From contig OZ024740.1 in assembly GCA_964016885.1 (NCBI GenBank), positions 244,900,001 through 244,964,000 on the forward strand: a DNA stretch of 64,000 nucleotides, in the 5' to 3' direction. The stretch comes from Eledone cirrhosa (taxonomy: Eukaryota). Positions 1 through 64,000 of the stretch are shown in pieces. The notes beneath the pieces were generated by a model, which was not told where the DNA came from, searched no databases, and worked only from the letters and a program-made list of their open reading frames with translations. Positions within the stretch are counted from its first letter, which is position 1. The number at the start of each line of letters is the position of its first letter. A program made the translations under genes and the position numbers.

Positions 1-613
1 GAGGTCTACGATGCAAGTGAAGAAGTTCAAGTTATGCGAGACCGTATTCACCAGTATTGGAAGGGAGAAGGCTGAATTAAGTGCAAGAATTGCAGGAGCT
101 GGTTCTGTAATGTACAATCTTCAACATTCGGTAAAAGCCAAACTCGCTAGCTTCAATTCGGTATTCGTGCCAAGGAAAGAATACGACCGCGAATACGAGC
201 AGCCAAAATAGGGTTCCTCCAAAGGGTTCCTCCAAAGGTTCTATGGAGTAACGTTACTCGATAGCGTGCATAACCCGGAGCTCAGAGTGTCCCTCCAGGT
301 AGAGCCGTTACTCCGTCGAATTGAGAAATCACAGCTCCGATACTTCGAACATGTGGTTTTAATGTCTCAGGAAAGAATCACTGGACACATTTTACGGTCA
401 AAACCAACTGGCAAGTGACACAGAGGTAGACCCCGAGCAAGAGGGTTGGATAACATACATGAGATCGGCAGCTCTCACTTGAAGCTCCTGCCAGACCAAT
501 TGTAGATCTGTGTAGCACAATTGTAGTGTGCTTGAGAAAGAAGAAGAAGAAGAAGAAGAAGAAGAAGAAGAAGAAGAAAAAGAAGAAGAAGAAGAAGAAG
601 AAGAAGAAGAAGA
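1..613 (+). mobile_element. Degenerate 3' fragment of an RTE-clade LINE followed by a (GAA)n tract (538-613)
   Basis: Nucleotide and peptide similarity to the copy at 12480-13125 (KFK...VFTS...AELSARIAGAG; ccagaggtagaccccgagcaaga); frameshifted. Confidence 0.8.
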
Positions 614-625
614 CATACATGTATA

Positions 626-682
<57 letters not shown>

Positions 683-691
<9 letters not shown>

Positions 692-770
692 AACAAAAGA
701 TGGTTAAAAGAGTTCCATGTATTTTATAAAATACATGGAACTCTTTTAACCATCTTTTGTTCTTATATAT
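683..770. repeat. Perfect 88-bp palindrome starting in a (TA)n tract
   Basis: aagaacaaaagatggttaaaagagttccatgtatttta|taaaatacatggaactcttttaaccatcttttgttctt, centre 726/727. Confidence 0.95.
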
Positions 771-856
771 TATGTATACTCCAGTCCTACAAACTGTAGA
801 GTGCTTCTTATCCGATATCTGCATTGCTTTATTGTACTACAATAAAACTCACCTCC

Positions 857-921
<65 letters not shown>

Positions 922-1058
922 GTGAGGTTTTTTTTACAAATTGAAAAATAACCGAGGTGTCCTACACGAGTGAAAGTATAAAGAAAAAGAGATGAAATCG
1001 AAAATGCAACTAGAGTCTTATTTTTTTTTTAAATATATATATTTATTTGGTTCCTTTA

Positions 1059-1068
1059 CCGATTTCGC

Positions 1069-1116
<48 letters not shown>

Positions 1117-1196
1117 ATCTGCGAAATCGGTGCGAAATCGGTGCGAAATCCGTGCGAAATCCGTGCTGTTTGCTCTGATCAGAGCAAACAGCACGG
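1059..1196. repeat. Inverted repeat around (TA)n, four 11-bp tandem units and a perfect 36-bp palindrome
   Basis: accgatttcgcaga-(TA)n-tctgcgaaatcggt; (gcgaaatcsgt)x4; ccgtgctgtttgctctgatcagagcaaacagcacgg at 1161-1196. Confidence 0.9.
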
Positions 1197-1378
1197 ACAC
1201 TCTATCTCAAAATTATTTTTGAAAAGCATTTAGAAATGCGCAACCGGTAAAAACTTAAAAACTTAAAACCACAACTGAATACTAACCCATACAATCACTA
1301 ATACTCTTTTATTCCTAATTAAACCATTTTTCAACTGTGAACAATTTGTCAGCATTTTCTATTCCGTTTACCAATATA
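1182..1378 (+). mobile_element. Short interspersed repeat, probable PLE pseudo-LTR fragment; second copy at 49921-50102
   Basis: Shared ctctatctcaaaattatttttgaa...gcgcaaccggtaa...gaacaatttgtcagcattttct...tttaccaatata; both copies are close to (TA)n. Confidence 0.7.
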
Positions 1379-1398
1379 TAATAACTTGTGTGTTACAC

Positions 1399-1461
<63 letters not shown>

Positions 1462-1467
<6 letters not shown>

Positions 1468-1802
1468 ATATTAACAAATGGAAACTATATTTATAAAACC
1501 ATATTTATTTCATATTTCAAGGACACCAAAGCAAATTATGGTGCCCTTTCATCAGATAAAATATAATATCGATCAGTTTTATAAACAAATATTGACATAC
1601 CCATAAAGAATGCGACCATGTTTATCCGGGAACTTCCAGCCGACATGGTCGCATTCTTTAAGGGTATGTCAATATTTGTTTATAAAACTGATCGATAATA
1701 TATTTTATCTGATGAAAGGGCACCATAATTTGCTTTGGTGTCCTTGAAATATGAAATAAATATGGTTTTAGAAATATAGTTTCCATTTGTTAATATATTG
1801 TA
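1462..1802. repeat. Long inverted repeat (about 160-bp arms, about 20-nt spacer), probable inverted PLE pseudo-LTR pair
   Basis: Arms near-identical; each has CTGATGA-aagggcacca/tggtgtcctt stem-GAAA (plus strand 1709-1749) but no clear stem III or NUH. Confidence 0.85.
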
Positions 1803-1887
1803 TTTTTACTCCAATAATTTGTTGAGTGCTTTATATCAGTTATAAAAATATTTGCTTGTTGTATCTCCACAAATTAAATATAACTTA

Positions 1888-2458
1888 TACATATATATAT
1901 GTGTGCATGTATGTATATATACATACTACTGTACGTCCGTATACATATATGTATGAACGTGTACATACTTATATTTAAGTAACAGCCGTACTAAGAGTGG
2001 GAAATGAAATTTCGTTTCATTTTTTCCATTTATCGTTTTCGGTGCACCCGGCCGATTAACCCACTCGATATGCAAATTGGGCTACTCAGCCGTTAATATG
2101 CATAAGGAAAGTATATACTTTCAGACGTTCAACAATCTGGCAGGAAGGTATACGTTGCTGACGATAGCTAATAAGCTTGAAACTAGTACAGCGTTCCTTT
2201 GTCAGTGTTGAACAAACGAGCAACGATGGTTGCTAGACACTACGGCTTAATACGGGATGTTTGTTTACAAACACACCGAGTATTATAATAAATGTTCGGT
2301 GAATCCATACGTACATATATATATGTGTGCATGTATGTATATATATACATACTACTGTACGTCTGTATACATATATGTATGTACGTGTACATACTTGTAT
2401 TTAAGTAACAGCTGTACTAAGAGTGGGAAATGAAATTTCGTTTCATTTTTTCCGTTTA
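1888..2458 (+). mobile_element. Non-coding HHR element family A: about 420-bp unit in about 1.35 head-to-tail copies (retrozyme-like or non-autonomous PLE)
   Basis: About 150-bp direct repeats (1888-2033 vs 2306-2458), central HHR, ends in (TA)n; close copy at 50117-50706. Confidence 0.85.
2152..2194 (+). ncRNA. Minimal type I hammerhead ribozyme
   Basis: ACGTTG CTGACGA T-AGCT-aata-AGCT-T GAAA CTAG TA CAGCGT; palindromic stem III ACTAGT; predicted cut after GUA at 2188. Confidence 0.9.
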
Positions 2459-2547
2459 TATATATATATATATATAAGTTATTTCGGGTTCAATCAGGTG
2501 TAACCACAGTAAGTAAAGTACTCAATACATAGCAGAGTATAAATGTT

Positions 2548-2668
2548 TTAATATAGAGAACCTTCTACAGGACTAGAACTGTTTCATTCGTGAGAAATCA
2601 TCAGGAGCTTCCTGATGATTTCTCACGAATGAAACAGTTCCAGTCCTGTAGAAGCTTTTCTATATTAA
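2548..2668. repeat. About 120-bp palindrome made of two divergently oriented HHR motifs
   Basis: ttctacaggactagaactgtttcattcgtgagaaatcatcagga-gct-tcctgatgatttctcacgaatgaaacagttccagtcctgtagaa. Confidence 0.9.
2606..2656 (+). ncRNA. Type I hammerhead ribozyme
   Basis: AGCTTC CTGATGA T-TTC-tcac-GAA-T GAAA CAG-ttccagtc-CTG TA GAAGCT; predicted cut after A2650; mirror copy on the minus strand at about 2561-2606. Confidence 0.88.
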
Positions 2669-2669
2669 T

Positions 2670-3038
2670 TTTTTTTAAATTCACTGTACTCACTATGGTT
2701 ACCTTTACCGAATCGGTTTCGAGTCTCAAAAATAAATGGACAGTCCTTGCGGCCTTCCATTGAACAGATAAACTCTCGTCAGAAGGTTCTTTTTACTCGG
2801 AGAATATAAAATTCCCGAGTTCAAATTACGAACTGGCGCTATTCAAAATTGTTCCCGAGATGAGAATGAATGATGTGGAAGCAATTCTGTCCAGTGCCGT
2901 GTGTAAAGATAGAAGCAAAGGCAGGGAGGTCAGTCTGCTCCCGTTATAACTAGCAGCAGTCAGAACGACCAAATTTTTTCTCGACCAAGAGGAGATTAAT
3001 AATAATAAAGTATATATCCCTACACGCAAAAAGCGCCT
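2670..3038 (-). mobile_element. Partial unit of non-coding HHR element family B
   Basis: Homologous to 42326-43045 and 13219-13500. Confidence 0.85.
2701..2787 (-). ncRNA. Type I hammerhead ribozyme with extended stem II
   Basis: Minus strand: ACCTT CTGACGA GAGT-(about 50 nt)-ACTC GAAA CCG-att-CGG TA AAGGT. Confidence 0.9.
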
Positions 3039-3039
3039 A

Positions 3040-3501
3040 TTTTTTCTCTCTCTCTCTTACTGTTCCCCCATTCTCTCTGTTTCTCCCCCTCTGTCATGTC
3101 AGTTAACTCTTCCTCACACTTTCACTCACTCACTGTTTCTCTTCTCTTCATTTCATCCTGTACACCACGAAGGCTATTTTTCTCTCTTCTCACATGGCCA
3201 TCGCTCGTGTCGGGTCTGTTCTAAAAGCGCTCATATATTCACCTAGCTTATGCTAAACAGAATAATTTTTGAAGCTTGTTTCTTTCCCCTACGGTTAGCT
3301 ATACTCTTTGTTGTTCTCCTGTCTCACTCGCTTTACGCGTTTCAATTGTCCTAATAACTTATTTTGGTTATTATTGCACCGACGTGAGGTATATGATTTT
3401 TAATGCAATGAAATATCTATGATCGTCGGCAAATCACTGATGAGGGACTCATTGTATTACATGTTATCCATGTGCTACCTGCAGTATTTTTCTCTATATT
3501 T

Positions 3502-3505
<4 letters not shown>
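3040..3505 (+). mobile_element. Diverged copy of repeat family C (about 530-bp unit, CT-rich, CTGATGA motif)
   Basis: Homologous to 41180-41750 and 60594-61212; ends in (TA)n. Confidence 0.75.
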
Positions 3506-3541
<36 letters not shown>

Positions 3542-4896
3542 CACAGGAATTGTGGTAAGGAACCAGGTGGACCATAACGCACCAGAGTACTCAATACTCA
3601 ATACTTAGGGTAGTAGAGTGGGAAATAGGAAAAAGTATGACCCCGGCGGCAGAGCTCAAGCCGTTTCGACTGCTATTTCTGGACAAAATATTTAACGGGC
3701 TTGAAAATTGAACACTCTTGTGTATATGATTGATTAATTCCCTTAATGGCGGTACTCTTACATAGCCACAGGTTAATAACTGAAACCAATAAATAAAAGA
3801 ATACATATAATATATCAGGCCATTCATGTGCAAGATGCAATCGCGTACAAGCTGTATATGGTCAAGTGGTTGGGTATTAAACCAGCACGACACCAGACTA
3901 GCCCAAAGAAGAGAGTTGTTAGAAACCCAGCAACGCACAAACAAGACTTGTTACAAAGACGCATGAACTCGGCATAGAGTCAATGGCTCTCAAGCAACAG
4001 TTAATTGAGACAGAAATACATGGACTAATGGATAGATTTGTGCACTGTGGTGAAGTCAGAATGTATAGGAGAAAGTCACTTCGAACAAAAATCTGGTAGA
4101 TCGAACCAATTTAATCTTTGATTGGTAATCATTTGTAATACTGAATGATCTTCGTATTATCTTTGTATTTCGGGGAATTTTCCCGCCAAATACGTCAATA
4201 TTGGCCTCTGCAAGCCATGTTTTCTTTTATTGTATATTTCATTAATTTTATTCATACACAGGTGTTGGATGTTAATGTAGATGTTCGATTTAATTGTGTG
4301 TAACTTTTAAAATTAACTGATCAACTAGACAATGAAATTGACACTTTCTGAAATGTGAAATATTCGATACTTCACTAGATCGATGAATGATTGACATGCT
4401 AAAATTTTTGTAATGGTGATAACAATCCTAAAGTAAAAGAACTGTATCTCGTGCCCGACTTGGGGATACAAAAGATGATAACGATAATTGCAATGAAGTA
4501 AATATCTACATAGGTGATTCTGCTGGAAACCGCTAGACGGCGCTAGCCGTCAGCTTTTCAATATTCATGGCTAGAAGGCTTTCCAAATATTTATTATTAA
4601 GCATACCGTATATCATTAGATATACGAAATTGTACTTCAAACTAAGCCGGCTTACAGCTCCATATGCAAATGAGGCTAATCAGCTCATCTACAAAGGCGA
4701 AAAATCTATATATTTTCGCCTGCATCAAGTTCCAGCAAAGAGCAGGGGAAACACTGTCCTGATAACAGCCAGAGCCAGAAATATGCATTAACAGTTGTCC
4801 CCCGCTGCTCCTGCTGGAATCCGCTAAACGGCGCGAGCCGTCAGCTTTTTAGTATTCACATACTTGTATAACTATGTCGAAACGGAAATGTTAATT

Positions 4897-4911
4897 GTGT
4901 GCGTGCGTACG

Positions 4912-4983
<72 letters not shown>

Positions 4984-4987
4984 TGTG

Positions 4988-5029
<42 letters not shown>
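4897..5029. repeat. (GCGT)n tetranucleotide microsatellite
   Basis: Direct reading. Confidence 0.98.
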
Positions 5030-5030
<1 letters not shown>

Positions 5031-8000
5031 CGATATTCTCGTATATATTGCGTATTCTTGTATGTAATAATGTATTCTTTGGATAATACATTATTTTGGG
5101 TAATGTATGGGTGGTACTAACGTTAATAGAAACAAAAACAAATCTACTCAATCTCTCTATATATATTGTATAATATTCAAAGTAATGTAAATGTCAAAAA
5201 AGGCTTGTGGCACTCGGTCCCGCACGTTTGTTTCGGCAGATCGTCACCAAGCGGCTTCCATAGGCTAATATCTAATTTTCTGGTTGGCTGCTGGAATATT
5301 AAAACTTTGATTAATAATAAGATATCTATCCACTGATTTACTTTGCAGCTGATGGGTGGTTGGCAACATGCTAACTTTAGGATGGATATATTCTCCTTAT
5401 GTTGGATCTGCTTATGTTGAAATGAATGGTAGCTATGCTATTTTATAGGTTATAATCTGACGAGGGACTTTTGTGTGGGTTTTACAGTTAAGTCAACAGC
5501 GAATGGCTCTGATGTAAACAAGATTTAGTTTTATATATGCAATAAAAATAAATTATTCAGAAAATTTTGGTTGGAAAGTTTGTAATAATTGTAGAGAACA
5601 AGAACACATAAACTGGTAACAATATTGAAATTTGGATCTGTTTTGAACAGTCAAACTTACTTTTGTATCAAATTTACTCAGAATTAATTAGATTTGACTG
5701 TCTGTGGCACGTTCTTTGAACATATAACCATTCACAAAGAGCTTGATGCATTCGGGTTACAAGAAATTGCACATTATTGGTGAAGTTCGAACAGGAATGT
5801 AAGATCTGAATGGTCTGAGAGATGACCGCGTTTGAAGAGTCGCAGTATTTCACCATAATCTTGTACGAACTAAATGGAAGTTCAATTAGAGAAAGTAGAA
5901 TAAGGAGAAACATAACCTGCAGAGCGACAGGTGAGATACACTGACAAACTAATATGTCAAACTGATAGTGCCTCCTGACAAACTAATAGTGCCTTCTGCT
6001 CCTGTAGTTTATATCATGTGATAATCATAACCCACTAAGCAAAATTGTCAACACTTATAAAATTTTGATATTGCAAAATTAAAAAACAATCTGTCAGACA
6101 AAAGTTAGGGCAAGGCTTTATTTCTTTGAAGGATACTATTAAATTGTTATTAATGCGAATTACAAAGTCTATATATGCATATGCCGTAACAAGTCGATCT
6201 TAGCTCAAGATTGTGTGTTACACCAAAACATACGACAGGGTTACTGGAAATGTTATTGCTGAAGGCTGTCCTACAGATGTTCTAAATGATTTATTATAAT
6301 ATATCTAACGTATATTATAGTAGAGCATGGCAGTACACTTTCTATATTATTGCATAATAAGATTTCTATAAAATATGAAGCTAAACTGTACTTATTGATG
6401 CCGATCCAAGAGTTGTTATTATCTCATGTCAAGAGTAACCTATTTCTTAAATCTGTTTTATAAGTTCCCCAAGCCTAAGTTTTAATTGGAAATATTTGTG
6501 GCAAGTTGCTGGAATCACAGTGAGTTACAGAGAATGTAAGGAGCGCCCCACCACTTGTCTATAATTCAGAGATAATGATTCGTAGTTTATCGCTGCACTG
6601 TTAGTTCACTTGTTTTGGAGAGATTTTTACAACTTAAAAACTCAACTTGTACGTCGCGATTTACGTTGTGTGTGTGTGAATGAGGGCGTGCATGCCTGCG
6701 TGTGCTCGCGGGTGCGGTTATGTCTCTACCTCTGTTCCCTCCATCCTATGTACCTGCGCACACAAACGTTTGTCATTGAAAAGAATTTCACACATAAATT
6801 TTTTGCATAAGGCCATTGTTTATGTTCTATCGCTTTATTTCCTGCATTTTGGTTTGATAAATTGTGATCGATAAAGCTGAAATAAGGACTGGTGACGATA
6901 TGATAGATTAAAAAAAATCTTGACGGTGGTACTCCAGCATATTCACGGTTTAATGACTGAAACCAGTAAAAGAATAAAAGTAAAGTATATAAATGGTATA
7001 ATGAATTTGGGTTAGTATTATACAGAGTAAGATTCGTCCACTGCCCTTGTAGAGTCATCAAGGTAACCGCTACGTGATTCTTCGATCTGCTGAAATTAGC
7101 AACCAAATTTCCCTCGAATACCACCCTTATAAATAACTACATTGTAAACAATACCCTTATGAAATAAATGATACATTCAAAAATATACTCCGAGATAAAC
7201 TCATCACCAGCGTCAAGTATCGATGCAAAATTATTTGTTCGCTCTAATGTTACGTATGGTAAACATGAAGAGAATCCAGTTCCTTTCAAGGTGAGTGATT
7301 GGCTACAGCGGCATTAGAACTCTGAATAAAAAGAGCTGGAACAAATATCGCAATGTATTCCGTCCAAAACTCTAATGATTCCGCCAGCCCACAGCTCTAG
7401 ACTTGTACGAAAGGATTAAAAACAAAATTGACAGCGGTAGGATTTGAACTTAGAACGAAAAAATCCGAAAATAGATCAGAAGATACTTGTAATCGTAAGA
7501 CGTTGTAATACTTCTGCCAATTCGTTGCCTATTTTGTACCTGTGTTAAAAATGTGATCGGTATATCTAGGACACTTGACATGCAGCTATACAAATTCAAA
7601 TACTTTATTACTGGCAGGAAAATTAATTATAGGAAGGCCAGTTTATGTGGGGGTGGAGGAGGCTGATCAGGTAGGCTAGTTAGCATGGGTTACAATTTTG
7701 AAGGAGCTTACTCTTCTCTAGTTCTTTCCATTTGCCCTGTTATTTGTGAATATCCCATATACATGCATATACATATAGCCTATACATATTTAGCACTGAT
7801 TCATAAAGTACTTAATTTTTCTGCATTTTACATTTGACCTGGGCCTACCACCAGCTTTTCATGGGTCTGGAAATAACAGCTATATCTTCTTCAAATTACA
7901 GCATAAATACCGTCTTATAAAAAATAGTATACGTTCTAAAATGTACTCGTAGGTGTACTATACCTGAATGAAAGATGGGATTAACATGGCTGGGACAATT

Positions 8001-9601
8001 TTGAGCACATGTCTTACTACAACGGTGAGAACTGACATGCGGCTATACAGAAAACAATTATTGCATAGTGGAAGATTATTCATATGTAAATATATGCGTA
8101 GAAAGGACTATTTCGAGGTGAGCAAAGTATGTTGTTTATCTGATATATCACGTGTACACAGATCTCACATGATCACTAATTAACTTCGTGTCTTGTCATC
8201 TGAAAAAACAGGTTCTTCTATTTCTGAAATATTATCTACAATTTCTTCTTCCCTTTTATTTATTTTTTTTACGAAATGTTATTCTTATCGAAAACTTCTA
8301 TCTTGTTTGTTTTTGTTTTTTTATGTGCTACAAAATATTTCTGAAGAACAAAACAAACTTGCTTCATTGTTCGGTCGTCTCGAAATATTTCTATTGTCAA
8401 TAAAAATTGACTCATTCACTTCTTATAAAAACATTCTTCCGTCAGATGAATTAAAAATATATATTTCGCTCCTCACGAAAAAGAAAATAGTTTATTGCTC
8501 TCAGTCTGTTTCACATTCCTGTTTAAGTGTATTAAGACCGATGTGTATTGTATAAGTGTGTGCGCCTGTGTATGTGTATGTGTGCGCGTGTGTTTGTGTA
8601 TATCTGTCGATATCTATGTGAGGAAGTGTATAAATGTTTATGCGTAAATTGCCATGTTTTAGTGTCATGCCATCACATGGTCTGTGGGTGTCTTTAGCAA
8701 AGTTTACTCTATGGCAGACATTTGACAAGATATCTATCTGATGTAAAGATACATTTGTCCTTCCTTCCCACCAGCCTCAAGTATCCTGCAAAGGATCGTA
8801 GGACTAACTTTCCTCTAAACAGTATAAAACTGTGTCCAGATAATCCACTCTTACTAATATATGTTTCATTCGCTCAAATACAAAGGACATTAATGGAATA
8901 TTCCAATAATATATTGAATATTAGTGGAACATTCCAATTACATAACCCGTAAAATAAAATATATAGTTAGAGTCTCAATTTACTAGAAGTAACAACCAAA
9001 TCACCATTGCTGCGTCCACTCCTCAAAAAGTACTCACTCCTCGATAAAGGGCTATGTGACCTCAGGATCTTGGGGACTCGAATACTTCAAGAAAATTCTG
9101 AAAATTAAACATTTTGCATTCAAACGAAAATATCATGCAAGGGTATATATCCGTAGACTTTAGGACTGTTAGCATTAACAAGCAGTGTAACCTCACTATT
9201 CGTCACCCTTACATCATATTACAATTCAAAGAGTATGCGTTTGAAATCCAGTAACAGGCCATATGAAACCCTTAACACTTTCGTTGCGGTATTTCTAATG
9301 AAACGCACTCTATTTCAATTAATTAAGGGAGAATGTTAAGGGACTTATTATAATTATTAATTATTTCATTACTGTGAAATAGTTCTTGTATGAAATTATA
9401 TTGGAAGGTTTTAATTTAACTAGGAGCCCTTTTACAAGGGCTGTTTCATGTGGAAAATATGTCAATAAAGCACTACCCCCTAATGTTGCTGCTAAAATAA
9501 TATACAAGGCCAACTGTAGGAAACACTGTCCTGGAATAAATGTAGAGAATCCTTCTGTTACTGAATACACACACACACACACACGCGCGCGCGCGCACGC
9601 G

Positions 9602-9666
<65 letters not shown>

Positions 9667-11939
9667 ACACACACACACACGCGCGCGCGCGCGCGTAACA
9701 GGCGGATACACAATAAAAAGCTAAATACATATAAACGAAATTTCATCGTCTCTCCTTTCCACGCCACCGATACAGCTTAGCACCAATGACGTCACACCAC
9801 ATTTCTACAGCTGAGTAAACTGAACATACAACAACCGAATGAACACCACAACATGCCACCATCTCATCTCAGCATCTATCACACTACCATAGGAACCGCT
9901 ATACGACCACACCAATGACACACCTGGACCCTCCACTTCGGCCTCCACTGGACCACTCACCATATATATATAAATGAGGTAAATATCTCACTGAGTACTA
10001 AGTACACATTGAGATATATAGGGTGTCTATAATATAATTGTTGTTCTATGGTACTAATTAGAGATACCAGAACTATAAAAATTGATGAGCAGAACAAACA
10101 AACATTAAACAATCCTTTAAATAAATTAAAAAATAATTTAAATATCTACCTGTTCATAATGCTATTACCGGCGGTTTCCATCCACAAAAGATTGGAAATT
10201 ACATTCCCAACGGAAAGTAGATTTCATCAGATAGCTATTTCCTTTCTATAGGACATATGTCCCATGGTCCGCAAATATAATGCTAACTACCAGCTCGTAT
10301 GAGTTATAGCCGTTAAAGTGACCCATACATATATATGAAAATATAAAAATTAATGTGAGCAAGAAGCCAACAGTATTTCATAATATATAAGTGATTATAA
10401 CGTCAAAATGGGAAATAATTAACGTAAGATGTGGGAAAATAATTCAAACTCAATTCAAAAAAATCAAGACAGAGATTTTATCCACAGATTTTGTGAAATC
10501 AAGGGTAAAAACCATTAGAGTCTTAACTCAGAATAAAATAAAGTTTAAATACTCATCCTTCAATTTGGAAAAACTACAAATGCTCTATATAGTCTTAAAA
10601 AGACTATTTCACGAAACTTTTCAGTGGTGTTAGTCACGGTAGGAGTCTTCCTCAGTAGAGCTCTACACGAAAACAAAAATATGCCAAAAAGGGAATTTAA
10701 AAGCAGGCTAGTTCACCTCGTGCGGAATTATGAAAATAAACACACATGGAGAGACATGGCTGGTGACGTCAGAATGAGACGAATGTCTATTTACAAGAAA
10801 CATCAGTCAAAAACATTCCGAAAAAACTCTACAAAATGTAAGGAGTTCAGCAAAATAGCAATATTTTCGCGGTATTTTTTTTTATAAAAAAAAAAAAGAG
10901 ACCGGGATTAAGTTATATGTATGTGGGGGCTGGAATTGCATATTGAATCATATACGAAATGTTCATGTAATTAAACATTTTTTATAGCATGAAATTTTAG
11001 AAGCGGTGATTAACTAACACTGGTCTTTAACAACCATGCAGGTGAGAGCACTCTAGCGGTGTTGTTACTTGTTCTTCAGCCGTCATCGTGTTAGGCTAAC
11101 TCCTACTTGGATGCTAAGACGAAAATAAGCTAAAAGTTTATAGATTTTATGCTTATAAACATCAGCTGACGATTTGCATACAGAGCAAAAGCTGGCGACT
11201 CTAATCAATGGGAAATCAAATATCCGAAAATAGATTAAAGATGGTTATCATTTTTTCAATTTTTCTAGGGAAATTAGTATTTTCTGGCATATTTACATGC
11301 CTACATGATAAATATGTGTATATATTTATACACCTTAGTGCAGTCTCCGTTACACACTCTGTATTTATACAGATATAAATGTATCATATATATATATAAG
11401 TGCGTGTGAGTGTGTGTGCACACAAACACACACCAATATAAATATGTTTTATATTTTCTTCGTTGTGTATTTTGGGCTCATGGAATTTCAGTGACTGTGT
11501 GTGTGAAATGTGTGGGACGCATAGTGTGTATGTGTGTATGAGTAAGTGTATGTTACTGATATCTCTCAAGTGTATACACACGTGTATAGAGGGCGGAGAA
11601 AGGGACGAAAGAGGAGAAAGGCAAAGAAAGCTGATAGATGGAAAAGAATTTGAACAATTCAGAATTGCAAGTATGTCGTAGCACTAAGCCGTTCACACTG
11701 CCAGCCTGACTGAGAGGCAGAGAGAGGTGGGGGAAGACCGACAGTTCCGTTTGATTATATACACTAACATTTTCTTTATTCAGTCCTTCTTCCAAGCAAA
11801 TACATGTGTTGCTTTATTAAAACATATTAATACACGTGTACTTTTATAACGGATTAACACACAGCTTGAGAGCACAGTAAAGACAAAAATGACTGAAATA
11901 CTAGGCAAGCTAGGGTGGCCAATAAATGACACCATTATG

Positions 11940-12152
11940 TAGATTGGCAGTATCAGTAGAGCGTCAGACACCATGCTTTGCAGCATAGAGTTACGGCCCT
12001 TTATAATCTAAGTTCAAATCCCGCCGAGGTTAACTTTGCCTTCCATCCTTACGGGGTCGATAAAATAAAGTACCAGTCACACACTGGGGCCGATTTAATC
12101 GACTTTCCCTTCCCCCAAAATTGCTGGCCTTGTGCCTATATAAGAAACCATT
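11940..12152 (+). mobile_element. tRNA-type SINE with Nin/Deu-like central domain
   Basis: attggcagtatc...gttcaaatcccgccgaggttaactttgccttccatccttacggggtcgataaaataaagtaccag; same family as 29502-29696. Confidence 0.8.
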
Positions 12153-12479
12153 ATTTAGACCAGTCATGGGCAACCTGCGGCCCGCGAAGCTGTCTGAATG
12201 GCTCGCCTAAGTCACCTAAGTGAAATCTTTCTGATTTTTTTACCCAAACTTTTCAGTCGTAATTTATCTTGCTATCATTTTTACAATCGAGGAAAACAAC
12301 GTGTATGAATTCTGAAGAAACAAATGAAAACAACCTGAATTACCGCCGTTTTTGTTTTTTTTAAGTGGGCACGAATATAAATTAGCGCTTGCGGCTCGCC
12401 TGATGATGAGCCATATCTCATGCGGTCTGCGTCTCGAAAAATTGCCGAAAATTGAGACACTCGTCCTCTTAAGGAAGCC

Positions 12480-13125
12480 TGCGCAGTGTACTCTACATGT
12501 GAAAATAGTTCCACTGACGCAGATGGAGAAGTTCAAGTATCTCGGGGCCGTGTTCACGAGTGATAGAATGCAGGAAGCTGAATTAAGTGCAAGAATTACA
12601 GGAGCTGGTGCAGTAATGCGCCAGCCTCGGTATTTTATAATCAGAAGGGAGATAGGTGTAAAAGCCAAACTCGCTGTCTTCCTGGTATTCCTGCAAACTC
12701 TCACTGAGGACCATGAATCTTGAGTAATGACCAAAAGAATACAATCGCAAATAAAAGCGGCAGAAATGGGGTTCCTTTGAAAGGCTTTTGGAGTAACATT
12801 ACTCGATAGAGTGCATAGCTTAGAGACCAGAGAGTCACTCCTGGTAGAGCCGCTACTTCTCCAAATTGAGAGATCACAACTCCGATACAATGGGTATGTG
12901 GTTAGAATGTCTCGGGAAAGAATTGCTGGACAGATTTTACGGGCAAAACCAGCCGGCAAGAGACCCAGAGGTAGACCCCGAGCAAGATGGTTAGATAACA
13001 TCCATGAGCTTGGCTGGACTGGCTTGAGGATCAAGCCGGATCATTTGGAGACGGTTGCTTCTGACAGAACTCGCTGGAAGGAGTGTTTGAGGACTCTGCC
13101 CCCACCACCACCACCTCGAATCTAA
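12480..13125 (+). mobile_element. 5'-truncated RTE-clade LINE (C-terminal RT region), disrupted by stop codons
   Basis: EKFKYLGAVFTSD; EPLLLQIERSQLRYNGYVVRM; GKRPRGRPRARWLD; ends at (CA)n/(TA)n. Confidence 0.85.
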
Positions 13126-13137
13126 CACACACACACG

Positions 13138-13218
<81 letters not shown>

Positions 13219-13223
<5 letters not shown>

Positions 13224-13496
13224 CAAGGTTTAGCAAATAAGAAAAAATTTCAAAATAAATTTTAAAAAATTAACTTTACTCACTATGGTTACCTTTACCG
13301 AATCGGTTTCGAGTCTCAAAAATAAATGGACAGTCCTTACAGCATCCATTGCAAAGATAACTTTTTCTTATTTGCTAAACCTTGATTATATATGTTCTGG
13401 CTCGTTAATTTATTAACCTGCCATTGAACCACATTGGCATATGGTTGGACAATACATGTGTCCCTAAGCGCTTTGTGCGTGTAGGGATATATTCTT

Positions 13497-13500
<4 letters not shown>
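13219..13500. mobile_element. Family B copy with internal inversion, flanked by (TA)n on both sides
   Basis: 13221-13360 matches 42810-42950; 13360-13500 is the reverse complement of about 42695-42838. Confidence 0.85.
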
Positions 13501-13557
<57 letters not shown>

Positions 13558-13623
13558 GAAGAGAGAAGGAACATTTAGATATAATTAGTAATAAAATGTA
13601 TCATACCTAAACTGCTCCTAGAT

Positions 13624-13713
13624 TCCTCGACTACGTAGTTTCGTGGCATAAACAAAAACAGTACATCATAAAGATATAGAGCCTTTGCGAGGTCTGCCGA
13701 CTTATCAAGAGGA
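13624..13713 (-). ncRNA. Type I hammerhead ribozyme with U3-A8 core covariation
   Basis: Minus strand: TCCTC TTGATAA GTcGGCA...TGCCAC GAAA CTACGTAG TC GAGGA; palindromic stem III; GUC cleavage triplet. Confidence 0.85.
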
Positions 13714-14144
13714 TACCTCATTTTATAGCTTCAAGAACGCGTCTACACGACGTGAGAAAGAATCCCAAAAGGCGGAGGGGGAGATAGTCACGCGATATAA
13801 CGGTCGAAAAACAGAGCTAAGCCTCTTATAACCCCGAAGAAAATACCACGGAGGCGGAGGGGGTATTTATATCGAAGCCGTAGAAGGGGTGGTAAAGGAG
13901 GCGAGAAGTATGAGTAATGGCAGCTTTCCAGCAGTCACTACACTTCAAAGATTACTCGATCAGAGGGAGTTATGAACAATATATTTAGAAACACACAGAT
14001 ACATGCGGACACACACATATACATGAATGCATCCACATCCAACTGTGAGTCAGTGGTGCCAACCTTACCGATGTTGCTCAATGAATGACTGGGACAGACC
14101 AATCCGGTTGAACCAGACTGAACCAGTATCAGAGTTAAAAATAC

Positions 14145-14183
<39 letters not shown>

Positions 14184-14783
14184 TATCATTCGTGAGGGCA
14201 TATATAATTCAAATAAACAGATATATTTATATATATATAGAGAGAGAGAGAGAAAAAGTCATATATCGTTTGAGGAACCTAGTATTTCGTACATAAATAT
14301 AAAGCGTATAATATTTAGGAAAAAAGAACCTACATTAAGGAGATGGGGGGAAGAAGAAGAAGAAGAAGAAGAAGAAGAAGAAGAAGAAGAAGAAGAAGAA
14401 GAAGAAGAAGAAGAAGAAGAAGAAGAAGAAGAAGAAGAAAGGGCATTACCTTATTAGTTACTTTAGTATGATAGATAAAGCTGGCAACGGTGTAGTTTGA
14501 ACTCGGATAGAACATTTTGCTAAATTCGTTCTAACTCTCTGCGTTTTGAGTTCAAAACACGCTGAAGTCAGCTTTGCCTTTCATCCTGTACTGGAGTAGA
14601 TCTCACCCCCCCCCCCCCCCCCCCCCTCTCTCTCCCTCTCTCTCCCTCTCTCTCTCTCTCTCTGTCCTTGTTTGGATATCGGTTGTGTTCAGACCTGGAG
14701 AGGAAATAGGCTCCACCAGGTTTTAAATGCACAAGACACGCTGTTACGGGCCTATACATACATTCCGAGCTAATTTTAAACCC

Positions 14784-14829
<46 letters not shown>

Positions 14830-15182
14830 CATATTGTTTTGTGCATTCTTTCATCGTACTTAACTCCGTCTTTCAACAGTTTACACACACATGTTTCAGC
14901 TGTTCAGACTTTATCTTACTATATGATACTTACCAATCTTATTAAATACAAATTAATTTGCTCTGCAGTATTTATTAATCATATCCTTCTAAAAGAACAT
15001 CCGTTTTACTTATATATTTTACTTTTTTCTTACATTTCTATCCTAGAAATGTAAATAGTGAATTCTTTCTAAACTTTCACTTATCATCGAGTCATTTCTT
15101 CATCACTACCACATGACTGTATCGGTGTTTCTCACCTTCTCTATATCTAAGGTCTTTTTTATCTTTTAATCCATTTTCACAA

Positions 15183-15277
<95 letters not shown>

Positions 15278-15718
15278 GCTTCCAAGATGGAGAGCCCGGC
15301 ACAGAAACAAGTGTATCCAACCGGATATATTTCTCTAACCTTTGTTATAAGCCCTTAGTTCATATTTTCAACCCTTTTCACTTAGCTTTACAGCATTTAT
15401 GTGGACGCAGCATGGCCAAATGTTTGTGAAGTTCGGTTCTTGAGAAATTTACCTTAGCCCCGAGTCGACCCTAAACTTGTAAGGGAAATTGGAGAGGCGG
15501 AAATAGTATGGAAGTTTACCAGAGATGTTGTGGCTGTGATTCATTTTGTCACACTGAATTTTCCTGAAAATTATGTAAAGGGTACACGTACCTCCGGAAT
15601 ACTCATCCATTTGTACGTTATTTTCACGATGAGGCTGTTGATCGAACAACTGGAACACTCATCATCGAAACCGACGGATGTACATTCCATTCTACAACTC
15701 ATACACACACTCACACGC

Positions 15719-15782
<64 letters not shown>

Positions 15783-15792
15783 GTATGTGCGT

Positions 15793-15859
<67 letters not shown>

Positions 15860-16125
15860 AGTAATTATTAATTTCAAACTGAAAGGAAGAGCTTTAGGAA
15901 GAAATGAAAGATCATGTTTCCTGTCTACTTGGGACTTAAATTTGATGAATGATGTGACACAGATGTGACACACAAGTGACAAGTACTAAATGTATATTTC
16001 GGCATTTAGCCTAATTTTTCCGTTGACAAATAGTTTCGAGGGTCACGTGGGAATAAGTCGATATGATAACAGTTGATGTGGTACTGATCGGTACCCATGT
16101 ATCTATATCCGACATAGTTAAGCTC

Positions 16126-16420
16126 GTGGCTTAGTTGTTAGAGTTTTAAGCTCATGAACGTATGATCTTCAGTTCCATTCCCAGATATGGTGGCCTGTTG
16201 TATCCTTGGACAAGGCACTTTACCTCACATAGCTCCTGTTCACTCAGTTGGCACAAATGAGTTGTACCTGTAATTCAAAGGAACAGCTATGGTATACATT
16301 GTGTTACTCTGAATCTCTCTGAGAACTACGTTAATGATATAAGTATCTGTGGAATTCCCAGCCACTTAACGATTAATTTCATGAGTTGGCAGTTCCGTTG
16401 ATTGAATTAAGTGGAAACGA
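16126..16420 (+). mobile_element. Second SINE family (tRNA-like head, Meta/V-type central domain); diverged copy at 53177-53435
   Basis: gtggcttagttgttagag...ttgtatccttggacaaggcactttacctcacatagctcctgttcactcagttgg...gttgtacctgtaattcaaag. Confidence 0.65.
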
Positions 16421-17181
16421 CAGAGGTCCAACAACACAACAATAGCTGTTAGCGTACTTAATGTAGTGATACGAAAAATATTTATTAATTAAAAAATACA
16501 CCAATAATGAAAAGAATCAATTATAATATTTATTAATTCGCGGTCAACCTTGCTTTTCGTCTTTTCGGGGTTCGATAAAATAAAGTACCAGTCATGTATT
16601 GGGTTGATTGAATCAACTTTGCCCACCCATCAAATTCACGGGCCTTGTACCTAAATCAGAAATCAATGTTTCATTCTGGTTGAAAAAGGTAAGCGAGACA
16701 ACCTTGCTATTTAAATTAAATTAAATCTATTTAAAATTGATTGCAAGGTTTAATGTCTCAGTAACAAACTGAAATGTCGGGAATTCATGAATCGAAGAGG
16801 CTATCCTTAACAAATAACTCAACCGGCAATAACTGAAGGAAGCCTACCGACTACCTTACAACGCAGATCGAGACATCCCCCTTACTTACTTTCTCCTTGT
16901 ACATACATGTGCTTTATTCTTCCTACTGACAATAGATTCTTGACAAAGAATTCTGAAACACATTCTATGCAACACAATTTACAACTACAGTTTCTTCACT
17001 TTTCAACAATACCTCATCTTAAACACTTGAAACTACAAAATCCCAGAAGCTGCGATTATTACATATATCGAATCTACATATGAATTCGAATTGAGAAGTG
17101 ATGCTATACCATATACCCACGTATATTGATTACTTAATGGCAAGATGTACATGAGATCTTAGTCATCAATATTTTATAATA

Positions 17182-17369
17182 ATTGTTTCTACTTTTGGTA
17201 CAAGGCCAGCAATTACCCCAGTGCATTACTGGTGCTTTATTTTATCGACTCTGTAAGGATGAAAGGTAAAGTTAACCTAGGCAGGATTTGATATCAGACC
17301 GGAAAGGGCCGTAACTTTACGGTGTAAAGCATGGTGTTCGACCCTCTACCGATACTGCCAATCCGCCGA
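17182..17369 (-). mobile_element. tRNA-type SINE (Nin-like) with TSD
   Basis: Family match; flanking repeat catcaa(t/a)attttataata at 17164-17181 and 17370-17387. Confidence 0.8.
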
Positions 17370-17387
17370 CATCAAAATTTTATAATA

Positions 17388-17840
17388 CTAGACCACCCGT
17401 GACCCGTTGGGTCACGTTCCGTTCAAAATATTTTTTTTTAAATCATGTTCACTTAAAATAATTTTTAAATAATTAAAATATACACAGACATGTATATAAT
17501 GTGAAATGAAACTGGAAGGCCCATATATATATACGTGTGTGTATGTATATATATATATATATAAATGTGTGTGTGTATGCATATATATGTATGTGTGCGT
17601 GTATATATATATATGTGGGTTTCTGTGATCTATATACACTGGTCATAGACACACACACACATATATATATATACACACACACTCATATATATATATATAT
17701 ACACTCACACAACAACACCACCATCTCCCTCTCTCTCTCTCTCTTTCTCTGCCTCATCTCCCTCTCTCTATGTCTCTCTTTCGATCTACTCTCTCACAGC
17801 CACTATCTCTCTCTCTCTCTCTCTCTGCTCTCTGCTCTCT

Positions 17841-17877
<37 letters not shown>

Positions 17878-18070
17878 ATGAAGGTATACGGAAAAACCTC
17901 ATATCTTGGGAACCCGTGCTCTGATTTACGCGAAACTTGTTTTATTCCATATGTATTCCCATTTCAGGGTCAACTTCCTTTCAAAGTTTTTTTCCCATCA
18001 TGCACGCTTTTGGCTGTACTACATTACAGACAAGCAAGCAAGCAATCACAGAGTTTTAGTAGTATATGGA
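17388..18070 (-). mobile_element. Non-autonomous Helitron-like element
   Basis: Minus strand starts TCCATATACTACTAAAA, ends with hairpin CGTGACCC-aac-GGGTCACG then CTAG; lies between A and T; internal microsatellites. Confidence 0.65.
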
Positions 18071-18169
18071 TATCTTAACTGCAAATTTTTTAAAATACAA
18101 AATTACATACACTTGAACTTATATTACTGCACTCACATACACACGAATATATATATGTGCGTGTGTGTG

Positions 18170-18201
<32 letters not shown>

Positions 18202-18721
18202 GGGGGGGGGGGGGGTTAAGCAATAAATATCCTATGTAATACCTCCACTTTGTTCTTATTATATACACTCTGCTCTGCATTGAGTGCTGACATTGGTACT
18301 CTCACCAGTTTTCTTCGGACTTACTAAATCTTTTGCACGTATAATGATCCCCGCTGGGTAGAGCACCTACAGCTGAGTGAGTACCATGGGGAGGTCTACC
18401 TGTCGTCTTATTCTGAGGACATACCAATACAGGATAGCAACACTTACCTGTGTTGGGTGGTACAGTACACGGACTCATTTACCCAATGGTTGCGGTGGTA
18501 TGCTTACCTTTTTTGACCACACCATCACCACAGACTACATCACACCTGACGTTGACCCTTCGGACCTAAAGGGTTACTTCAATTCCTGTATGAAGCCCCT
18601 CACCATGTACTTCTGGAGAAATTTGAGGGTAGACTCTTGCATTTTTTGGCGTGTTTTTTTATGATATATGTATGTGTGTATTTATATGTATGTGTGTATA
18701 TGTGTGTATGTATATGTATGT

Positions 18722-18775
<54 letters not shown>

Positions 18776-19129
18776 TTGTATGTACATGTACAATTTCTAC
18801 GTGTGGGAGTGTGTGTATGTGCGTAGGTATTTTATGCATGTGTGTGTATGCGTGTGATCACATATATTTTGTATTTGTTTTTGTTTGTAACGGTTATTTT
18901 CTTGTAATGCTCGGGTTATTCGATTCTAGACCCGTGATTGGTCATTCTATAGGCGTGTTTGTGTCTGGCTGGTTCATTTGATGTGATTTTTGTTGTGTTA
19001 AGACTGGTCTGAGGATCAGACAGGCTTGGAGTCTGGTCTGGGATGATCCCCAGATCACGAACCGGCTGCCTGGGAAACATTTGTAATGGGTTAAGCAATA
19101 AATCTCATATGTAACACTTCTACTTTATG

Positions 19130-19201
<72 letters not shown>

Positions 19202-21239
19202 CAAAGTAAACGAGTCGTTTAAGGTTATCTAAGGAAAGATTACGAGTAATCTGTACCGTGGAAGATTTTAACGTGTGGCGTTGGTTGACTCAACATCGGA
19301 ATTGTCCAAAATCGGAGGGCCGATTTCGGACAGTTCCGATGTTAGTTGTTCCTGAAGTATTAATAACGAATGAATGATGATTAATACGGATAAGTGATAC
19401 AATACGGTTTTATTCCAAGCATTAACATATGTTTCATTGGCTAGTATGCAATCGATTATGTCTTAAAATCACTATTTACAATGTTATTGTGAAACTCGGT
19501 TTTAGATACTGCTTATACTAGGCAAATTACCGAAATACAGTGCATAAGTGATACATTTACGGTGACGTGTTGGCAGTGTCATAGGAGTGACGGACAAAAT
19601 ATCTTACGGTAGTTATTCAGGCTTTTTGCGTTCTGAGATCAAAACCTGCCGAAATCAACTTTACTTTTCATTTTCCTGAGATCGTTAAAAAATATATTAG
19701 TCTAGATAAGGTGGGTTGAGGAAATCGTCAAAGCGTCTGGTATTTATTCCAGCTGTTTACGTTCAGTATTCAAATCCCGTCGTGAGCCACTTGGGTGATA
19801 GACTTAATCCATCACCAGCCATAGCACCATCACCCGGCCTTTGTTGTGTAGGTTTTAATGGATTCCTTTCTGTCGCAAGCTGACTGATTTAAGGATATGT
19901 TGCTTTCTCCCTTCACCTCGTCACGCTGGCCCTGAAAAAATAAAAGGACATGGGCTCTGTCGTTTCATCTTGACTAAGTGATAGAATAAATAGGAATTTT
20001 TTTATTTGTTATATGGTTTGACGTCAAACCAATCAACATTGGGTACACTTTACCCGGAAAACGAACTATTTTCTAAAATTATACATGTACGCCTTTACCA
20101 CTGTTTTTAAGGTTTAGCCTCACAAAATGCCAACATAACTAAAACCTTGATGATAATTAGTTATTTCCCATTTAACATATCTGTTACTTCCTATTGTTAT
20201 TTTGTGATTAAAAAAATACCAACTTCCATTATTCAAACTTTATTTCAGTTTGTATTCCATGATTTTCTCATGCAACAAAACAGGTCGGTACAGATGAATC
20301 ATGTAGAATGCATTAATTAGCTTACAAAGGTCAAATAAAGTCACTATATTCTAATCGCTTTATTGGAGGAATCACTGATGCATTTTTTTCAATCCTATAA
20401 CTCGTAATAGCAAATCACACACATTTCTAGATGCATAGCATTATGTAAAGCGGTCAATTTGGAATGTCGCTAGAGTGTTGCATATTCATTCCGGGTCTCT
20501 GCGTTCTGAGTTCAAATCCCGTCAAAGTCCACTTTCCCTTTCATCCGATAAATAAAATACCATTTCAGTGCTGCTGCAGCCCTCTTCCCTTTCAACTGTC
20601 ACATCATAGATGTTCCGCTGGATCATGCGAGGGAGAGTCGAGAGTGTGTCGGTATCTGTTCCTGACTGCATGGCCACATAAAACGCTTAACGAAAGTACT
20701 GTACACAGTACAAAGAAATACTCCATTGCGAGTGAAGAATGTCGCTATTTTTACTACTATTTAAATGTATACCTACATTAAATCTATATTAGATTTTCTC
20801 ACATATGCTGTGTTATGCATAAATACTTATTATTTAATTAATCACGCCACCGTAGCATATTATACAGCTTAGACTGGTTATTTCAGTGAAGTTCTGATTG
20901 CTATTTGATATAATAACGATAAGCTATAATTTCTCTTCGTAAGAACTTGTCTTTGAATAACAGCCAATTAGATGTAAAACATGTAAATCCAATCCCTATA
21001 TGTATCTGTGTATAACATAATAACATAAATATATCTACATTTGTTCAGGTTTTCGGGGCGAGTTTTATAATTTCAAAAATGGTGGTTATATTTACATTAA
21101 ATATATTTTAGATATTCTAAGGTAACTGGCCTAGGTAACTCTCATTTTAATACATCCTTGATATGGTTATAATAAGCTAACACATTTTTTTTTCCGGGCT
21201 GAAGGTTCAAGCCGCTACAGCACTTTAAACACTACGCTT

Positions 21240-21882
21240 GTCACAGCTGACAGGTTTCACAATGCAGTCGAGGCGTGAGGACAACTGGGATGTTCGATAT
21301 GCAGCAAAGTTTTGTGTCAAGTTTGGCAAAAACGCTGCAGAAATCTATGAAATTGTCAAAACTACTTACGAACTAACTTTCATGAACCGGACAACTGCTG
21401 GCACAAGAGGTTGCAGGAAGGCAGGGAGCAGATGAGGGACGACGAGAGGTGTGGCAGGGAGAGGGACATCAAGACGTTAAAGACAGTCCACAAAATTCGC
21501 AAATTTCTGGACGAGGACCGTTGTGCATCTCTTCTGATGACTGCTAAACAATTTGAAGTGGCTGAGGGCACTGTGAACATACCCATTCGTGATGATCTGA
21601 ACATGCGCAAAGTTTGTTCCCAGAGTGCTCAATGAAGATCAAAAGCAAAGGCACGTTGGTGACAGTAGGAGATGGTTGAGTGGATCGCTTCGAATCCAAG
21701 TGTCCTTGAGTCTCTGGTAACCTGTGACCAGAGCTGGGTCTATTGATATGATCTAGGGACCAAGAGACAGGGTGCCAGGTGAAAACATTCTGACTTCCCA
21801 AAACTCAAGAAGGCCAGGCAAAGCAGGTTCACTGGAAAGCTCATGATTATCCCATTCTTCGGCAGTAAGGGCATCATCTACA
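21240..21882 (+). pseudogene. Decayed mariner-type transposase
   Basis: RYAAKFCVKFGKNAAEIYE; EGREQMRDDERCGR; DDLNMRKV..KFVPRVL; VTCDQSWVY; GKLMIIPFF..KGIIY across frameshifts. Confidence 0.85.
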
Positions 21883-21883
21883 T

Positions 21884-23144
21884 TAAAGGTTCTCAAAGTG
21901 GGCGCTACCACCCCCCGGCGGCGTTGAAAAGGTCCAGTGGGGCACTGAGGCCTAAGGGGGTGCTAGATGACCCTGGGGTCTATGGGGACTGTAAAGCAAA
22001 TGGGCATTAGGAGGAACGGAGAGGCTGTAAGTGCCATTCCGCCCATGCAATTGAACGCGCCCGTAAGTGTGAGAACTTGTCTTGCGTTCTTCCTTCTACT
22101 TAACAATATATCCAGGGCCGGATTCCTCAAAATTTTGCAACTTTAGGGACATCAGATTGCTATCAGACCACAGTTCTGTGTGTGTGTGAAAGAAAGAATG
22201 GACAGATTCTCCCTATATTTCTTTCTGTCTTTCTCTTTCTTTCTCTCTTTTTCTGCCACTGTCAACCAGTGCTCTAGGAATGTGTGTGGGGGGGGGGGGG
22301 TATTGTGTGTGTATGTGTGTAGGAACTTTCAACTTATTCAAAGAAGAATCTCTCTCCTGGATTCTTTCACTCAGATTTAAAGTCTAAGGAACAACAACAT
22401 TGTGCTTTGAAGGTAAGTTCTATATCTTAATTCTTAAAAAACAAATATTTTAGCTAATTTTGTCTAATTATGTTTCGTCATCATAAATATTATAAACATT
22501 TTAATTAATGTTAAAACTTTCATTTACACAAGCAATAAGATTTAAACTTTTCAGCATACACGTGTGTGTGTATGTGTATGTTTGTTTGCATCTATGTAGG
22601 TATCTAAACTATAATAATATTTATAAACGAAGTAATGAGGTACTTTGAAGTGTCTTTCAAATTAGTTCACAAGCATTTTAAAGAAATCCAAAACATTTTA
22701 TATTCCAATATTGTTCAACCAAAGCAGCTGAACTGCATGAAGATATGGAGAGGCGGTCTCGTGATCTGTTTGCTCTTCGAGTCCCTGAATGGATTGTCAA
22801 CCCCATTCATTGACATAGGTGGAGAGTTAGAAGAGGAGCTGATAACTCTTCAAAATGACATTGAGTTGAAACCTCAATTCCGCAAGTTCTATCAAGTATT
22901 TCCGCTTCAAAAGGCTATCCTTGGCCGCTATCTGGAGCTTTGGAAGAAAGTCAAATTGTTCTTCATTGCCTTTCCAACATCATATTTGGTTGAGAGAAGA
23001 TTCAATGTGGTCACTCTCCTTCTTACAAAGCAGCGGAGCAAACTCCGAATTACGGAGCGTGGAAATGTCAGATTTATTCGTAGTACAATTCAACCTGAGT
23101 TTGAGAGGCTACTTTCACTTCCCCAAACTCATCCTTCTTATTGA
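21884..23144 (+). mobile_element. hAT (Charlie/Buster-like) remnant with transposase C-terminal dimerisation domain
   Basis: Start resembles a hAT TIR (ggttctcaaagtggg); ORF 22635-23144 has EEELITLQND...FFIAFPTSYLVERRF...TKQRSKLRITERG...QTHPS. Confidence 0.7.
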
Positions 23145-23340
23145 GCTGTTGTGTTCTCCAATATGCGTTGAAAATTTGTGCGGGGTCGATAAAATAAACA
23201 CCAGTAATGTATTGGATAATTGTTGGCCTTGTGCCAAAAATAGAAACAATTATTTTATTGAGTAAGAATATACTTGCGTATGTAGAAAGGTCTCTTTTTT
23301 TGCGGTGGATTGGGGGACTTTATGAATTTATTATTAAATA

Positions 23341-23810
23341 TCAAATTCCAAATTTTTCTCAATCTTAAGGAAAATCTTCCCATCCACACACAGATACCAC
23401 CAGATACTAAATGCCTTTACAGTTAAACTATCGTACTCTACTACACCTAACCTACAAATAAGAATAAACGCGTCTAACATATCGAAGCTTAAGAATATCT
23501 TAGAGCAGGTACATTCTTCAACTACTAGCACGAATATTTCAATAAATTACTTTAACTCACCAAACCCGGGAAGCATCAAAACTAATGCTAATACTGACAC
23601 CAACACGAATAGAGTATTTACAGAGCAACACAACGTAGCATATAGCCCTCCTAACGTAGCACGCAGTGCCCCCGATAGAGACACTAATACCGTCAACAAT
23701 AATAACAGCGCTGTAACATTTGTACAGCCAATACTAATGCTGGGAAACGCACTAGATCTGGACAAGCGATCACAAGTACATAGGCATATGTTTGGAGAGA
23801 ATTTAGTCTA
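23341..23810 (+). pseudogene. PLE RT thumb fragment followed by an Asn/Thr-rich in-frame extension (no ATG start, absent from the ORF track)
   Basis: KFFSILRKIFPSTHRYHQILNAFTVKLSYSTTPNLQIRINASNISKL aligns by eye with KIFLSLITKHFPPTHKYSNIFNRNTIKISYSTAPNLAHNITASNLAKL of the 737-aa ORF. Confidence 0.8.
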
Positions 23811-24290
23811 TTAAATCGACTGCTGTTCATGACTGGTACTTCGTTCTTTTCCAGCAGATTCAAGCTCAGAACATAAAGAGCCGCAACTAAATACCACAAG
23901 GCATTTTCCCGACACTCTTACGATTTTGCTAAATCACTGAGAATAAAAGAATATTTCTGAAAAAAAAACATTTAATTAAAAAAAATATATGGCATAGCAT
24001 AATATTATGGGGTCGGTACCAATTGAAATCAGATATAGATTATCAACAGTAACATCAAACTCGTTTTTCTTTGAAATATTTTATTAGTAATTAAACCAAT
24101 ATGATTCTCAAAAAAGAGATTAAAGTGCAGTGTTGATTTATTATCAATCTAATTACTCGTTATTTTTTACATTAAAAGATAATCTCATATAGTTTGTATC
24201 TTATCTAACATCGCCTGATTAATTTGAAACTTTTTAACATATTTCCTTACCACTCGCACACACATATCTATCTATCTATCAATCTATCTA

Positions 24291-24348
<58 letters not shown>

Positions 24349-24390
24349 TCCCTCTCCCTCTCTCTCTCTCTCTATCTATCTATCTCTCTC

Positions 24391-24430
<40 letters not shown>

Positions 24431-24464
24431 TCTCCCTCTCTCTATCTATCAATCTATTTATAAA

Positions 24465-24525
<61 letters not shown>

Positions 24526-24779
24526 CTATCTCTCTCTCTCTCTCTTTCTCTCTCTATATATACACATATATATATATATATGAATGTGTGACTGTGTGTG
24601 TACACATACATACATATATACATATACATATATATATATGTGTGTGTGTGATTGTATTGTTATACTTTGGGAGGGTCATGCTGCCAATAAAAAGACAAGC
24701 ATCTGTTGGTTTTCACTTCAATTTATTATAAATTTCCGGTTGGTTGGTTGGTTCGATAACCGGATGGTTGTTATATATT

Positions 24780-24822
24780 GTCAAAGCTCTTTCGTCACAC
24801 ATTGTGTGACCTCCTCAGTGAC
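24780..24822 (-). ncRNA. Minimal type I hammerhead ribozyme
   Basis: Minus strand: GTCA CTGAGGA G GTCACAC-aat-GTGTGAC GAAA GAGC TT TGAC. Confidence 0.75.
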
Positions 24823-24848
24823 TGTTTTTTTTATTTTGTGTCACTCCT

Positions 24849-25595
24849 TTGTTCTGTCCTACACCATCTTCTTTTTGTGTCATATATATATATTTATATA
24901 TATATATAGACCCTCATAGAACTGGACATGAAAGAATTTGCCCATTATACAGGAGCAAATCATGGAATAGATTAGATAGGACTAAACATAAGATAGGGAA
25001 AGCCACCGCATGGTACGACAATCAGAGATACCAGAGTGTCATGTTCGTGGACACTACCCCTGGGGGGAAATTAGCTAACCAGTGTAGAAAGGCCCTGAGA
25101 AAGACCCACTTAAAGATTAAAGTGGTAGAAAAGCCAGGAACCACCATAAAATCCCTGATTAGCAAAACCTACCCTTTTAAGAAAACCCACTGTACTAATA
25201 GAAAATGTATCATATGTAGAGTAAACCCCCGGATAAACTGTAAAACTAGAAACGTAGTCTATAGCATAAGATGTACAGAGGGTACTTGCAAAAACATGAC
25301 AACAACATACATAAGCGAGACAGCTCGTAGCATAGGTGAAAGGATAGACCAACACTGGGGGGAACTAAAAGGACGAAAAAACGGTTCAGTACTATACAAA
25401 CACGCCAGACAACAACATGACGGTAACATAGACAACATAGAAATTAAAATAATATCTAAACATAGAAGTGACCCAGCAGATAGGCAAATCAGAGAGGCCA
25501 GTGAAACAGAAATTAGAAGGCCAAAGTTAAACAGAAAAAATGAATGGAATAACAACAACACCCAAACAATCAATACTGACCTAAGAGAAATATAA
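24849..25595 (+). CDS. PLE C-terminal region: thumb, Cys-rich linker and GIY-YIG endonuclease (N-truncated; homology starts at about 24910)
   Basis: CTNRKCIIC...CKTRNVVYSIRC...YISETARSIGERIDQH...LYKH...H...RQIREA...P.LN. Confidence 0.8.
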   Translation: MFCPTPSSFCVIYIYLYIYIDPHRTGHERICPLYRSKSWNRLDRTKHKIGKATAWYDNQRYQSVMFVDTTPGGKLANQCRKALRKTHLKIKVVEKPGTTIKSLISKTYPFKKTHCTNRKCIICRVNPRINCKTRNVVYSIRCTEGTCKNMTTTYISETARSIGERIDQHWGELKGRKNGSVLYKHARQQHDGNIDNIEIKIISKHRSDPADRQIREASETEIRRPKLNRKNEWNNNNTQTINTDLREI

Positions 25596-25659
25596 ATAAA
25601 TAAACAGATTAAATAAAGATGGCGTAGACATACAATACAACAGGAGGAAACATAATAGC

Positions 25660-25702
25660 ACCACTGATGATGTTGCAGATATGCAACGAAAGAACTTTGT
25701 TA
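25660..25702 (+). ncRNA. Minimal hammerhead motif in PLE pseudo-LTR (stem I weak)
   Basis: CA CTGATGA T GTTGCA-gata-TGCAAC GAAA GAAC TT TG. Confidence 0.6.
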
Positions 25703-25892
25703 GACTATATATATGTGTTAGTGTCTATATTATATCTGAATTTTTTACCGTTGGTCAGTCAATGGTAAACATTGAGGACCGAATAAATTAACTGATATAA
25801 AAGATACAGAAGCGAAAACCAACCAAACAGTGAGTGTGTTCTGTTATTAATTCTGGCAATGTTATTACAACAATATGACCCTCCCCAAGTAT

Positions 25893-25955
<63 letters not shown>

Positions 25956-26689
25956 TGGATCTTATTATGTTTATATGTATGTATGTGATTGTCTAGTTTA
26001 GTTCTTTACTTGGCGCGAATTCCTTTGTTTGAATTCAGCTGCCAAATCACGTGTTTTAGTCTGCCTTAATTTCCTTCCCCTTTTAGAGGCAGGGTGTAAA
26101 ATTAGCTAGGACTACTGGATTCCATATCCTGAAGCATTGGCTAACACACACTGTATGGAACTATCGTATGACCTGCGCATCCTTGTTGATGAGTGTAACT
26201 GCCTGCTTCCCTAAATGTCTGCACATATTGCGTGATTTTCTGAACATTGAGGATCTATATCTGCATTTGTGAAGATATGTTGCACCGTTATCGTCCAAGG
26301 GATGAGAATTTCACCTTTCTCTCTATCTAAACACCGCCACTGCGTCTGTTAAAACTAAATGTCTGCATTCTGAACGGCTTATTGCAACTCCATTACTGCA
26401 ATTCAGCAAATGTATTGAGTGAGCTAGACGCTGACCGGAGACTGTTGAATTAATACCAGCTATCTTCGTTAATTTTATATAGTATATATATATAGGTAGT
26501 AACATATATATAGATAGTAACATATATATAGTTAGAAACATGTGCTTACGCCGTATTTGACTAAATAAAATTAGTCTGTTATTTGAAATTAAAAAAACAA
26601 CCTCTAAATGGAAAAAACGGATGAGTATCGACGTGCATGGTCCGGCAAACCAAAGATGTCAGTTTGTGTGCCGTGTACGTCAATACTCA

Positions 26690-27085
26690 TCCTTTTTTCA
26701 GGAAACAAAACAGATCAGACATGTAGCTTTGTACATATTTCCATACGAGCTGACAAGAATACATCTATAAAAACAATGGAAAAACTGTCAAAATACAAAG
26801 ACCTGGAAATAGAGATCAACCGCATGTGGAGGTTGACCACAAACACTATCCTGTGGTAATAGGCGCATTGGGATTAATACCCAAATCCTCAGACCTGCAC
26901 CTTAGGGTCCTTCCCTGCAAGATTAGCAAATATGAGCTACAGAAGATCAGGCTACAAGGAACAGCACACATTCTCAGACGAGTTCTCTCTCAACAATCAA
27001 AACATCTATTGTCCTAGGTTCAAGACCTAAACCCGGCAATAGAGAAACAGAACTGAGCTAAACGAAATAGCACAACAATAATAAT
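26690..27085 (+). mobile_element. 3' end of an R4/Dong-clade LINE (restriction-like endonuclease region) with short (TAA) tail
   Basis: EKLSKYKDLEIEINRMW; PVVIGALG; LQK..LQGTAHILRRVL; ends aacaataataat. Confidence 0.8.
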
Positions 27086-27199
27086 ATGTATGTATCGAAG
27101 TTGTAGCCGCAATATAGCAGATACCAATCGACTTGTTTGAGGCAATCACAAACACACAATGGTTCGAACATTTAATACATTTTCCTCCAGAGTGAATAC

Positions 27200-27772
27200 A
27201 AAGTGAGAAAGTGTGACATCAACAAAAGTGACCAAATGTATATGGCCATACTTATAACACAGCAACGATAAATACAAACGGGTTGAATACTAACCTGGAC
27301 CATCTCCAGTAGATAGGAATCGATAGAAATCGATTAAAAAATGTTCGATAGATTTCTGGGACAACGAGTCAAAAATGAATTTACCATTTTAGAACGGAAG
27401 CCTCCTTCACACCAGAAATATACCCGCCAACAATTCCGCCAGCTTGACCTTCCTCTTTTGAGAAAGGTCACGTGATGACACGGGCGAATTTACTACTATA
27501 GTAGAATGCCTCAATGTCTCCCGGCACTAACACTTTGGATAATACAAAACAAAACCTGCCGATGATGGAGGCTCCCGTTCTAACATGGAAAATGTATTTT
27601 TGACTTGCATATCTATTATGCAACTCGTGGTACAGATTCCCGTGAACCCAGAAACCTATCGAAGATTTTTATCGATTACTCTCTACTCAACCTGTTTGTA
27701 TTTATTCTCGTCGTGGTATAAGTATGGCCGTGTGCATTTGGTCGCTTTTCTTGATGTCACTTTCTTACTTTA
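27200..27772. repeat. Diverged long inverted repeat (arms about 27200-27370 and 27634-27772)
   Basis: aaagtgagaaagtgtgacatcaacaaaagtgaccaaatgtatatggccatacttata vs tataagtatggccgtgtgcatttggtcgcttttcttgatgtcactttcttacttt. Confidence 0.8.
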
Positions 27773-27779
27773 ATACACA

Positions 27780-27824
<45 letters not shown>

Positions 27825-28065
27825 CACATATATATATATATATCTTGGTAATTCTGAAAAATTTATCTCAAAAGATTTAATCGTCTTTTGAGAGGGTGAC
27901 GCCTACGGAATCAAAGAATGGGGCCATATTATAATGTTACCTGTTTTTTTTTTGTTTGTTTTATATCCTTATCTTGTTCATGGTCATGTGCTGATACCTA
28001 AATAGTTCTTGCGTGTTTCCACATATCGACATTCAGATTTACATACAAGTTCAAGTATGTATGTT

Positions 28066-28101
<36 letters not shown>

Positions 28102-28156
28102 TATTTATTTACACATACATATATTCATATGCATACACACGCACACGCACACACAG

Positions 28157-28217
<61 letters not shown>

Positions 28218-28680
28218 AACTAGCGCGACTCGCTATTTTACAGATAGCGTATTAGTCTTGTTACATAGGTGTTTCTATAAGAAAGAGAGAACGAGAGGGG
28301 GGAGAGAGGGAGAGAGCAAGAGAGAGAGAGAAAGGTGTATCATTTTGACGCCCGGAAAAAGTAAACAGAAACGACTGCTTGAATTGAACCACGCATTTGC
28401 CGTATATATATATGCCAGACGGCAATGGTAACAGCTAAACCAAATCTACCTGACAGACCACTGTTTAATTAGAAGTCTTAACCGTTGACTAGAAATGTAA
28501 ATAGATAAACCGTTAAGTTTAGGAAGTAATCGGGTAAGTCGAAAATTTGAAATTTATTTGCTTCTATTATGAAAATTTGTCACAATCTAAACTATAATAA
28601 AGTAAGGAACGCGGGACTGCGTACGGTTTATAATTGTTTATCCCATTAATAAAATAAGTTGGATTACTTTGAATAAATAA

Positions 28681-28867
28681 TTGTTTCTACTTTAGGCACA
28701 AGGCCAGCAATTACCCAGTGCATTACTGGTACTTTATTTTATCGACCCCGTAAGGATGAAAGGCAAAGTCAACCTCGGCGGGATTTGAACTCAGATGGTA
28801 AAGGGACGTAACTATGCTGGAAAGCATGGCGTCCGACCCTCTACCGATACTGCCAATCCACCGCCCT
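28681..28867 (-). mobile_element. Full-length young tRNA-type SINE (Nin-like) with 15-bp TSD
   Basis: TSD actttgaataaataa at 28666-28680 and 28871-28885; B-box gagttcaaatccc. Confidence 0.9.
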
Positions 28868-29501
28868 ATGACTTTGAATAAATAATGAATGAATATTACA
28901 TAATTTATCTACTAAATTTCGTGGCTGTTGATTAAATATATTTTGTTTATTTAAAGATTCACTTCTATAAAATTTCTGAAATGTCAACTTCCGGTTGGCC
29001 ATCGCTTAAATAAACATACTAATTTTCTGTCACTAATTTTCTCCTAATGCAGTTTATATATAATATCGTCTTTTTTAATGTATCATGGATTACGTTACTG
29101 ATTAAATAAGACAGTGTAACACAGACTTCGTTCAATTTCTATGTATTATATATTGTCAATTACGATTTTATTTGATGTATCATATCTACATGTATATATA
29201 CCTGCGTATAATATCAATATACACACTACACATGCTAGCAGAAAACCACCTGAAGGGTGGTTTCTCTGCTAGTTTATATAATGAATATGTCAGGTAAATT
29301 ACCCTTGGAGATGAAAAAAGTGGACAAATTTTCAAATATGTATGTGTGTGAGAGACTGTATGTGTGCGAGTGAGCGTAACAAAGCTTAAAAAGCGTGTAG
29401 TAAAATTGACCTTTCAGAGAGAATATTTTGTCATTGGCAAAGGCAACCACAACATATCTAAACTATAATATTAATTATAATATAGTTATAATATATAATT
29501 A

Positions 29502-29696
29502 GGGTGGTGGATTGGCAGTATCGGTAGAGGGTCGGACGCCATGCTTTCCAGCATAGTTACGTCCCTTTACGATCTGAGTTCAAATCCCGCCGAGGTTGAC
29601 TTTGCCTTTCATCCTTACGGGGTCGATAAAATAAAGTACCAGTAATGCACTGGGTAATTGATGGCCTAGTGCCTAGTGCCTAAAGTAGAAACAATT
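29502..29696 (+). mobile_element. Full-length young tRNA-type SINE (Nin-like)
   Basis: A-box-like tggcagtatcgg, B-box gttcaaatcc, core ttgcctttcatccttacggggtcgataaaataaagtacc; flanking repeat ttaattataatatagtt. Confidence 0.9.
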
Positions 29697-29876
29697 AATT
29701 ATAATATAGTTGTTTGAAATCGGAGACATAACCCTTTGAAACAGAAAAGGTGAACAGACAGCAATTCTGCTCGCTTTTATCCGTCTCAAGAGTTTATATC
29801 ACCTATTTCATTCAACTATATCATAGTTAATATGCGTCGTAGAGGGCTTTGCGAGAATCAAAACATTCTCTTATAT

Positions 29877-30076
29877 AGGAGGGTTGGCTGAAAAGTTCAT
29901 AGTCATGGGATGATTAAATTAGATTCATTTGGAAAGAAACAATGCAGAAAAGTTCATAGTCATGGGATGATTGAATTAGATTCACATGGAAAGAAACAAT
30001 GCAGGAAGAGTTCAAATTTCACAGCGCTTTCACAGCGCTAGCATCAATCCTCCATAGTCAGCCTATAAACTTTTCA
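29877..30076. mobile_element. Mariner-derived MITE-like remnant with an internal duplication of about 57 bp
   Basis: gagggttggctgaaaagttcatag ... cctataaacttttca (partial TIR pair). Confidence 0.6.
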
Positions 30077-30089
30077 CAAAATTCAAAAT

Positions 30090-30960
30090 GGCGAAAGCCA
30101 AGAGCCTGCATTTTCGGTCAAAGAAGGCATTGGGGTTTCACTCACTGAAGTTATCACCGAGGAGGCCCTAGCTGCTCTTCGGCTCAAGCATCCTGAGCCG
30201 TACGCAGACCTCAGACCCATATCCTCACCTGACCCACACCTACTCTTTGAGGCATCAGACGCAGACATCATGTCTGCCTTTAAGTCCTTCCCTGTTAGCA
30301 ACAGCAGAGGTTCTGATGGTCTCCAGCCTAGCCACCTCAAACTCTCGCTATCCCCACTATCAGCCGAAGCCGCTTTCTGAGTGCAATTGTGGCACTCACC
30401 TCCATGGCACCCTGGACCCTTTCGCCCGAGGCATTTTCTTTTCGGCCAGCCTGACCGCTCTCAGGTAGAAAGAGGGTGGCATACGCCCCATCGCTGTGGA
30501 TAATATCTTCCAGAAGCTAGCTGCCAAGGTTTTCAGCAGGTCAATCAGACCTGAACTGAGCGAAAAGCTCAGTCCGGTGCAATTAGGGGTTGGCGTGTCC
30601 GGTAGATGTGAGGGATCCACACATGTAGCTAGGCAGTTCTTCAACAGCTTACCACTGAAACCGGCGTCCAGGGCCGCCAGGCACCTCATTGTCAATCTTG
30701 ACATGAAGAATGTTTTTAACTGCCTACGCCGTGACCATCTGTTTGAGGCCTAACTCAGCCGAGTCCTATCTACCCACCCGCTGGTCTACCTGTCGTATGG
30801 AGCCCTGAACATGCCCCTTGTTGCTGATACGGTCCTACTCTCAGCCACTGGGGTTCAACAGGGTGACCCTTTGTGCCCCCTCCTCTTTGCTCTCGGTATA
30901 GACCACATTGCTGAGAACATCACGGCACCTTTCAACGTTTTGTACCTGGATGATGCCATT
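30090..30960 (+). pseudogene. CRE-clade non-LTR retrotransposon RT fragment
   Basis: GGIRPIAV..IFQKLAAK; PVQLGVGV; LDMKNVFNCLRR; SATGVQQGDPLCPLLF; YLDD; contains stops and frameshifts. Confidence 0.8.
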
Positions 30961-32100
30961 TGTTCATAATAGTGAGAGCTGGGGAGAACGGGTGAGACGG
31001 AGGCAGTGACAGTGGGAATTTGGTTCCTTTGTGTTTGGACCTGGTGTATATGTATACATTCATTTACCGCATCACACATACACATTGATAGTTAAGACAG
31101 ATGTTATAATTTCAAATACATATAACTGAATATGAAATTTACTTTGTAAACTCATAATGTCCTGTACCAAATAACAACTCTTAATGGACAGTATTATACA
31201 CTCTCGGGTTTGTCAAATCAAAGGTTTCTTTCCTATAATAGACAGAGGAAGAATCGACCCCAGTATTGGACTGATACTTCACTTATCGAGCTTTAGTAGT
31301 GATTACTAAAATAGTTAATGAGCAGTTTGAAATGAGGACTATATTTTCCATCAGGTCTGGGACTATTACCAGCTTTATATAGGCCTGTATGTGTATAATA
31401 TTCGGAATGGCTGCGTCTAGAGAAAAGAGAACACAATACATGTGTAGAGAATGTGTTCTTATTTGATGATTTGAAGGTACAGATCCACAGTATTTTTAAA
31501 GAAGAAGAAGAAGAAGAAGAAGAAGAAGAAGAAGAAGAAGAAGAAGAAGAAGAAGAAGAAGAAGAAATTTAAATAGGGAGTAAAGGGAGACAGAAAGTGA
31601 GAGGAGGGGAATAGAGATAGAAAACAAGTGAGATTGAGCTTTAAAGTAAGGAGAGATAAAAAGATAGAGAGAGTATGAGATGGAGAGGGAGAATGGTAAC
31701 GACAGAAAATATGAGCGGTATGGAGAAGGGGTGAAAGAAGAATATATATTAAAAGAGAGAGATGGGGAGAGCGAGAGAGAGATAACGTGTTAGTATTTAA
31801 AACGTATTTTTTAAACAACCGTATGTTTAGACTGGTTGGTAAGTGATTGTTTTAAAAGGTGTTTTAGTTGGAAATATCTGGTAAAATTTTCTGATTCTCA
31901 ACTAATAAGAGACAGATAATAGAAGTGCAAACAGATGGCGCTGCAAGGAGTTAAAATATACATCCATTATATAGAGGGCACAAGTAGCATAGATCTATCT
32001 ATTTATCTACACACACACACACGTTTACATACATGGTTGGATATATATATATATATATATATATAAAGGGCGAAACAGACAGGCAAACAGAAGGAGACAC

Positions 32101-32190
<90 letters not shown>

Positions 32191-33383
32191 GTGTGCTGTG
32201 TGCGTGTGTGTGTGTGCGTGTGTGTGCTGTGTGCGTGTGTGTCTGCGCGCGCGGAAGCATGGACGAATGGTCAAAAAAATTCGCTTCGCAATCATACAAT
32301 CCCGAGTTCGGTAGCATATTTGTGAGTGAGATAGGTAGATACGATGTTCAGTTTTCTTTTTGTCTTGAATTGTTGTCACCACTATGCCTAAGGATAGCAT
32401 TCCGCTAGGTCATTTACAGTTTATCGAAGATAACACTTTTTTAAAGCCATTCCTCTCTCGTTTCTAGGAAGAGAAGGTCATCGCTTCGAGTTGCTCAAAC
32501 AGTAGAGAGTTGTGGCGCTTAGCCATATACTCCAGCCCTCACGACAAGGTTGGCTTCTTCGATAAAAGTTAGTTCCAGGCTACTACAACATTCACGCAAA
32601 TCAACCACGCAAACAAAACACACAATTCATGTGGTTCCTTGTTGTTTTCCTGTTTTGTCAACAATAAATTTTCTTAAGTTATTTTCTTAATAAAATTATT
32701 ATCGTAGCGATGTTTGTTATTGTTCATTGTATTGCAGCTTTATATTCAACCTTCAGCTTTCAACTACTGACTATGGTAACAAGTACAGCCACACATCTCC
32801 ACTCACTGATACACACACTCAATTCACAAGCCATAAGTCACAAACGTCTACTACAACAACCTGCCACGCCACAATGGACATACCCAAAACCTCTTCGCTA
32901 CAGATAGATGCAGTTTAGAACTATGTCATTCAAAAGGCTAGTATTGTTCCACACTACCTCAAGCTGAATGTTTCTCAGAATTACGTTAAGGGCACACGTA
33001 TTTGTGGAATGCTCAGCCACTTGCACGTTATGTTTTCGAGCAGGCTATTCCGTTGATCGAATCATTTGGAACAGTCATCGTCGAAACCGGTGGCTATTCA
33101 TTCCATTTACAAACACATACACACACAAACACACACACACACACATACACACACATACACACAAAGACAAGCGCCCATATATAAAGAGAAAGAGACAGGA
33201 GAGAAAGAGGGAGAGGGGGAGAGAATAAATTCATATTTAAAAGTTAAGAAATATAAAATGTTATTCAAAATTTTCTTCTATTTAAAAAATCTCAAAAAGC
33301 AAAACTAAGGAAGTTTACAATGTTTGTTTTGTTTTTTATCATATCCCCGCCTCAACCACTCTTTCTCTCTCCCCCCCCCCCCT

Positions 33384-33418
<35 letters not shown>

Positions 33419-33419
33419 A

Positions 33420-33463
<44 letters not shown>

Positions 33464-34411
33464 GTGATATTATTAATGTCTTTAGCCGTACGTCATAAGC
33501 TGCTGAGTGCGGTTTCCGCAATGAGAGCCAAGCTTTAGTGGTGATGTTTCAGCCAAAATTTCTAGACAAATAGTACATTATGCAAACATTCAGCCTTGAC
33601 ATTGTTGGGTTGTTATATAAAAGTGACTAATATACAAATGAATTGGTTGTGTACCACTACCAGGAATGAGATGAGGAGGGGTAGAGGACGAGTACAAATA
33701 ACGGAACAGTCTTTTTTCATTTTTCTAGTTTTAGTTTTCTATATTTTATTATTTTCTGTATGTTTATTATTATTTTTTTCACTGTGTTAATGTTTATTTG
33801 TACCAGAAGACATAACTTTCTGGTTAAGCTACAAATCAACGAAAGATCCTTTATGTGGTTGTTAGAAAAGACAGCCAAATTTCCTTCAAATTATACCTCT
33901 TGCCGACTTAAAAAATGAATGTCACATTGGATAAAATAATTTTTTTATATACATAGGCGTGACCGTATATTTTATTAATAAGCAGTTACGGGATTACGCC
34001 TCCGTAAAGCGATCTGTCACTGAGGTCACCCTGACCCATCATCCGGCTTCTGTATCAATTCTGTGTTTATATTTTGCCGTAATCCAGTAAGTGATTACTT
34101 CATCTTTTATTTGAATAACACACGAAGACGTCGCCATATGTCTTACGTTTTCTGATGGCGTGAGCTTGTCGGCCATACTAATACATATCGTGATTTTGCA
34201 ACATTAAAAGAATATTTGGAATCTGGCCTTCATTTTTCATTGAAGTATTTAACACCGTTCCTGCACTAACCTCGAGATACCACAGCTACGATGGATGACG
34301 CGCATAGCGTTGAGTGCTTTGTTTATTGTACCAAGGTCTGCTAATCGGAATGACCAGATCTGCTCATTAGTTAAACCATCTAATATAAATGGCACACACA
34401 CACACACAACA

Positions 34412-35110
34412 TCTGTACTATAAATGAAAATATATGTGTGTATATGTGTATGTGTGTATGTCTCTCAAAGGCTCCGAAACGTCCCAGAGAGAATGGTTTA
34501 GAGTTGTTAGTAATTAAAAAATGTAATTGTTACGAGATATAAATAAACTTCACCTCTGTATATATCTATCTGTCTCTCTCTGTATTTCACGCTTTTCCGT
34601 TTTGTATATATTTTTACCACACTCTCTCACTCTCTGGCCCCGAAAAATGTGACTATGAAATTGTTAAACCAAGAACAGTTAAAAAGAATTCCAAAAGTTT
34701 CGAAGCTCTATCGATCTGTCAACACTGTGGTGGAACAGTCGGAAGCTGTCAATTACCCGACAGAGTTCCTCAATTTTTTAGAATCATCAGGAATTCTTCC
34801 ACATGTCCTTCGCCTGTTAGTGAAGAATTTCGACCCACCAAGGCTATACAACGGCACTCGATTGGTTGTGAAAAATATGTATCCACTCGTAATTCACGCC
34901 ACCATTTCAACAGAATGCGGTAGGGGAGAGGATGTGTTCGATCCAAGAATTTCTCTTATCCCTACTGATGTCCCATTTCAATTTCCAGTGGGTCTTAGTT
35001 TTGCCATGACATCAACAAATCACAAGGACAAACATTTTCGGTTGCCGGTTTACATGTTGACGAGCCCTGCCTCACCCATGGTCAGCTTCACGTTGGATGT
35101 TCAATGTTTG
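34412..35110 (+). pseudogene. Helitron remnant: 5'-end-like sequence plus PIF1-type helicase C-terminal fragment
   Basis: NYPTEFLN...PPRLYNGTRL...PRISLIP..FP..LSFAMT, then SQGQT and HGQL in shifted frames; tctgtactataaatgaaaat start. Confidence 0.85.
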
Positions 35111-35450
35111 TATAAACTTGAACATCTAATGTAAATCTGACCTCGAAAAGATGAAAGGCATAGAATGAAATTTGAACTCAAAGTGAAGAAATCCGCAGCA
35201 TATTCCACAAAATATCTTTATAAAATTGTTCTATAAAATGTTATTTAGATGAAAAATACTTCGATGAAAATTCATGGTACCTGTTCTGGATATACAGGAT
35301 GGTCGCGGATAGAACGCTTTTGATTACAGATCTACTCAATAAGTTTATCGTTTAAGGTAGATGTCCAATAATAGGTAGTAGAATTTACAATATTTACTAA
35401 TTTGATAAACCCGGTTGTAAATTTGCACTTAATAGCGTGTTTAGCTTGTT

Positions 35451-35497
<47 letters not shown>

Positions 35498-37437
35498 TTC
35501 ATTTATTGTTAGTTGGCGACATTGCGCGAGACACTTCCAGTTTGGTTTGAATTATATCTCTGTGTGAACGATATTGATGTCCCTAAATGACACATTGCTA
35601 AATGTTTTCATAACCTCTGCAATCATTAGGATTGGGTGACTTTGGGGAACAATTTCACTTGAGAGAAATAAAGGAGTGCTCTTTTGAAACTCCTTACCAA
35701 ACATAACTTCAATGATAAACCTAAACCAATGCAGGCAAACCATCAAAAATACCGTCATGGTTGCCTAATTTCTATTCGGTTAAATATAAAAAAGTTACCA
35801 ATGTAAAAGCGATCAAAATACAAGTACGTCTTAGAAAGTGAAAATAAGGCTTTATTAAATAAACATTTTATAAGGTTATACAAACATTTATTCTATAATA
35901 TGAGAGATATTTTTGCAAAAATTCTTGAGAGTATCTGTAAATGACATTGCAAATAATATTATATAAGGAAGTGTTTGAACCGTGTGGGTTCAAAACACTT
36001 CCTCGCATATTTAAAATAAATAAGTGGAGTGAAAGAGAAGACAAAAACATATGGGGCGACATTCATTTAAAATTAAAGTTGTCCCCGGTAAGATTTAGCC
36101 TAACAGTGCAGAAGACACGACCAAATGCTGCAAAACATTGGCAGAATCGTCTGTCAAACAAAATGCATTGTGTTATTCGTTGTGGCTATCTGCGCTATGG
36201 ATTCAAATCCCACCTAGGTCACCTTTGCCTTTCATCCATTTTTTTTTTTTGTCGATACGACTCTTTCATTTTCTGGTCCTTTGTGTTTGTCGCTCTCTGG
36301 AAGAAATCTGCTCTAATCAGGCCTGGAAACGATGGTCTCCGCCAGGTTTAAAATAACTAAAAAACGCCGTAAGTCCCGACGATCCCCATATGATGTACAG
36401 TTTTTATATAAACATATTTTTTTCTTTTTCTTTGTTTTTGTTTTGTGTAGTGTTTTTTTTTATCATTTTAATGAGTAAATAAGTTTTCGGTTTCATGGCA
36501 AGAAAACTGTAAGTTTATATACGACTTTTGCTGTTATTATATCATTTGAAAGGCTGTCTAGGATGGGGTAACATATATAGTGGCAGTATTTTTCATGTTC
36601 CCACAAGAACTAAACGTCCAGCATTGGTTTCCAATTGGCACCAGGCTCTTACTTGTGGCTCCAAGAAGATATAGCATGCACAGCAGTAACACCTGGCAAC
36701 CCACATTAACATGCAAACTAAAACCACGTGATGGTGGTCGTCGAATCTCAAAACCTTCGGTAAGCTACAGCATGTAAACCCTAATATGTGAAGACTGGCT
36801 ACAGTAGATCGAACTAACGCGAACATCAGCTTTGTACAGCAGTCAAAAATACCATTTCAGAAAGTGTTGTGTGATTCTAAAAGAACATTGAAACACTTTA
36901 GAGGTCTTAGTCATCCACTTCTTCTAGATCTACCTCCAAACATCTTGACCCTGTCCTGCCCTAGGCAGGCATGAACGAAAGAATTGGACTGAAATTGCCG
37001 GACTATCTCTCACTTAAATTCAATGTATGCATCAGTTATGACGCTGCATATATCATGGTTATCAATTTATGAATGAACGAACAATGATGGTAGCATTAGC
37101 AGCTTAGTTCCACTTTCATTTCAGTAGGAGTTACGAAAAAATTATTTTTCGGAATATTGAACTAACAATGAAAATGACAAATGATTTGGATATTTGTAGT
37201 TCTGAGGTTAAATCCTCGCAGATAAGGTTGGATTAAAACCAACTGATGCCATAAACACAGCTAAACAATGCTATCCCACCAACCCTCCTATTGTCCAACG
37301 ACAAGAAATTAAGACATTTCCCAGGCCAGACCCCAACAACTTTATAAAATATTAGGCACAGGCAAGTATCTTTTATTATAACCTTTACCAATGCCTTGTA
37401 TGTAGAATTTGGTAGGCGAAAAGTGTAATAATCCGCC

Positions 37438-37502
<65 letters not shown>

Positions 37503-38390
37503 GTAACCTAATGATTCGACAAAAAAGTGATCGATAAAACAAGTACCAGGCTTGGAATAAGTACTATGGTCGATTTGATCGACTAAATCACGGCAATGCC
37601 CCAGTATGATCGCAGGCTAAATACTGAAATCAATAAAAGAATATCTTGTCTTTTTTGCTTTTGTTGTTGTTGTTATATCATGTTTATATAATTACCGTAT
37701 TTAATTGCATATAAGACTCTAGAACATATAAGACCCCACCACCACCACCACCATAAACATTAGCCTACTAGATACCTCAACTTCGCATATAAAAGCTGGG
37801 TGATAATTATTTAACCATCTTGTGGGTGGAGGGAATGGGGTATATATGCCATCAAATACAGTAACACTAAACAGCAGTATGCAATATAAACAAATTTCCT
37901 TATAACTAGGGACAAGAGAAAATAGTGCAACTTTTCAACACTTTTTTTATTTATTTATATTTAAAAAGATAAGCTGTTATAATTTATCATTTACACCATC
38001 GTAAAAAATCTAACTAAAATGTGTTGCCCCTACCCTATTTTTCCTGGTGTCATTAGCACGTGCTTGCATTGTTTAATAGCTAGTCTGGGCTTGGTTATAG
38101 AATAATATATTACGTGTTGACATGTACTTAGGAACTGATCATCGTATCCTTTATTCCAGCCATATATGTAATAGATGTCATGCAATCAAATGTGAATGTA
38201 GAGAATTGGACGTTGTGACTCACTGCGTTCAAATCACACTGAACTCAACTTTGATTTTCATCATTTCGGGATCATAGAATAAAGTGTCAGTACAAGTCAA
38301 TGGTTTGACGAAATTGATAGAGCACTGAACGGGATGACTTGCCGTTTCGAGTTTAAATTATAATACCTGCCGCAGGAATAAAAAAATAAT

Positions 38391-38569
38391 TGTTTCTACT
38401 TTAGGCACAAGGCCAGCAATTACCCAGTGCATTACTGGTACTTTATTTTATCGACCCCGTAAGGATGAAAGGCAAAGTCAACCTCGGCGGGATTTGAACT
38501 CAGATCGTAAAGGGACGTAACTATGCTAGAAAGCATGGCGTCCGACACTCTACCGATACTGCCAATCCA
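38391..38569 (-). mobile_element. Young tRNA-type SINE (Nin-like) with TSD of about 18 bp
   Basis: caggaataaaaaaataat on both sides; family match. Confidence 0.9.
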
Positions 38570-38944
38570 CAGGAATAAAAAAAATAATAACATGAACTAT
38601 GGCCCTTATCCTTAAAACACCTAGGAAACCTGTTTGAGATGCAATTGGACATGAGGCCACCTAAACATACAAGGTGTGAGTCATAACAACAATGACAGCA
38701 ACGTTTAGATGTGGCGAAAAGCAGGAGTATCGGATTTATATGTAACATAGTATCATACATTAGTTTATACTGGGTGTATATCTACTAAATTATTGCTACC
38801 TCGCTGTTGAACCTGATTTATAAGGAGTATCATATATCTTTCTATATACATGGCACGGAAACATTCACATGCATACATACACATGTTCAGTACACGCACA
38901 AACGCGTTTGTAAACCATCATGTTTATATATATATATATGTATG

Positions 38945-39057
<113 letters not shown>

Positions 39058-39064
39058 GTATATA

Positions 39065-39179
<115 letters not shown>

Positions 39180-39634
39180 CTGTGTGTGTGTATATATGTA
39201 TATATATATATATGTGTGTGTGTGTATATGTATGCAACTCCTACATCAGGTACTGTCTGCTTAAACAATAATGTTAAGCTTTTGGTATGATGATCGAACA
39301 AGGAAGTCACTTTTTCAACAGGCATTTAGTTCTATGCAAAGTTAAGGAACTGACCGTTATCTGAACCCACGTGCGGGGTCAGAAGGGAGAGAACCCCTAG
39401 TTTTGGCGGATGAATTCAGTATGTGTGGTTATTGCAAAATTGCAAAATATCGCAATTAAGCTCTAGACAGAATAGTTTTTAAAATTAACATAAACTATTA
39501 ATCAGTCAATAGATTTGACTAATAAAATCAAAAAATTAACTGGTTAATAGCTAGACCCTGGAGATTAATACAAATATAAATTAGCGAGAATCGCATTTCG
39601 GCTATTGGAAATTATATATATATATATATATTGG

Positions 39635-39678
<44 letters not shown>

Positions 39679-39683
<5 letters not shown>

Positions 39684-39990
39684 TGCCCCCTCGTTATCGA
39701 GTATGGCCATTGCACGATATACCATTATTAATAAGTATTAATTAATTCTATCGTGCAATGCCTGTGCGTGAAGATATTTTTTAAAGTGAGGAAAGACTGT
39801 GCACTGAGCCAATCCCACTCTCTGGGCGACAGTAGCTATAACCCGAAAAGAAGAAAAGATCCACATCATCTGTAACTACTGAGCCGCAGGTTTTATATCG
39901 GAGTGATCCCAGTTTCCTGAGTTGCCTTCTCCTAGACGAATGCCCTGACAAAGGCTAGGGCCCTTCACTCCCAGTGATGTAACCACGCGA
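39679..39990 (-). mobile_element. Diverged relative of the RTE-derived bipartite element
   Basis: ggctgcc...tcgttatcgagtatggcca; caatgcctgtgcgtgaag; ccttctcctag...gacaaaggctag shared with 43446-43896. Confidence 0.65.
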
Positions 39991-40171
39991 TCTAGTGTCC
40001 AGCCCGACTATTTCTATGTCCCTGCGCATATACATACACATGCACCCATGCATATACACATATACATATACACACATATGTACATATGTATATACATATT
40101 CACACACTTTTGGATGGCCGTCGACTCTTGTGAGTTCTTCCGCCCTTTTTAAGGTATTGTAAAGGTATTGT

Positions 40172-40600
40172 AAAGTAAGTGAGACTGTCACTACTCTAAA
40201 ACAATAGCGTAAGGTCTTCGAAATGCTTTTAATTAAGCATACATTGTATTGCAAAATACACTATATATACATTCATATATTATCGCTATTTCAGAGCACC
40301 AATTCTAATTTTCAATTTCTACTTGACCGGCAACCGCTCTGTATAATCAGTTCCTGATTATTACTAGAATTCTATAAGAATCAAACATTCATGATTTTCA
40401 GCAAACAGGTGGAGTACTTAGCCTTGATAAGTACCAAAAATTACGAAACAGAGCTCCGTCAGCTTTATCCCCCCCTGTTTGCTGAAAATTCAAAGTAAGT
40501 GAGACTGTCACTACTCTAAAACAATAGCGTAAGGTCTTCGAAATGCTTTTAATTAAACATACAGTGTATTGCAAAATACACTATATATACATTCATATAT
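40172..40600 (+). mobile_element. Non-coding HHR element family D: 320-bp unit with about 109-bp terminal direct repeat
   Basis: 40172-40280 repeats at 40492-40600; HHR between the repeats; ends in TA-rich microsatellite. Confidence 0.8.
40395..40488 (+). ncRNA. Hammerhead motif with U3-A8 core enclosed by a 15-bp outer helix
   Basis: AGCC TTGATAA GTA-ccaaaaat-TAC GAAA CAGAGCTCCG TC AGCT; outer helix ttttcagcaaacagg/cctgtttgctgaaaa; one mismatch each in stems I and III. Confidence 0.7.
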
Positions 40601-40685
40601 ATATATATACACACATATATATGTATATGTATATATGAATATATGTATATATAAATATATATGTATATATATATATATATGTATA

Positions 40686-41137
40686 GGGCAAAGGAGCTCT
40701 TAAGAGTCAATGGCCATCCAAAATCACCGGGAGAGATGACCCCTTAGCCTTTGTCAAGGCAGAATTCTGGGAGAAGGAAAACTCTGATATAACACCTGCA
40801 ACCCTGATGGTATCCAATGATGTTGACTTGTTCTTCTTTTTGGTAAATATCATCTTGGTTAAGAGAGTGGGACTGTCTTTGTGCAGTGCCTTTGCTCACT
40901 ATAAAAGCTTCACGGCACAGGCATTGCTTTTTATCTGGAGATCTCTCTGCACTTGTCGTCAAGTAGTACCATGGGCCCAGCACTATGTGTCAATAATTGT
41001 CACAAGTGTAGTGTTTGTACCAGAGTTATCAAGTCGCTGGCTGGACTAAAAAGTCACACTTGTTCAGCGCATCGGTTGGAGTTCTCCTACATGGATATAA
41101 AGTAGTGGCCGTACTCGAAAACGAGTTGGCAGCCACC
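40686..41137 (+). mobile_element. Non-coding RTE-derived bipartite SINE-like element
   Basis: RTE 5'UTR-like ttagcctttgtcaaggcag...ggagaaggaaaactctga and RTE-like 3' end ctcgaaaacgagttggcagcc; copies at 43446-43896 (minus) and 51790-52306 (plus). Confidence 0.7.
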
Positions 41138-41179
41138 ACCATATATGTAAATATGTATATATGTATATATATATATATC

Positions 41180-41750
41180 AAATAGTCCTTCGTCACTGAC
41201 GAAGGACTATTTTTATCATATGTAACACATGTGCAAACCACGCAGTATTCTTCTTTCTTCTCATGTTTTTTATATATATTTACCTCGGCTGCGTTTGTCT
41301 GTTTCTCTCTTACTGCTTCCCCGCTCTCTCTGTTTCTCTCACCTTCTTTCGCCCCCTCTGTACGTTACACTTTCTCTCGACTGACCTCATCCTCACACTT
41401 CCACTCACTCACTCTCTGTTTCTCCCCTTCTCATTTCCTCCCGTTTGGCTTGTGTGGGTCTCTTCTTGCTCACATCTCACACACATCAACACGGTCTGTA
41501 CCTCTCTCGCTCATGAAATCCACCAAGCTTATGCCGACCGGACAACCATGTTGCTTGTTTATTTTCCTATCTTCGGTTTGCTTTTATCCTTCTATGTTGT
41601 TTACTTGTCCCCCTCGCCTTACGCGAATTCTGGTCCCAATAACTTTTTTTAGTTATTGCTCGCACCAACCTGAGGTATCTGATTTTTAATGCGATGAAAT
41701 ACCAATGATGGTTGGAAAATCACTGACGGCGGACTATTTTTATCATATAT
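41180..41750 (+). mobile_element. Family C element, 527-bp unit plus short terminal repeat, with a 33-bp palindrome at its start
   Basis: aaatagtccttcgtca-c-tgacgaaggactattt; ctgacg..ggactatttttatcatat repeated at 41196 and 41723. Confidence 0.8.
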
Positions 41751-41772
41751 ATATTTATATATATGTATATAT

Positions 41773-41884
41773 ATTTATTAAAATAACAGATCAAAGTTTA
41801 AGCAAAGATTCGGTGCTTTCACGCTTAACGGGATCTTCTGAAACTAACAAAGTAAACCTGTAAACGCAGAAGTGGATATTTCAA
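41773..41884 (-). mobile_element. Solo fragment of the PLE pseudo-LTR, including the CAGAAGA hammerhead motif (41795-41845)
   Basis: Slightly diverged match to 46473-46584 and 49731-49842; same boundary at tttattaaaata; embedded in (TA)n. Confidence 0.9.
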
Positions 41885-41957
41885 GTGGATATATATATAT
41901 ATACACACACATATATGTATATATATATGTATATATATGTATATATTATATATATAT

Positions 41958-42079
<122 letters not shown>

Positions 42080-42232
42080 GTATATATATATGTATAGATA
42101 TATATGTATATAGTAATGTATATATATATATATATGTATATGTATATATACGTATATATATACATATATGTATATATACATCTATATATATATGTATATA
42201 TATATGTATATGTATATATATATAATATATAC

Positions 42233-42263
<31 letters not shown>

Positions 42264-42293
42264 CATATATACATATATGTTTGTGGTGTGTGC

Positions 42294-42328
<35 letters not shown>

Positions 42329-42395
42329 CAAAGTTTAGCAAATAAGAAAAAGTTTCAAACAAAATTTTAAAATTTAACTTTACTTACTATGGTTA

Positions 42396-42479
42396 CCTTT
42401 ACCGAATCGGTTTCGAGTCTCAAAAATAAACAGACAGTCCATACGGCATCCGTTGCAAAGATAAACTCTCGTCAGAAGG
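42396..42479 (-). ncRNA. Type I hammerhead ribozyme with extended stem II
   Basis: Minus strand: CCTT CTGACGA GAGT...ACTC GAAA CCGATTCGG TA AAGG. Confidence 0.9.
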
Positions 42480-42880
42480 ATCTTTTCACTCGGAGAATAT
42501 AAAATTCCCGAGTTCAAATTACGAACTGGCGCTATTCAAAATTGTTCCCGAGATGAGAATAAATGAAGTGGAAGCAATTCTTTCAAGTGCCGTGTGTAAA
42601 GATAGATGCAGAGGCAGGGAGGTTAGTCTGCTCCCGCTATAACTAGCAGCTGTCAGAACGACCAAATTTTTTCTCAACCAAGAGGAGCATAATAATAATA
42701 AAGTATATGTTCCTACACGCACAAGGCGCTTAGGGACACATGTATTGTCCAACCATATGCCAATGTGGTTCAATGGCAGGTTAATAGATTAACGAGCCAG
42801 AACATATATAATCAAGGTTTAGCAAATAAGAAAAAGTTTCAAAATAAATTAAAAAAAATTAACTTTACTTACTATGGTTA

Positions 42881-42964
42881 CCTTTACCGAATCGGTTTCG
42901 AGTCTCAAAAATAAACGGACAGTCCATACGGCATCCGTTGTAAAGATAAACTCTCGTCAGATGG
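42881..42964 (-). ncRNA. Type I hammerhead ribozyme (one stem I mismatch)
   Basis: Minus strand: CCAT CTGACGA GAGT...ACTC GAAA CCGATTCGG TA AAGG. Confidence 0.8.
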
Positions 42965-43445
42965 ATCTTTTCACTCGGAGAATATAAAATTCCCGAGTTC
43001 AAATTACGAACTGGCGCTATTCAAAATTGTTCCCGCGATGAGAATAATATATATATATATATATATAGTTGCCGACTGCTCCATATGCAAATTAGACTTA
43101 TCAGTCCATGTACATAGGTATCAAAACTATATTTTAGCCTACATTGGATTCCAGCGGTGAGCAAGGAGAAAAAGCGATTTCTTGATAACGAGCATTGTGA
43201 GAAACAGTCGACTGTCAGCAGATTACCCGCTCCTGCTTTAGCTCGAATCAACCTGATGGCGCTAGCTATCACTTTCCTAAATTCATAGCTAAGGCTTTCA
43301 AATGTCTATTCATAAACAAATGTGTATTCACAAACATACTGTATATCGCTAGATATACAAATACATACATACATACATACATACATACATACATACATAC
43401 ATACATACATACATACATACATACATACATACATACATACATACA

Positions 43446-43896
43446 TGGTGGCTGCCAACTCGTTTTCGAGTATGGCCACTACTTTATATCCATGTAGGAG
43501 AACCCCTACCGGTGCGCTGAACGAGTGTGACTTTTTAGTCCAGCCAGCGACTTGAAAACTCAGGTACAGACACTACACTTGTGACAATTAGTGACACATA
43601 GTGCTGGGCCCATGGTACCATGTGACGACAAGTGCAGAGAGATCTCCAGATATAAAGCAATGCCTGTGCCGTGAAGCTTTTATAGTGAGCAAAGGCACTG
43701 CATAAAGCCAGTCCCACTCTCCTAACCAAGATGATATTTACCAAAAAGAAGAACAAGTCAACATCATTGGATACCATCAGGGTTGCAGGTGTTATATCAG
43801 AGTTTTCCTTCTCCCAGAATTCTGCCTTGACAAAGGCTAAGGGGTCATCTCTCCCGGTGATTTTGGATGGCCATTGACTCTTAAGAGCTCCTTTGC
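43446..43896 (-). mobile_element. RTE-derived bipartite SINE-like element between (TACA)n tracts
   Basis: Reverse-complement match to 40686-41137. Confidence 0.75.
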
Positions 43897-43976
43897 ATAC
43901 ATACATACATACATACATACATACATACATACATACATACATACATACATACATACATACATACATACATACATAC

Positions 43977-46440
43977 AAAAAACTGATATTCTATCGGAGG
44001 TATCTTACTGACCTCTACCAACAAGTTCTTAAGGGAGATACACTTATACCAGAGTGGTTGACATTAGCACAAACATTAATGGTCCCCAAGAACAAAGACA
44101 CCCACTTAGCACAAATCTACCGACCCATTGCATGCCAGAACCTGATGTATAAAATGTATACAGCCTCCCTGAACCTATTCCTCCAAGATCACTGTGAAAA
44201 TAATAACATCATCACAGATGAAACAAGCAGCTGGAAAAAAGGGGTTTGGGGATGTGCTGAACAACTCCTAATCAACAAAACTGCGATGTCGGAGGTGCGA
44301 CAACTTAGGAGGAATATGACTACAGTCTGGCTGGACTACAGGAAAGCTTTCGATTCTGTTCCCCACTCTTGGATGATAGAGGCCCTCCAACTTTCTAAAG
44401 TCCCAGACATTATTGTCAGAGCCATAGAGAGGCTGTCTTCTTCTTGGGCTACTATCCTAAGGTTAAAGACAGAGAGGGAGGACTCTATTTTCACTGATAA
44501 AATAAAATATTGCAGGGGTATATTTCAGGGGGACAGTCTCTCTGTGATATTATTCATCTTGTCATTAAACATCTTGTCCTTTCTGCTCAAGAAATGTGAG
44601 GGATACATCATTGGCTCACAGGAGGACAGAAATACGAACCTAACCTTTCTTTGTGGACTATCTGAAACTATATGCCAAGAACATGGATGGGATGAAGAAA
44701 AATCTTGACCTGGTTACAACGTTTTCAAAGGATATAGGAATGGAGTTTGGCCAAGATAAATGCTCTTACATGACTGTAAAGCGGGTAAAAACAACAACCC
44801 TATCTAGCAACATTGTCATCAATGGCCTAACTGTTTCACCGATATCTGATGAGGACTGCTACAGATACCTGGGGATAGATGAGAACATATCCTATAATGG
44901 TATCTGTAATAAATAACGCGTAACTAGGGAATACTACACCCGATTAAGAAAGATCTGGTCATCGGAACTCTCTGCGCAAAACAAAACAGTGGCTCACAAT
45001 GTGTTTGCTGTGCCTGTCCTAACGTTTGGAATACTCAATTGGACGATAGACGAAATCCGAACAGTTGATGTTGGAACTCGAAAAATACTGAACAACACCG
45101 GAAACTTCCACATCAACAGTGACATAGACCGCCTTTACTTGAAACGTAAGCAGGGAGGGGCAGAGGCCTAACATCAGTCCAGACAGCATTTGAATGTCGC
45201 ATCATATCTCTCCGACAACATCTACGAACCTCGAAGCGTAGGAGCCCGGTTCTCGAGCAAGACTATCTGCATGAAACAAATAAGATCATGAGAGTTGGGA
45301 AGGAACTCCTCGAGAAGTATTCCTTCTGTGATAATCAAAAATTCACACCCAGGGATGTCGCTCAGCAGTATCGCAGTGAATCCATGGATGAAAAACTGCT
45401 TGCCTATCAGCAAAAAATCATGCATGGATTTGTTGCCAGGAAGCTCCAGAGTGAGAGTAATATAGATAAGAAAAGTAGTCTATCTTGGACCAACAACCGC
45501 TATATTGGCTCCCACTTTGAAGGATACGCTTTTGCAATCCAGGAACAGGAGATTAACACGAAATACCTGATTCACAAAAGAGATAGGGATTCAGGCAAAA
45601 CACCTAGATTGTGATAACAAGTGCAGACTCTGCAGAACTAACATCGAGGATATCACCCATGTCATCAGCAGCTGTCCAAAGATGTCATCGCGGTACTATC
45701 TACCTATGATGCATGATGTAGTGGCCAAAACACTGTACAATGCAGTTCGTAAAAAAGATAGCCCCGATAATAAACACATTAAAAGCCACAGCAATGTGGA
45801 AGACATCCATGTACATAATATGAAAGAGTACTTGTGGAATATTCCAGTAAAAACCGCAATAAAATGCAGGCATAACAGACCAGATATTATGATATGGGAC
45901 AGGGAAAAGAAAGCATTCACTGTAGTGGAAATTAGCTGCCCAGCAGATGCCAATATAATCAAAGATTAGTGAAAAGGAGAATATTTATGCAGAACTGATG
46001 AGAAATCTGCAGATACTCCACGCTGATTACACCTTCAGATTTATGCCTGTGATTATTGGGGCACTGGGATATGTTAGTAACTGCCTCAGTACAAATCTTG
46101 AGAAGCTAGGCTTCACAGGAACAGAAAGAACACAACTAGTTAGGAAATTACAAGTACAATCCATTAATGGAACAGTAAAAATATGTAAAACATTCCAAAA
46201 ATTTTGCATCTAATAACTGCATATACACATGTACAGATGCAAAGCATATACACATGCACACATACAACTCAAAACATACACATCCACACATACAATAACA
46301 TCCATATCTACACATGCATACATACATAATCTACCTAGTTGATGTTGTGCAAATTCCAATGAGAGAGTTTTATGTCTACGTTAGAAACCGACTATCTCTC
46401 TATTGGTAAAACTTTATGAAATTATAAAACCAGAAGAACA
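43977..46440 (+). mobile_element. 5'-truncated, frameshifted R4/Dong-clade LINE (RT, CCHC knuckle, restriction-like endonuclease)
   Basis: YRPIACQNLMYK; WLDYRKAFDSVPHSW; GIFQGDSLS; YRYLGI; CRLC..EDITHVISSC; HNRPDIMIWD..VEISCP; PVIIGALG; (TACA)n on both flanks. Confidence 0.9.
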
Positions 46441-46493
46441 TACATACATACATATATATACATACATATATATTTATTAAAATAATAGATTAA

Positions 46494-46544
46494 AGTTTAA
46501 GCAAAGAATCGCTGCTTTCACCCTTAACGGGATCTTCTGAAACT
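46494..46544 (-). ncRNA. Hammerhead motif with U4A core variant in the 3' pseudo-LTR
   Basis: Minus strand: AGTTT CAGAAGA T-CCC-gttaa-GGG-T GAAA GCA-gcgattctt-TGC TT AAACT. Confidence 0.75.
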
Positions 46545-47384
46545 AACAAAGTCAATCTGTAAACGCAGTACTGGATATTTCAAAAAACGTTGCAACCGGA
46601 GGAAGACAGGAAGACGATACTTTGGTTCATGGTGACGTTCGCTGGCAAAGAACGGGAAAAAACGAATAATACGTCATTAATAGGAGCGGTGAAAAACAAT
46701 TACGCGCAAAGACAGAACCACGTTTATGGTATAAAAGAGGTCGTAGACTAATGTTCTCTAAGTGGTGCATAGAGACGTTCTCTGGCAATGAACGAAAAAA
46801 CGAAGATAATAAGTCATATGTGGAGCGTGGAGAACAATAGCACGCAAAGACAAAACCACGTAAATGGTATAGCAGAAGTTGTAGACTAAAATTCTAACTA
46901 GGAGACCGAATGAATCTCCGCTACAGAGTTAAGAACAAAGTAAATAAATACAATACTGAAGTAATAGAAACAAATAAATACATACGCGCAAACAGATACG
47001 TACATACAGAAGCATACGCAAAACCTTACCATAGGTATACAAAACCACGCACATATAAATATGTGTGTGTGTATGCTTGTGTACAAACAAATAAATAATT
47101 ATATAAACGTATATAAGTAAATAAATACGTATATAACAAGCGAACACATATACCTACAAATAAATACACGAAGGTTCGGAGACGTAAGTCAACTAAAACA
47201 AGAAGTGCACATATACACACACCCACCATACGTACGAACCTGCATACTCACGCAGACGCAAAACTCCCATATACACATAACCAAACCCTAAATACCAGAA
47301 TATGCAAAAATTATACGCCGTAACAGTCAAATATACGTACGAGAAGGTATACATACCTTCACAAAACATACGGGTAATATATAC

Positions 47385-49598
47385 TTACCTATGCAAATAA
47401 GTAAAGGAATAAACAAAACATATACTTAGCTCCCACATCAAGACGTAAAATATCCACGTATAGATCGTGCTATCCGTTAGGGTATAACGTGGGCTGTAAT
47501 ACAGGAAAGTTTTGTGCAATTTATGTTTACAAGCCGAAATTGCCTCAGATTTTTTGTTTAAGATGTGGTCTGTGGCGTAGAGTATTTCCAGGGCCTCGGC
47601 GGCGCAGAGGTCACATGGTCTTTTATTTCCGTTATACGATCTAGCCCTAGCTAGGATCTCCCAGTGTAACTTATATTGGGTGTGGTTGTCTTTTAGACTC
47701 CAGATATAAGCTGAAAGTGACGTCATATTCCTTCTTAGAGGGTAACGAAAAGAATGGGTATGCATGTAAAGACGCTGCTTGAAACTATTGGCGGTTAACC
47801 CTATGTAGGCCCTACGGGACGTGGGTGTTACAACCTTACATTTGTAGACAATGTTACTAGAGAGGCATTTTCCGGATAGGGGACAATCAGCCCGATTCCT
47901 ACAATTACAGTTAGTACTAACTACAGGGTTGCACGTGTTCCTACGGCTAGGTAGTTTAGCTAAATTTGAAGCTGTGATGTTATGTGCAAGGTTAGGAGCC
48001 GTAGAGTAAGAAATTTTAATAGTGTTTCTATTAAAAATGTTACTATATTTATGTGTAGGGGGAAAATGCTTCGTAATAAGGGAAAGAAAGATCTTAGCTA
48101 ATGGTGTGGCCACCTCCATGTTATATGGTGGGTTAAACCAACAAATGCGACGGGATCTATTTCTTCTAGGTCTATTCTCGTACTCTGTATATGCTACCCT
48201 ATCGACAAATCCACTTCGAGCAAGAACTTCATTGTAATAAGTGGAATGGTCGTTGAAAATGCGCTCGTTGGTGGAAAGACAGGAAAGACTCAACGAAACG
48301 TTTTTTACCAGGTTCTTGGTTATGCTGGCAGAATGGTTGGAATGCTTACTTATGTAATTAAGCGTATCATTCGGCTTTCTATACTGGTAATACAACCCAT
48401 TCAATAAATTGAGGGTAACGTCGAGGTAATTAACGACCGAGAGATTGGCCTCAACCTGTATAGAGAGGTTGAAGCCTTTAAAGAAGGCTGTGAGTTCTTT
48501 TCTGAATCTGTCGCAAGCACGAGGTCCGCACTTAGTCATGGTCAAAAGACCATCGTCACGGTACAAACCACCGCCCGCGTTGGGGAATTTGTCCTTGATA
48601 GAGAAAAGAAGGAAAAGGCCAATAAGATCAGTAACCTCCGCAGAATCACTGGCGCCCATACTCACGTCGAATGGGGTACTATTGGATTTTTTAATCCAAA
48701 TAGAGTCGTCGAAATTAATCACCGACTTTCGGGCATTAAGGATGACATCAACTTCGAAATCCTTAACCACTGTGAGTGTTTTAGCGAAATTGATAGCTCT
48801 AAGGAGAAGTGGTAAAGTGATGGAGGAGTAGTAATTGTTGATGTCGAATTGGATAAAACGGCAATGTTCCTTGTTACATATGCCGTTGAACCAATCAATC
48901 ACCGCGAAAGAATTGTTCCACAGTGCGAGAGGGGCCAAACTTCTAATTTCAGGTATAATTCTATCAAGAATCGTTTTACTAAGTCTACCTAAATCGGACT
49001 TCGTAGGGTTAATAAGCCGAATAGAGGGGTTGTTCGGAAAATTGGATTTGTGATCCTTCAGGGTAAAGTGGGGAGAGATAGGGTCCAGAGGTTCGGTCCG
49101 GTCCAGGATGTTGAGATCAGATGTGATTTTAAACCCAGCATCGTTGATTTCATTGATGACACACCGATCAGTTTTACGGTAATCCTTAGTTACAGCATTA
49201 TGTAGTAGTTGATGGTAAGTACTGCGCTCCACTTGATATAGGTTGCCTGTTTTGTCGGAATGGACGTGCACGGCGTTAGAATCCTTAATAGAACGAATTC
49301 TATTCTTCAGGTCTTGCTGGAAGGAATTACTCCTATTCCGAAATTTGATACTCCGAATGAGTTCCAAGACATCATTTTCGAAGGGTAGCAATGCTGGGTT
49401 CCACGGAGGGTTATTATAGGTTTTAAATCCAAATTTGTCCTGTTTGTTGTTTGCTTTTCGCGGATTATCGAAATAAAAGGCACGCCAACGCAACCTTTTA
49501 ATGAACGCGTCTGTTTTCTGTATCAGGAGTTTTAGGTATGTTTTCCTGCTTGGTACGGGTATGTTCTTTGTAGAAATATTCAGATGTTGTTTCTGCAT
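47385..49598 (-). CDS. PLE reverse transcriptase with C-terminal GIY-YIG endonuclease, 737 aa (motifs suggest the Hydra clade)
   Basis: SDKTGNLY; IRLINP; FDINNYYSSI; MGASDSAEVTDL; LYRDDGL; VNYLDVTL; WFNPPY; CNCRNRADCPLSGKC; IVYKC..AYIGLT..FKQR. Confidence 0.95.
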   Translation of the reverse strand: MQKQHLNISTKNIPVPSRKTYLKLLIQKTDAFIKRLRWRAFYFDNPRKANNKQDKFGFKTYNNPPWNPALLPFENDVLELIRSIKFRNRSNSFQQDLKNRIRSIKDSNAVHVHSDKTGNLYQVERSTYHQLLHNAVTKDYRKTDRCVINEINDAGFKITSDLNILDRTEPLDPISPHFTLKDHKSNFPNNPSIRLINPTKSDLGRLSKTILDRIIPEIRSLAPLALWNNSFAVIDWFNGICNKEHCRFIQFDINNYYSSITLPLLLRAINFAKTLTVVKDFEVDVILNARKSVINFDDSIWIKKSNSTPFDVSMGASDSAEVTDLIGLFLLFSIKDKFPNAGGGLYRDDGLLTMTKCGPRACDRFRKELTAFFKGFNLSIQVEANLSVVNYLDVTLNLLNGLYYQYRKPNDTLNYISKHSNHSASITKNLVKNVSLSLSCLSTNERIFNDHSTYYNEVLARSGFVDRVAYTEYENRPRRNRSRRICWFNPPYNMEVATPLAKIFLSLITKHFPPTHKYSNIFNRNTIKISYSTAPNLAHNITASNLAKLPSRRNTCNPVVSTNCNCRNRADCPLSGKCLSSNIVYKCKVVTPTSRRAYIGLTANSFKQRLYMHTHSFRYPLRRNMTSLSAYIWSLKDNHTQYKLHWEILARARSYNGNKRPCDLCAAEALEILYATDHILNKKSEAISACKHKLHKTFLYYSPRYTLTDSTIYTWIFYVLMWELSICFVYSFTYLHR

Positions 49599-49751
49599 GA
49601 TGAATATAAGTCAATAGAGTGCTCAACCGAAGGAGCCAAATAGTAATAATAATAAAATTGAAGACTAAAATCCAAAGAGGGCTCGATAAGGAAAATATAT
49701 ATCAAATATATAAGAACCGAAGAGCAAATGTTTATTAAAATAACAGATTAA

Positions 49752-49802
49752 AGTTTAAGCAAAGAATCGCTGCTTTCACCCTTAACGGGATCTTCTGAAA
49801 CT
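49752..49802 (-). ncRNA. Hammerhead motif with U4A core variant in the 5' pseudo-LTR
   Basis: Identical to 46494-46544. Confidence 0.75.
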
Positions 49803-49846
49803 AACAAAGTCAATCTGTAAACGCAGTACTGGATATTTCAAAAAAC

Positions 49847-49922
<76 letters not shown>

Positions 49923-50116
49923 CAAACATCACGGGCGCTCTATCTCAAAATTATTTTTGAACAGCATTAGAAATGCGCAACCGGTAATACTTAAAACCCA
50001 AACTGAATACTAACCAATACTATTACTAATTTTTACTTATTTCTAATTAAACTATTTTTCACTGGGAACAATTTGTCAGCATTTTCTTTTCCTTTTACCA
50101 ATATATATATATATAT

Positions 50117-50706
50117 AATCCATACGTACATATATATATGTGTGCATGTGTGTGTATATATATACATACTACTGTACGTCTGTATACATATATGTATGTA
50201 CGTGTACATACTTATATTTAAGTAACAGCCGTACTAAGAGTGAGAAATGAACTTTCGTTTCATTTTTTTCCACTTATCGTTTCCTGTGCACCCGGTTGAT
50301 TAACTCACTCGATATGCAAATTAAGCTGCTCAGCCGTTAATATGCATAAGGAAAGTATATACTTTCAGACGTTCAATCATCTGGCAGGAAGGTATACGTT
50401 GCTGACGATAGCTAATAAGCTTGAAACTAGTACAGCGTTCCTTTGTCAGTGTTGAAGAAACGAGCAACGATGGTTGCTAGACACTACGGCTTAATACGGG
50501 ATGTTTGTTTACAAACACACCGAGCATTATAATAAATGTTCAGTGAATCCATACGTACATATATATATGTGTGTGCATGTGTGTATATATATATACATAC
50601 TACTGTACGTCTGTATACATATATGTATGTACGTATACATACTTATATTTAAGTAACAGCCGTACTAAGAGTGAGAAATGAGATTTCGTTTCATTTTTTC
50701 CGTTTA
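50117..50706 (+). mobile_element. Second copy of HHR element family A (HHR at 50396-50438)
   Basis: Same partial-tandem layout and end point (ccgtttatata) as 1888-2458; HHR sequence identical. Confidence 0.88.
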
Positions 50707-50734
50707 TATATGTATATATATATAATAGAAATAG

Positions 50735-51690
50735 GAATTTGCTTCAAGCAGAACCGTGCTAGACACAGCCGAGAGCAGTCGTCCAGAACCTCGATCTGCT
50801 TTAACTGCATCCGAGCTATCAAGACTGAATATTGACATCGCTGCTCTTAATGAAGTCCGCTTTCCAAAGGAAGGCAACCTACAAGAGCGTGGGGCCAGAT
50901 ACACCCTCTACTGGTCAGACAGTGAGACGCCTTTTAAGAGTGGGCTTCATGGTATGGAACTCTATCGCTTCCAAGTTTGAAAGCCTGCAAACAGGTCATT
51001 CTAAGTAATTATCAATATGCCACTGAGTAATCAACCATATGCTACGATCTTCAGTTTTTACTCCCCAACTCTTCAAGCAGATCCTACGGGACAGAACAAG
51101 TTTTACTCTGATCTGCGCAGTCTCCTACAAGGCACCCTTGGGGTTGCCAGAGTGGACCGAGAATCTGTAATTTGGAAGGGAGTGCTTCGGAGACATGCCG
51201 TTGGTAACTGCAATGACAATGAGTGCTGCCTGTTGGAATTTTGCACAGAACATCAACTTGTCACCACGAACACCATCTTCCAGCAGAACTATGTTGGACA
51301 GGAGATGTGTCCAGGCTCACGCTGTACGGCGAACTCTCCACTGGCCATTGCGACAGGGGGGAACTAAGGAAACGATATAAGGATTGTTTGAAAATATCCC
51401 TTGGTGCCTGTTACACAGACTATCGCTTGTGGTCCACTCCAGCTGAGAACCTTGGCACCTGGCGTCTCACAATCAAGCAGGCTGTCTCCTCCTTCGAAAT
51501 CACCCCCAGAGCCACCTTCGAGGAAAAAGGCACAGGAGGCCACAACACCAAGTCATCAAACGTAGACCAGACATTCAGCTGCAGCCGCTGCAACTATGCC
51601 TGCTTGTACCGCATTGGCCTGGACAGCCACGAGCATTCCTGCAGTCAAAGTGGACCACTCCCTTCGTAATCTTCGTTCGCGAAGCCATGA
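50735..51690 (+). mobile_element. Internally deleted RTE LINE: AP endonuclease N-terminus joined to the extreme C-terminus and 3' end
   Basis: RPEPRSAL..ELSRLNIDIAALNEVR; YSPTL; GNCNDN..LLEFC; LYGEL..G.RKRYKDCLK; CSRC...RIGLDSH; RT core missing. Confidence 0.85.
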
Positions 51691-51789
51691 TATATACAAA
51701 TACGTTTCCTGGTAGCTATAGTCTTGGTGTGCTTACGTTTAAAACAGTAAGATAGTTGCATGTATGTATGTATGTATGTATGTATGTAT

Positions 51790-52306
51790 AGGTTTCTTGG
51801 TGAGGAGGGTGACTTTGGACATCCTGCAGGACTAAAAACAAAACCTGTCAAAGGGCAAAGGAGCTCTTAAGAGTCAATGGCCATCCAAAATCACCGGGAG
51901 AGATGACCCCTTAGCCTTTGTCAAGGCAGAATTCTAGGAGAAGGAAAACTCTGATATAACACCTGCAACCCTGATGGTATCCAATGATGTTGACTTGTTC
52001 TTCTTTTTGGTAAATATCATCTTGGTTAAGAGAGTGGGACTGGCTTTGTGCAGTGCCTTTGCTCACTATAAAAGCTTCACGGCACAGGCATTGCTTTATA
52101 TCTGGAGATCTCTCTGCACCTGTCGTCACATGGTACCAAGGGCCCAGCACTATGTGTCAATAATTGTCACAGGTGTAGTGTTTGTACCAGAGTTTTCAAA
52201 GTCGCTGGCTGGACTAAAAAGTCACACTTGTTCAGCGCATCGGTAGGGGTTCTCCTACATGGATATAAAGTAGTGGCCGTACTCGAAAACGAGTTGGCAG
52301 CCACCA
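51790..52306 (+). mobile_element. Longest copy of the RTE-derived bipartite element, flanked by (TGTA)n
   Basis: Matches 40686-41137 with about 60 bp extra upstream. Confidence 0.75.
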
Positions 52307-53489
52307 TGTATGTATGTATGTATGTAAGCATGCATGTATGTATGCATGTATGTATGTACGTATTCAAAAAAGATCTACCACACATTTGAAGCCGATATAG
52401 TATAATATAATTTTATGTACAGCTTACATACAGCTGTTATCTGACGGCCCTTAGCACGTGTTATAATCACAGGAGCTAACATATTTAAAATTCCGATTTT
52501 TTTCTCTTTACTTACTGATAACACACATACACACTCACTTTTATATGTGTGTGTAGGTATATATATATATATATATATATATGCGATGTGATTGCGAAGG
52601 ACGAGTGTATGTCCTCCGCTCACATACTCAAACACACATACTTTTACACACGTACACACATATATTGTTATTCTTTTTATTATATTTATTCTTCACTGTA
52701 TCACACACTCACTTTTTTCCTCTGTCTCTCACTCTCTCCCTCCACAAGGTTTGTAAACATCACAAACAGATGGAGGAATAAAAGCGTTGGGAGGGGATAC
52801 ATGCACACACATACATAAACATACGTACATACATAGACATATATACATGGATGTACACACATATATATTCAAAGAGAACATCTTAGTAATTTTCTAACAC
52901 GCAGTAACAAGATGGCTACTTTTGTAAATATTTCAGATTGTCTGATTATTATCACTGATTATTGTGACTAATATGACGACTTAACCAAAACCATATGTAT
53001 CTCTGCATGTACACACACACACACGCACACACACACATACACATATACACACACACACACACATATATATAGGTGCATATATATGTGTGTGTGTGTGTAA
53101 GTATGTATGTATCTATCTGTCTATTTATTTATTTACCTATATATGCATACTTGTATGTGTGTATATGTGAAAGAACGTGGCTTAGAGATTTTGTTCCCGA
53201 TTATATGACCCTGAGTTCGATTCCCGGCGGCACGTTTTTTCCTTGACACTTTATTTTAACTTGCTCTAGTCCAATCAACTGGCAGAATTAGTTGTACTTG
53301 TAATTCAAAGAGCCTTGTTTACAGTGAATCTCTCTAAGAACTACATTGATGGTACATTTATCTGTGGAATCCTCAGTAACTTGCACATTAATTTCACAAG
53401 CAGGGTATTACGCAGATTTAATTAACTGGAACTATGGTGATCGGATTCGATAGAAGTCTAACAAACACGTGTATACATATATACACGTG

Positions 53490-53623
53490 TGGTCTGGAAC
53501 GTCCCCTGAAGAACGGCCTGTGTATGGTGACCTTACCAGAAGCAAAGCTCCAGACGGTAACGCTCTCTCGGATTTACGAAACACACAAGCTCCCTCGCCA
53601 CAACAAGGCCAGACCCAGGAGGG
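53490..53623 (-). mobile_element. RTE-type 5'UTR fragment
   Basis: Minus strand ccttgttgtggcgagggagcttgtgtg...ggtaaggtcaccata...ccagac resembles BovB/Rex3-type leaders. Confidence 0.5.
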
Positions 53624-53910
53624 ATATATATATATATATATATATTTCACCTCAACTGGTCCCGCTCTTTAATATCATACCAAAATACACCAGAATAGAG
53701 AGCGATACCATAAAATTCAAGATGTCTCTGGACAAAATCCGCCATGAAATTCCGGATAAAGCCCTAACACCCAGATATGTATCCGTGCGATTCATGGTCT
53801 GAAAGACTTCGCCAAGTAATGCTATTAAGTTAGACCTTGTCCGGGCCAGTACTGGCCGAAACGAATCAATGCTTTATATGTATATATATATATATAGATA
53901 AATAAATAAA

Positions 53911-54026
53911 TAATTGTTTCTACGTTAGGCACAAGGCCAGCAATTACCCAGTGTATTACTGGTACTTTATTTTATCGACCCCGTAAGGATGAAAGGCAAA
54001 GTTAACCTCGGCGGGATTTGAACTCA
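53911..54026 (-). mobile_element. 5'-truncated tRNA-type SINE (Nin-like)
   Basis: Family match from the B-box to the tail. Confidence 0.85.
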
Positions 54027-54142
54027 TAAATAAATAAATAATATGTATATATGTGTGTGCGTTGCGTGTGTGTGTGTGTGTCTGTCTGTGTGCGTGTATG
54101 TGTGAGTGTGTGTATGTGTGTGTGGTGTGTGTTTGTGTTTGT

Positions 54143-54538
54143 GTTATACATTGCATAAGATACGGGATGTTTATGAAAAACTTTTGAAAGCCTTTCTCTA
54201 TGAATGTTTAAGGTTGTAACCAACATCACACACCTAATTTCAGCAAAAGTAAGGGCAAGTAATCGACAATGCGTTGTTTCTCATACGTTTGCGGTTATCA
54301 ATACTACATATCTTCCTACTTCTGCTGAAGATTCTAGCTTATTTTAACCTCAGCAGAAGTAGGGAGATATGTTGTCTTGATAACCACTAACGAGCAAGAA
54401 ACAACGCGTTATCGATTACATCCCCTTACTTTTGCTGAGATTAGGTGTGTGACGTTGGTTACAACCTTAAACATTCATAGTGAAATGCTTTCAAATGTTT
54501 TTCATAATCATTCTGCATATTATTCAATTTACAACACG
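54143..54538. repeat. Old palindrome of about 400 bp formed by two family-D-like units, each with a degenerate U3-A8 hammerhead
   Basis: Centre about 54330-54348; arms give consensus GTAGTC TTGATAA...GAAA CAACGCGTTG TC GATTAC (54259-54307 minus, 54371-54419 plus). Confidence 0.75.
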
Positions 54539-54942
54539 TACATACATGTCTGTAACACTATGTTGGAGCACCAATACGAATTATATATATTGATCAAAAT
54601 TATTACTTTTTATTTGTGTATCTATCATTAAAATTTAATTCAGCTGATTTATGGACCTATCCCGGAGCTGCTTTTAGCATTCCTGTTGGTCCGTCTCTAT
54701 CCTTCTGCTTAAGCAGCTTCTGCATATGCATTCATAGTTGGTGTTGAATGCATGGCCGATGGCTGAACTATGTGTGTTTAGTAAGACACGGTCCACTGGT
54801 GATGGGTTTCGTGTCTATAAGGTGCCTGTTATCTAATAATGGTACTTTGCAGTATTTTTTGTCGGCCCGAAATAGCTATAGAGTCATTAGGAATCAGTTT
54901 TTACCATCTTAATGTAAGATCATCCCTTATTTTAGAATTTCT

Positions 54943-58386
<3,444 letters not shown>

Positions 58387-59127
58387 TATAAAGAGAGAGA
58401 GAGAGAGAGAATATTGGTTGTACAGGTGCAAAGTTAAAGCACTTCTCTGGCATACAACAGATATATAGGTCGATATTAGTTTTCTGTCGCGTTTGTCGTG
58501 TATTGAATAATGAATTTAAAAATATCAGTTATATATATATATATTTACACAATAATAATCAATTATATATATAGGGCGGTGCATGCTTGTGTGTGCGCAA
58601 ACACATGTATGTATATGTATACAAGTGTATATATAGGTGTATGTGTATATGTGTATACACACACACACATATATACAAATCCCCGGCATCTTACCTCGGG
58701 TGGGAGTAATGTACACTGCTATCCTCAGCCCTCTCACAAATACGCTAGTTTTTCATATTTTATGTACTTTAATGATCCCAGTCCATATTACTTTCAAAAG
58801 AAACCTTCAGCTGAATAATCAGACCATCCCACAGGTGTTGTGCTGTTATAGCATTATGGCTTCGGATACGAGTGGTTTTTTTTTGTTTTTTTTGGTTTTT
58901 TTTGTAGATCAGTACATACCTTTCAATCATTATCACCTTGCAGAAGTCTGGGTCCCAACTTTCCTTTGTTCATCCTCCTGCGTATATACATACATACACA
59001 AATACATACACACATATATACACGCATACATACGCTCCACGTATGCGTGTATATATGTGTGTATGTATGTGTGTGTATGTACGTGTGTATATGTGTATGA
59101 TTGTATGTATGTATGTATATATATATA

Positions 59128-59209
<82 letters not shown>

Positions 59210-59218
59210 TATATTTAA

Positions 59219-59290
59219 GGCGGGTAAAATTCCCGAGATCCATGGACGAGGTCTCTCCAGCGGTCTCTGTCCCTCATTATCGCTGCCATA
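59219..59290 (-). mobile_element. About 70-bp 3'-terminal copy of the 54971-58273 LINE, in (TA)n
   Basis: ggcgggtaaaattcc.gagatccatg.acgag.tctctccagcggtctctgtccctcattatcgctgccat matches 54972-55043. Confidence 0.9.
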
Positions 59291-59496
59291 TATATATGTG
59301 TGTGTGTGTCTGTGTGCGTGTGTGTGTGCGTGTATTTGTATGTATATGTATGTATGTGTATGTATGGATATGTTGATATATATGTGTGTATATATGTATA
59401 TATGTGTATGTATATGTATATGTATGTGTATTTGTACGTGTATGTATATGTGTGTGTATTTGTACGTGTATGTATATGTGTATGTATATGTGTATG

Positions 59497-59552
<56 letters not shown>

Positions 59553-59610
59553 TATGTGAGTGTATATGTATGTATATATGTATATGTGTATGTATATGTG
59601 TGTGTATGTA

Positions 59611-59673
<63 letters not shown>

Positions 59674-59766
59674 ATTTTTCCTTTCCTTCTTCCTTTTCCA
59701 GCCTCACTTTCATATAGATTATATTTTTGTTTTTAAAATCCAATGTCAATAAATACACCAGGATTT

Positions 59767-59827
59767 TTTCATTCTGATGATTGAAAACAAAATTTGTTTG
59801 CTTTCAAGAAACCACTGGTAAATGAAA
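59767..59827 (+). ncRNA. Type I hammerhead ribozyme
   Basis: TTTCATT CTGATGA TTGAAA...TTTCAA GAAA CC-act-GG TA AATGAAA; 7-bp stem I; predicted cut after A59820. Confidence 0.9.
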
Positions 59828-59923
59828 TAATTGCCTTATTTTGTTTATTACATAACTATTAAGCTCTGTTGCCTACATAGAGCACTCTTTTTTCCTGGAC
59901 CTTTCCGACGGAATTACTTCATT

Positions 59924-60026
<103 letters not shown>

Positions 60027-60080
60027 CGTTTCTGAATTTGTTTAGCAAGATTCTTTATCTGAAATCGTGTGTTGAAACCG

Positions 60081-60577
60081 ATATTGTTATACTTTGGGAG
60101 GGTCATGTTGCCAATAAGAAACACACGCACCAGTTGCTTTCACTTCAATTTATTATATATTTATAAATTTACAAATTTATAAATTTATAAATTTCTGGTT
60201 GGTTGGTTGGTTCCACAACCAGATAGTTCTTTATATATAGTCATAGTCCTTTCGTCACACACTTTGTGACCTCTTCAGTGACTGAGGATTCCTTTCTTTG
60301 TCTCCGTGCCTCTCCTTTGTTCTGTCCTACGCCATTTTGTTTCTGTGTGTGTGTTGTGTGCTCAGTTTGCGCATGCGCCACATCCGGGTGTCTGTGTGTG
60401 TTCATGTTCATTTATCTATTTGTTTATTTATTTATTTATTTATTTATTTACATGTTATTGGTTGGTTGTTTGTTCTATGTGTGTGTGTGTTTTCATTTTG
60501 TCCTTAATTGTAAGTTGTGATGTTGCTGTTCCACTCATATTTTTTGGCAACATGACCCTCCCAAAGTATAACAATAT
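60081..60577 (-). mobile_element. PLE pseudo-LTR-derived element with perfect 34-bp terminal inverted repeats
   Basis: atattgttatactttgggagggtcatgttgccaa (60081-60114) and its reverse complement (60544-60577); homologous to 24657-24880. Confidence 0.85.
60239..60283 (-). ncRNA. Minimal type I hammerhead ribozyme
   Basis: Minus strand: AGTCA CTGAAGA G GTCAC-aaagtgt-GTGAC GAAA GGAC TA TGACT. Confidence 0.8.
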
Positions 60578-60593
60578 ATATATATATATATAT

Positions 60594-61201
60594 AAATCAC
60601 TGATGAGGGACTAATTTTATAATATGTAATCCATGTGCAACCATGCAGTATTCTTCTTCCCCTTGTTTTTCATATATATTTACCTAAACTGCGATTATCT
60701 GTTTCTCTCTTTCTCTCTTACTGCTCCCCCGTTCTCTCTGTTTCTCTTACCTTCTTTCACCCTCTCTGTCAGTTACACTTTTTCTCTCGACTGACCTCTT
60801 CCTCACACTTCCACTCACTCACTCTCTGTTTCTCCCCTTCTCACTTCCTCCCGTTCGCTACTAGTGGGGTTCCTTCTTTCTCACACCGCATTCACGGCGA
60901 ACGGTCTGCGTCTCTGACCGCTCATGAAATTCACCCAGCTTATGCTGATCGGATAACTACCATGTGGCTTGCTGTTTTCCAACCTTCGGTTTGCTTTTCC
61001 TTCTGTTGTTTACTTGTCTCACTCGCTTTACGCGATTCACTTGTCCCAATAGCTTATTTTAGTTATTGCTCGCACCAACCTGAGGTATCTGATTTTTAAT
61101 GCCATGAAATACCAATGATGGTTGACAAAATCACTGATGAGGGACTAATTTTATAATATGTAATCCATGTGCAACCATGTAGTATTCTTCTTCCCCTTGT
61201 T

Positions 61202-61212
<11 letters not shown>
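60594..61212 (+). mobile_element. Family C element: 534-bp unit plus about 85-bp terminal direct repeat, between (TA)n tracts
   Basis: aaatcactgatgagggactaattttataatatg...ttttcatatata at 60594 and 61128. Confidence 0.85.
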
Positions 61213-61254
<42 letters not shown>

Positions 61255-61318
61255 GCATGTTTACACTAGGAATGTGTCCCTATACTTATCACTTGGCTGG
61301 CTGAAACCAGATCTAATA

Positions 61319-61332
61319 TAGTAGTAGTGGTG

Positions 61333-61417
<85 letters not shown>

Positions 61418-61437
61418 CAGCGGCGGTGGTGGTGGTT

Positions 61438-61513
<76 letters not shown>
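61319..61513. repeat. (GTA)n/(GTG)n trinucleotide repeat
   Basis: Direct reading. Confidence 0.97.
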
Positions 61514-62439
61514 AACACCACTGTATACAGCTAGTACTAGGTCGTCTTATCAGAAGTGCCGATCATAGTTATGACAACACGTTCATTCTAAATAAATTCT
61601 ATGTAACGGGGACTCTTTGATAGGTTTAACACATAAGGCCTCCGCTGTCTGATTATTAAATAAGACTTCTATTTCAGGAGAGTGCCGTAAAAGGAGATAA
61701 GCGCTGAATGGTCTGGTGATGGTTGGTTGTAGTGATCGTGATTTTATCGGTGGTAGTGGTGGTTGTGGTGGTAGTGGTGGTGGTACTGTTGGAGTCGTAT
61801 CGTTGGTAGTAGGGCTAATGATAAGGTACTAGTGGTAATTGTGATGGCGCTTTTGTGGGGTTGGTAGGGCTGATAAGGTAGTGGTGATAGCATTTTTCAT
61901 GTTAGTCGTGGAGGGTGTAATGGTGGTCGGTGCTATGTTGATAGAAAATACATTTTTTAGAGATTCATTGAGAACGTTTCAAGGAATATTACTGTTGTAG
62001 CAATTGTGTTATTTTTGTCGTTGCGGTGTTAGTGATGTTGGTGGTGTTGGTGGTGTTGGTAGTGTTGGTAGTGTTGGTAGTGTTGGTGGTGTTGGTAGTG
62101 TTGGTGGTAGTGGCGGTGGTATTAATAGGGCTGCTGCTGTAGGTAAATGTAACCGTAATGGAGGGTGTATCTGTGAGGTGGGAGGTTGTAGGCATGATTA
62201 AGGCTCCAGTAATATTTAGTTTCTGAAGATGCAGTAGCGATTGTTTAGTGCATAGTTTCACTTGACAAGGAAGGACAGGTACTCTCAGGTCTTCAATGAT
62301 CGACCCCACCCTCCACCCCGATTATTTATCTTTCAGGCTCCCCCCCCCCCCTCCGCTTATTAAATTTTGCTACTCTATCTCCGACGAAATTTTATTGGGA
62401 AAAGATTCCTATTGATACAGCAGCTGGAGAATCTAATAA

Positions 62440-62622
62440 TAATTGTTTCTACTTTAGGCACAAGGCCAGCAAATACCCAGTGCATTACTGGTACTTTATT
62501 TTATCGACCCCGTAAGGATGAAAGGCAAAGTCAACCTCGGCGGGATTTGAACTCAGATGGTAAAGGGACGTAACTATGCTGGAAAGCATGGCGTCCGACC
62601 CTCTACCGATATTGCCAATCCA
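62440..62622 (-). mobile_element. Young tRNA-type SINE (Nin-like)
   Basis: Near-identical to 28681-28867. Confidence 0.9.
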
Positions 62623-62859
62623 CCTAGTTTACATTAAAAACATTATAGATGACAAAAAAAAGAACATTACAACAAATCTCATATCTACGAACGTACACTA
62701 TATAATTCCCGACCCCCACCCTTGCTTATTCCACTTCCCTCTATTATTTGGGACCCGAGAGTAGGCATAATCACCATCAGAATTATCATTATCTTCAGCT
62801 GAAGCAGCAACTACAGCATCATCACTATCATTGTCACTTTTATCTTCATAATTATCCTT

Positions 62860-64000
62860 ATCACCACCACCGCTACCACCACCACCACTATCACCACCAC
62901 CACTATCACCACCACCACTACCAATACCACTGCTATCACCATCACCACTATCACCACCACTGTTATCACCATCACCACCATCACCACCATCACTATCACC
63001 ACCACCACTATCACCATCACCACCATCACTATCACCACCACCACAATCACCACCACCACTATCACCATCACCACCATCACCACCATCACTATCAACACCA
63101 CCACTATCACCACCACCACTATCACCATCACCACCATCACTATCACCACCACCACTATCACCATCACCACCATCACCACCATCACTATCAACACCACCAC
63201 TATCACCACCACCACTATCACCACCACCACCATCACCACCACCACTATCACCACCACCACTATCACCACCACCACCATCACCACCACCACTATCACCACC
63301 ACCACTATCACCACCACTACTATCACCACCACCACTATCACCACCACCACTATCACCACCACCACTATCACCACCACCACTATCACCACCACCACCATCA
63401 CCACCACCACTATCACCACCACCATCACCACTATCACCACCACTGCTATCACCATCACCACCATCACCACCATCACTATCACCACCACCACCATCACCAT
63501 CACCACCATCACTATCACCACCACCACTATCACCATCACCACCATCACTATCACCACCACCACTATCACCACCACCACTATCACCATCACCACCATCACC
63601 ACCATCACTATCACCACCACCACCATCACCACCATCACTATCACCACCACCACTATCACCATCACCACCATCACTATCACCACCACCACTATCACCACCA
63701 CCACTATCACCACCATCACCATCACCACCATCACTATCACCACCACACTATCACCATCACCACCATCACTATCACCACCACCACTATCACCACCACCACT
63801 ATCACCACCACCACTATCACCACCACCACTATCACCATCACCACCATCACCACCATCACTATCACCACCACCACTATCACCACCACCACTATCACCATCA
63901 CCACCATCACCACCACCACTATCACCACCACCACCATCACCACCACCACTATCACCACCACCACCATCACCACCACCACTATCACCACCACCATCACCAC
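62860..64000. repeat. Compound (CAC/CAT/TAT)n trinucleotide array with higher-order units, running off the window
   Basis: Recurrent tatcaccaccaccac and catcaccaccatcac units. Confidence 0.97.

What the first reader, a model, noticed from the sequence alone, without database searches (positions are those of the whole stretch)
1888..2458. Family A: about 420-bp non-coding element with a minimal, probably dimer-dependent hammerhead; twin copy 48 kb away
Seen: two copies (1888-2458 and 50117-50706) share the same 1.35-unit layout and the same 3' end before (TA)n. The HHR is identical in both while flanking sequence shows substitutions. Stem III is only the palindrome ACTAGT. Known: minimal PLE and satellite HHRs with palindromic stem III cleave efficiently as dimers. 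Inference: terminal redundancy reflects reverse transcription of a circular or multimeric template, and the ribozyme may be under selection.
Basis: partly seen in the sequence, partly recalled or inferred. Interest (0 to 1): 0.75.

Follow-up and report, generated by a model that had tools for sequence, protein, structure and literature searches.

The report
Hammerhead retrozyme with Penelope insertion footprint
These are two ordinary copies of a protein-free 425-base repeat found thousands of times in this animal genome; it carries a hammerhead ribozyme fold predicted to cut as a dimer, and its fixed ends and back-to-back arrays show the pattern of Penelope-type jumping genes, whose enzyme likely copies it from a probably circular RNA.

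Summary
They are two of thousands (5,299 exact 36-nt ribozyme cores in G000). The motif has canonical metazoan type I geometry with two weak points: a one-pair helix III (palindrome ACTAGT) and U·U at the base of helix II. Structure covaries across sister families (11 of 15 pairs). Within the young subfamily it decays at background rate (1.58% vs 1.89%, p=0.52). 72 of 87 arms end at two sites 56 nt apart, mostly in (TA)n. In inverted insertions one arm has the tail and the other lacks it (17 of 18); an autonomous Penelope-like element here does the same (8 of 8). Arms of up to 14 near-identical units, some with variants fixed in both arms, fit rolling-circle reverse transcription. No 5' end lies at the cleavage site. 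In 3 of 4 higher-order arrays one ribozyme per period is defect-free (suggestive only). Expression, circularity, cleavage and the partner enzyme are untested or not found. Verdict: new member of the non-LTR retrozymes. This scan reported the same family and reading before, on other DNA of this genome.

The parts
1888..2459 (+). Copy 1: 1.35 units (u279-u426, then u1-u426; u1 = 2034)
1888..2033 (+). 5' partial repeat; starts in the unit's TA-rich tract; 5 substitutions against the 3' repeat
2070..2077 (+). Octamer ATGCAAAT, kept in subfamilies A1, A2 and family B; role unknown (candidate POU-factor site, recalled)
   Evidence: no match to this genome's U1 upstream regions
2127..2213 (+). Extended helix I enclosing the hammerhead
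2147..2197 (+). Type I hammerhead: core 2158-2164, helix II 2165-2178 (U·U at base, loop UAAUAA), GAAA 2179-2182, palindrome 2182-2187, predicted cleavage after A2188
2312..2391 (+). Long TA-rich imperfect hairpin (u279-u358); frequent 5' junction site
2404..2459 (+). 56-nt 'tail' between the two fixed 3' ends (u370 = 2403, u426 = 2459); inferred reverse-transcription start sites
2460..2477 (.). (TA)n target remnant
50117..50707 (+). Copy 2: 1.38 units, (TA)n on both sides; independent insertion
50391..50441 (+). Hammerhead of copy 2, identical to copy 1
47385..49610 (-). Neighbouring autonomous Penelope-like ORF (741 aa, RT and GIY-YIG motifs read by eye; no Pfam hit). Same tail rule and TA target, but no shared end sequence: an example of the enzyme class, not a shown partner

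Best explanation
A protein-free retroelement of the non-LTR retrozyme kind, present in thousands of copies, whose tandem transcripts are likely cut by a dimeric hammerhead, likely ligated into circles, and likely pasted into (TA)n by a Penelope-like RT/GIY-YIG enzyme that starts at two fixed sites 56 nt apart. Steps: (1) tandem copies are transcribed (inferred, untested); (2) neighbouring ribozymes pair through the palindrome and cut after u155 (predicted); (3) a host ligase closes the monomer (from the literature on other retrozymes); (4) the enzyme nicks (TA)n and primes at u426 or u370, both of which end in a few TA-like bases that can pair with the target (ends shown, enzyme inferred); (5) when both target strands prime, one uses each site, giving back-to-back arms with a tail on one side only (pattern shown, mechanism inferred); (6) the RT runs round the circle for 0.2 to 14 turns or more (inferred). 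The window's copies are single-armed products of about 1.35 turns. After insertion copies decay neutrally (shown); selection acts on source lineages.
For: Copy number: 5,299 exact cores, 10,322 anchor hits, 34,967 tail-motif hits including sister subfamily A2. Ends: 39 arms at u417-426 and 33 at u358-375 of 87; 63 of these 72 run into (TA)n. Inverted pairs with both ends at fixed sites: 17 of 18 independent pairs mix the two (p=7e-5); 7 of 7 more in long arrays. The autonomous PLE of this window: 8 of 8 inverted copies among 20 loci do the same. Family B, 55-78% identical by region, keeps both end sites. Tail on one end, inversions and TA bias are PLE hallmarks (PMC8557442); two RT start sites define the tail in vitro (PMC11167929). 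Circle: arms of 5-14 units nearly without differences; 6 of 20 arrays carry variants fixed in all units, in both arms where two arms were seen; 0 of 87 5' ends at the cleavage site. Ribozyme: 11 of 15 pairs covary, 0/500 shuffles; 11,288 sister cores against 19 control hits.
Against: No expression, circle or cleavage data. No autonomous PLE sharing end or ribozyme sequence was found among the families checked. 13 of 20 arrays have no private variant and are alike, which a homogeneous master array read through as linear RNA would also give; those arrays were picked as best hits and are biased to youth. In vitro the anole PLE uses uncleaved RNA and does not need its hammerhead (PMC11167929). 8 of 9 Xenopus retrozyme dimers did not cleave in vitro (bioRxiv 10.64898/2026.07.22.740005). 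The ribozyme is not more conserved than its flanks within the young subfamily (p=0.52). One inverted pair had two long ends (L088). In 7 of 36 multi-piece insertions the repeats are no more alike within than between insertions.
Confidence: 0.7

Rival explanations
1. Same Penelope-dependent element, but the template is an uncleaved linear multimer read through from existing arrays; homogeneity and higher-order periods come from copying master arrays and from unequal exchange in DNA; the hammerhead acts late or not at all.
For: PMC11167929: unprocessed RNA is the main substrate and ribozyme mutants still insert. 13 of 20 young arrays are alike. The 50-unit array is periodic only in part, and L093 units 1-6 are identical while 7-10 are mosaic, as DNA-level expansion would give. 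The 2026 preprint proposes unequal crossover.
Against: Variants fixed in every unit of both arms of single insertions. Both arms are multimeric yet end exactly at the start sites. A 14-unit RNA would have to escape 14 intact ribozymes. Covariation across families shows the fold is maintained.
Confidence: 0.2
2. The unit is only the terminal repeat (pLTR) of an unidentified autonomous Penelope-like element, and the copies are 5'-truncated stumps.
For: Fixed 3' ends, tail, inversions and a hammerhead are all pLTR features (PMC8557442, PMC4209133).
Against: Upstream of the unit lies another unit, not an ORF, in arrays of up to 50. None of 30 tail-anchored loci ran into coding sequence. The ribozyme is canonical, not the PLE minimal type.
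Confidence: 0.05
3. A dispersed satellite or Helitron-like repeat that spreads as DNA; the hammerhead is a relic.
For: Tandem arrays and hairpin-rich sequence; neutral decay of copies.
Against: Variable 5' ends with two fixed 3' ends, the one-tail rule shared with an RT-encoding element, and RNA-type covariation including G·U pairs.
Confidence: 0.03

Closest known systems
Metazoan non-LTR retrozymes (Cervera and de la Pena 2020, PMC7229834; review PMC7761336; Li, Clavereau and Pollet 2026, bioRxiv 10.64898/2026.07.22.740005)
   Same: Non-coding, low-GC unit of about 425 nt, one canonical type I hammerhead per unit, monomers to 50-mers, thousands of copies, highly self-paired predicted circle, PLEs in the same genome.
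   Different: Fixed start sites, tail rule and two-armed insertions are not described in the parts read; the review says the repeats show no motif that points to the partner. Expression and circles are shown there, untested here. No homologous pLTR found here, unlike 24 of 57 Xenopus families.
Axolotl HHR_Amex1 and HHR_Amex2 (PMC7229834)
   Same: One-pair helix III with palindromic tetraloop (Amex1); U·U at the base of helix II (Amex2); both cleave poorly as monomers and well as dimers.
   Different: This motif combines both weak points; most invertebrate retrozyme hammerheads in that paper cleave well as monomers.
EN+ Penelope-like element insertions (PMC8557442; anole Poseidon, PMC11167929)
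   Same: Partial tandems, inverted 5' copy, tail on one end only, two RT start sites, AT-rich target.
   Different: No ORF; tail 56 nt rather than 30-40; both arms can be long multimers; canonical rather than minimal hammerhead.
Newt satellite 2 (Coats et al. 1994, seen only as a title and one citing sentence in PMC2220036)
   Same: Hammerhead repeat with a candidate internal promoter; an octamer in that promoter is recalled, not read.
   Different: No resemblance to this genome's U1 upstream elements was found.

Membership tests
Non-LTR retrozyme | Type I hammerhead in each unit | tested here: met
   Rfam HH9 aligns at 19.7 bits, below its gathering score of 52
Non-LTR retrozyme | Short non-coding tandem unit, monomers to multimers, dispersed | tested here: met
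   420-430 nt; 1 to 50 units; no ORF of 120 aa over either copy
Non-LTR retrozyme | No LTR/PBS/PPT organisation | tested here: met
   the terminal repeat is a partial unit of variable length and lacks the ribozyme; PBS and PPT were not searched for separately
Non-LTR retrozyme | Expressed as linear and circular RNA | not testable with these tools
   no RNA holder listed
Non-LTR retrozyme | Self-cleavage in vitro | not testable with these tools
   energy estimates only
PLE minimal hammerhead (min-HHR) | Long helix II (7-8 bp), short helix I, poorly defined loop 1 | tested here: not met
   4-bp helix II, 6-bp helix I, conserved loop 1 and loop 2 (definition in PMC4209133)
PLE-mobilised insertion | Fixed 3' ends, tail at one end only, 5' inversion, microsatellite target | tested here: met
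PLE-mobilised insertion | Sequence shared with an autonomous PLE | tested here: inconclusive
   none with two families read in full at their ends and several more seen as fragments; the genome holds many more PLE families
Autonomous PLE | RT and GIY-YIG ORF | tested here: not met
snRNA-type internal promoter | Octamer plus PSE like the host's snRNA genes | tested here: inconclusive
   octamer conserved; 9 of 12 U1 loci examined have no perfect octamer in 330 nt upstream, and 4 PSE regions score no better than shuffles

The most novel reading that the evidence does not exclude
The genome keeps a record of ribozyme activity and of twin priming. A Penelope enzyme dimer primes both target strands at two sites on one RNA circle, and the repeat period of an insertion equals the size of that circle: monomer circles when every hammerhead cuts, dimer or tetramer circles when crippled hammerheads are skipped. 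Array period would then be a genome-wide in vivo activity screen of hammerhead variants.
Probability: 0.35. Interest if true: 0.72.

Novelty: new member of a known kind. Interest (0 to 1): 0.5.

Why it matters
Which enzyme copies animal retrozymes, where it starts and whether a circle is the template are proposed but not shown in the papers read. This family gives exact start sites (u370, u426), a strict one-tail rule shared with an intact Penelope-like element in the same genome, and arrays whose periods predict which ribozyme variants cut. Each can be tested with the existing in vitro PLE assay. The two copies in the window are unremarkable in themselves.

Tried and rejected
1. 'Twin' link: rejected. 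2. Ribozyme conservation among copies: the first test was inflated by an 8-nt indel polymorphism; corrected, no difference. 3. Cleaved linear monomer as template: 0 of 87 5' ends within 5 nt of u156, 2.2 expected by chance. 4. Partner search: the window's PLE ORF at 47385-49610, the Neptune-like family at 24822-25900 and PLE fragments next to copies share no end sequence. 5. snRNA-type promoter: no support from U1 loci. 6. A-to-I editing scars, a lead from e1-8803865: distinct alleles A>G 34 vs T>C 25, p=0.44; an excess appears only when inherited alleles are counted repeatedly (75 vs 38). 7. Expression: no RNA holder listed; laid contigs of 4 of 6 runs of unrecorded kind and only showed subfamily variants. 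8. Rfam on the whole window: the 150 rows shown of 202 were miRNA and other models on microsatellites. 9. Pfam gave no family for the PLE ORFs; no Atlas result, so the clade of the 741-aa ORF rests on motifs read by eye. 10. Coats 1994 and Lunse 2017 are not held. The supplement of PMC7229834 could not be read, one of PMC4209133 was not searched, and preprint supplements are closed; any could list this family.

Full report
Observation. Both copies exist. With u1-u426 = window 2034-2459, copy 1 is u279-u426 plus a full unit (1888-2459) and copy 2 is u269-u426 plus a full unit (50117-50707). Both end at the same base before (TA)n. They differ by 25 substitutions in about 570 nt. Two diagnostic positions are shared by both repeats within each copy and differ between copies (1911/2335, 2000/2426), so each came from its own template variant. 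The hammerhead is identical, but so is 2214-2280; the chance of no change in 43 nt is about 0.15.

Family. G000 (3.0 Gb, 1,796 contigs; the organism was not established, its character recalls octopus genomes) holds 5,299 exact copies of the 36-nt core, 10,322 hits to a 20-nt anchor outside it with up to one mismatch and 34,967 hits to a tail motif shared with sister subfamily A2. The 41 best matches to copy 1 are 98-100% identical and do not include copy 2. A2 (18,295 motif hits, many units 456-508 nt) and family B (466-469 nt; 11,288 descriptor hits, mostly B among the 100 listed, against 19 control hits) align along the whole unit.

Ribozyme. Helix I has 6 bp, a UAU/U internal loop and a long distal stem (2127-2213); helix II has U·U plus 3 bp and the loop UAAUAA; helix III is A-CUAG-U. 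This is the canonical metazoan type I geometry of PMC4209133 (part 1 of 4 read), not its min-HHR. Rfam HH9 aligns weakly, 19.7 bits. On 10 hand-picked family representatives, 11 of 15 pairs change on both sides (0/500 shuffles; slid controls 0-3). These rows stand for only about four lineages, and family B was found with a pattern that fixed the core and palindrome, so their identity there is by construction; the helix I, helix II and loop consensus are not. One further family has a different palindrome, ACGCGT, and also U·U. The monomer helix III costs 5.4 kcal/mol and has pair probability 0.0; two palindromes pair at -4.8. Axolotl motifs with either weak point need dimers (PMC7229834, passages and Discussion read). 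Among 45 insertions sampled by an anchor outside the ribozyme, substitutions are 22/1390 inside and 170/9001 outside (p=0.52); singletons 0.94% and 0.89%. The 11 catalytic positions carry 5 singletons in 355 cells and no shared allele; the two shared alleles in the motif are a loop II change and a U·G to C-G change. So copies decay neutrally and constraint shows only between lineages.

Ends. I analysed 56 loci from the first-listed places on contig C1 (two were added because they looked inverted; one duplicate and the 50-unit array were left out). Of 87 arms, 39 end at u417-426, 33 at u358-375 and 15 elsewhere; 63 of the 72 run into (TA)n. Of 25 inverted pairs, 18 mix the two ends, 1 has two long ends, none has two short ends and 6 have one interrupted end; counting a local duplicate once gives 17 of 18 (p=7e-5). 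Seven of seven long arrays with both ends visible agree. The intact Penelope-like family at 47385-49610 (61 matches scored, many open) has two ends about 88 nt apart, targets (TA)n, and 8 of 8 inverted copies among 20 loci pair a tailed with a tail-less end. A second, Neptune-like family shows two ends about 46 nt apart. Family B keeps both sites. PMC8557442 (passages) describes the tail at one end, inversions and TA bias for PLEs; PMC11167929 (parts 1-2 of 4) maps the tail to two RT start sites. I infer priming of the two target strands at the two sites. 5' ends are spread over the unit, with 9 of 87 at u264-282 near the TA tract, which accounts for the recurring 1.35-unit layout.

Template. 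71 of 87 arms span the cleavage site and no 5' end lies within 5 nt of it. Seventeen array loci found as best hits to a 5-unit query have arms of 5-14 units with almost no differences and intact ribozymes. Of 20 arrays compared, 6 carry variants fixed in all units, in both arms for four of them, 13 carry none and 1 is mixed. This fits rolling-circle copying but does not exclude read-through of master arrays. Cut at the cleavage site, four arrays show higher-order periods: L093, L052 and L027 (period 2; lag-2 difference 0.1-0.5% against 1.3-3.7% at lag 1) and the first 16-19 units of a 50-unit array (period 4). In L093, L052 and the tetramers exactly one ribozyme per period is free of defects; in L027 both units carry the same distal mismatch. 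Homogeneous arrays had intact ribozymes nearly throughout (for example 15 of 15, 31 of 31, 9 of 9). With four cases and defects defined after seeing the data, this is a lead only.

Not found. No autonomous element shares end or ribozyme sequence. The conserved octamer has no counterpart upstream of 9 U1 genes examined. No editing skew at the level of distinct alleles.

Literature. Non-LTR retrozymes and their likely dependence on PLEs are published (PMC7229834; PMC7761336, passages; bioRxiv 10.64898/2026.07.22.740005, parts 1-3 of 5). Searches listed no paper on a cephalopod retrozyme, on fixed start sites in retrozymes, or on twin priming by PLEs; unread supplements and subscription journals may hold these. 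Earlier notes of this scan give the same reading for this family and its sisters; they are not independent support.

Verdict. A new member of a known kind, with genomic footprints that make the assumed copying step testable. Interest 0.5.

Noticed in passing
window 1500-1885 and 2478-2720: Copy 1 sits between two fold-back elements with hammerhead-like cores in inverted pairs (near 1707 +, 1555 -, 2612 +); insertions appear nested in each other's TA tails.
   Followed up: no
window 43070-43330 and 4530-4870: Two related repeats carry the same octamer box as family A; 43183 has a hammerhead-like motif with a U3-A8 core variant and a long palindromic helix III, read by eye.
   Followed up: no
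window 59774 (+), 24818 (-), 60278 (-): Further hammerhead-like motifs of other families.
   Followed up: no
window 47385-49610 (-): Young, high-copy Penelope-like family with intact 713-741-aa frames, an 88-nt tail, TA targeting and no canonical hammerhead in 20 loci; Pfam does not detect it.
   Followed up: partly
window 24822-25900 (+); L211-L222: Neptune-like PLE with open frames of over 1,100 aa elsewhere, a minimal hammerhead-like motif in its pLTR and a 46-nt tail.
   Followed up: partly
L210:2940-3010 (-): A further hammerhead family with palindrome ACGCGT and the same U·U and UAAUAA loop; related in helix II to window 2612.
   Followed up: partly
L068; L079 and L080: Whole two-armed insertions duplicated locally (2.6 kb apart) and at a distance (930 kb apart, inverted), showing DNA-level duplication also occurs.
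   Followed up: no
L253-L263: U1 genes of this genome share an upstream motif near -260 and one near -60 but have no perfect octamer within 330 nt.
   Followed up: no
window 2104-2116 and variants: Some subfamilies, and the 3' region of the neighbouring PLE, carry a 5' splice-site-like AGGTAAGTAT sequence; meaning unknown.
   Followed up: no
window 40688-41138, 43446-43896, 51855-52199: Three copies of another 450-nt repeat, 96-97% alike, flanked by microsatellites.
   Followed up: no

What the first reader, a model, noticed from the sequence alone, without database searches (positions are those of the whole stretch)
46473..49848. Intact, recently inserted Penelope-like element: candidate driver of the local HHR families
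Seen: an uninterrupted 737-aa RT plus GIY-YIG ORF, pseudo-LTR copies differing at one of 118 positions, and (TA)n flanks, while every other coding TE in the window is truncated or broken. The YRDDGL, WFNPPY and CNCR..CPL.G.C motifs recall the Hydra clade of PLEs (from memory, needs a tree). Inference: young, potentially active, and inserting into the same (TA)n context as the non-coding HHR units.
Basis: partly seen in the sequence, partly recalled or inferred. Interest (0 to 1): 0.7.

Follow-up and report, generated by a model that had tools for sequence, protein, structure and literature searches.

The report
Hydra-type Penelope retrotransposon, mutated hammerhead
This is a slightly decayed, probably disabled copy of a jumping gene that has left about 18,000 matching end motifs in this genome, mostly at TA repeats; the whole family carries a ribozyme motif with a changed core base that likely stops it cutting, and mirror-image insertions almost always use two different fixed end points, one per arm, which likely shows how these elements are copied.

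Summary
The element is real: a 737-codon RT plus GIY-YIG frame between 118-nt repeats, with every protein motif published for Hydra-clade Penelope-like elements. Another family of that clade is published from an octopus, and this scan noted Hydra families elsewhere in this genome. 'Intact' is overstated. Sister copies encode 709 aa; this copy has a private 1-bp deletion and private changes at near-invariant thumb residues (P405Q, P423S, R437S), so it is probably dead. The family is large (18,310 exact motif copies), 96-99% alike among long copies, shows purifying selection, and 62 of 72 sampled ends run into (TA)n. 'Driver of the local hammerheads' is not supported: one local family is the end of a separate Neptune-like element, and the tandem 431-nt unit shares no sequence with this one. 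New here: 99% of the family's hammerhead motifs have A for the core U4, with no canonical subfamily. 43 of 44 inverted insertions pair one short end with one 91-nt-tailed end. 12% of motifs start at the first hammerhead base, often after an extra G (likely the RNA cap), and there is no stop peak at the cut site. The template is likely uncut, capped RNA primed at two sites.

The parts
46473..49848 (-). Whole insertion: truncated upstream tandem repeat, 5' UTR, ORF, 3' UTR, terminal repeat
49731..49848 (-). Upstream pseudo-LTR (5'-truncated tandem copy of the 3' end)
49752..49802 (-). Hammerhead motif, upstream copy: stem I AGTTT/AAACT, core CAGAAGA (A for U4 at 49796), stem II CCC/GGG, GAAA, stem III; predicted cut between 49757 and 49756; 49802 is the likely transcription start
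49640..49730 (-). 91-nt optional tail between end site 1 (49731-49728) and end site 2 (49640-49637); here part of the 5' UTR
49681..49725 (-). Predicted GCTC/GAGC hairpin just past end site 1
   Evidence: folding only, no covariation test
49621..49636 (-). Predicted GCTC/GAGC hairpin just past end site 2
   Evidence: folding only, no covariation test
47385..49598 (-). ORF, 737 aa in this copy (709 aa in sister copies): RWR at 37, DKT at 115, RT D252 and YRDD 346-349, thumb, CxCx5C linker 564-572, GIY-YIG domain
48225..48386 (-). Thumb region with private changes P405Q, P423S, R437S, R440C, A458V
   Evidence: family alleles dominate raw reads of another study at 48385, 48332, 48288
47514..47909 (-). 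Linker and GIY-YIG endonuclease: Y585, Y598, G600, R609, H613, C662/C665, E668, N681, C690/H692 all present
47385..47491 (-). Private 1-bp deletion near 47490 and the resulting out-of-frame, hydrophobic C-terminal extension
46591..47469 (-). Long CpG-rich 3' UTR with a 138-nt tandem duplication (46623-46889)
46473..46590 (-). Terminal pseudo-LTR with second hammerhead motif (46544-46494; A for U4 at 46538); the copy stops at end site 1
49848..49921 (.). (TA)37 at the 5' junction
46436..46472 (.). Mixed TA/CATA microsatellite at the 3' junction
41771..41884 (-). Older solo end fragment of the same family (about 88% alike), also with the CAGAAGA core, between TA runs

Best explanation
This is a probably disabled copy of a large family of Hydra-type Penelope-like retrotransposons whose ends run into (TA)n, whose hammerhead motif has A instead of the core U4 in 99% of copies and likely no longer cuts, and which is likely copied from uncut, capped RNA primed at two fixed internal sites. 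Shown: RT plus GIY-YIG frame; two fixed 3' ends 91 nt apart; one of each end in inverted insertions; a pile-up of arm starts at the first hammerhead base; no pile-up at the predicted cut site. Inferred: transcription starts at 49802; the protein nicks both strands of a TA run; one nick primes at site 1 and the other at site 2, each just 5' of a small hairpin; the two cDNAs join head to head, giving inverted arms, or a one-armed copy like this one when the second arm is lost. Tandem upstream repeats would come from read-through RNA or a template jump across the terminal repeat (not resolved).
For: Protein motifs match the published Hydra description; folds match TERT-like RT and I-TevI. Motif counts: 18,310 in all, of which T at position 4 in 71 and C or G in 105, so A in 18,134; all 26 Hydra rows of the published table begin CTGA; single changes in the CUGA turn gave low activity in a mutational scan (PMC9901934). 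Ends: of 76 motif copies in 60 position-ordered loci, 46 stop at site 1, 26 at site 2, 2 read through, 2 have a partial tail; 62 of the 72 ends run into TA repeats against 4.5% background. 43 of 44 distinct abutting inverted pairs have one end of each type (p about 3e-12 against one half). TA runs of 7-8 nt between the two sites are not used as ends, so pairing to the target does not choose the site. 2,177 motifs have a non-T base before 49802-equivalent; first 100 listed: G 54, A 23, C 23, against G 7 of 100 at a control T (hand counts); 18 of 20 fetched were true arm starts. Cut site 564 against 500 at the neighbouring base. Two internal start sites, nicking of both strands and no need for hammerhead cutting were shown in vitro for a Poseidon element (PMC11167929). 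Shared variants are 15 silent to 7 replacement, singletons 158 to 323, p = 0.001.
Against: No RNA run was laid, so start site, cap and lack of cutting are read from DNA scars only. Of 12 G cases inspected, 2 can take the G from the opposite arm and 4 more from a short templated duplication. Cut-site starts exceed the control slightly (ratio 1.13, p = 0.053) and about 38 of the first 100 have G, which I explain by stem I microhomology but did not find directly (0 such junctions in my loci). The stems of the hammerhead remain intact, and a U4C viroid variant keeps enough activity in vivo (PMC3088659); the Poseidon ribozyme needs its protein to cut, so protein-assisted cutting of U4A is possible. 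No cap-G footprint was found in continuous copies (138 non-T cases, mostly C), so the template jump has no support. No tree with named reference elements was built. One inverted pair (L122) has site 1 at both ends.
Confidence: 0.62

Rival explanations
1. This copy is an intact, active master element that also mobilises the neighbouring protein-less hammerhead repeats.
For: Open frame with all catalytic residues; only 18 private substitutions in 3,376 nt; the 431-nt unit has Penelope-type anatomy, with two ends into (TA)n and one of each in 7 of 7 two-armed loci; the deletion lies in a homopolymer and could be an assembly error.
Against: Private changes at P405, P423, R437 (conserved in 101, 100, 102 of 102 homologues) and a frameshift; no near-identical daughter among 29 closest long copies, nearest 1.33%. 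The 60082-60580 family has its own CCHH-type ORF in 19 of 19 loci. The 431-nt unit shares no sequence with this element, and its two ends lie about 59 nt apart like the CCHH element's 60, not 91.
Confidence: 0.1
2. The U4A hammerhead still cuts slowly, helped by the element's protein or by dimer formation, and releases unit-length or circular RNA that serves as template and explains the tandem copies.
For: Stems I-III and the rest of the core are kept family-wide; stem III is longer than in most published Hydra motifs; tandem upstream repeats up to more than 1.6 kb are seamless; protein-assisted cutting and tolerated U4C are published; the two arms of one insertion are closer to each other than to any of 27-29 other copies in 7 of 9 cases, which fits one template.
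Against: Both fixed ends lie 26-29 and 117-120 nt beyond the cut site, and thousands of short arms run through it to the first hammerhead base; no clear excess of starts at the cut site; intact stems are also expected in a young family without selection.
Confidence: 0.2
3. The inverted arms arise by self-priming or fold-back of one cDNA, as proposed for rotifer Penelope elements, and the pile-up at 49802 is a polymerase stall rather than the RNA's 5' end.
For: Self-priming was proposed from junction palindromes (PMC3846280); many junctions near the cut site fold back on stem III; arms of one insertion are alike.
Against: Fold-back alone does not explain why either the long or the short arm can carry the tail while the other never does, nor the excess of G before the first base; the pile-up lies 5' of the whole structure, where a stall is not expected.
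Confidence: 0.15

Closest known systems
Hydra clade of Penelope-like elements, including Hydra-1_Obim of Octopus bimaculoides (Craig et al. 2021, PMC8557442)
   Same: Single ORF with RT and C-terminal GIY-YIG; RW[K/R], DKT, CxCx5C linker, CxxC and CxH around the conserved E and N, no CCHH; insertion into (TA)n; hammerhead in the pseudo-LTR with the T...T flanks of stem II seen in many published rows. By eye the Hydra-1_Obim sequence shares D-S-A and D-L-I-G in RT motif 4, where most homologues have D-G-A and E-L-V-G.
   Different: A different family from Hydra-1_Obim (different N-terminus and hammerhead, read by eye only). Hammerhead core has A for U4, whereas all 26 published Hydra rows have CTGA. 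Unit is 3.26 kb against generally under 3 kb. At least 18,000 end motifs. Tail is 91 nt against the 30-40 nt described for Penelope-like elements.
PAc, Poseidon element of Anolis carolinensis (Frangieh et al. 2024, PMC11167929)
   Same: Two internal start sites that bound an optional tail; AT-rich targets; hammerhead upstream of the start sites; uncut RNA is the main template.
   Different: Different clade; its hammerhead has a canonical core and cuts with protein help; its start sites lie inside the ORF and did not differ between strands in vitro, whereas here genomic arms use one site each.
Metazoan non-LTR retrozymes (bioRxiv 10.64898/2026.07.22.740005; PMC7229834 seen as a search listing only)
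   Same: The neighbouring 431-nt tandem hammerhead unit fits this kind and shows Penelope-type ends.
   Different: The element of this finding is the protein-coding type; no sequence link between it and the 431-nt unit was found.
Twin priming of LINE-1 (recalled, not read)
   Same: Both target strands prime reverse transcription and the cDNAs join to give an inversion.
   Different: Here both priming sites are fixed and the two arms copy overlapping sequence, giving inverted duplications.

Membership tests
Penelope-like elements, endonuclease-positive | Single ORF with telomerase-like RT and GIY-YIG endonuclease | tested here: met
   Best PDB match TERT 3du5 (E 4.8e-9); domain model matches I-TevI, Z 9.1, rmsd 2.3, 89 aligned. 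Pfam gave no significant match.
Penelope-like elements, endonuclease-positive | Pseudo-LTRs from partial tandems, inverted 5' copies, optional tail | tested here: met
Hydra clade | C-terminal endonuclease, RWK-type motif near the N-terminus, DKG changed to DKT | tested here: met
   RWR at 37-39, DKT at 115-117 (definition)
Hydra clade | CxCx5C linker | tested here: met
   CNCRNRADC at 564-572
Hydra clade | [quoted passage not shown] | tested here: met
   C662/C665, E668, N681, C690/H692; no CCHH pattern in the alignment
Hydra clade | Insertion into (TA)n | tested here: met
   62 of 72 ends, background 4.5%
Hydra clade | Canonical hammerhead in the pseudo-LTR (described as universal in the clade) | tested here: not met
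   Motif is in place but has A for U4 in 18,134 of 18,310 copies; hence filed as a variant, not a typical member
Hydra clade | Length generally under 3 kb | tested here: not met
   Repeat unit is 3,258 nt; a descriptive, not a strict, feature
Hydra clade | Placement in an RT phylogeny with named references | not tested
Penelope/Poseidon, Neptune, Nematis | CCHH motif in the endonuclease and DKG motif | tested here: not met
   a CCHH-type element of the same genome aligns only over 62 residues, E 0.011
Naiad/Chlamys | N-terminal endonuclease | tested here: not met
   Endonuclease is at residues 583-695
Active autonomous copy | Family-length protein without changes at invariant residues | tested here: not met
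   Frameshift and P405Q, P423S, R437S; activity itself not testable here
Active hammerhead ribozyme | Self-cleavage of the RNA | not testable with these tools
   No RNA holder listed; indirect DNA scars only

The most novel reading that the evidence does not exclude
A Hydra-type Penelope family amplified to tens of thousands of ends after its hammerhead lost catalysis, which shows the ribozyme is dispensable and survives as the first nucleotides of a capped RNA; every insertion is made by one complex that primes the two target strands at two different fixed RNA sites, which explains the tail and the inverted repeats of Penelope-like elements in general.
Probability: 0.4. Interest if true: 0.68.

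Novelty: new variant of a known kind. Interest (0 to 1): 0.46.

Why it matters
What the hammerhead does in Penelope-like elements, and how their tails and inverted repeats arise, are stated as open in PMC8557442. This family gives a natural pair for the first question (a fixed U4A core in a very successful family, beside families with canonical cores in the same genome) and a sharp, countable rule for the second (one end of each type in 43 of 44 inverted insertions, also 7 of 7 and 3 of 3 in two other local families). Both can be tested with the published in vitro assay. The window copy itself is ordinary: a decaying member of a known clade already reported from an octopus.

Tried and rejected
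Rfam at gathering thresholds found no family in the window; free folding does not give the hammerhead as the lowest-energy form (z 0.49), so the motif rests on the core-and-stem pattern. Pfam found nothing significant in the ORF. A canonical-core subfamily was sought and not found. Choice of end sites by pairing to (TA)n was rejected as sufficient. A cap-G footprint of template jumping was sought and not found. No RNA holder listed. Insertion polymorphism of this copy could not be judged: both flanks are repeats and no joint over the element was listed. Runs under other organism codes hold near-identical pieces at low depth; host DNA in mixed samples cannot be told from related species or transfer, so nothing is claimed. 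Cluster look-up gave no names for 5 of 5 homologues. Literature searches: 'Penelope-like, Hydra, hammerhead', 'Penelope-like, hammerhead, dimer, variant', 'hammerhead, U4A, core', 'Penelope, pLTR, tail, inverted, priming', 'Penelope, octopus, Hydra, transposable' from 2021 (80), 'Penelope-like, twin priming', 'Penelope, non-templated G, cap, retrotransposon', 'hammerhead ribozyme, uridine turn, mutation, U4C': no listing described a fixed U4A core, a quantified one-tail rule or a cap G in these elements. A 2017 paper on hammerhead variants of Penelope-like elements (recalled) is not held and may list U4 variants; supplementary Figure S7 of PMC3088659 and bioRxiv supplements were not seen. No dimer prediction was run. 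The long-armed hammerhead family (42320-43047) and three other local motifs were not searched genome-wide.
Full report
Observation. The minus strand holds an ATG frame from 49598 to 47385, 737 aa without a stop. The repeats 46473-46590 and 49731-49848 differ at one of 118 positions. A perfect (TA)37 lies at 49848-49921 and a mixed TA/CATA run at 46436-46472. Other coding remnants in the window are broken: no other non-repetitive frame exceeds 409 aa. The element's CpG observed/expected ratio is 1.11 against 0.72 for the window.

Protein. A search of residues 1-704 found 586 proteins at E 1e-10 or better among 7,993 scored candidates; 120 were listed, at 37-56% identity. I aligned 102 of these 120 with the window protein. 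The predicted structure has mean pLDDT 92 and its best PDB match is telomerase RT. The last domain alone matches the GIY-YIG nucleases I-TevI, EndoII and UvrC (Z 9.1, 7.3, 6.0). Craig et al. 2021 (PMC8557442; I read the abstract, sections 11 and 15, passages, and parts 1, 2 and 52 of 59 of the supplement) define the Hydra clade by RWK, DKT, a CxCx5C linker, loss of CCHH, CxxC and CxH around the conserved E and N, and (TA)n targets. All protein features are present. Their table lists Hydra-1_Obim from Octopus bimaculoides; by eye it is another family of the same kind. No tree with named references was built. The host is likely an octopus, inferred from this likeness and the 3.0-Gb genome; not tested.

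This copy is not intact. The genome search scored 40 of 7,941 candidates and all 40 are long copies at 96-100% identity, the window included. Of the 29 best others, 13 have a 708-709-aa frame. The window copy lacks one base near 47490 that 0 of 29 lack, which replaces the last six residues by 34 out-of-frame ones; 309 of 360 raw reads from another study have that base. Catalytic residues D252, D348, D349, Y585, Y598, R609, E668 and N681 are present. Strictly private codon changes are 7 replacements and 3 silent, among them P405Q, P423S and R437S at positions conserved in 101, 100 and 102 of 102 homologues. It has 18 private substitutions in 3,376 nt, its nearest relative is 1.33% away, and the closest pair among the 30 copies is 0.82% apart. 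Only 2 of the 13 open-frame sisters have no change at highly conserved residues. The family was under purifying selection while its subfamilies formed (shared variants 15 silent to 7 replacement, singletons 158 to 323, p = 0.001). So the family is young and may hold active copies, but these 30 were chosen by likeness to the window copy and show no current burst.

Family size and target. A 31-nt motif from the terminal repeat occurs 18,310 times exactly. I fetched the first 60 loci along contig 1. Most arms are short: median 246 nt, 5 of 78 at least 3 kb, 85-98% alike to the window copy. Of 76 motif copies, 46 stop at site 1 (46473 equivalent), 26 at site 2, 91 nt further, 2 read through and 2 have a partial tail; 62 of the 72 ends run into TA repeats, background 4.5%.

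The hammerhead. Rfam finds none, but a pattern scan gives a type I motif in both repeats with core CAGAAGA. Genome-wide, position 4 is A in 18,134, T in 71, C or G in 105, so U is at the level of later mutation. An older local fragment also has A. All 26 Hydra rows of the published table have CTGA, and the paper calls canonical hammerheads universal in the clade. Single changes in the CUGA turn gave low activity in a mutational scan (PMC9901934, passages), but a U4C viroid variant works in vivo (PMC3088659, passages). Loss of cutting is therefore inferred, not shown.

How it is likely copied. In 102 loci I found 58 outward-facing arm pairs; 13 were dropped (8 for gaps over 60 nt, all of them also one end of each type; 5 with an untyped or read-through arm). 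Of the 45 left, one insertion was counted twice; 43 of 44 have one arm ending at site 1 and the other at site 2, whichever arm is longer. TA runs of 7-8 nt between the two sites are not used, so the sites are not chosen by pairing alone. Each site is followed by a predicted GCTC/GAGC hairpin, a lead taken from earlier notes of this scan. Arm starts pile up at the first base of hammerhead stem I: 2,177 motifs have a non-T base before it, G in 54 of the first 100 against 7 of 100 at a control base (my hand counts), and 421 head-to-head junctions have both arms stopping within 24 nt of it. 18 of 20 fetched cases are true arm starts; in 6 of 12 G cases the G could also be templated. An extra G at the 5' end is the known scar of a copied cap (own knowledge), so 49802 is the likely start of transcription. 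Starts at the predicted cut site number 564 against 500 one base upstream, so cut RNA is not a main template. This agrees with the in vitro work on a Poseidon element (PMC11167929, parts 1-2 of 4 read): both strands nicked and extended, two internal start sites bounding the tail, hammerhead cutting not needed. That a tail is often on one end only is already noted in PMC8557442 and PMC3846280 (passages); the strict count is what is added. The two arms of an insertion are closer to each other than to any other copy in 7 of 9 cases, which fits one source but also later gene conversion. How direct tandems form is unresolved; a test for a cap scar in continuous copies was negative.

The driver claim. 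The hammerhead family at 60082-60580 (and 24655-24880) lies on a CCHH-type, Neptune-like ORF in 19 of 19 fetched loci, so it needs no outside driver. The 431-nt unit (1888-2459, 50117-50707) forms tandems without an ORF, matches the Hydra protein in 1 of 19 loci and the CCHH protein in 2 of 19, and shares only simple repeats with this element. It does have two ends into (TA)n, one of each in 7 of 7 two-armed loci, so some Penelope-like enzyme likely moves it, as proposed for retrozymes (bioRxiv 10.64898/2026.07.22.740005, part 1 of 5 and passages). Its ends are about 59 nt apart, like the 60 of the CCHH element, not 91. A fragment of another Hydra-type family lies at 23353-23490 (54% identity). 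The driver is therefore open, and this family is one candidate of several. PMC4209133 (part 1 of 4) was read for background; PMC3376415 (passages) added nothing.

Verdict. A new variant of a known kind: Hydra-type by all protein features, atypical in its hammerhead. The copy is probably dead and is not shown to drive its neighbours. The family-level patterns make two open questions about Penelope-like elements directly testable. Interest 0.46.

Noticed in passing
window 1888-2459 and 50117-50707 (+): Tandem 431-nt non-coding unit with a canonical hammerhead (2158, 50402), two fixed ends about 59 nt apart and inverted arms; retrozyme-like, 1,193 candidates in the genome search.
   Followed up: partly
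window 60082-60580 and 24655-25900: Ends and a truncated ORF of CCHH-type (Neptune-like) Penelope elements that also end in (TA)n at two sites 60 nt apart; near copies are 97-99% alike.
   Followed up: partly
window 42320-43047, 2673-3039, 13153-13502 (-): Another repeat family with a long-armed hammerhead (stem II about 60 nt), in tandem at 42320-43047.
   Followed up: no
window 1479-1790, 2560-2660, 59767-59827: Two fold-back elements and one single motif with hammerhead-like cores between or near TA runs.
   Followed up: no
window 23338-23814 (+) and 18397-18513 (+): Fragments of other Hydra-type proteins (54% over 46 aa; 38% over 39 aa).
   Followed up: no
window 43978-46435 (+): Broken non-LTR retrotransposon (RT, zinc finger, likely restriction-like endonuclease) between CATA runs; the Hydra copy sits in the microsatellite at its 3' end.
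   Followed up: partly
window 46623-46889 (-): 138-nt tandem duplication in the CpG-rich 3' UTR (79% match), present family-wide; role unknown.
   Followed up: no
window 47999-48645: Private changes of this copy cluster in about 650 nt of the ORF; could be chance, conversion from a decayed copy or an assembly mosaic.
   Followed up: no
window 49600-49848, runs X4, X7, X8, X10, X13: Runs under other organism codes hold near-identical pieces at low depth, with no difference listed at the U4 position in the four runs; origin not resolvable.
   Followed up: partly
window 54932-57731 (-): Broken APE-plus-RT LINE in three frames.
   Followed up: no

What the first reader, a model, noticed from the sequence alone, without database searches (positions are those of the whole stretch)
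46494..46544. Fixed U4A catalytic-core variant (CAGAAGA) in the hammerhead of the intact PLE
Seen: all three copies (41795-41845, 46494-46544, 49752-49802) read CAGAAGA instead of CUGANGA, with stems I and III intact (stem II has one mismatch in the 41795 copy), a U-U at the base of stem II and a CUU cleavage triplet. The variant is shared with a diverged solo copy, so it is a family trait rather than decay. Known: U4 is part of the conserved core. Inference: an attenuated ribozyme, or a fold retained for a non-cleaving role such as RT recognition. Both 3' boundaries lie about 25 nt downstream of the predicted cut.
Basis: partly seen in the sequence, partly recalled or inferred. Interest (0 to 1): 0.7.

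Follow-up and report, generated by a model that had tools for sequence, protein, structure and literature searches.

The report
Jumping gene with crippled hammerhead core
A very abundant Penelope-type jumping gene carries the usual small self-cutting RNA motif with one normally fixed core letter changed (U4 to A) in over 99% of its counted copies; the change likely weakens cutting, and the ends of the copies suggest the element is copied from uncut, likely capped RNA, so the cut is probably dispensable.

Summary
Observation confirmed. All three minus-strand motifs read CAGAAGA, in the terminal repeats of a likely Hydra-clade Penelope-like element with an open 737-aa ORF. Genome-wide, 11,757 of 11,842 exact-context copies have A4, as do 95 of the first 100 listed copies of an older subfamily. 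The U·U pair is ordinary for Hydra hammerheads.

Copy 5' ends pile up at the first base of stem I (2,919 copies, 58 of the first 100 with G). That G is often untemplated, so it is likely a cap mark. There is no pile-up at the predicted cut: 66 of 70 sampled copies run through it. A canonical-U4 family in the same genome behaves alike.

Best reading: a slowed or dead hammerhead forming the front 51 nt of the element's RNA, with cleavage dispensable. Cleavage itself is untested, and conservation cannot be assigned to the fold rather than a promoter. I found no natural U4A in the papers searched; Lünse 2017 was not held. This scan earlier noted U4A/U4C cores and the cap-G pile-up in other genomes (unchecked notes).

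The parts
46494..46544 (-). Hammerhead-type motif, downstream pLTR; A4 at 46538; predicted cut between 46499 and 46498
49752..49802 (-). Identical motif in the upstream pLTR; A4 at 49796; 49802 is the inferred transcription start (+1)
   Evidence: start inferred from family-wide 5' ends
41795..41845 (-). Motif in the solo fragment; A4 at 41839; one stem II mismatch, two loop III changes
41771..41884 (-). Solo 3'-end fragment of the same family between TA repeats, 92% identical to the element's ends
47385..49598 (-). Open 737-aa ORF: RT (YRDD) and C-terminal GIY-YIG-type endonuclease; RWR, DKT, CxCX5C, CxxC and CxH motifs of the Hydra clade
49728..49848 (-). Upstream pLTR, 121 nt, 98.3% identical to the downstream one; starts 46 nt before +1, next to a TA run
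46470..46590 (-). Downstream pLTR counterpart, ending in TA-type repeats
46473..46493 (-). Tail +52 to +72 between stem I and the fixed 3' boundary (likely RT start site)
   Evidence: role inferred from PMC11167929 passages
46591..47384 (-). Long 3' UTR; its last 400 nt carry many subfamily variants

Best explanation
The motif is a type I hammerhead-derived sequence in the terminal repeats of a likely Hydra-clade Penelope-like retrotransposon whose lineage has carried A instead of U at core position 4 since before its subfamilies split; the change likely slows or stops self-cleavage, and the element likely does not need the cut because it is copied from uncut, probably capped RNA that appears to begin at the first base of stem I. 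Shown: fixation of A4, its age within the family, the pile-up of copy ends at +1 with an often untemplated G, and read-through of the predicted cut. Inferred: transcription starts at +1, so the motif is the first 51 nt of the RNA. A cut would remove the cap at the 5' end and would separate the template from the RT start site 26 nt downstream at the 3' end, so loss of cutting costs little. The sequence is likely held by a non-cleaving job (internal promoter and/or template recognition). Predicted: A4 loses the core contact made by U4 and also pairs with the U before GAAA, favouring an inactive hairpin.
For: Fixation: 11,757 of 11,842 exact-context copies have A4. A4 in 9/9, 13/13, 64/64 and 140/141 alignments at <85, 85-90, 90-95 and >=95% identity, after dropping non-A copies fetched for being non-A, and in 95 of the first 100 of 136 older-subfamily copies. 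The U4 copies viewed (26 loci) sit on several subfamily backgrounds, as expected of separate point changes. 5' ends: 2,919 copies have a non-T base just before stem I, 58 G, 23 C, 19 A in the first 100 (hand count). In 12 of 19 G copies among 30 loci the G is explained by neither joined arm (my reading). 16 of 30 older-subfamily loci have G there, where read-through copies have C. An untemplated 5' G is read as a cap mark for L1 (PMC9341517, passages). Cut site: 66 of 70 upstream-type copies run through it, 0 break exactly at it, 12 break in the 14 nt around the motif's 5' edge (about 2 expected). Only 591 copies have a non-T at position 17, about 17 of 30 viewed being point changes. Literature: all CUGA-turn mutants but the C3G/G8C swap had low activity (PMC9901934); hammerhead mutants did not affect PAc insertion in vitro and no RNA-seq ends were seen at its cut (PMC11167929). 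Folding: A4 pairs with U25 at p 0.70 in the 51-mer; hammerhead stems are 2.7-fold (37 C) to 10-fold (15 C) less probable than in a natural U4 copy.
Against: No cleavage or RNA data. The canonical-U4 family shows the same picture: no evident cut-site pile-up (170 non-T copies, 16 of 30 viewed being point changes) and G-marked 5' ends in 5 of 90 copies. So the genomic record does not show that A4 changes cleavage. Cut RNA may simply never be copied. The other 11 core positions are all kept, which catalysis would explain. A natural U4C viroid variant keeps enough activity in vivo (PMC3088659, passages). The folding model is weak: a canonical-U4 motif of another family also scores only 0.02 for its hammerhead stems, and the A4-U25 pair fades in longer context. 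Most upstream-type copies (49 of 70) extend beyond +1, so a start at +1 needs template switching or read-through RNA as well. No U4-bearing ancestor of this family was found, so the direction of change rests on other families.
Confidence: 0.55

Rival explanations
1. It is a working, slow ribozyme. A4 is a tolerated core variant, helped in vivo by the element's protein, chaperones or outer contacts, and low-level cutting limits expression or makes ends for circles.
For: All other core positions and the three stems are unchanged across subfamilies: 0 of 51 positions carry a shared variant versus 16 of 101 just upstream (p 0.0014). Old versus young majority letters differ at 0 of 27 pattern-free motif positions versus 16 of 146 in tail and 5' UTR (p 0.08). 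U4C is tolerated in a viroid. PLE hammerheads are slow in vitro and thought to need factors (PMC4209133).
Against: Pairwise mutagenesis found no rescue in the CUGA turn except the C3/G8 swap (a type III construct). No compensating change is visible here. No excess of copy ends at the cut. The 5' UTR is as constrained as the motif (3 of 85 versus 0 of 51, p 0.29).
Confidence: 0.25
2. It is a relic. The fold does nothing, and the letters persist only because they overlap a DNA promoter and because few master copies have carried the lineage.
For: Constraint starts at +1 and continues to about +157. The start context resembles an initiator (TTAGTT in young, TCAGTT in old read-through copies; consensus recalled). 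D. virilis Penelope has an internal promoter just downstream of its start (PMC2377424, passages). No compensatory base-pair change was seen within the family, and the fold is no more stable than shuffles.
Against: The old-young differences inside the motif fall in loop II and, in some copies, loop III, as expected if pairing matters; part of this is forced by my search pattern. The tail next to the motif did change (4 of 21).
Confidence: 0.12
3. A4 was selected for a new job: either an off-switch helix (UUUCA with UGAAA) that protects the cap, or a new CAG splice acceptor inside the core.
For: A4-U25 pairing is predicted at 0.70-0.92 in the 51-mer. The sequence ends a pyrimidine-rich run with CAG, and in D. 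virilis an intron ends at helix I (PMC4209133). At least 14,676 exact A4 copies exist.
Against: 0 of 138 distinct copies show a spliced-type junction after the CAG. The helix is context dependent. In three insertions U4 stands in both or all arms (L371-L373), so U4 templates were likely copied too. One lineage cannot show that A4 caused the expansion.
Confidence: 0.08

Closest known systems
Hammerheads of Hydra-clade PLEs (Craig et al. 2021, PMC8557442; passages, section 11, supplement parts 1, 2 and 52 read)
   Same: Protein motifs (RWR for RWK, DKT, CxCX5C, CxxC, CxH), TA-repeat targets, type I motif near the 3' end, short stem II with U·U at its base (13 of 26 rows).
   Different: All 26 listed Hydra rows read CUGA (they were found with a CUGA descriptor). 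Here A4, G15.2-C16.2 with a CUU triplet, a 9-nt non-palindromic loop III, and a 3.26-kb unit against 'generally <3 kb'. The listed Hydra-1_oBim motif has different stems.
Minimal hammerheads of metazoan PLEs (Cervera and De la Pena 2014, PMC4209133; parts 1-2 of 4 read)
   Same: Type I motif in both pLTRs, thousands of dispersed copies, low expected activity, a non-cleaving role left open by the authors.
   Different: The core variant in the parts read is the U3-A8 covariation, not a position 4 change. Their stem III is absent or short and palindromic (dimer type); here it could form in a monomer.
Natural core variants (Perreault et al. 2011, PMC3088659; passages read), including the U4C viroid variant
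   Same: A change at position 4 can exist in nature, with lower activity.
   Different: U4C, not U4A (0 occurrences of 'U4A' in the main text). Rare single cases, not a state fixed in more than 10,000 copies.
Anolis PAc Poseidon element (PMC11167929; passages read)
   Same: RT starts at fixed internal sites that define the tail; uncut RNA is the main substrate; no RNA ends seen at the hammerhead cut.
   Different: PAc has a canonical core that cleaves in vitro and overlaps the start codon. Here the core is altered and the ATG lies about 200 nt past +1.

Membership tests
Type I hammerhead ribozyme | Core C3, G5, A6, G8, A9, G12, A13, A14, A15.1, U16.1, H17 | tested here: met
   Read directly in all three copies; consensus as listed in PMC3088659.
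Type I hammerhead ribozyme | U at position 4 | tested here: not met
   A in 11,757 of 11,842 exact-context copies.
Type I hammerhead ribozyme | Three helices around the core, stem I open | tested here: met
   5, 3 and 4 base pairs by descriptor; 0 chance hits in 3,000 resampled elements. Not the predicted minimum-energy fold.
Type I hammerhead ribozyme | Compensatory base-pair changes supporting the fold | tested here: inconclusive
   Stems do not vary between subfamilies; only loops do.
Type I hammerhead ribozyme | Match to an Rfam hammerhead model | tested here: inconclusive
   No match, but U4 controls give none either.
Type I hammerhead ribozyme | Site-specific self-cleavage after N17 | not testable with these tools
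   Needs an assay. Genomic copy ends show no pile-up at the site in this or the U4 control family.
Type I hammerhead ribozyme | Tertiary contact between loops 1 and 2 | not tested
   Not examined.
Dimer-type minimal PLE hammerhead | Stem III absent or short with a palindromic loop | tested here: not met
   4-bp stem III with a 9-nt non-palindromic loop; the U4 control family has the palindromic type.
Hydra-clade PLE | Single ORF, RT then C-terminal GIY-YIG-type endonuclease, no CCHH motif | tested here: met
   By inspection of the translation and alignment. Pfam gave no significant hit.
Hydra-clade PLE | RWK, DKT, CxCX5C linker, CxxC and CxH motifs | tested here: met
   RWR, DKT, CNCRNRADC, CDLC and CKH present.
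Hydra-clade PLE | Insertion into (TA)n, partial tandem pLTRs, inverted 5'-truncated partner | tested here: met
Hydra-clade PLE | Phylogenetic placement within the clade | not tested
   No tree with the published Hydra proteins was built; the 516 homologues (best 56% identical) carry no clade names.

The most novel reading that the evidence does not exclude
U4A is a selected off-switch. It turns a ribozyme that sits directly behind the cap into a stable leader hairpin, which protects the capped RNA and the RT start site and let this lineage out-copy its canonical neighbours. PLE hammerheads would then be brakes on transposition rather than processing tools, and position 4 the easy way to release the brake.
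Probability: 0.15. Interest if true: 0.75.

Novelty: new variant of a known kind. Interest (0 to 1): 0.5.

Why it matters
What hammerheads do in Penelope-like elements is open: processing and circle formation were proposed, while in-vitro work on one element found the cut unnecessary. This family is a natural core mutant that still made at least 14,676 exact copies and has lasted through subfamily divergence, beside canonical families in the same genome. One cleavage assay (A4 versus its natural U4 copies) and one cap and cut-end mapping would test the question directly. It also shows that CUGA-based searches miss a whole large family, and that fold-back junctions fake U4 copies.

Tried and rejected
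(1) A U4 sister family with the same stem II: all such loci viewed (L061, L065, L066, L067, L077, L085, L087) were head-to-head junctions centred on position 4, reading A on one strand and T on the other; rejected.
(2) A propagating U4 revertant clade: the 26 loci viewed (of 32 T matches) lie on mixed backgrounds; no tree was built.
(3) Copy-specific stop loss explaining the ORF's C-terminal extension: 0 of 22 copies has a stop there; rejected.
(4) Splicing at the CAG: no junction in 138 copies.
(5) Rfam and Pfam were uninformative.
(6) Metagenome scan: 30 pattern matches, none confirmed.
(7) No RNA holder was listed. Four contig sets were laid; no difference at 46538 among the rows shown, 17 rows hidden. 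Two of the runs have only thin cover, so no conclusion on other organisms.
(8) The cross-family alignment was too poor in stems III and I to count pairs, and the rows came from a pairing descriptor, so it was not used.
(9) Papers not held: Lünse 2017, Ambros and Flores 1998 (41), the id I tried for Nelson and Uhlenbeck 2008 (53), Scott 2013 (76), Martick and Scott 2006 (98). Lünse 2017 and the unseen supplements of PMC4209133 and PMC3088659 could already show an A4 variant.

Full report
Observation. The three stretches are real and lie on the minus strand. Each has a 5-bp stem I, the core CAGAAGA, a 3-bp stem II closed by U·U, GAAA, a 4-bp stem III and a CUU triplet. The solo copy has one stem II mismatch. 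The two downstream-type copies end in TA repeats 26-29 nt past the predicted cut. A descriptor with position 4 free finds the motif twice in the element and 0 times in 3,000 resampled elements. It is not the predicted lowest-energy fold, and Rfam misses it and also misses U4 controls.

The element. An open 737-aa ORF (47385-49598, minus) lies between two 121-nt repeats that are 98.3% identical. [quoted passage not shown] 2021 give for the Hydra clade (PMC8557442 section 11; alignment). The best of 516 homologues is 56% identical. I built no tree, so the clade is likely, not shown. In that paper's File S2 all 26 Hydra rows read CUGA and 13 have the U·U pair, so U·U is ordinary; those rows were found with a CUGA descriptor.

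Fixation. In the 3.0-Gb genome an exact 25-mer with A4 occurs 11,757 times and with any other base 85 times (T 32, G 29, C 24 by hand), that is 99.3% A. A4 holds in all identity bins, including 9 of 9 alignments under 85% (non-A copies fetched for being non-A were dropped). An older subfamily with a longer loop II has A in 95 of the first 100 of 136 matches, T in 4 and G in 1. The U4 copies viewed sit on mixed backgrounds. About a dozen other hammerhead families turned up in 341 records; none has A4 as its common state (1 of 47 in the largest), one long-armed family shows C4 in two copies, and a few other C4 copies occur. I found no U4-bearing ancestor of this family.

A trap. A search for canonical cores (8,480 matches) returned CUGAAGA with this family's stem II. 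Every such locus viewed was a head-to-head junction centred on position 4, which sits in the middle of TTC-N-GAA. There are 513 exact palindromes of this kind. Among 1,498 head-to-head junctions near the core, 13 of the first 50 are centred there (hand count).

Where copies end. I anchored on sequence 3' of the motif and took 70 of the first 100 listed upstream-type copies (of 11,237). Of these, 66 run through the predicted cut, none breaks exactly at it, and 12 break in the 14 nt at the motif's 5' edge, against about 2 expected. Genome-wide, 2,919 copies have a non-T base just before stem I, with G in 58 of the first 100. In 12 of 19 such G copies among 30 loci neither joined arm supplies the G. 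In the older subfamily 16 of 30 loci have G there, while read-through copies have C. An untemplated 5' G is taken as a cap mark for L1 (PMC9341517, passages), so I infer a capped start at the first base of stem I, in an initiator-like context (consensus recalled). At the cut only 591 copies have a non-T at position 17, and about 17 of 30 viewed are point changes; the exact denominator is unknown.

Control. A canonical-U4 family with a palindromic stem III and a related ORF (about 30-40% identical) behaves alike: 5 of 90 copies begin with G four bases before stem I, and 170 copies have a non-T at position 17, 16 of 30 viewed being point changes. So productive templates are uncut in both families, and the genome cannot show what A4 does to cleavage. 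This counts against any claim that A4 was needed.

Constraint. Variants shared by at least 5% of copies occur at 29-30 of 100 positions in the 3' UTR, 16 of 101 just before +1, 0 of 51 in the motif, 0 of 21 in the tail and 3 of 85 in the 5' UTR. The drop starts at +1 but is not limited to the hammerhead (p 0.29 against the 5' UTR). Between old and young subfamilies 0 of 27 pattern-free motif positions differ, against 16 of 146 in tail and 5' UTR (p 0.08). An internal promoter, as in D. virilis Penelope (PMC2377424, passages), would explain this as well as the fold would.

Mechanism. Pairwise mutagenesis of a type III hammerhead found low activity for all CUGA-turn changes except the C3/G8 swap (PMC9901934, passages). 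Perreault 2011 notes a U4 contact with the A6-N7 phosphate, and a U4C viroid variant that is slow but viable. Folding predicts that A4 also pairs with the U before GAAA (p 0.70 in the 51-mer), lowering the hammerhead fold 2.7- to 10-fold against a natural U4 copy; this fades in longer context and a canonical motif also scores low. In the Anolis element hammerhead mutants still insert in vitro (PMC11167929, passages). I therefore commit to a slowed or dead hammerhead that forms the RNA's leader, with cleavage dispensable (0.55). A slow working ribozyme (0.25), a promoter-held relic (0.12) and a selected new function (0.08) remain.

Novelty. Searches for 'hammerhead' with 'U4A' and for CAGA/CUGA natural variants returned no paper; searches listed none that names it, and one search listed none whose title or abstract start points to cap marks in PLEs. 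Lünse 2017, the most likely prior source, was not held, and supplements of the 2011 and 2014 papers were not read. The bioRxiv retrozyme preprint was read in part 1 of 5; PMC6765202, PMC7229834, PMC6155905, PMC11014351 and PMC12910113 as passages only. Verdict: real, a new variant of a known kind, interest 0.5.

Noticed in passing
G000, e.g. L065:1480-1530 and L077; 513 exact sites: Head-to-head fold-back junctions centred exactly on core position 4 rebuild a canonical CUGAAGA on one strand; either arm can carry the T, which suggests annealing of two cDNA ends at TTC-N-GAA.
   Followed up: partly
window 2607-2655 (+): Canonical-U4 hammerhead of another family with the same layout (3-bp stem II, U·U, long loop III), preceded by an inverted copy of itself; a ready control for assays.
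   Followed up: partly
window 59773 (+), approximate: Another canonical CUGAUGA hammerhead with a long stem II, of a third family.
   Followed up: no
L184, L161-L190, L281-L340: Second abundant Hydra-like family with canonical U4 and palindromic stem III; some copies begin with an extra G four bases before stem I.
   Followed up: partly
window 49731-49802 and 46473-46544: The +1 to +72 stretch stands at both ends of the inferred RNA, like a retroviral R region; template switching across it could explain pLTRs that extend beyond +1 (49 of 70 copies) without an RNA circle. Inference only.
   Followed up: no
L371, L372, L373: Three insertions carry U4 in both or all arms, so a U4 template was likely reverse transcribed through its own cut site.
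   Followed up: partly
L072:1021-1069, L198:1317-1365, L080, L090: C4 (CCGA) cores in copies of other hammerhead families, so position 4 varies more than once in this genome.
   Followed up: no
window 18397-18513 and 23353-23490 (+): Short fragments of other Hydra-like ORFs, 38% and 54% identical.
   Followed up: no
window 40688-41138, 43446-43896, 51855-52199: A 345-451-nt repeat in three copies, 96-97% alike, in opposite orientations around the solo fragment and the element.
   Followed up: no
window 46691-46855: The 3' UTR appears to hold an internal repeat of about 125-150 nt (joints).
   Followed up: no
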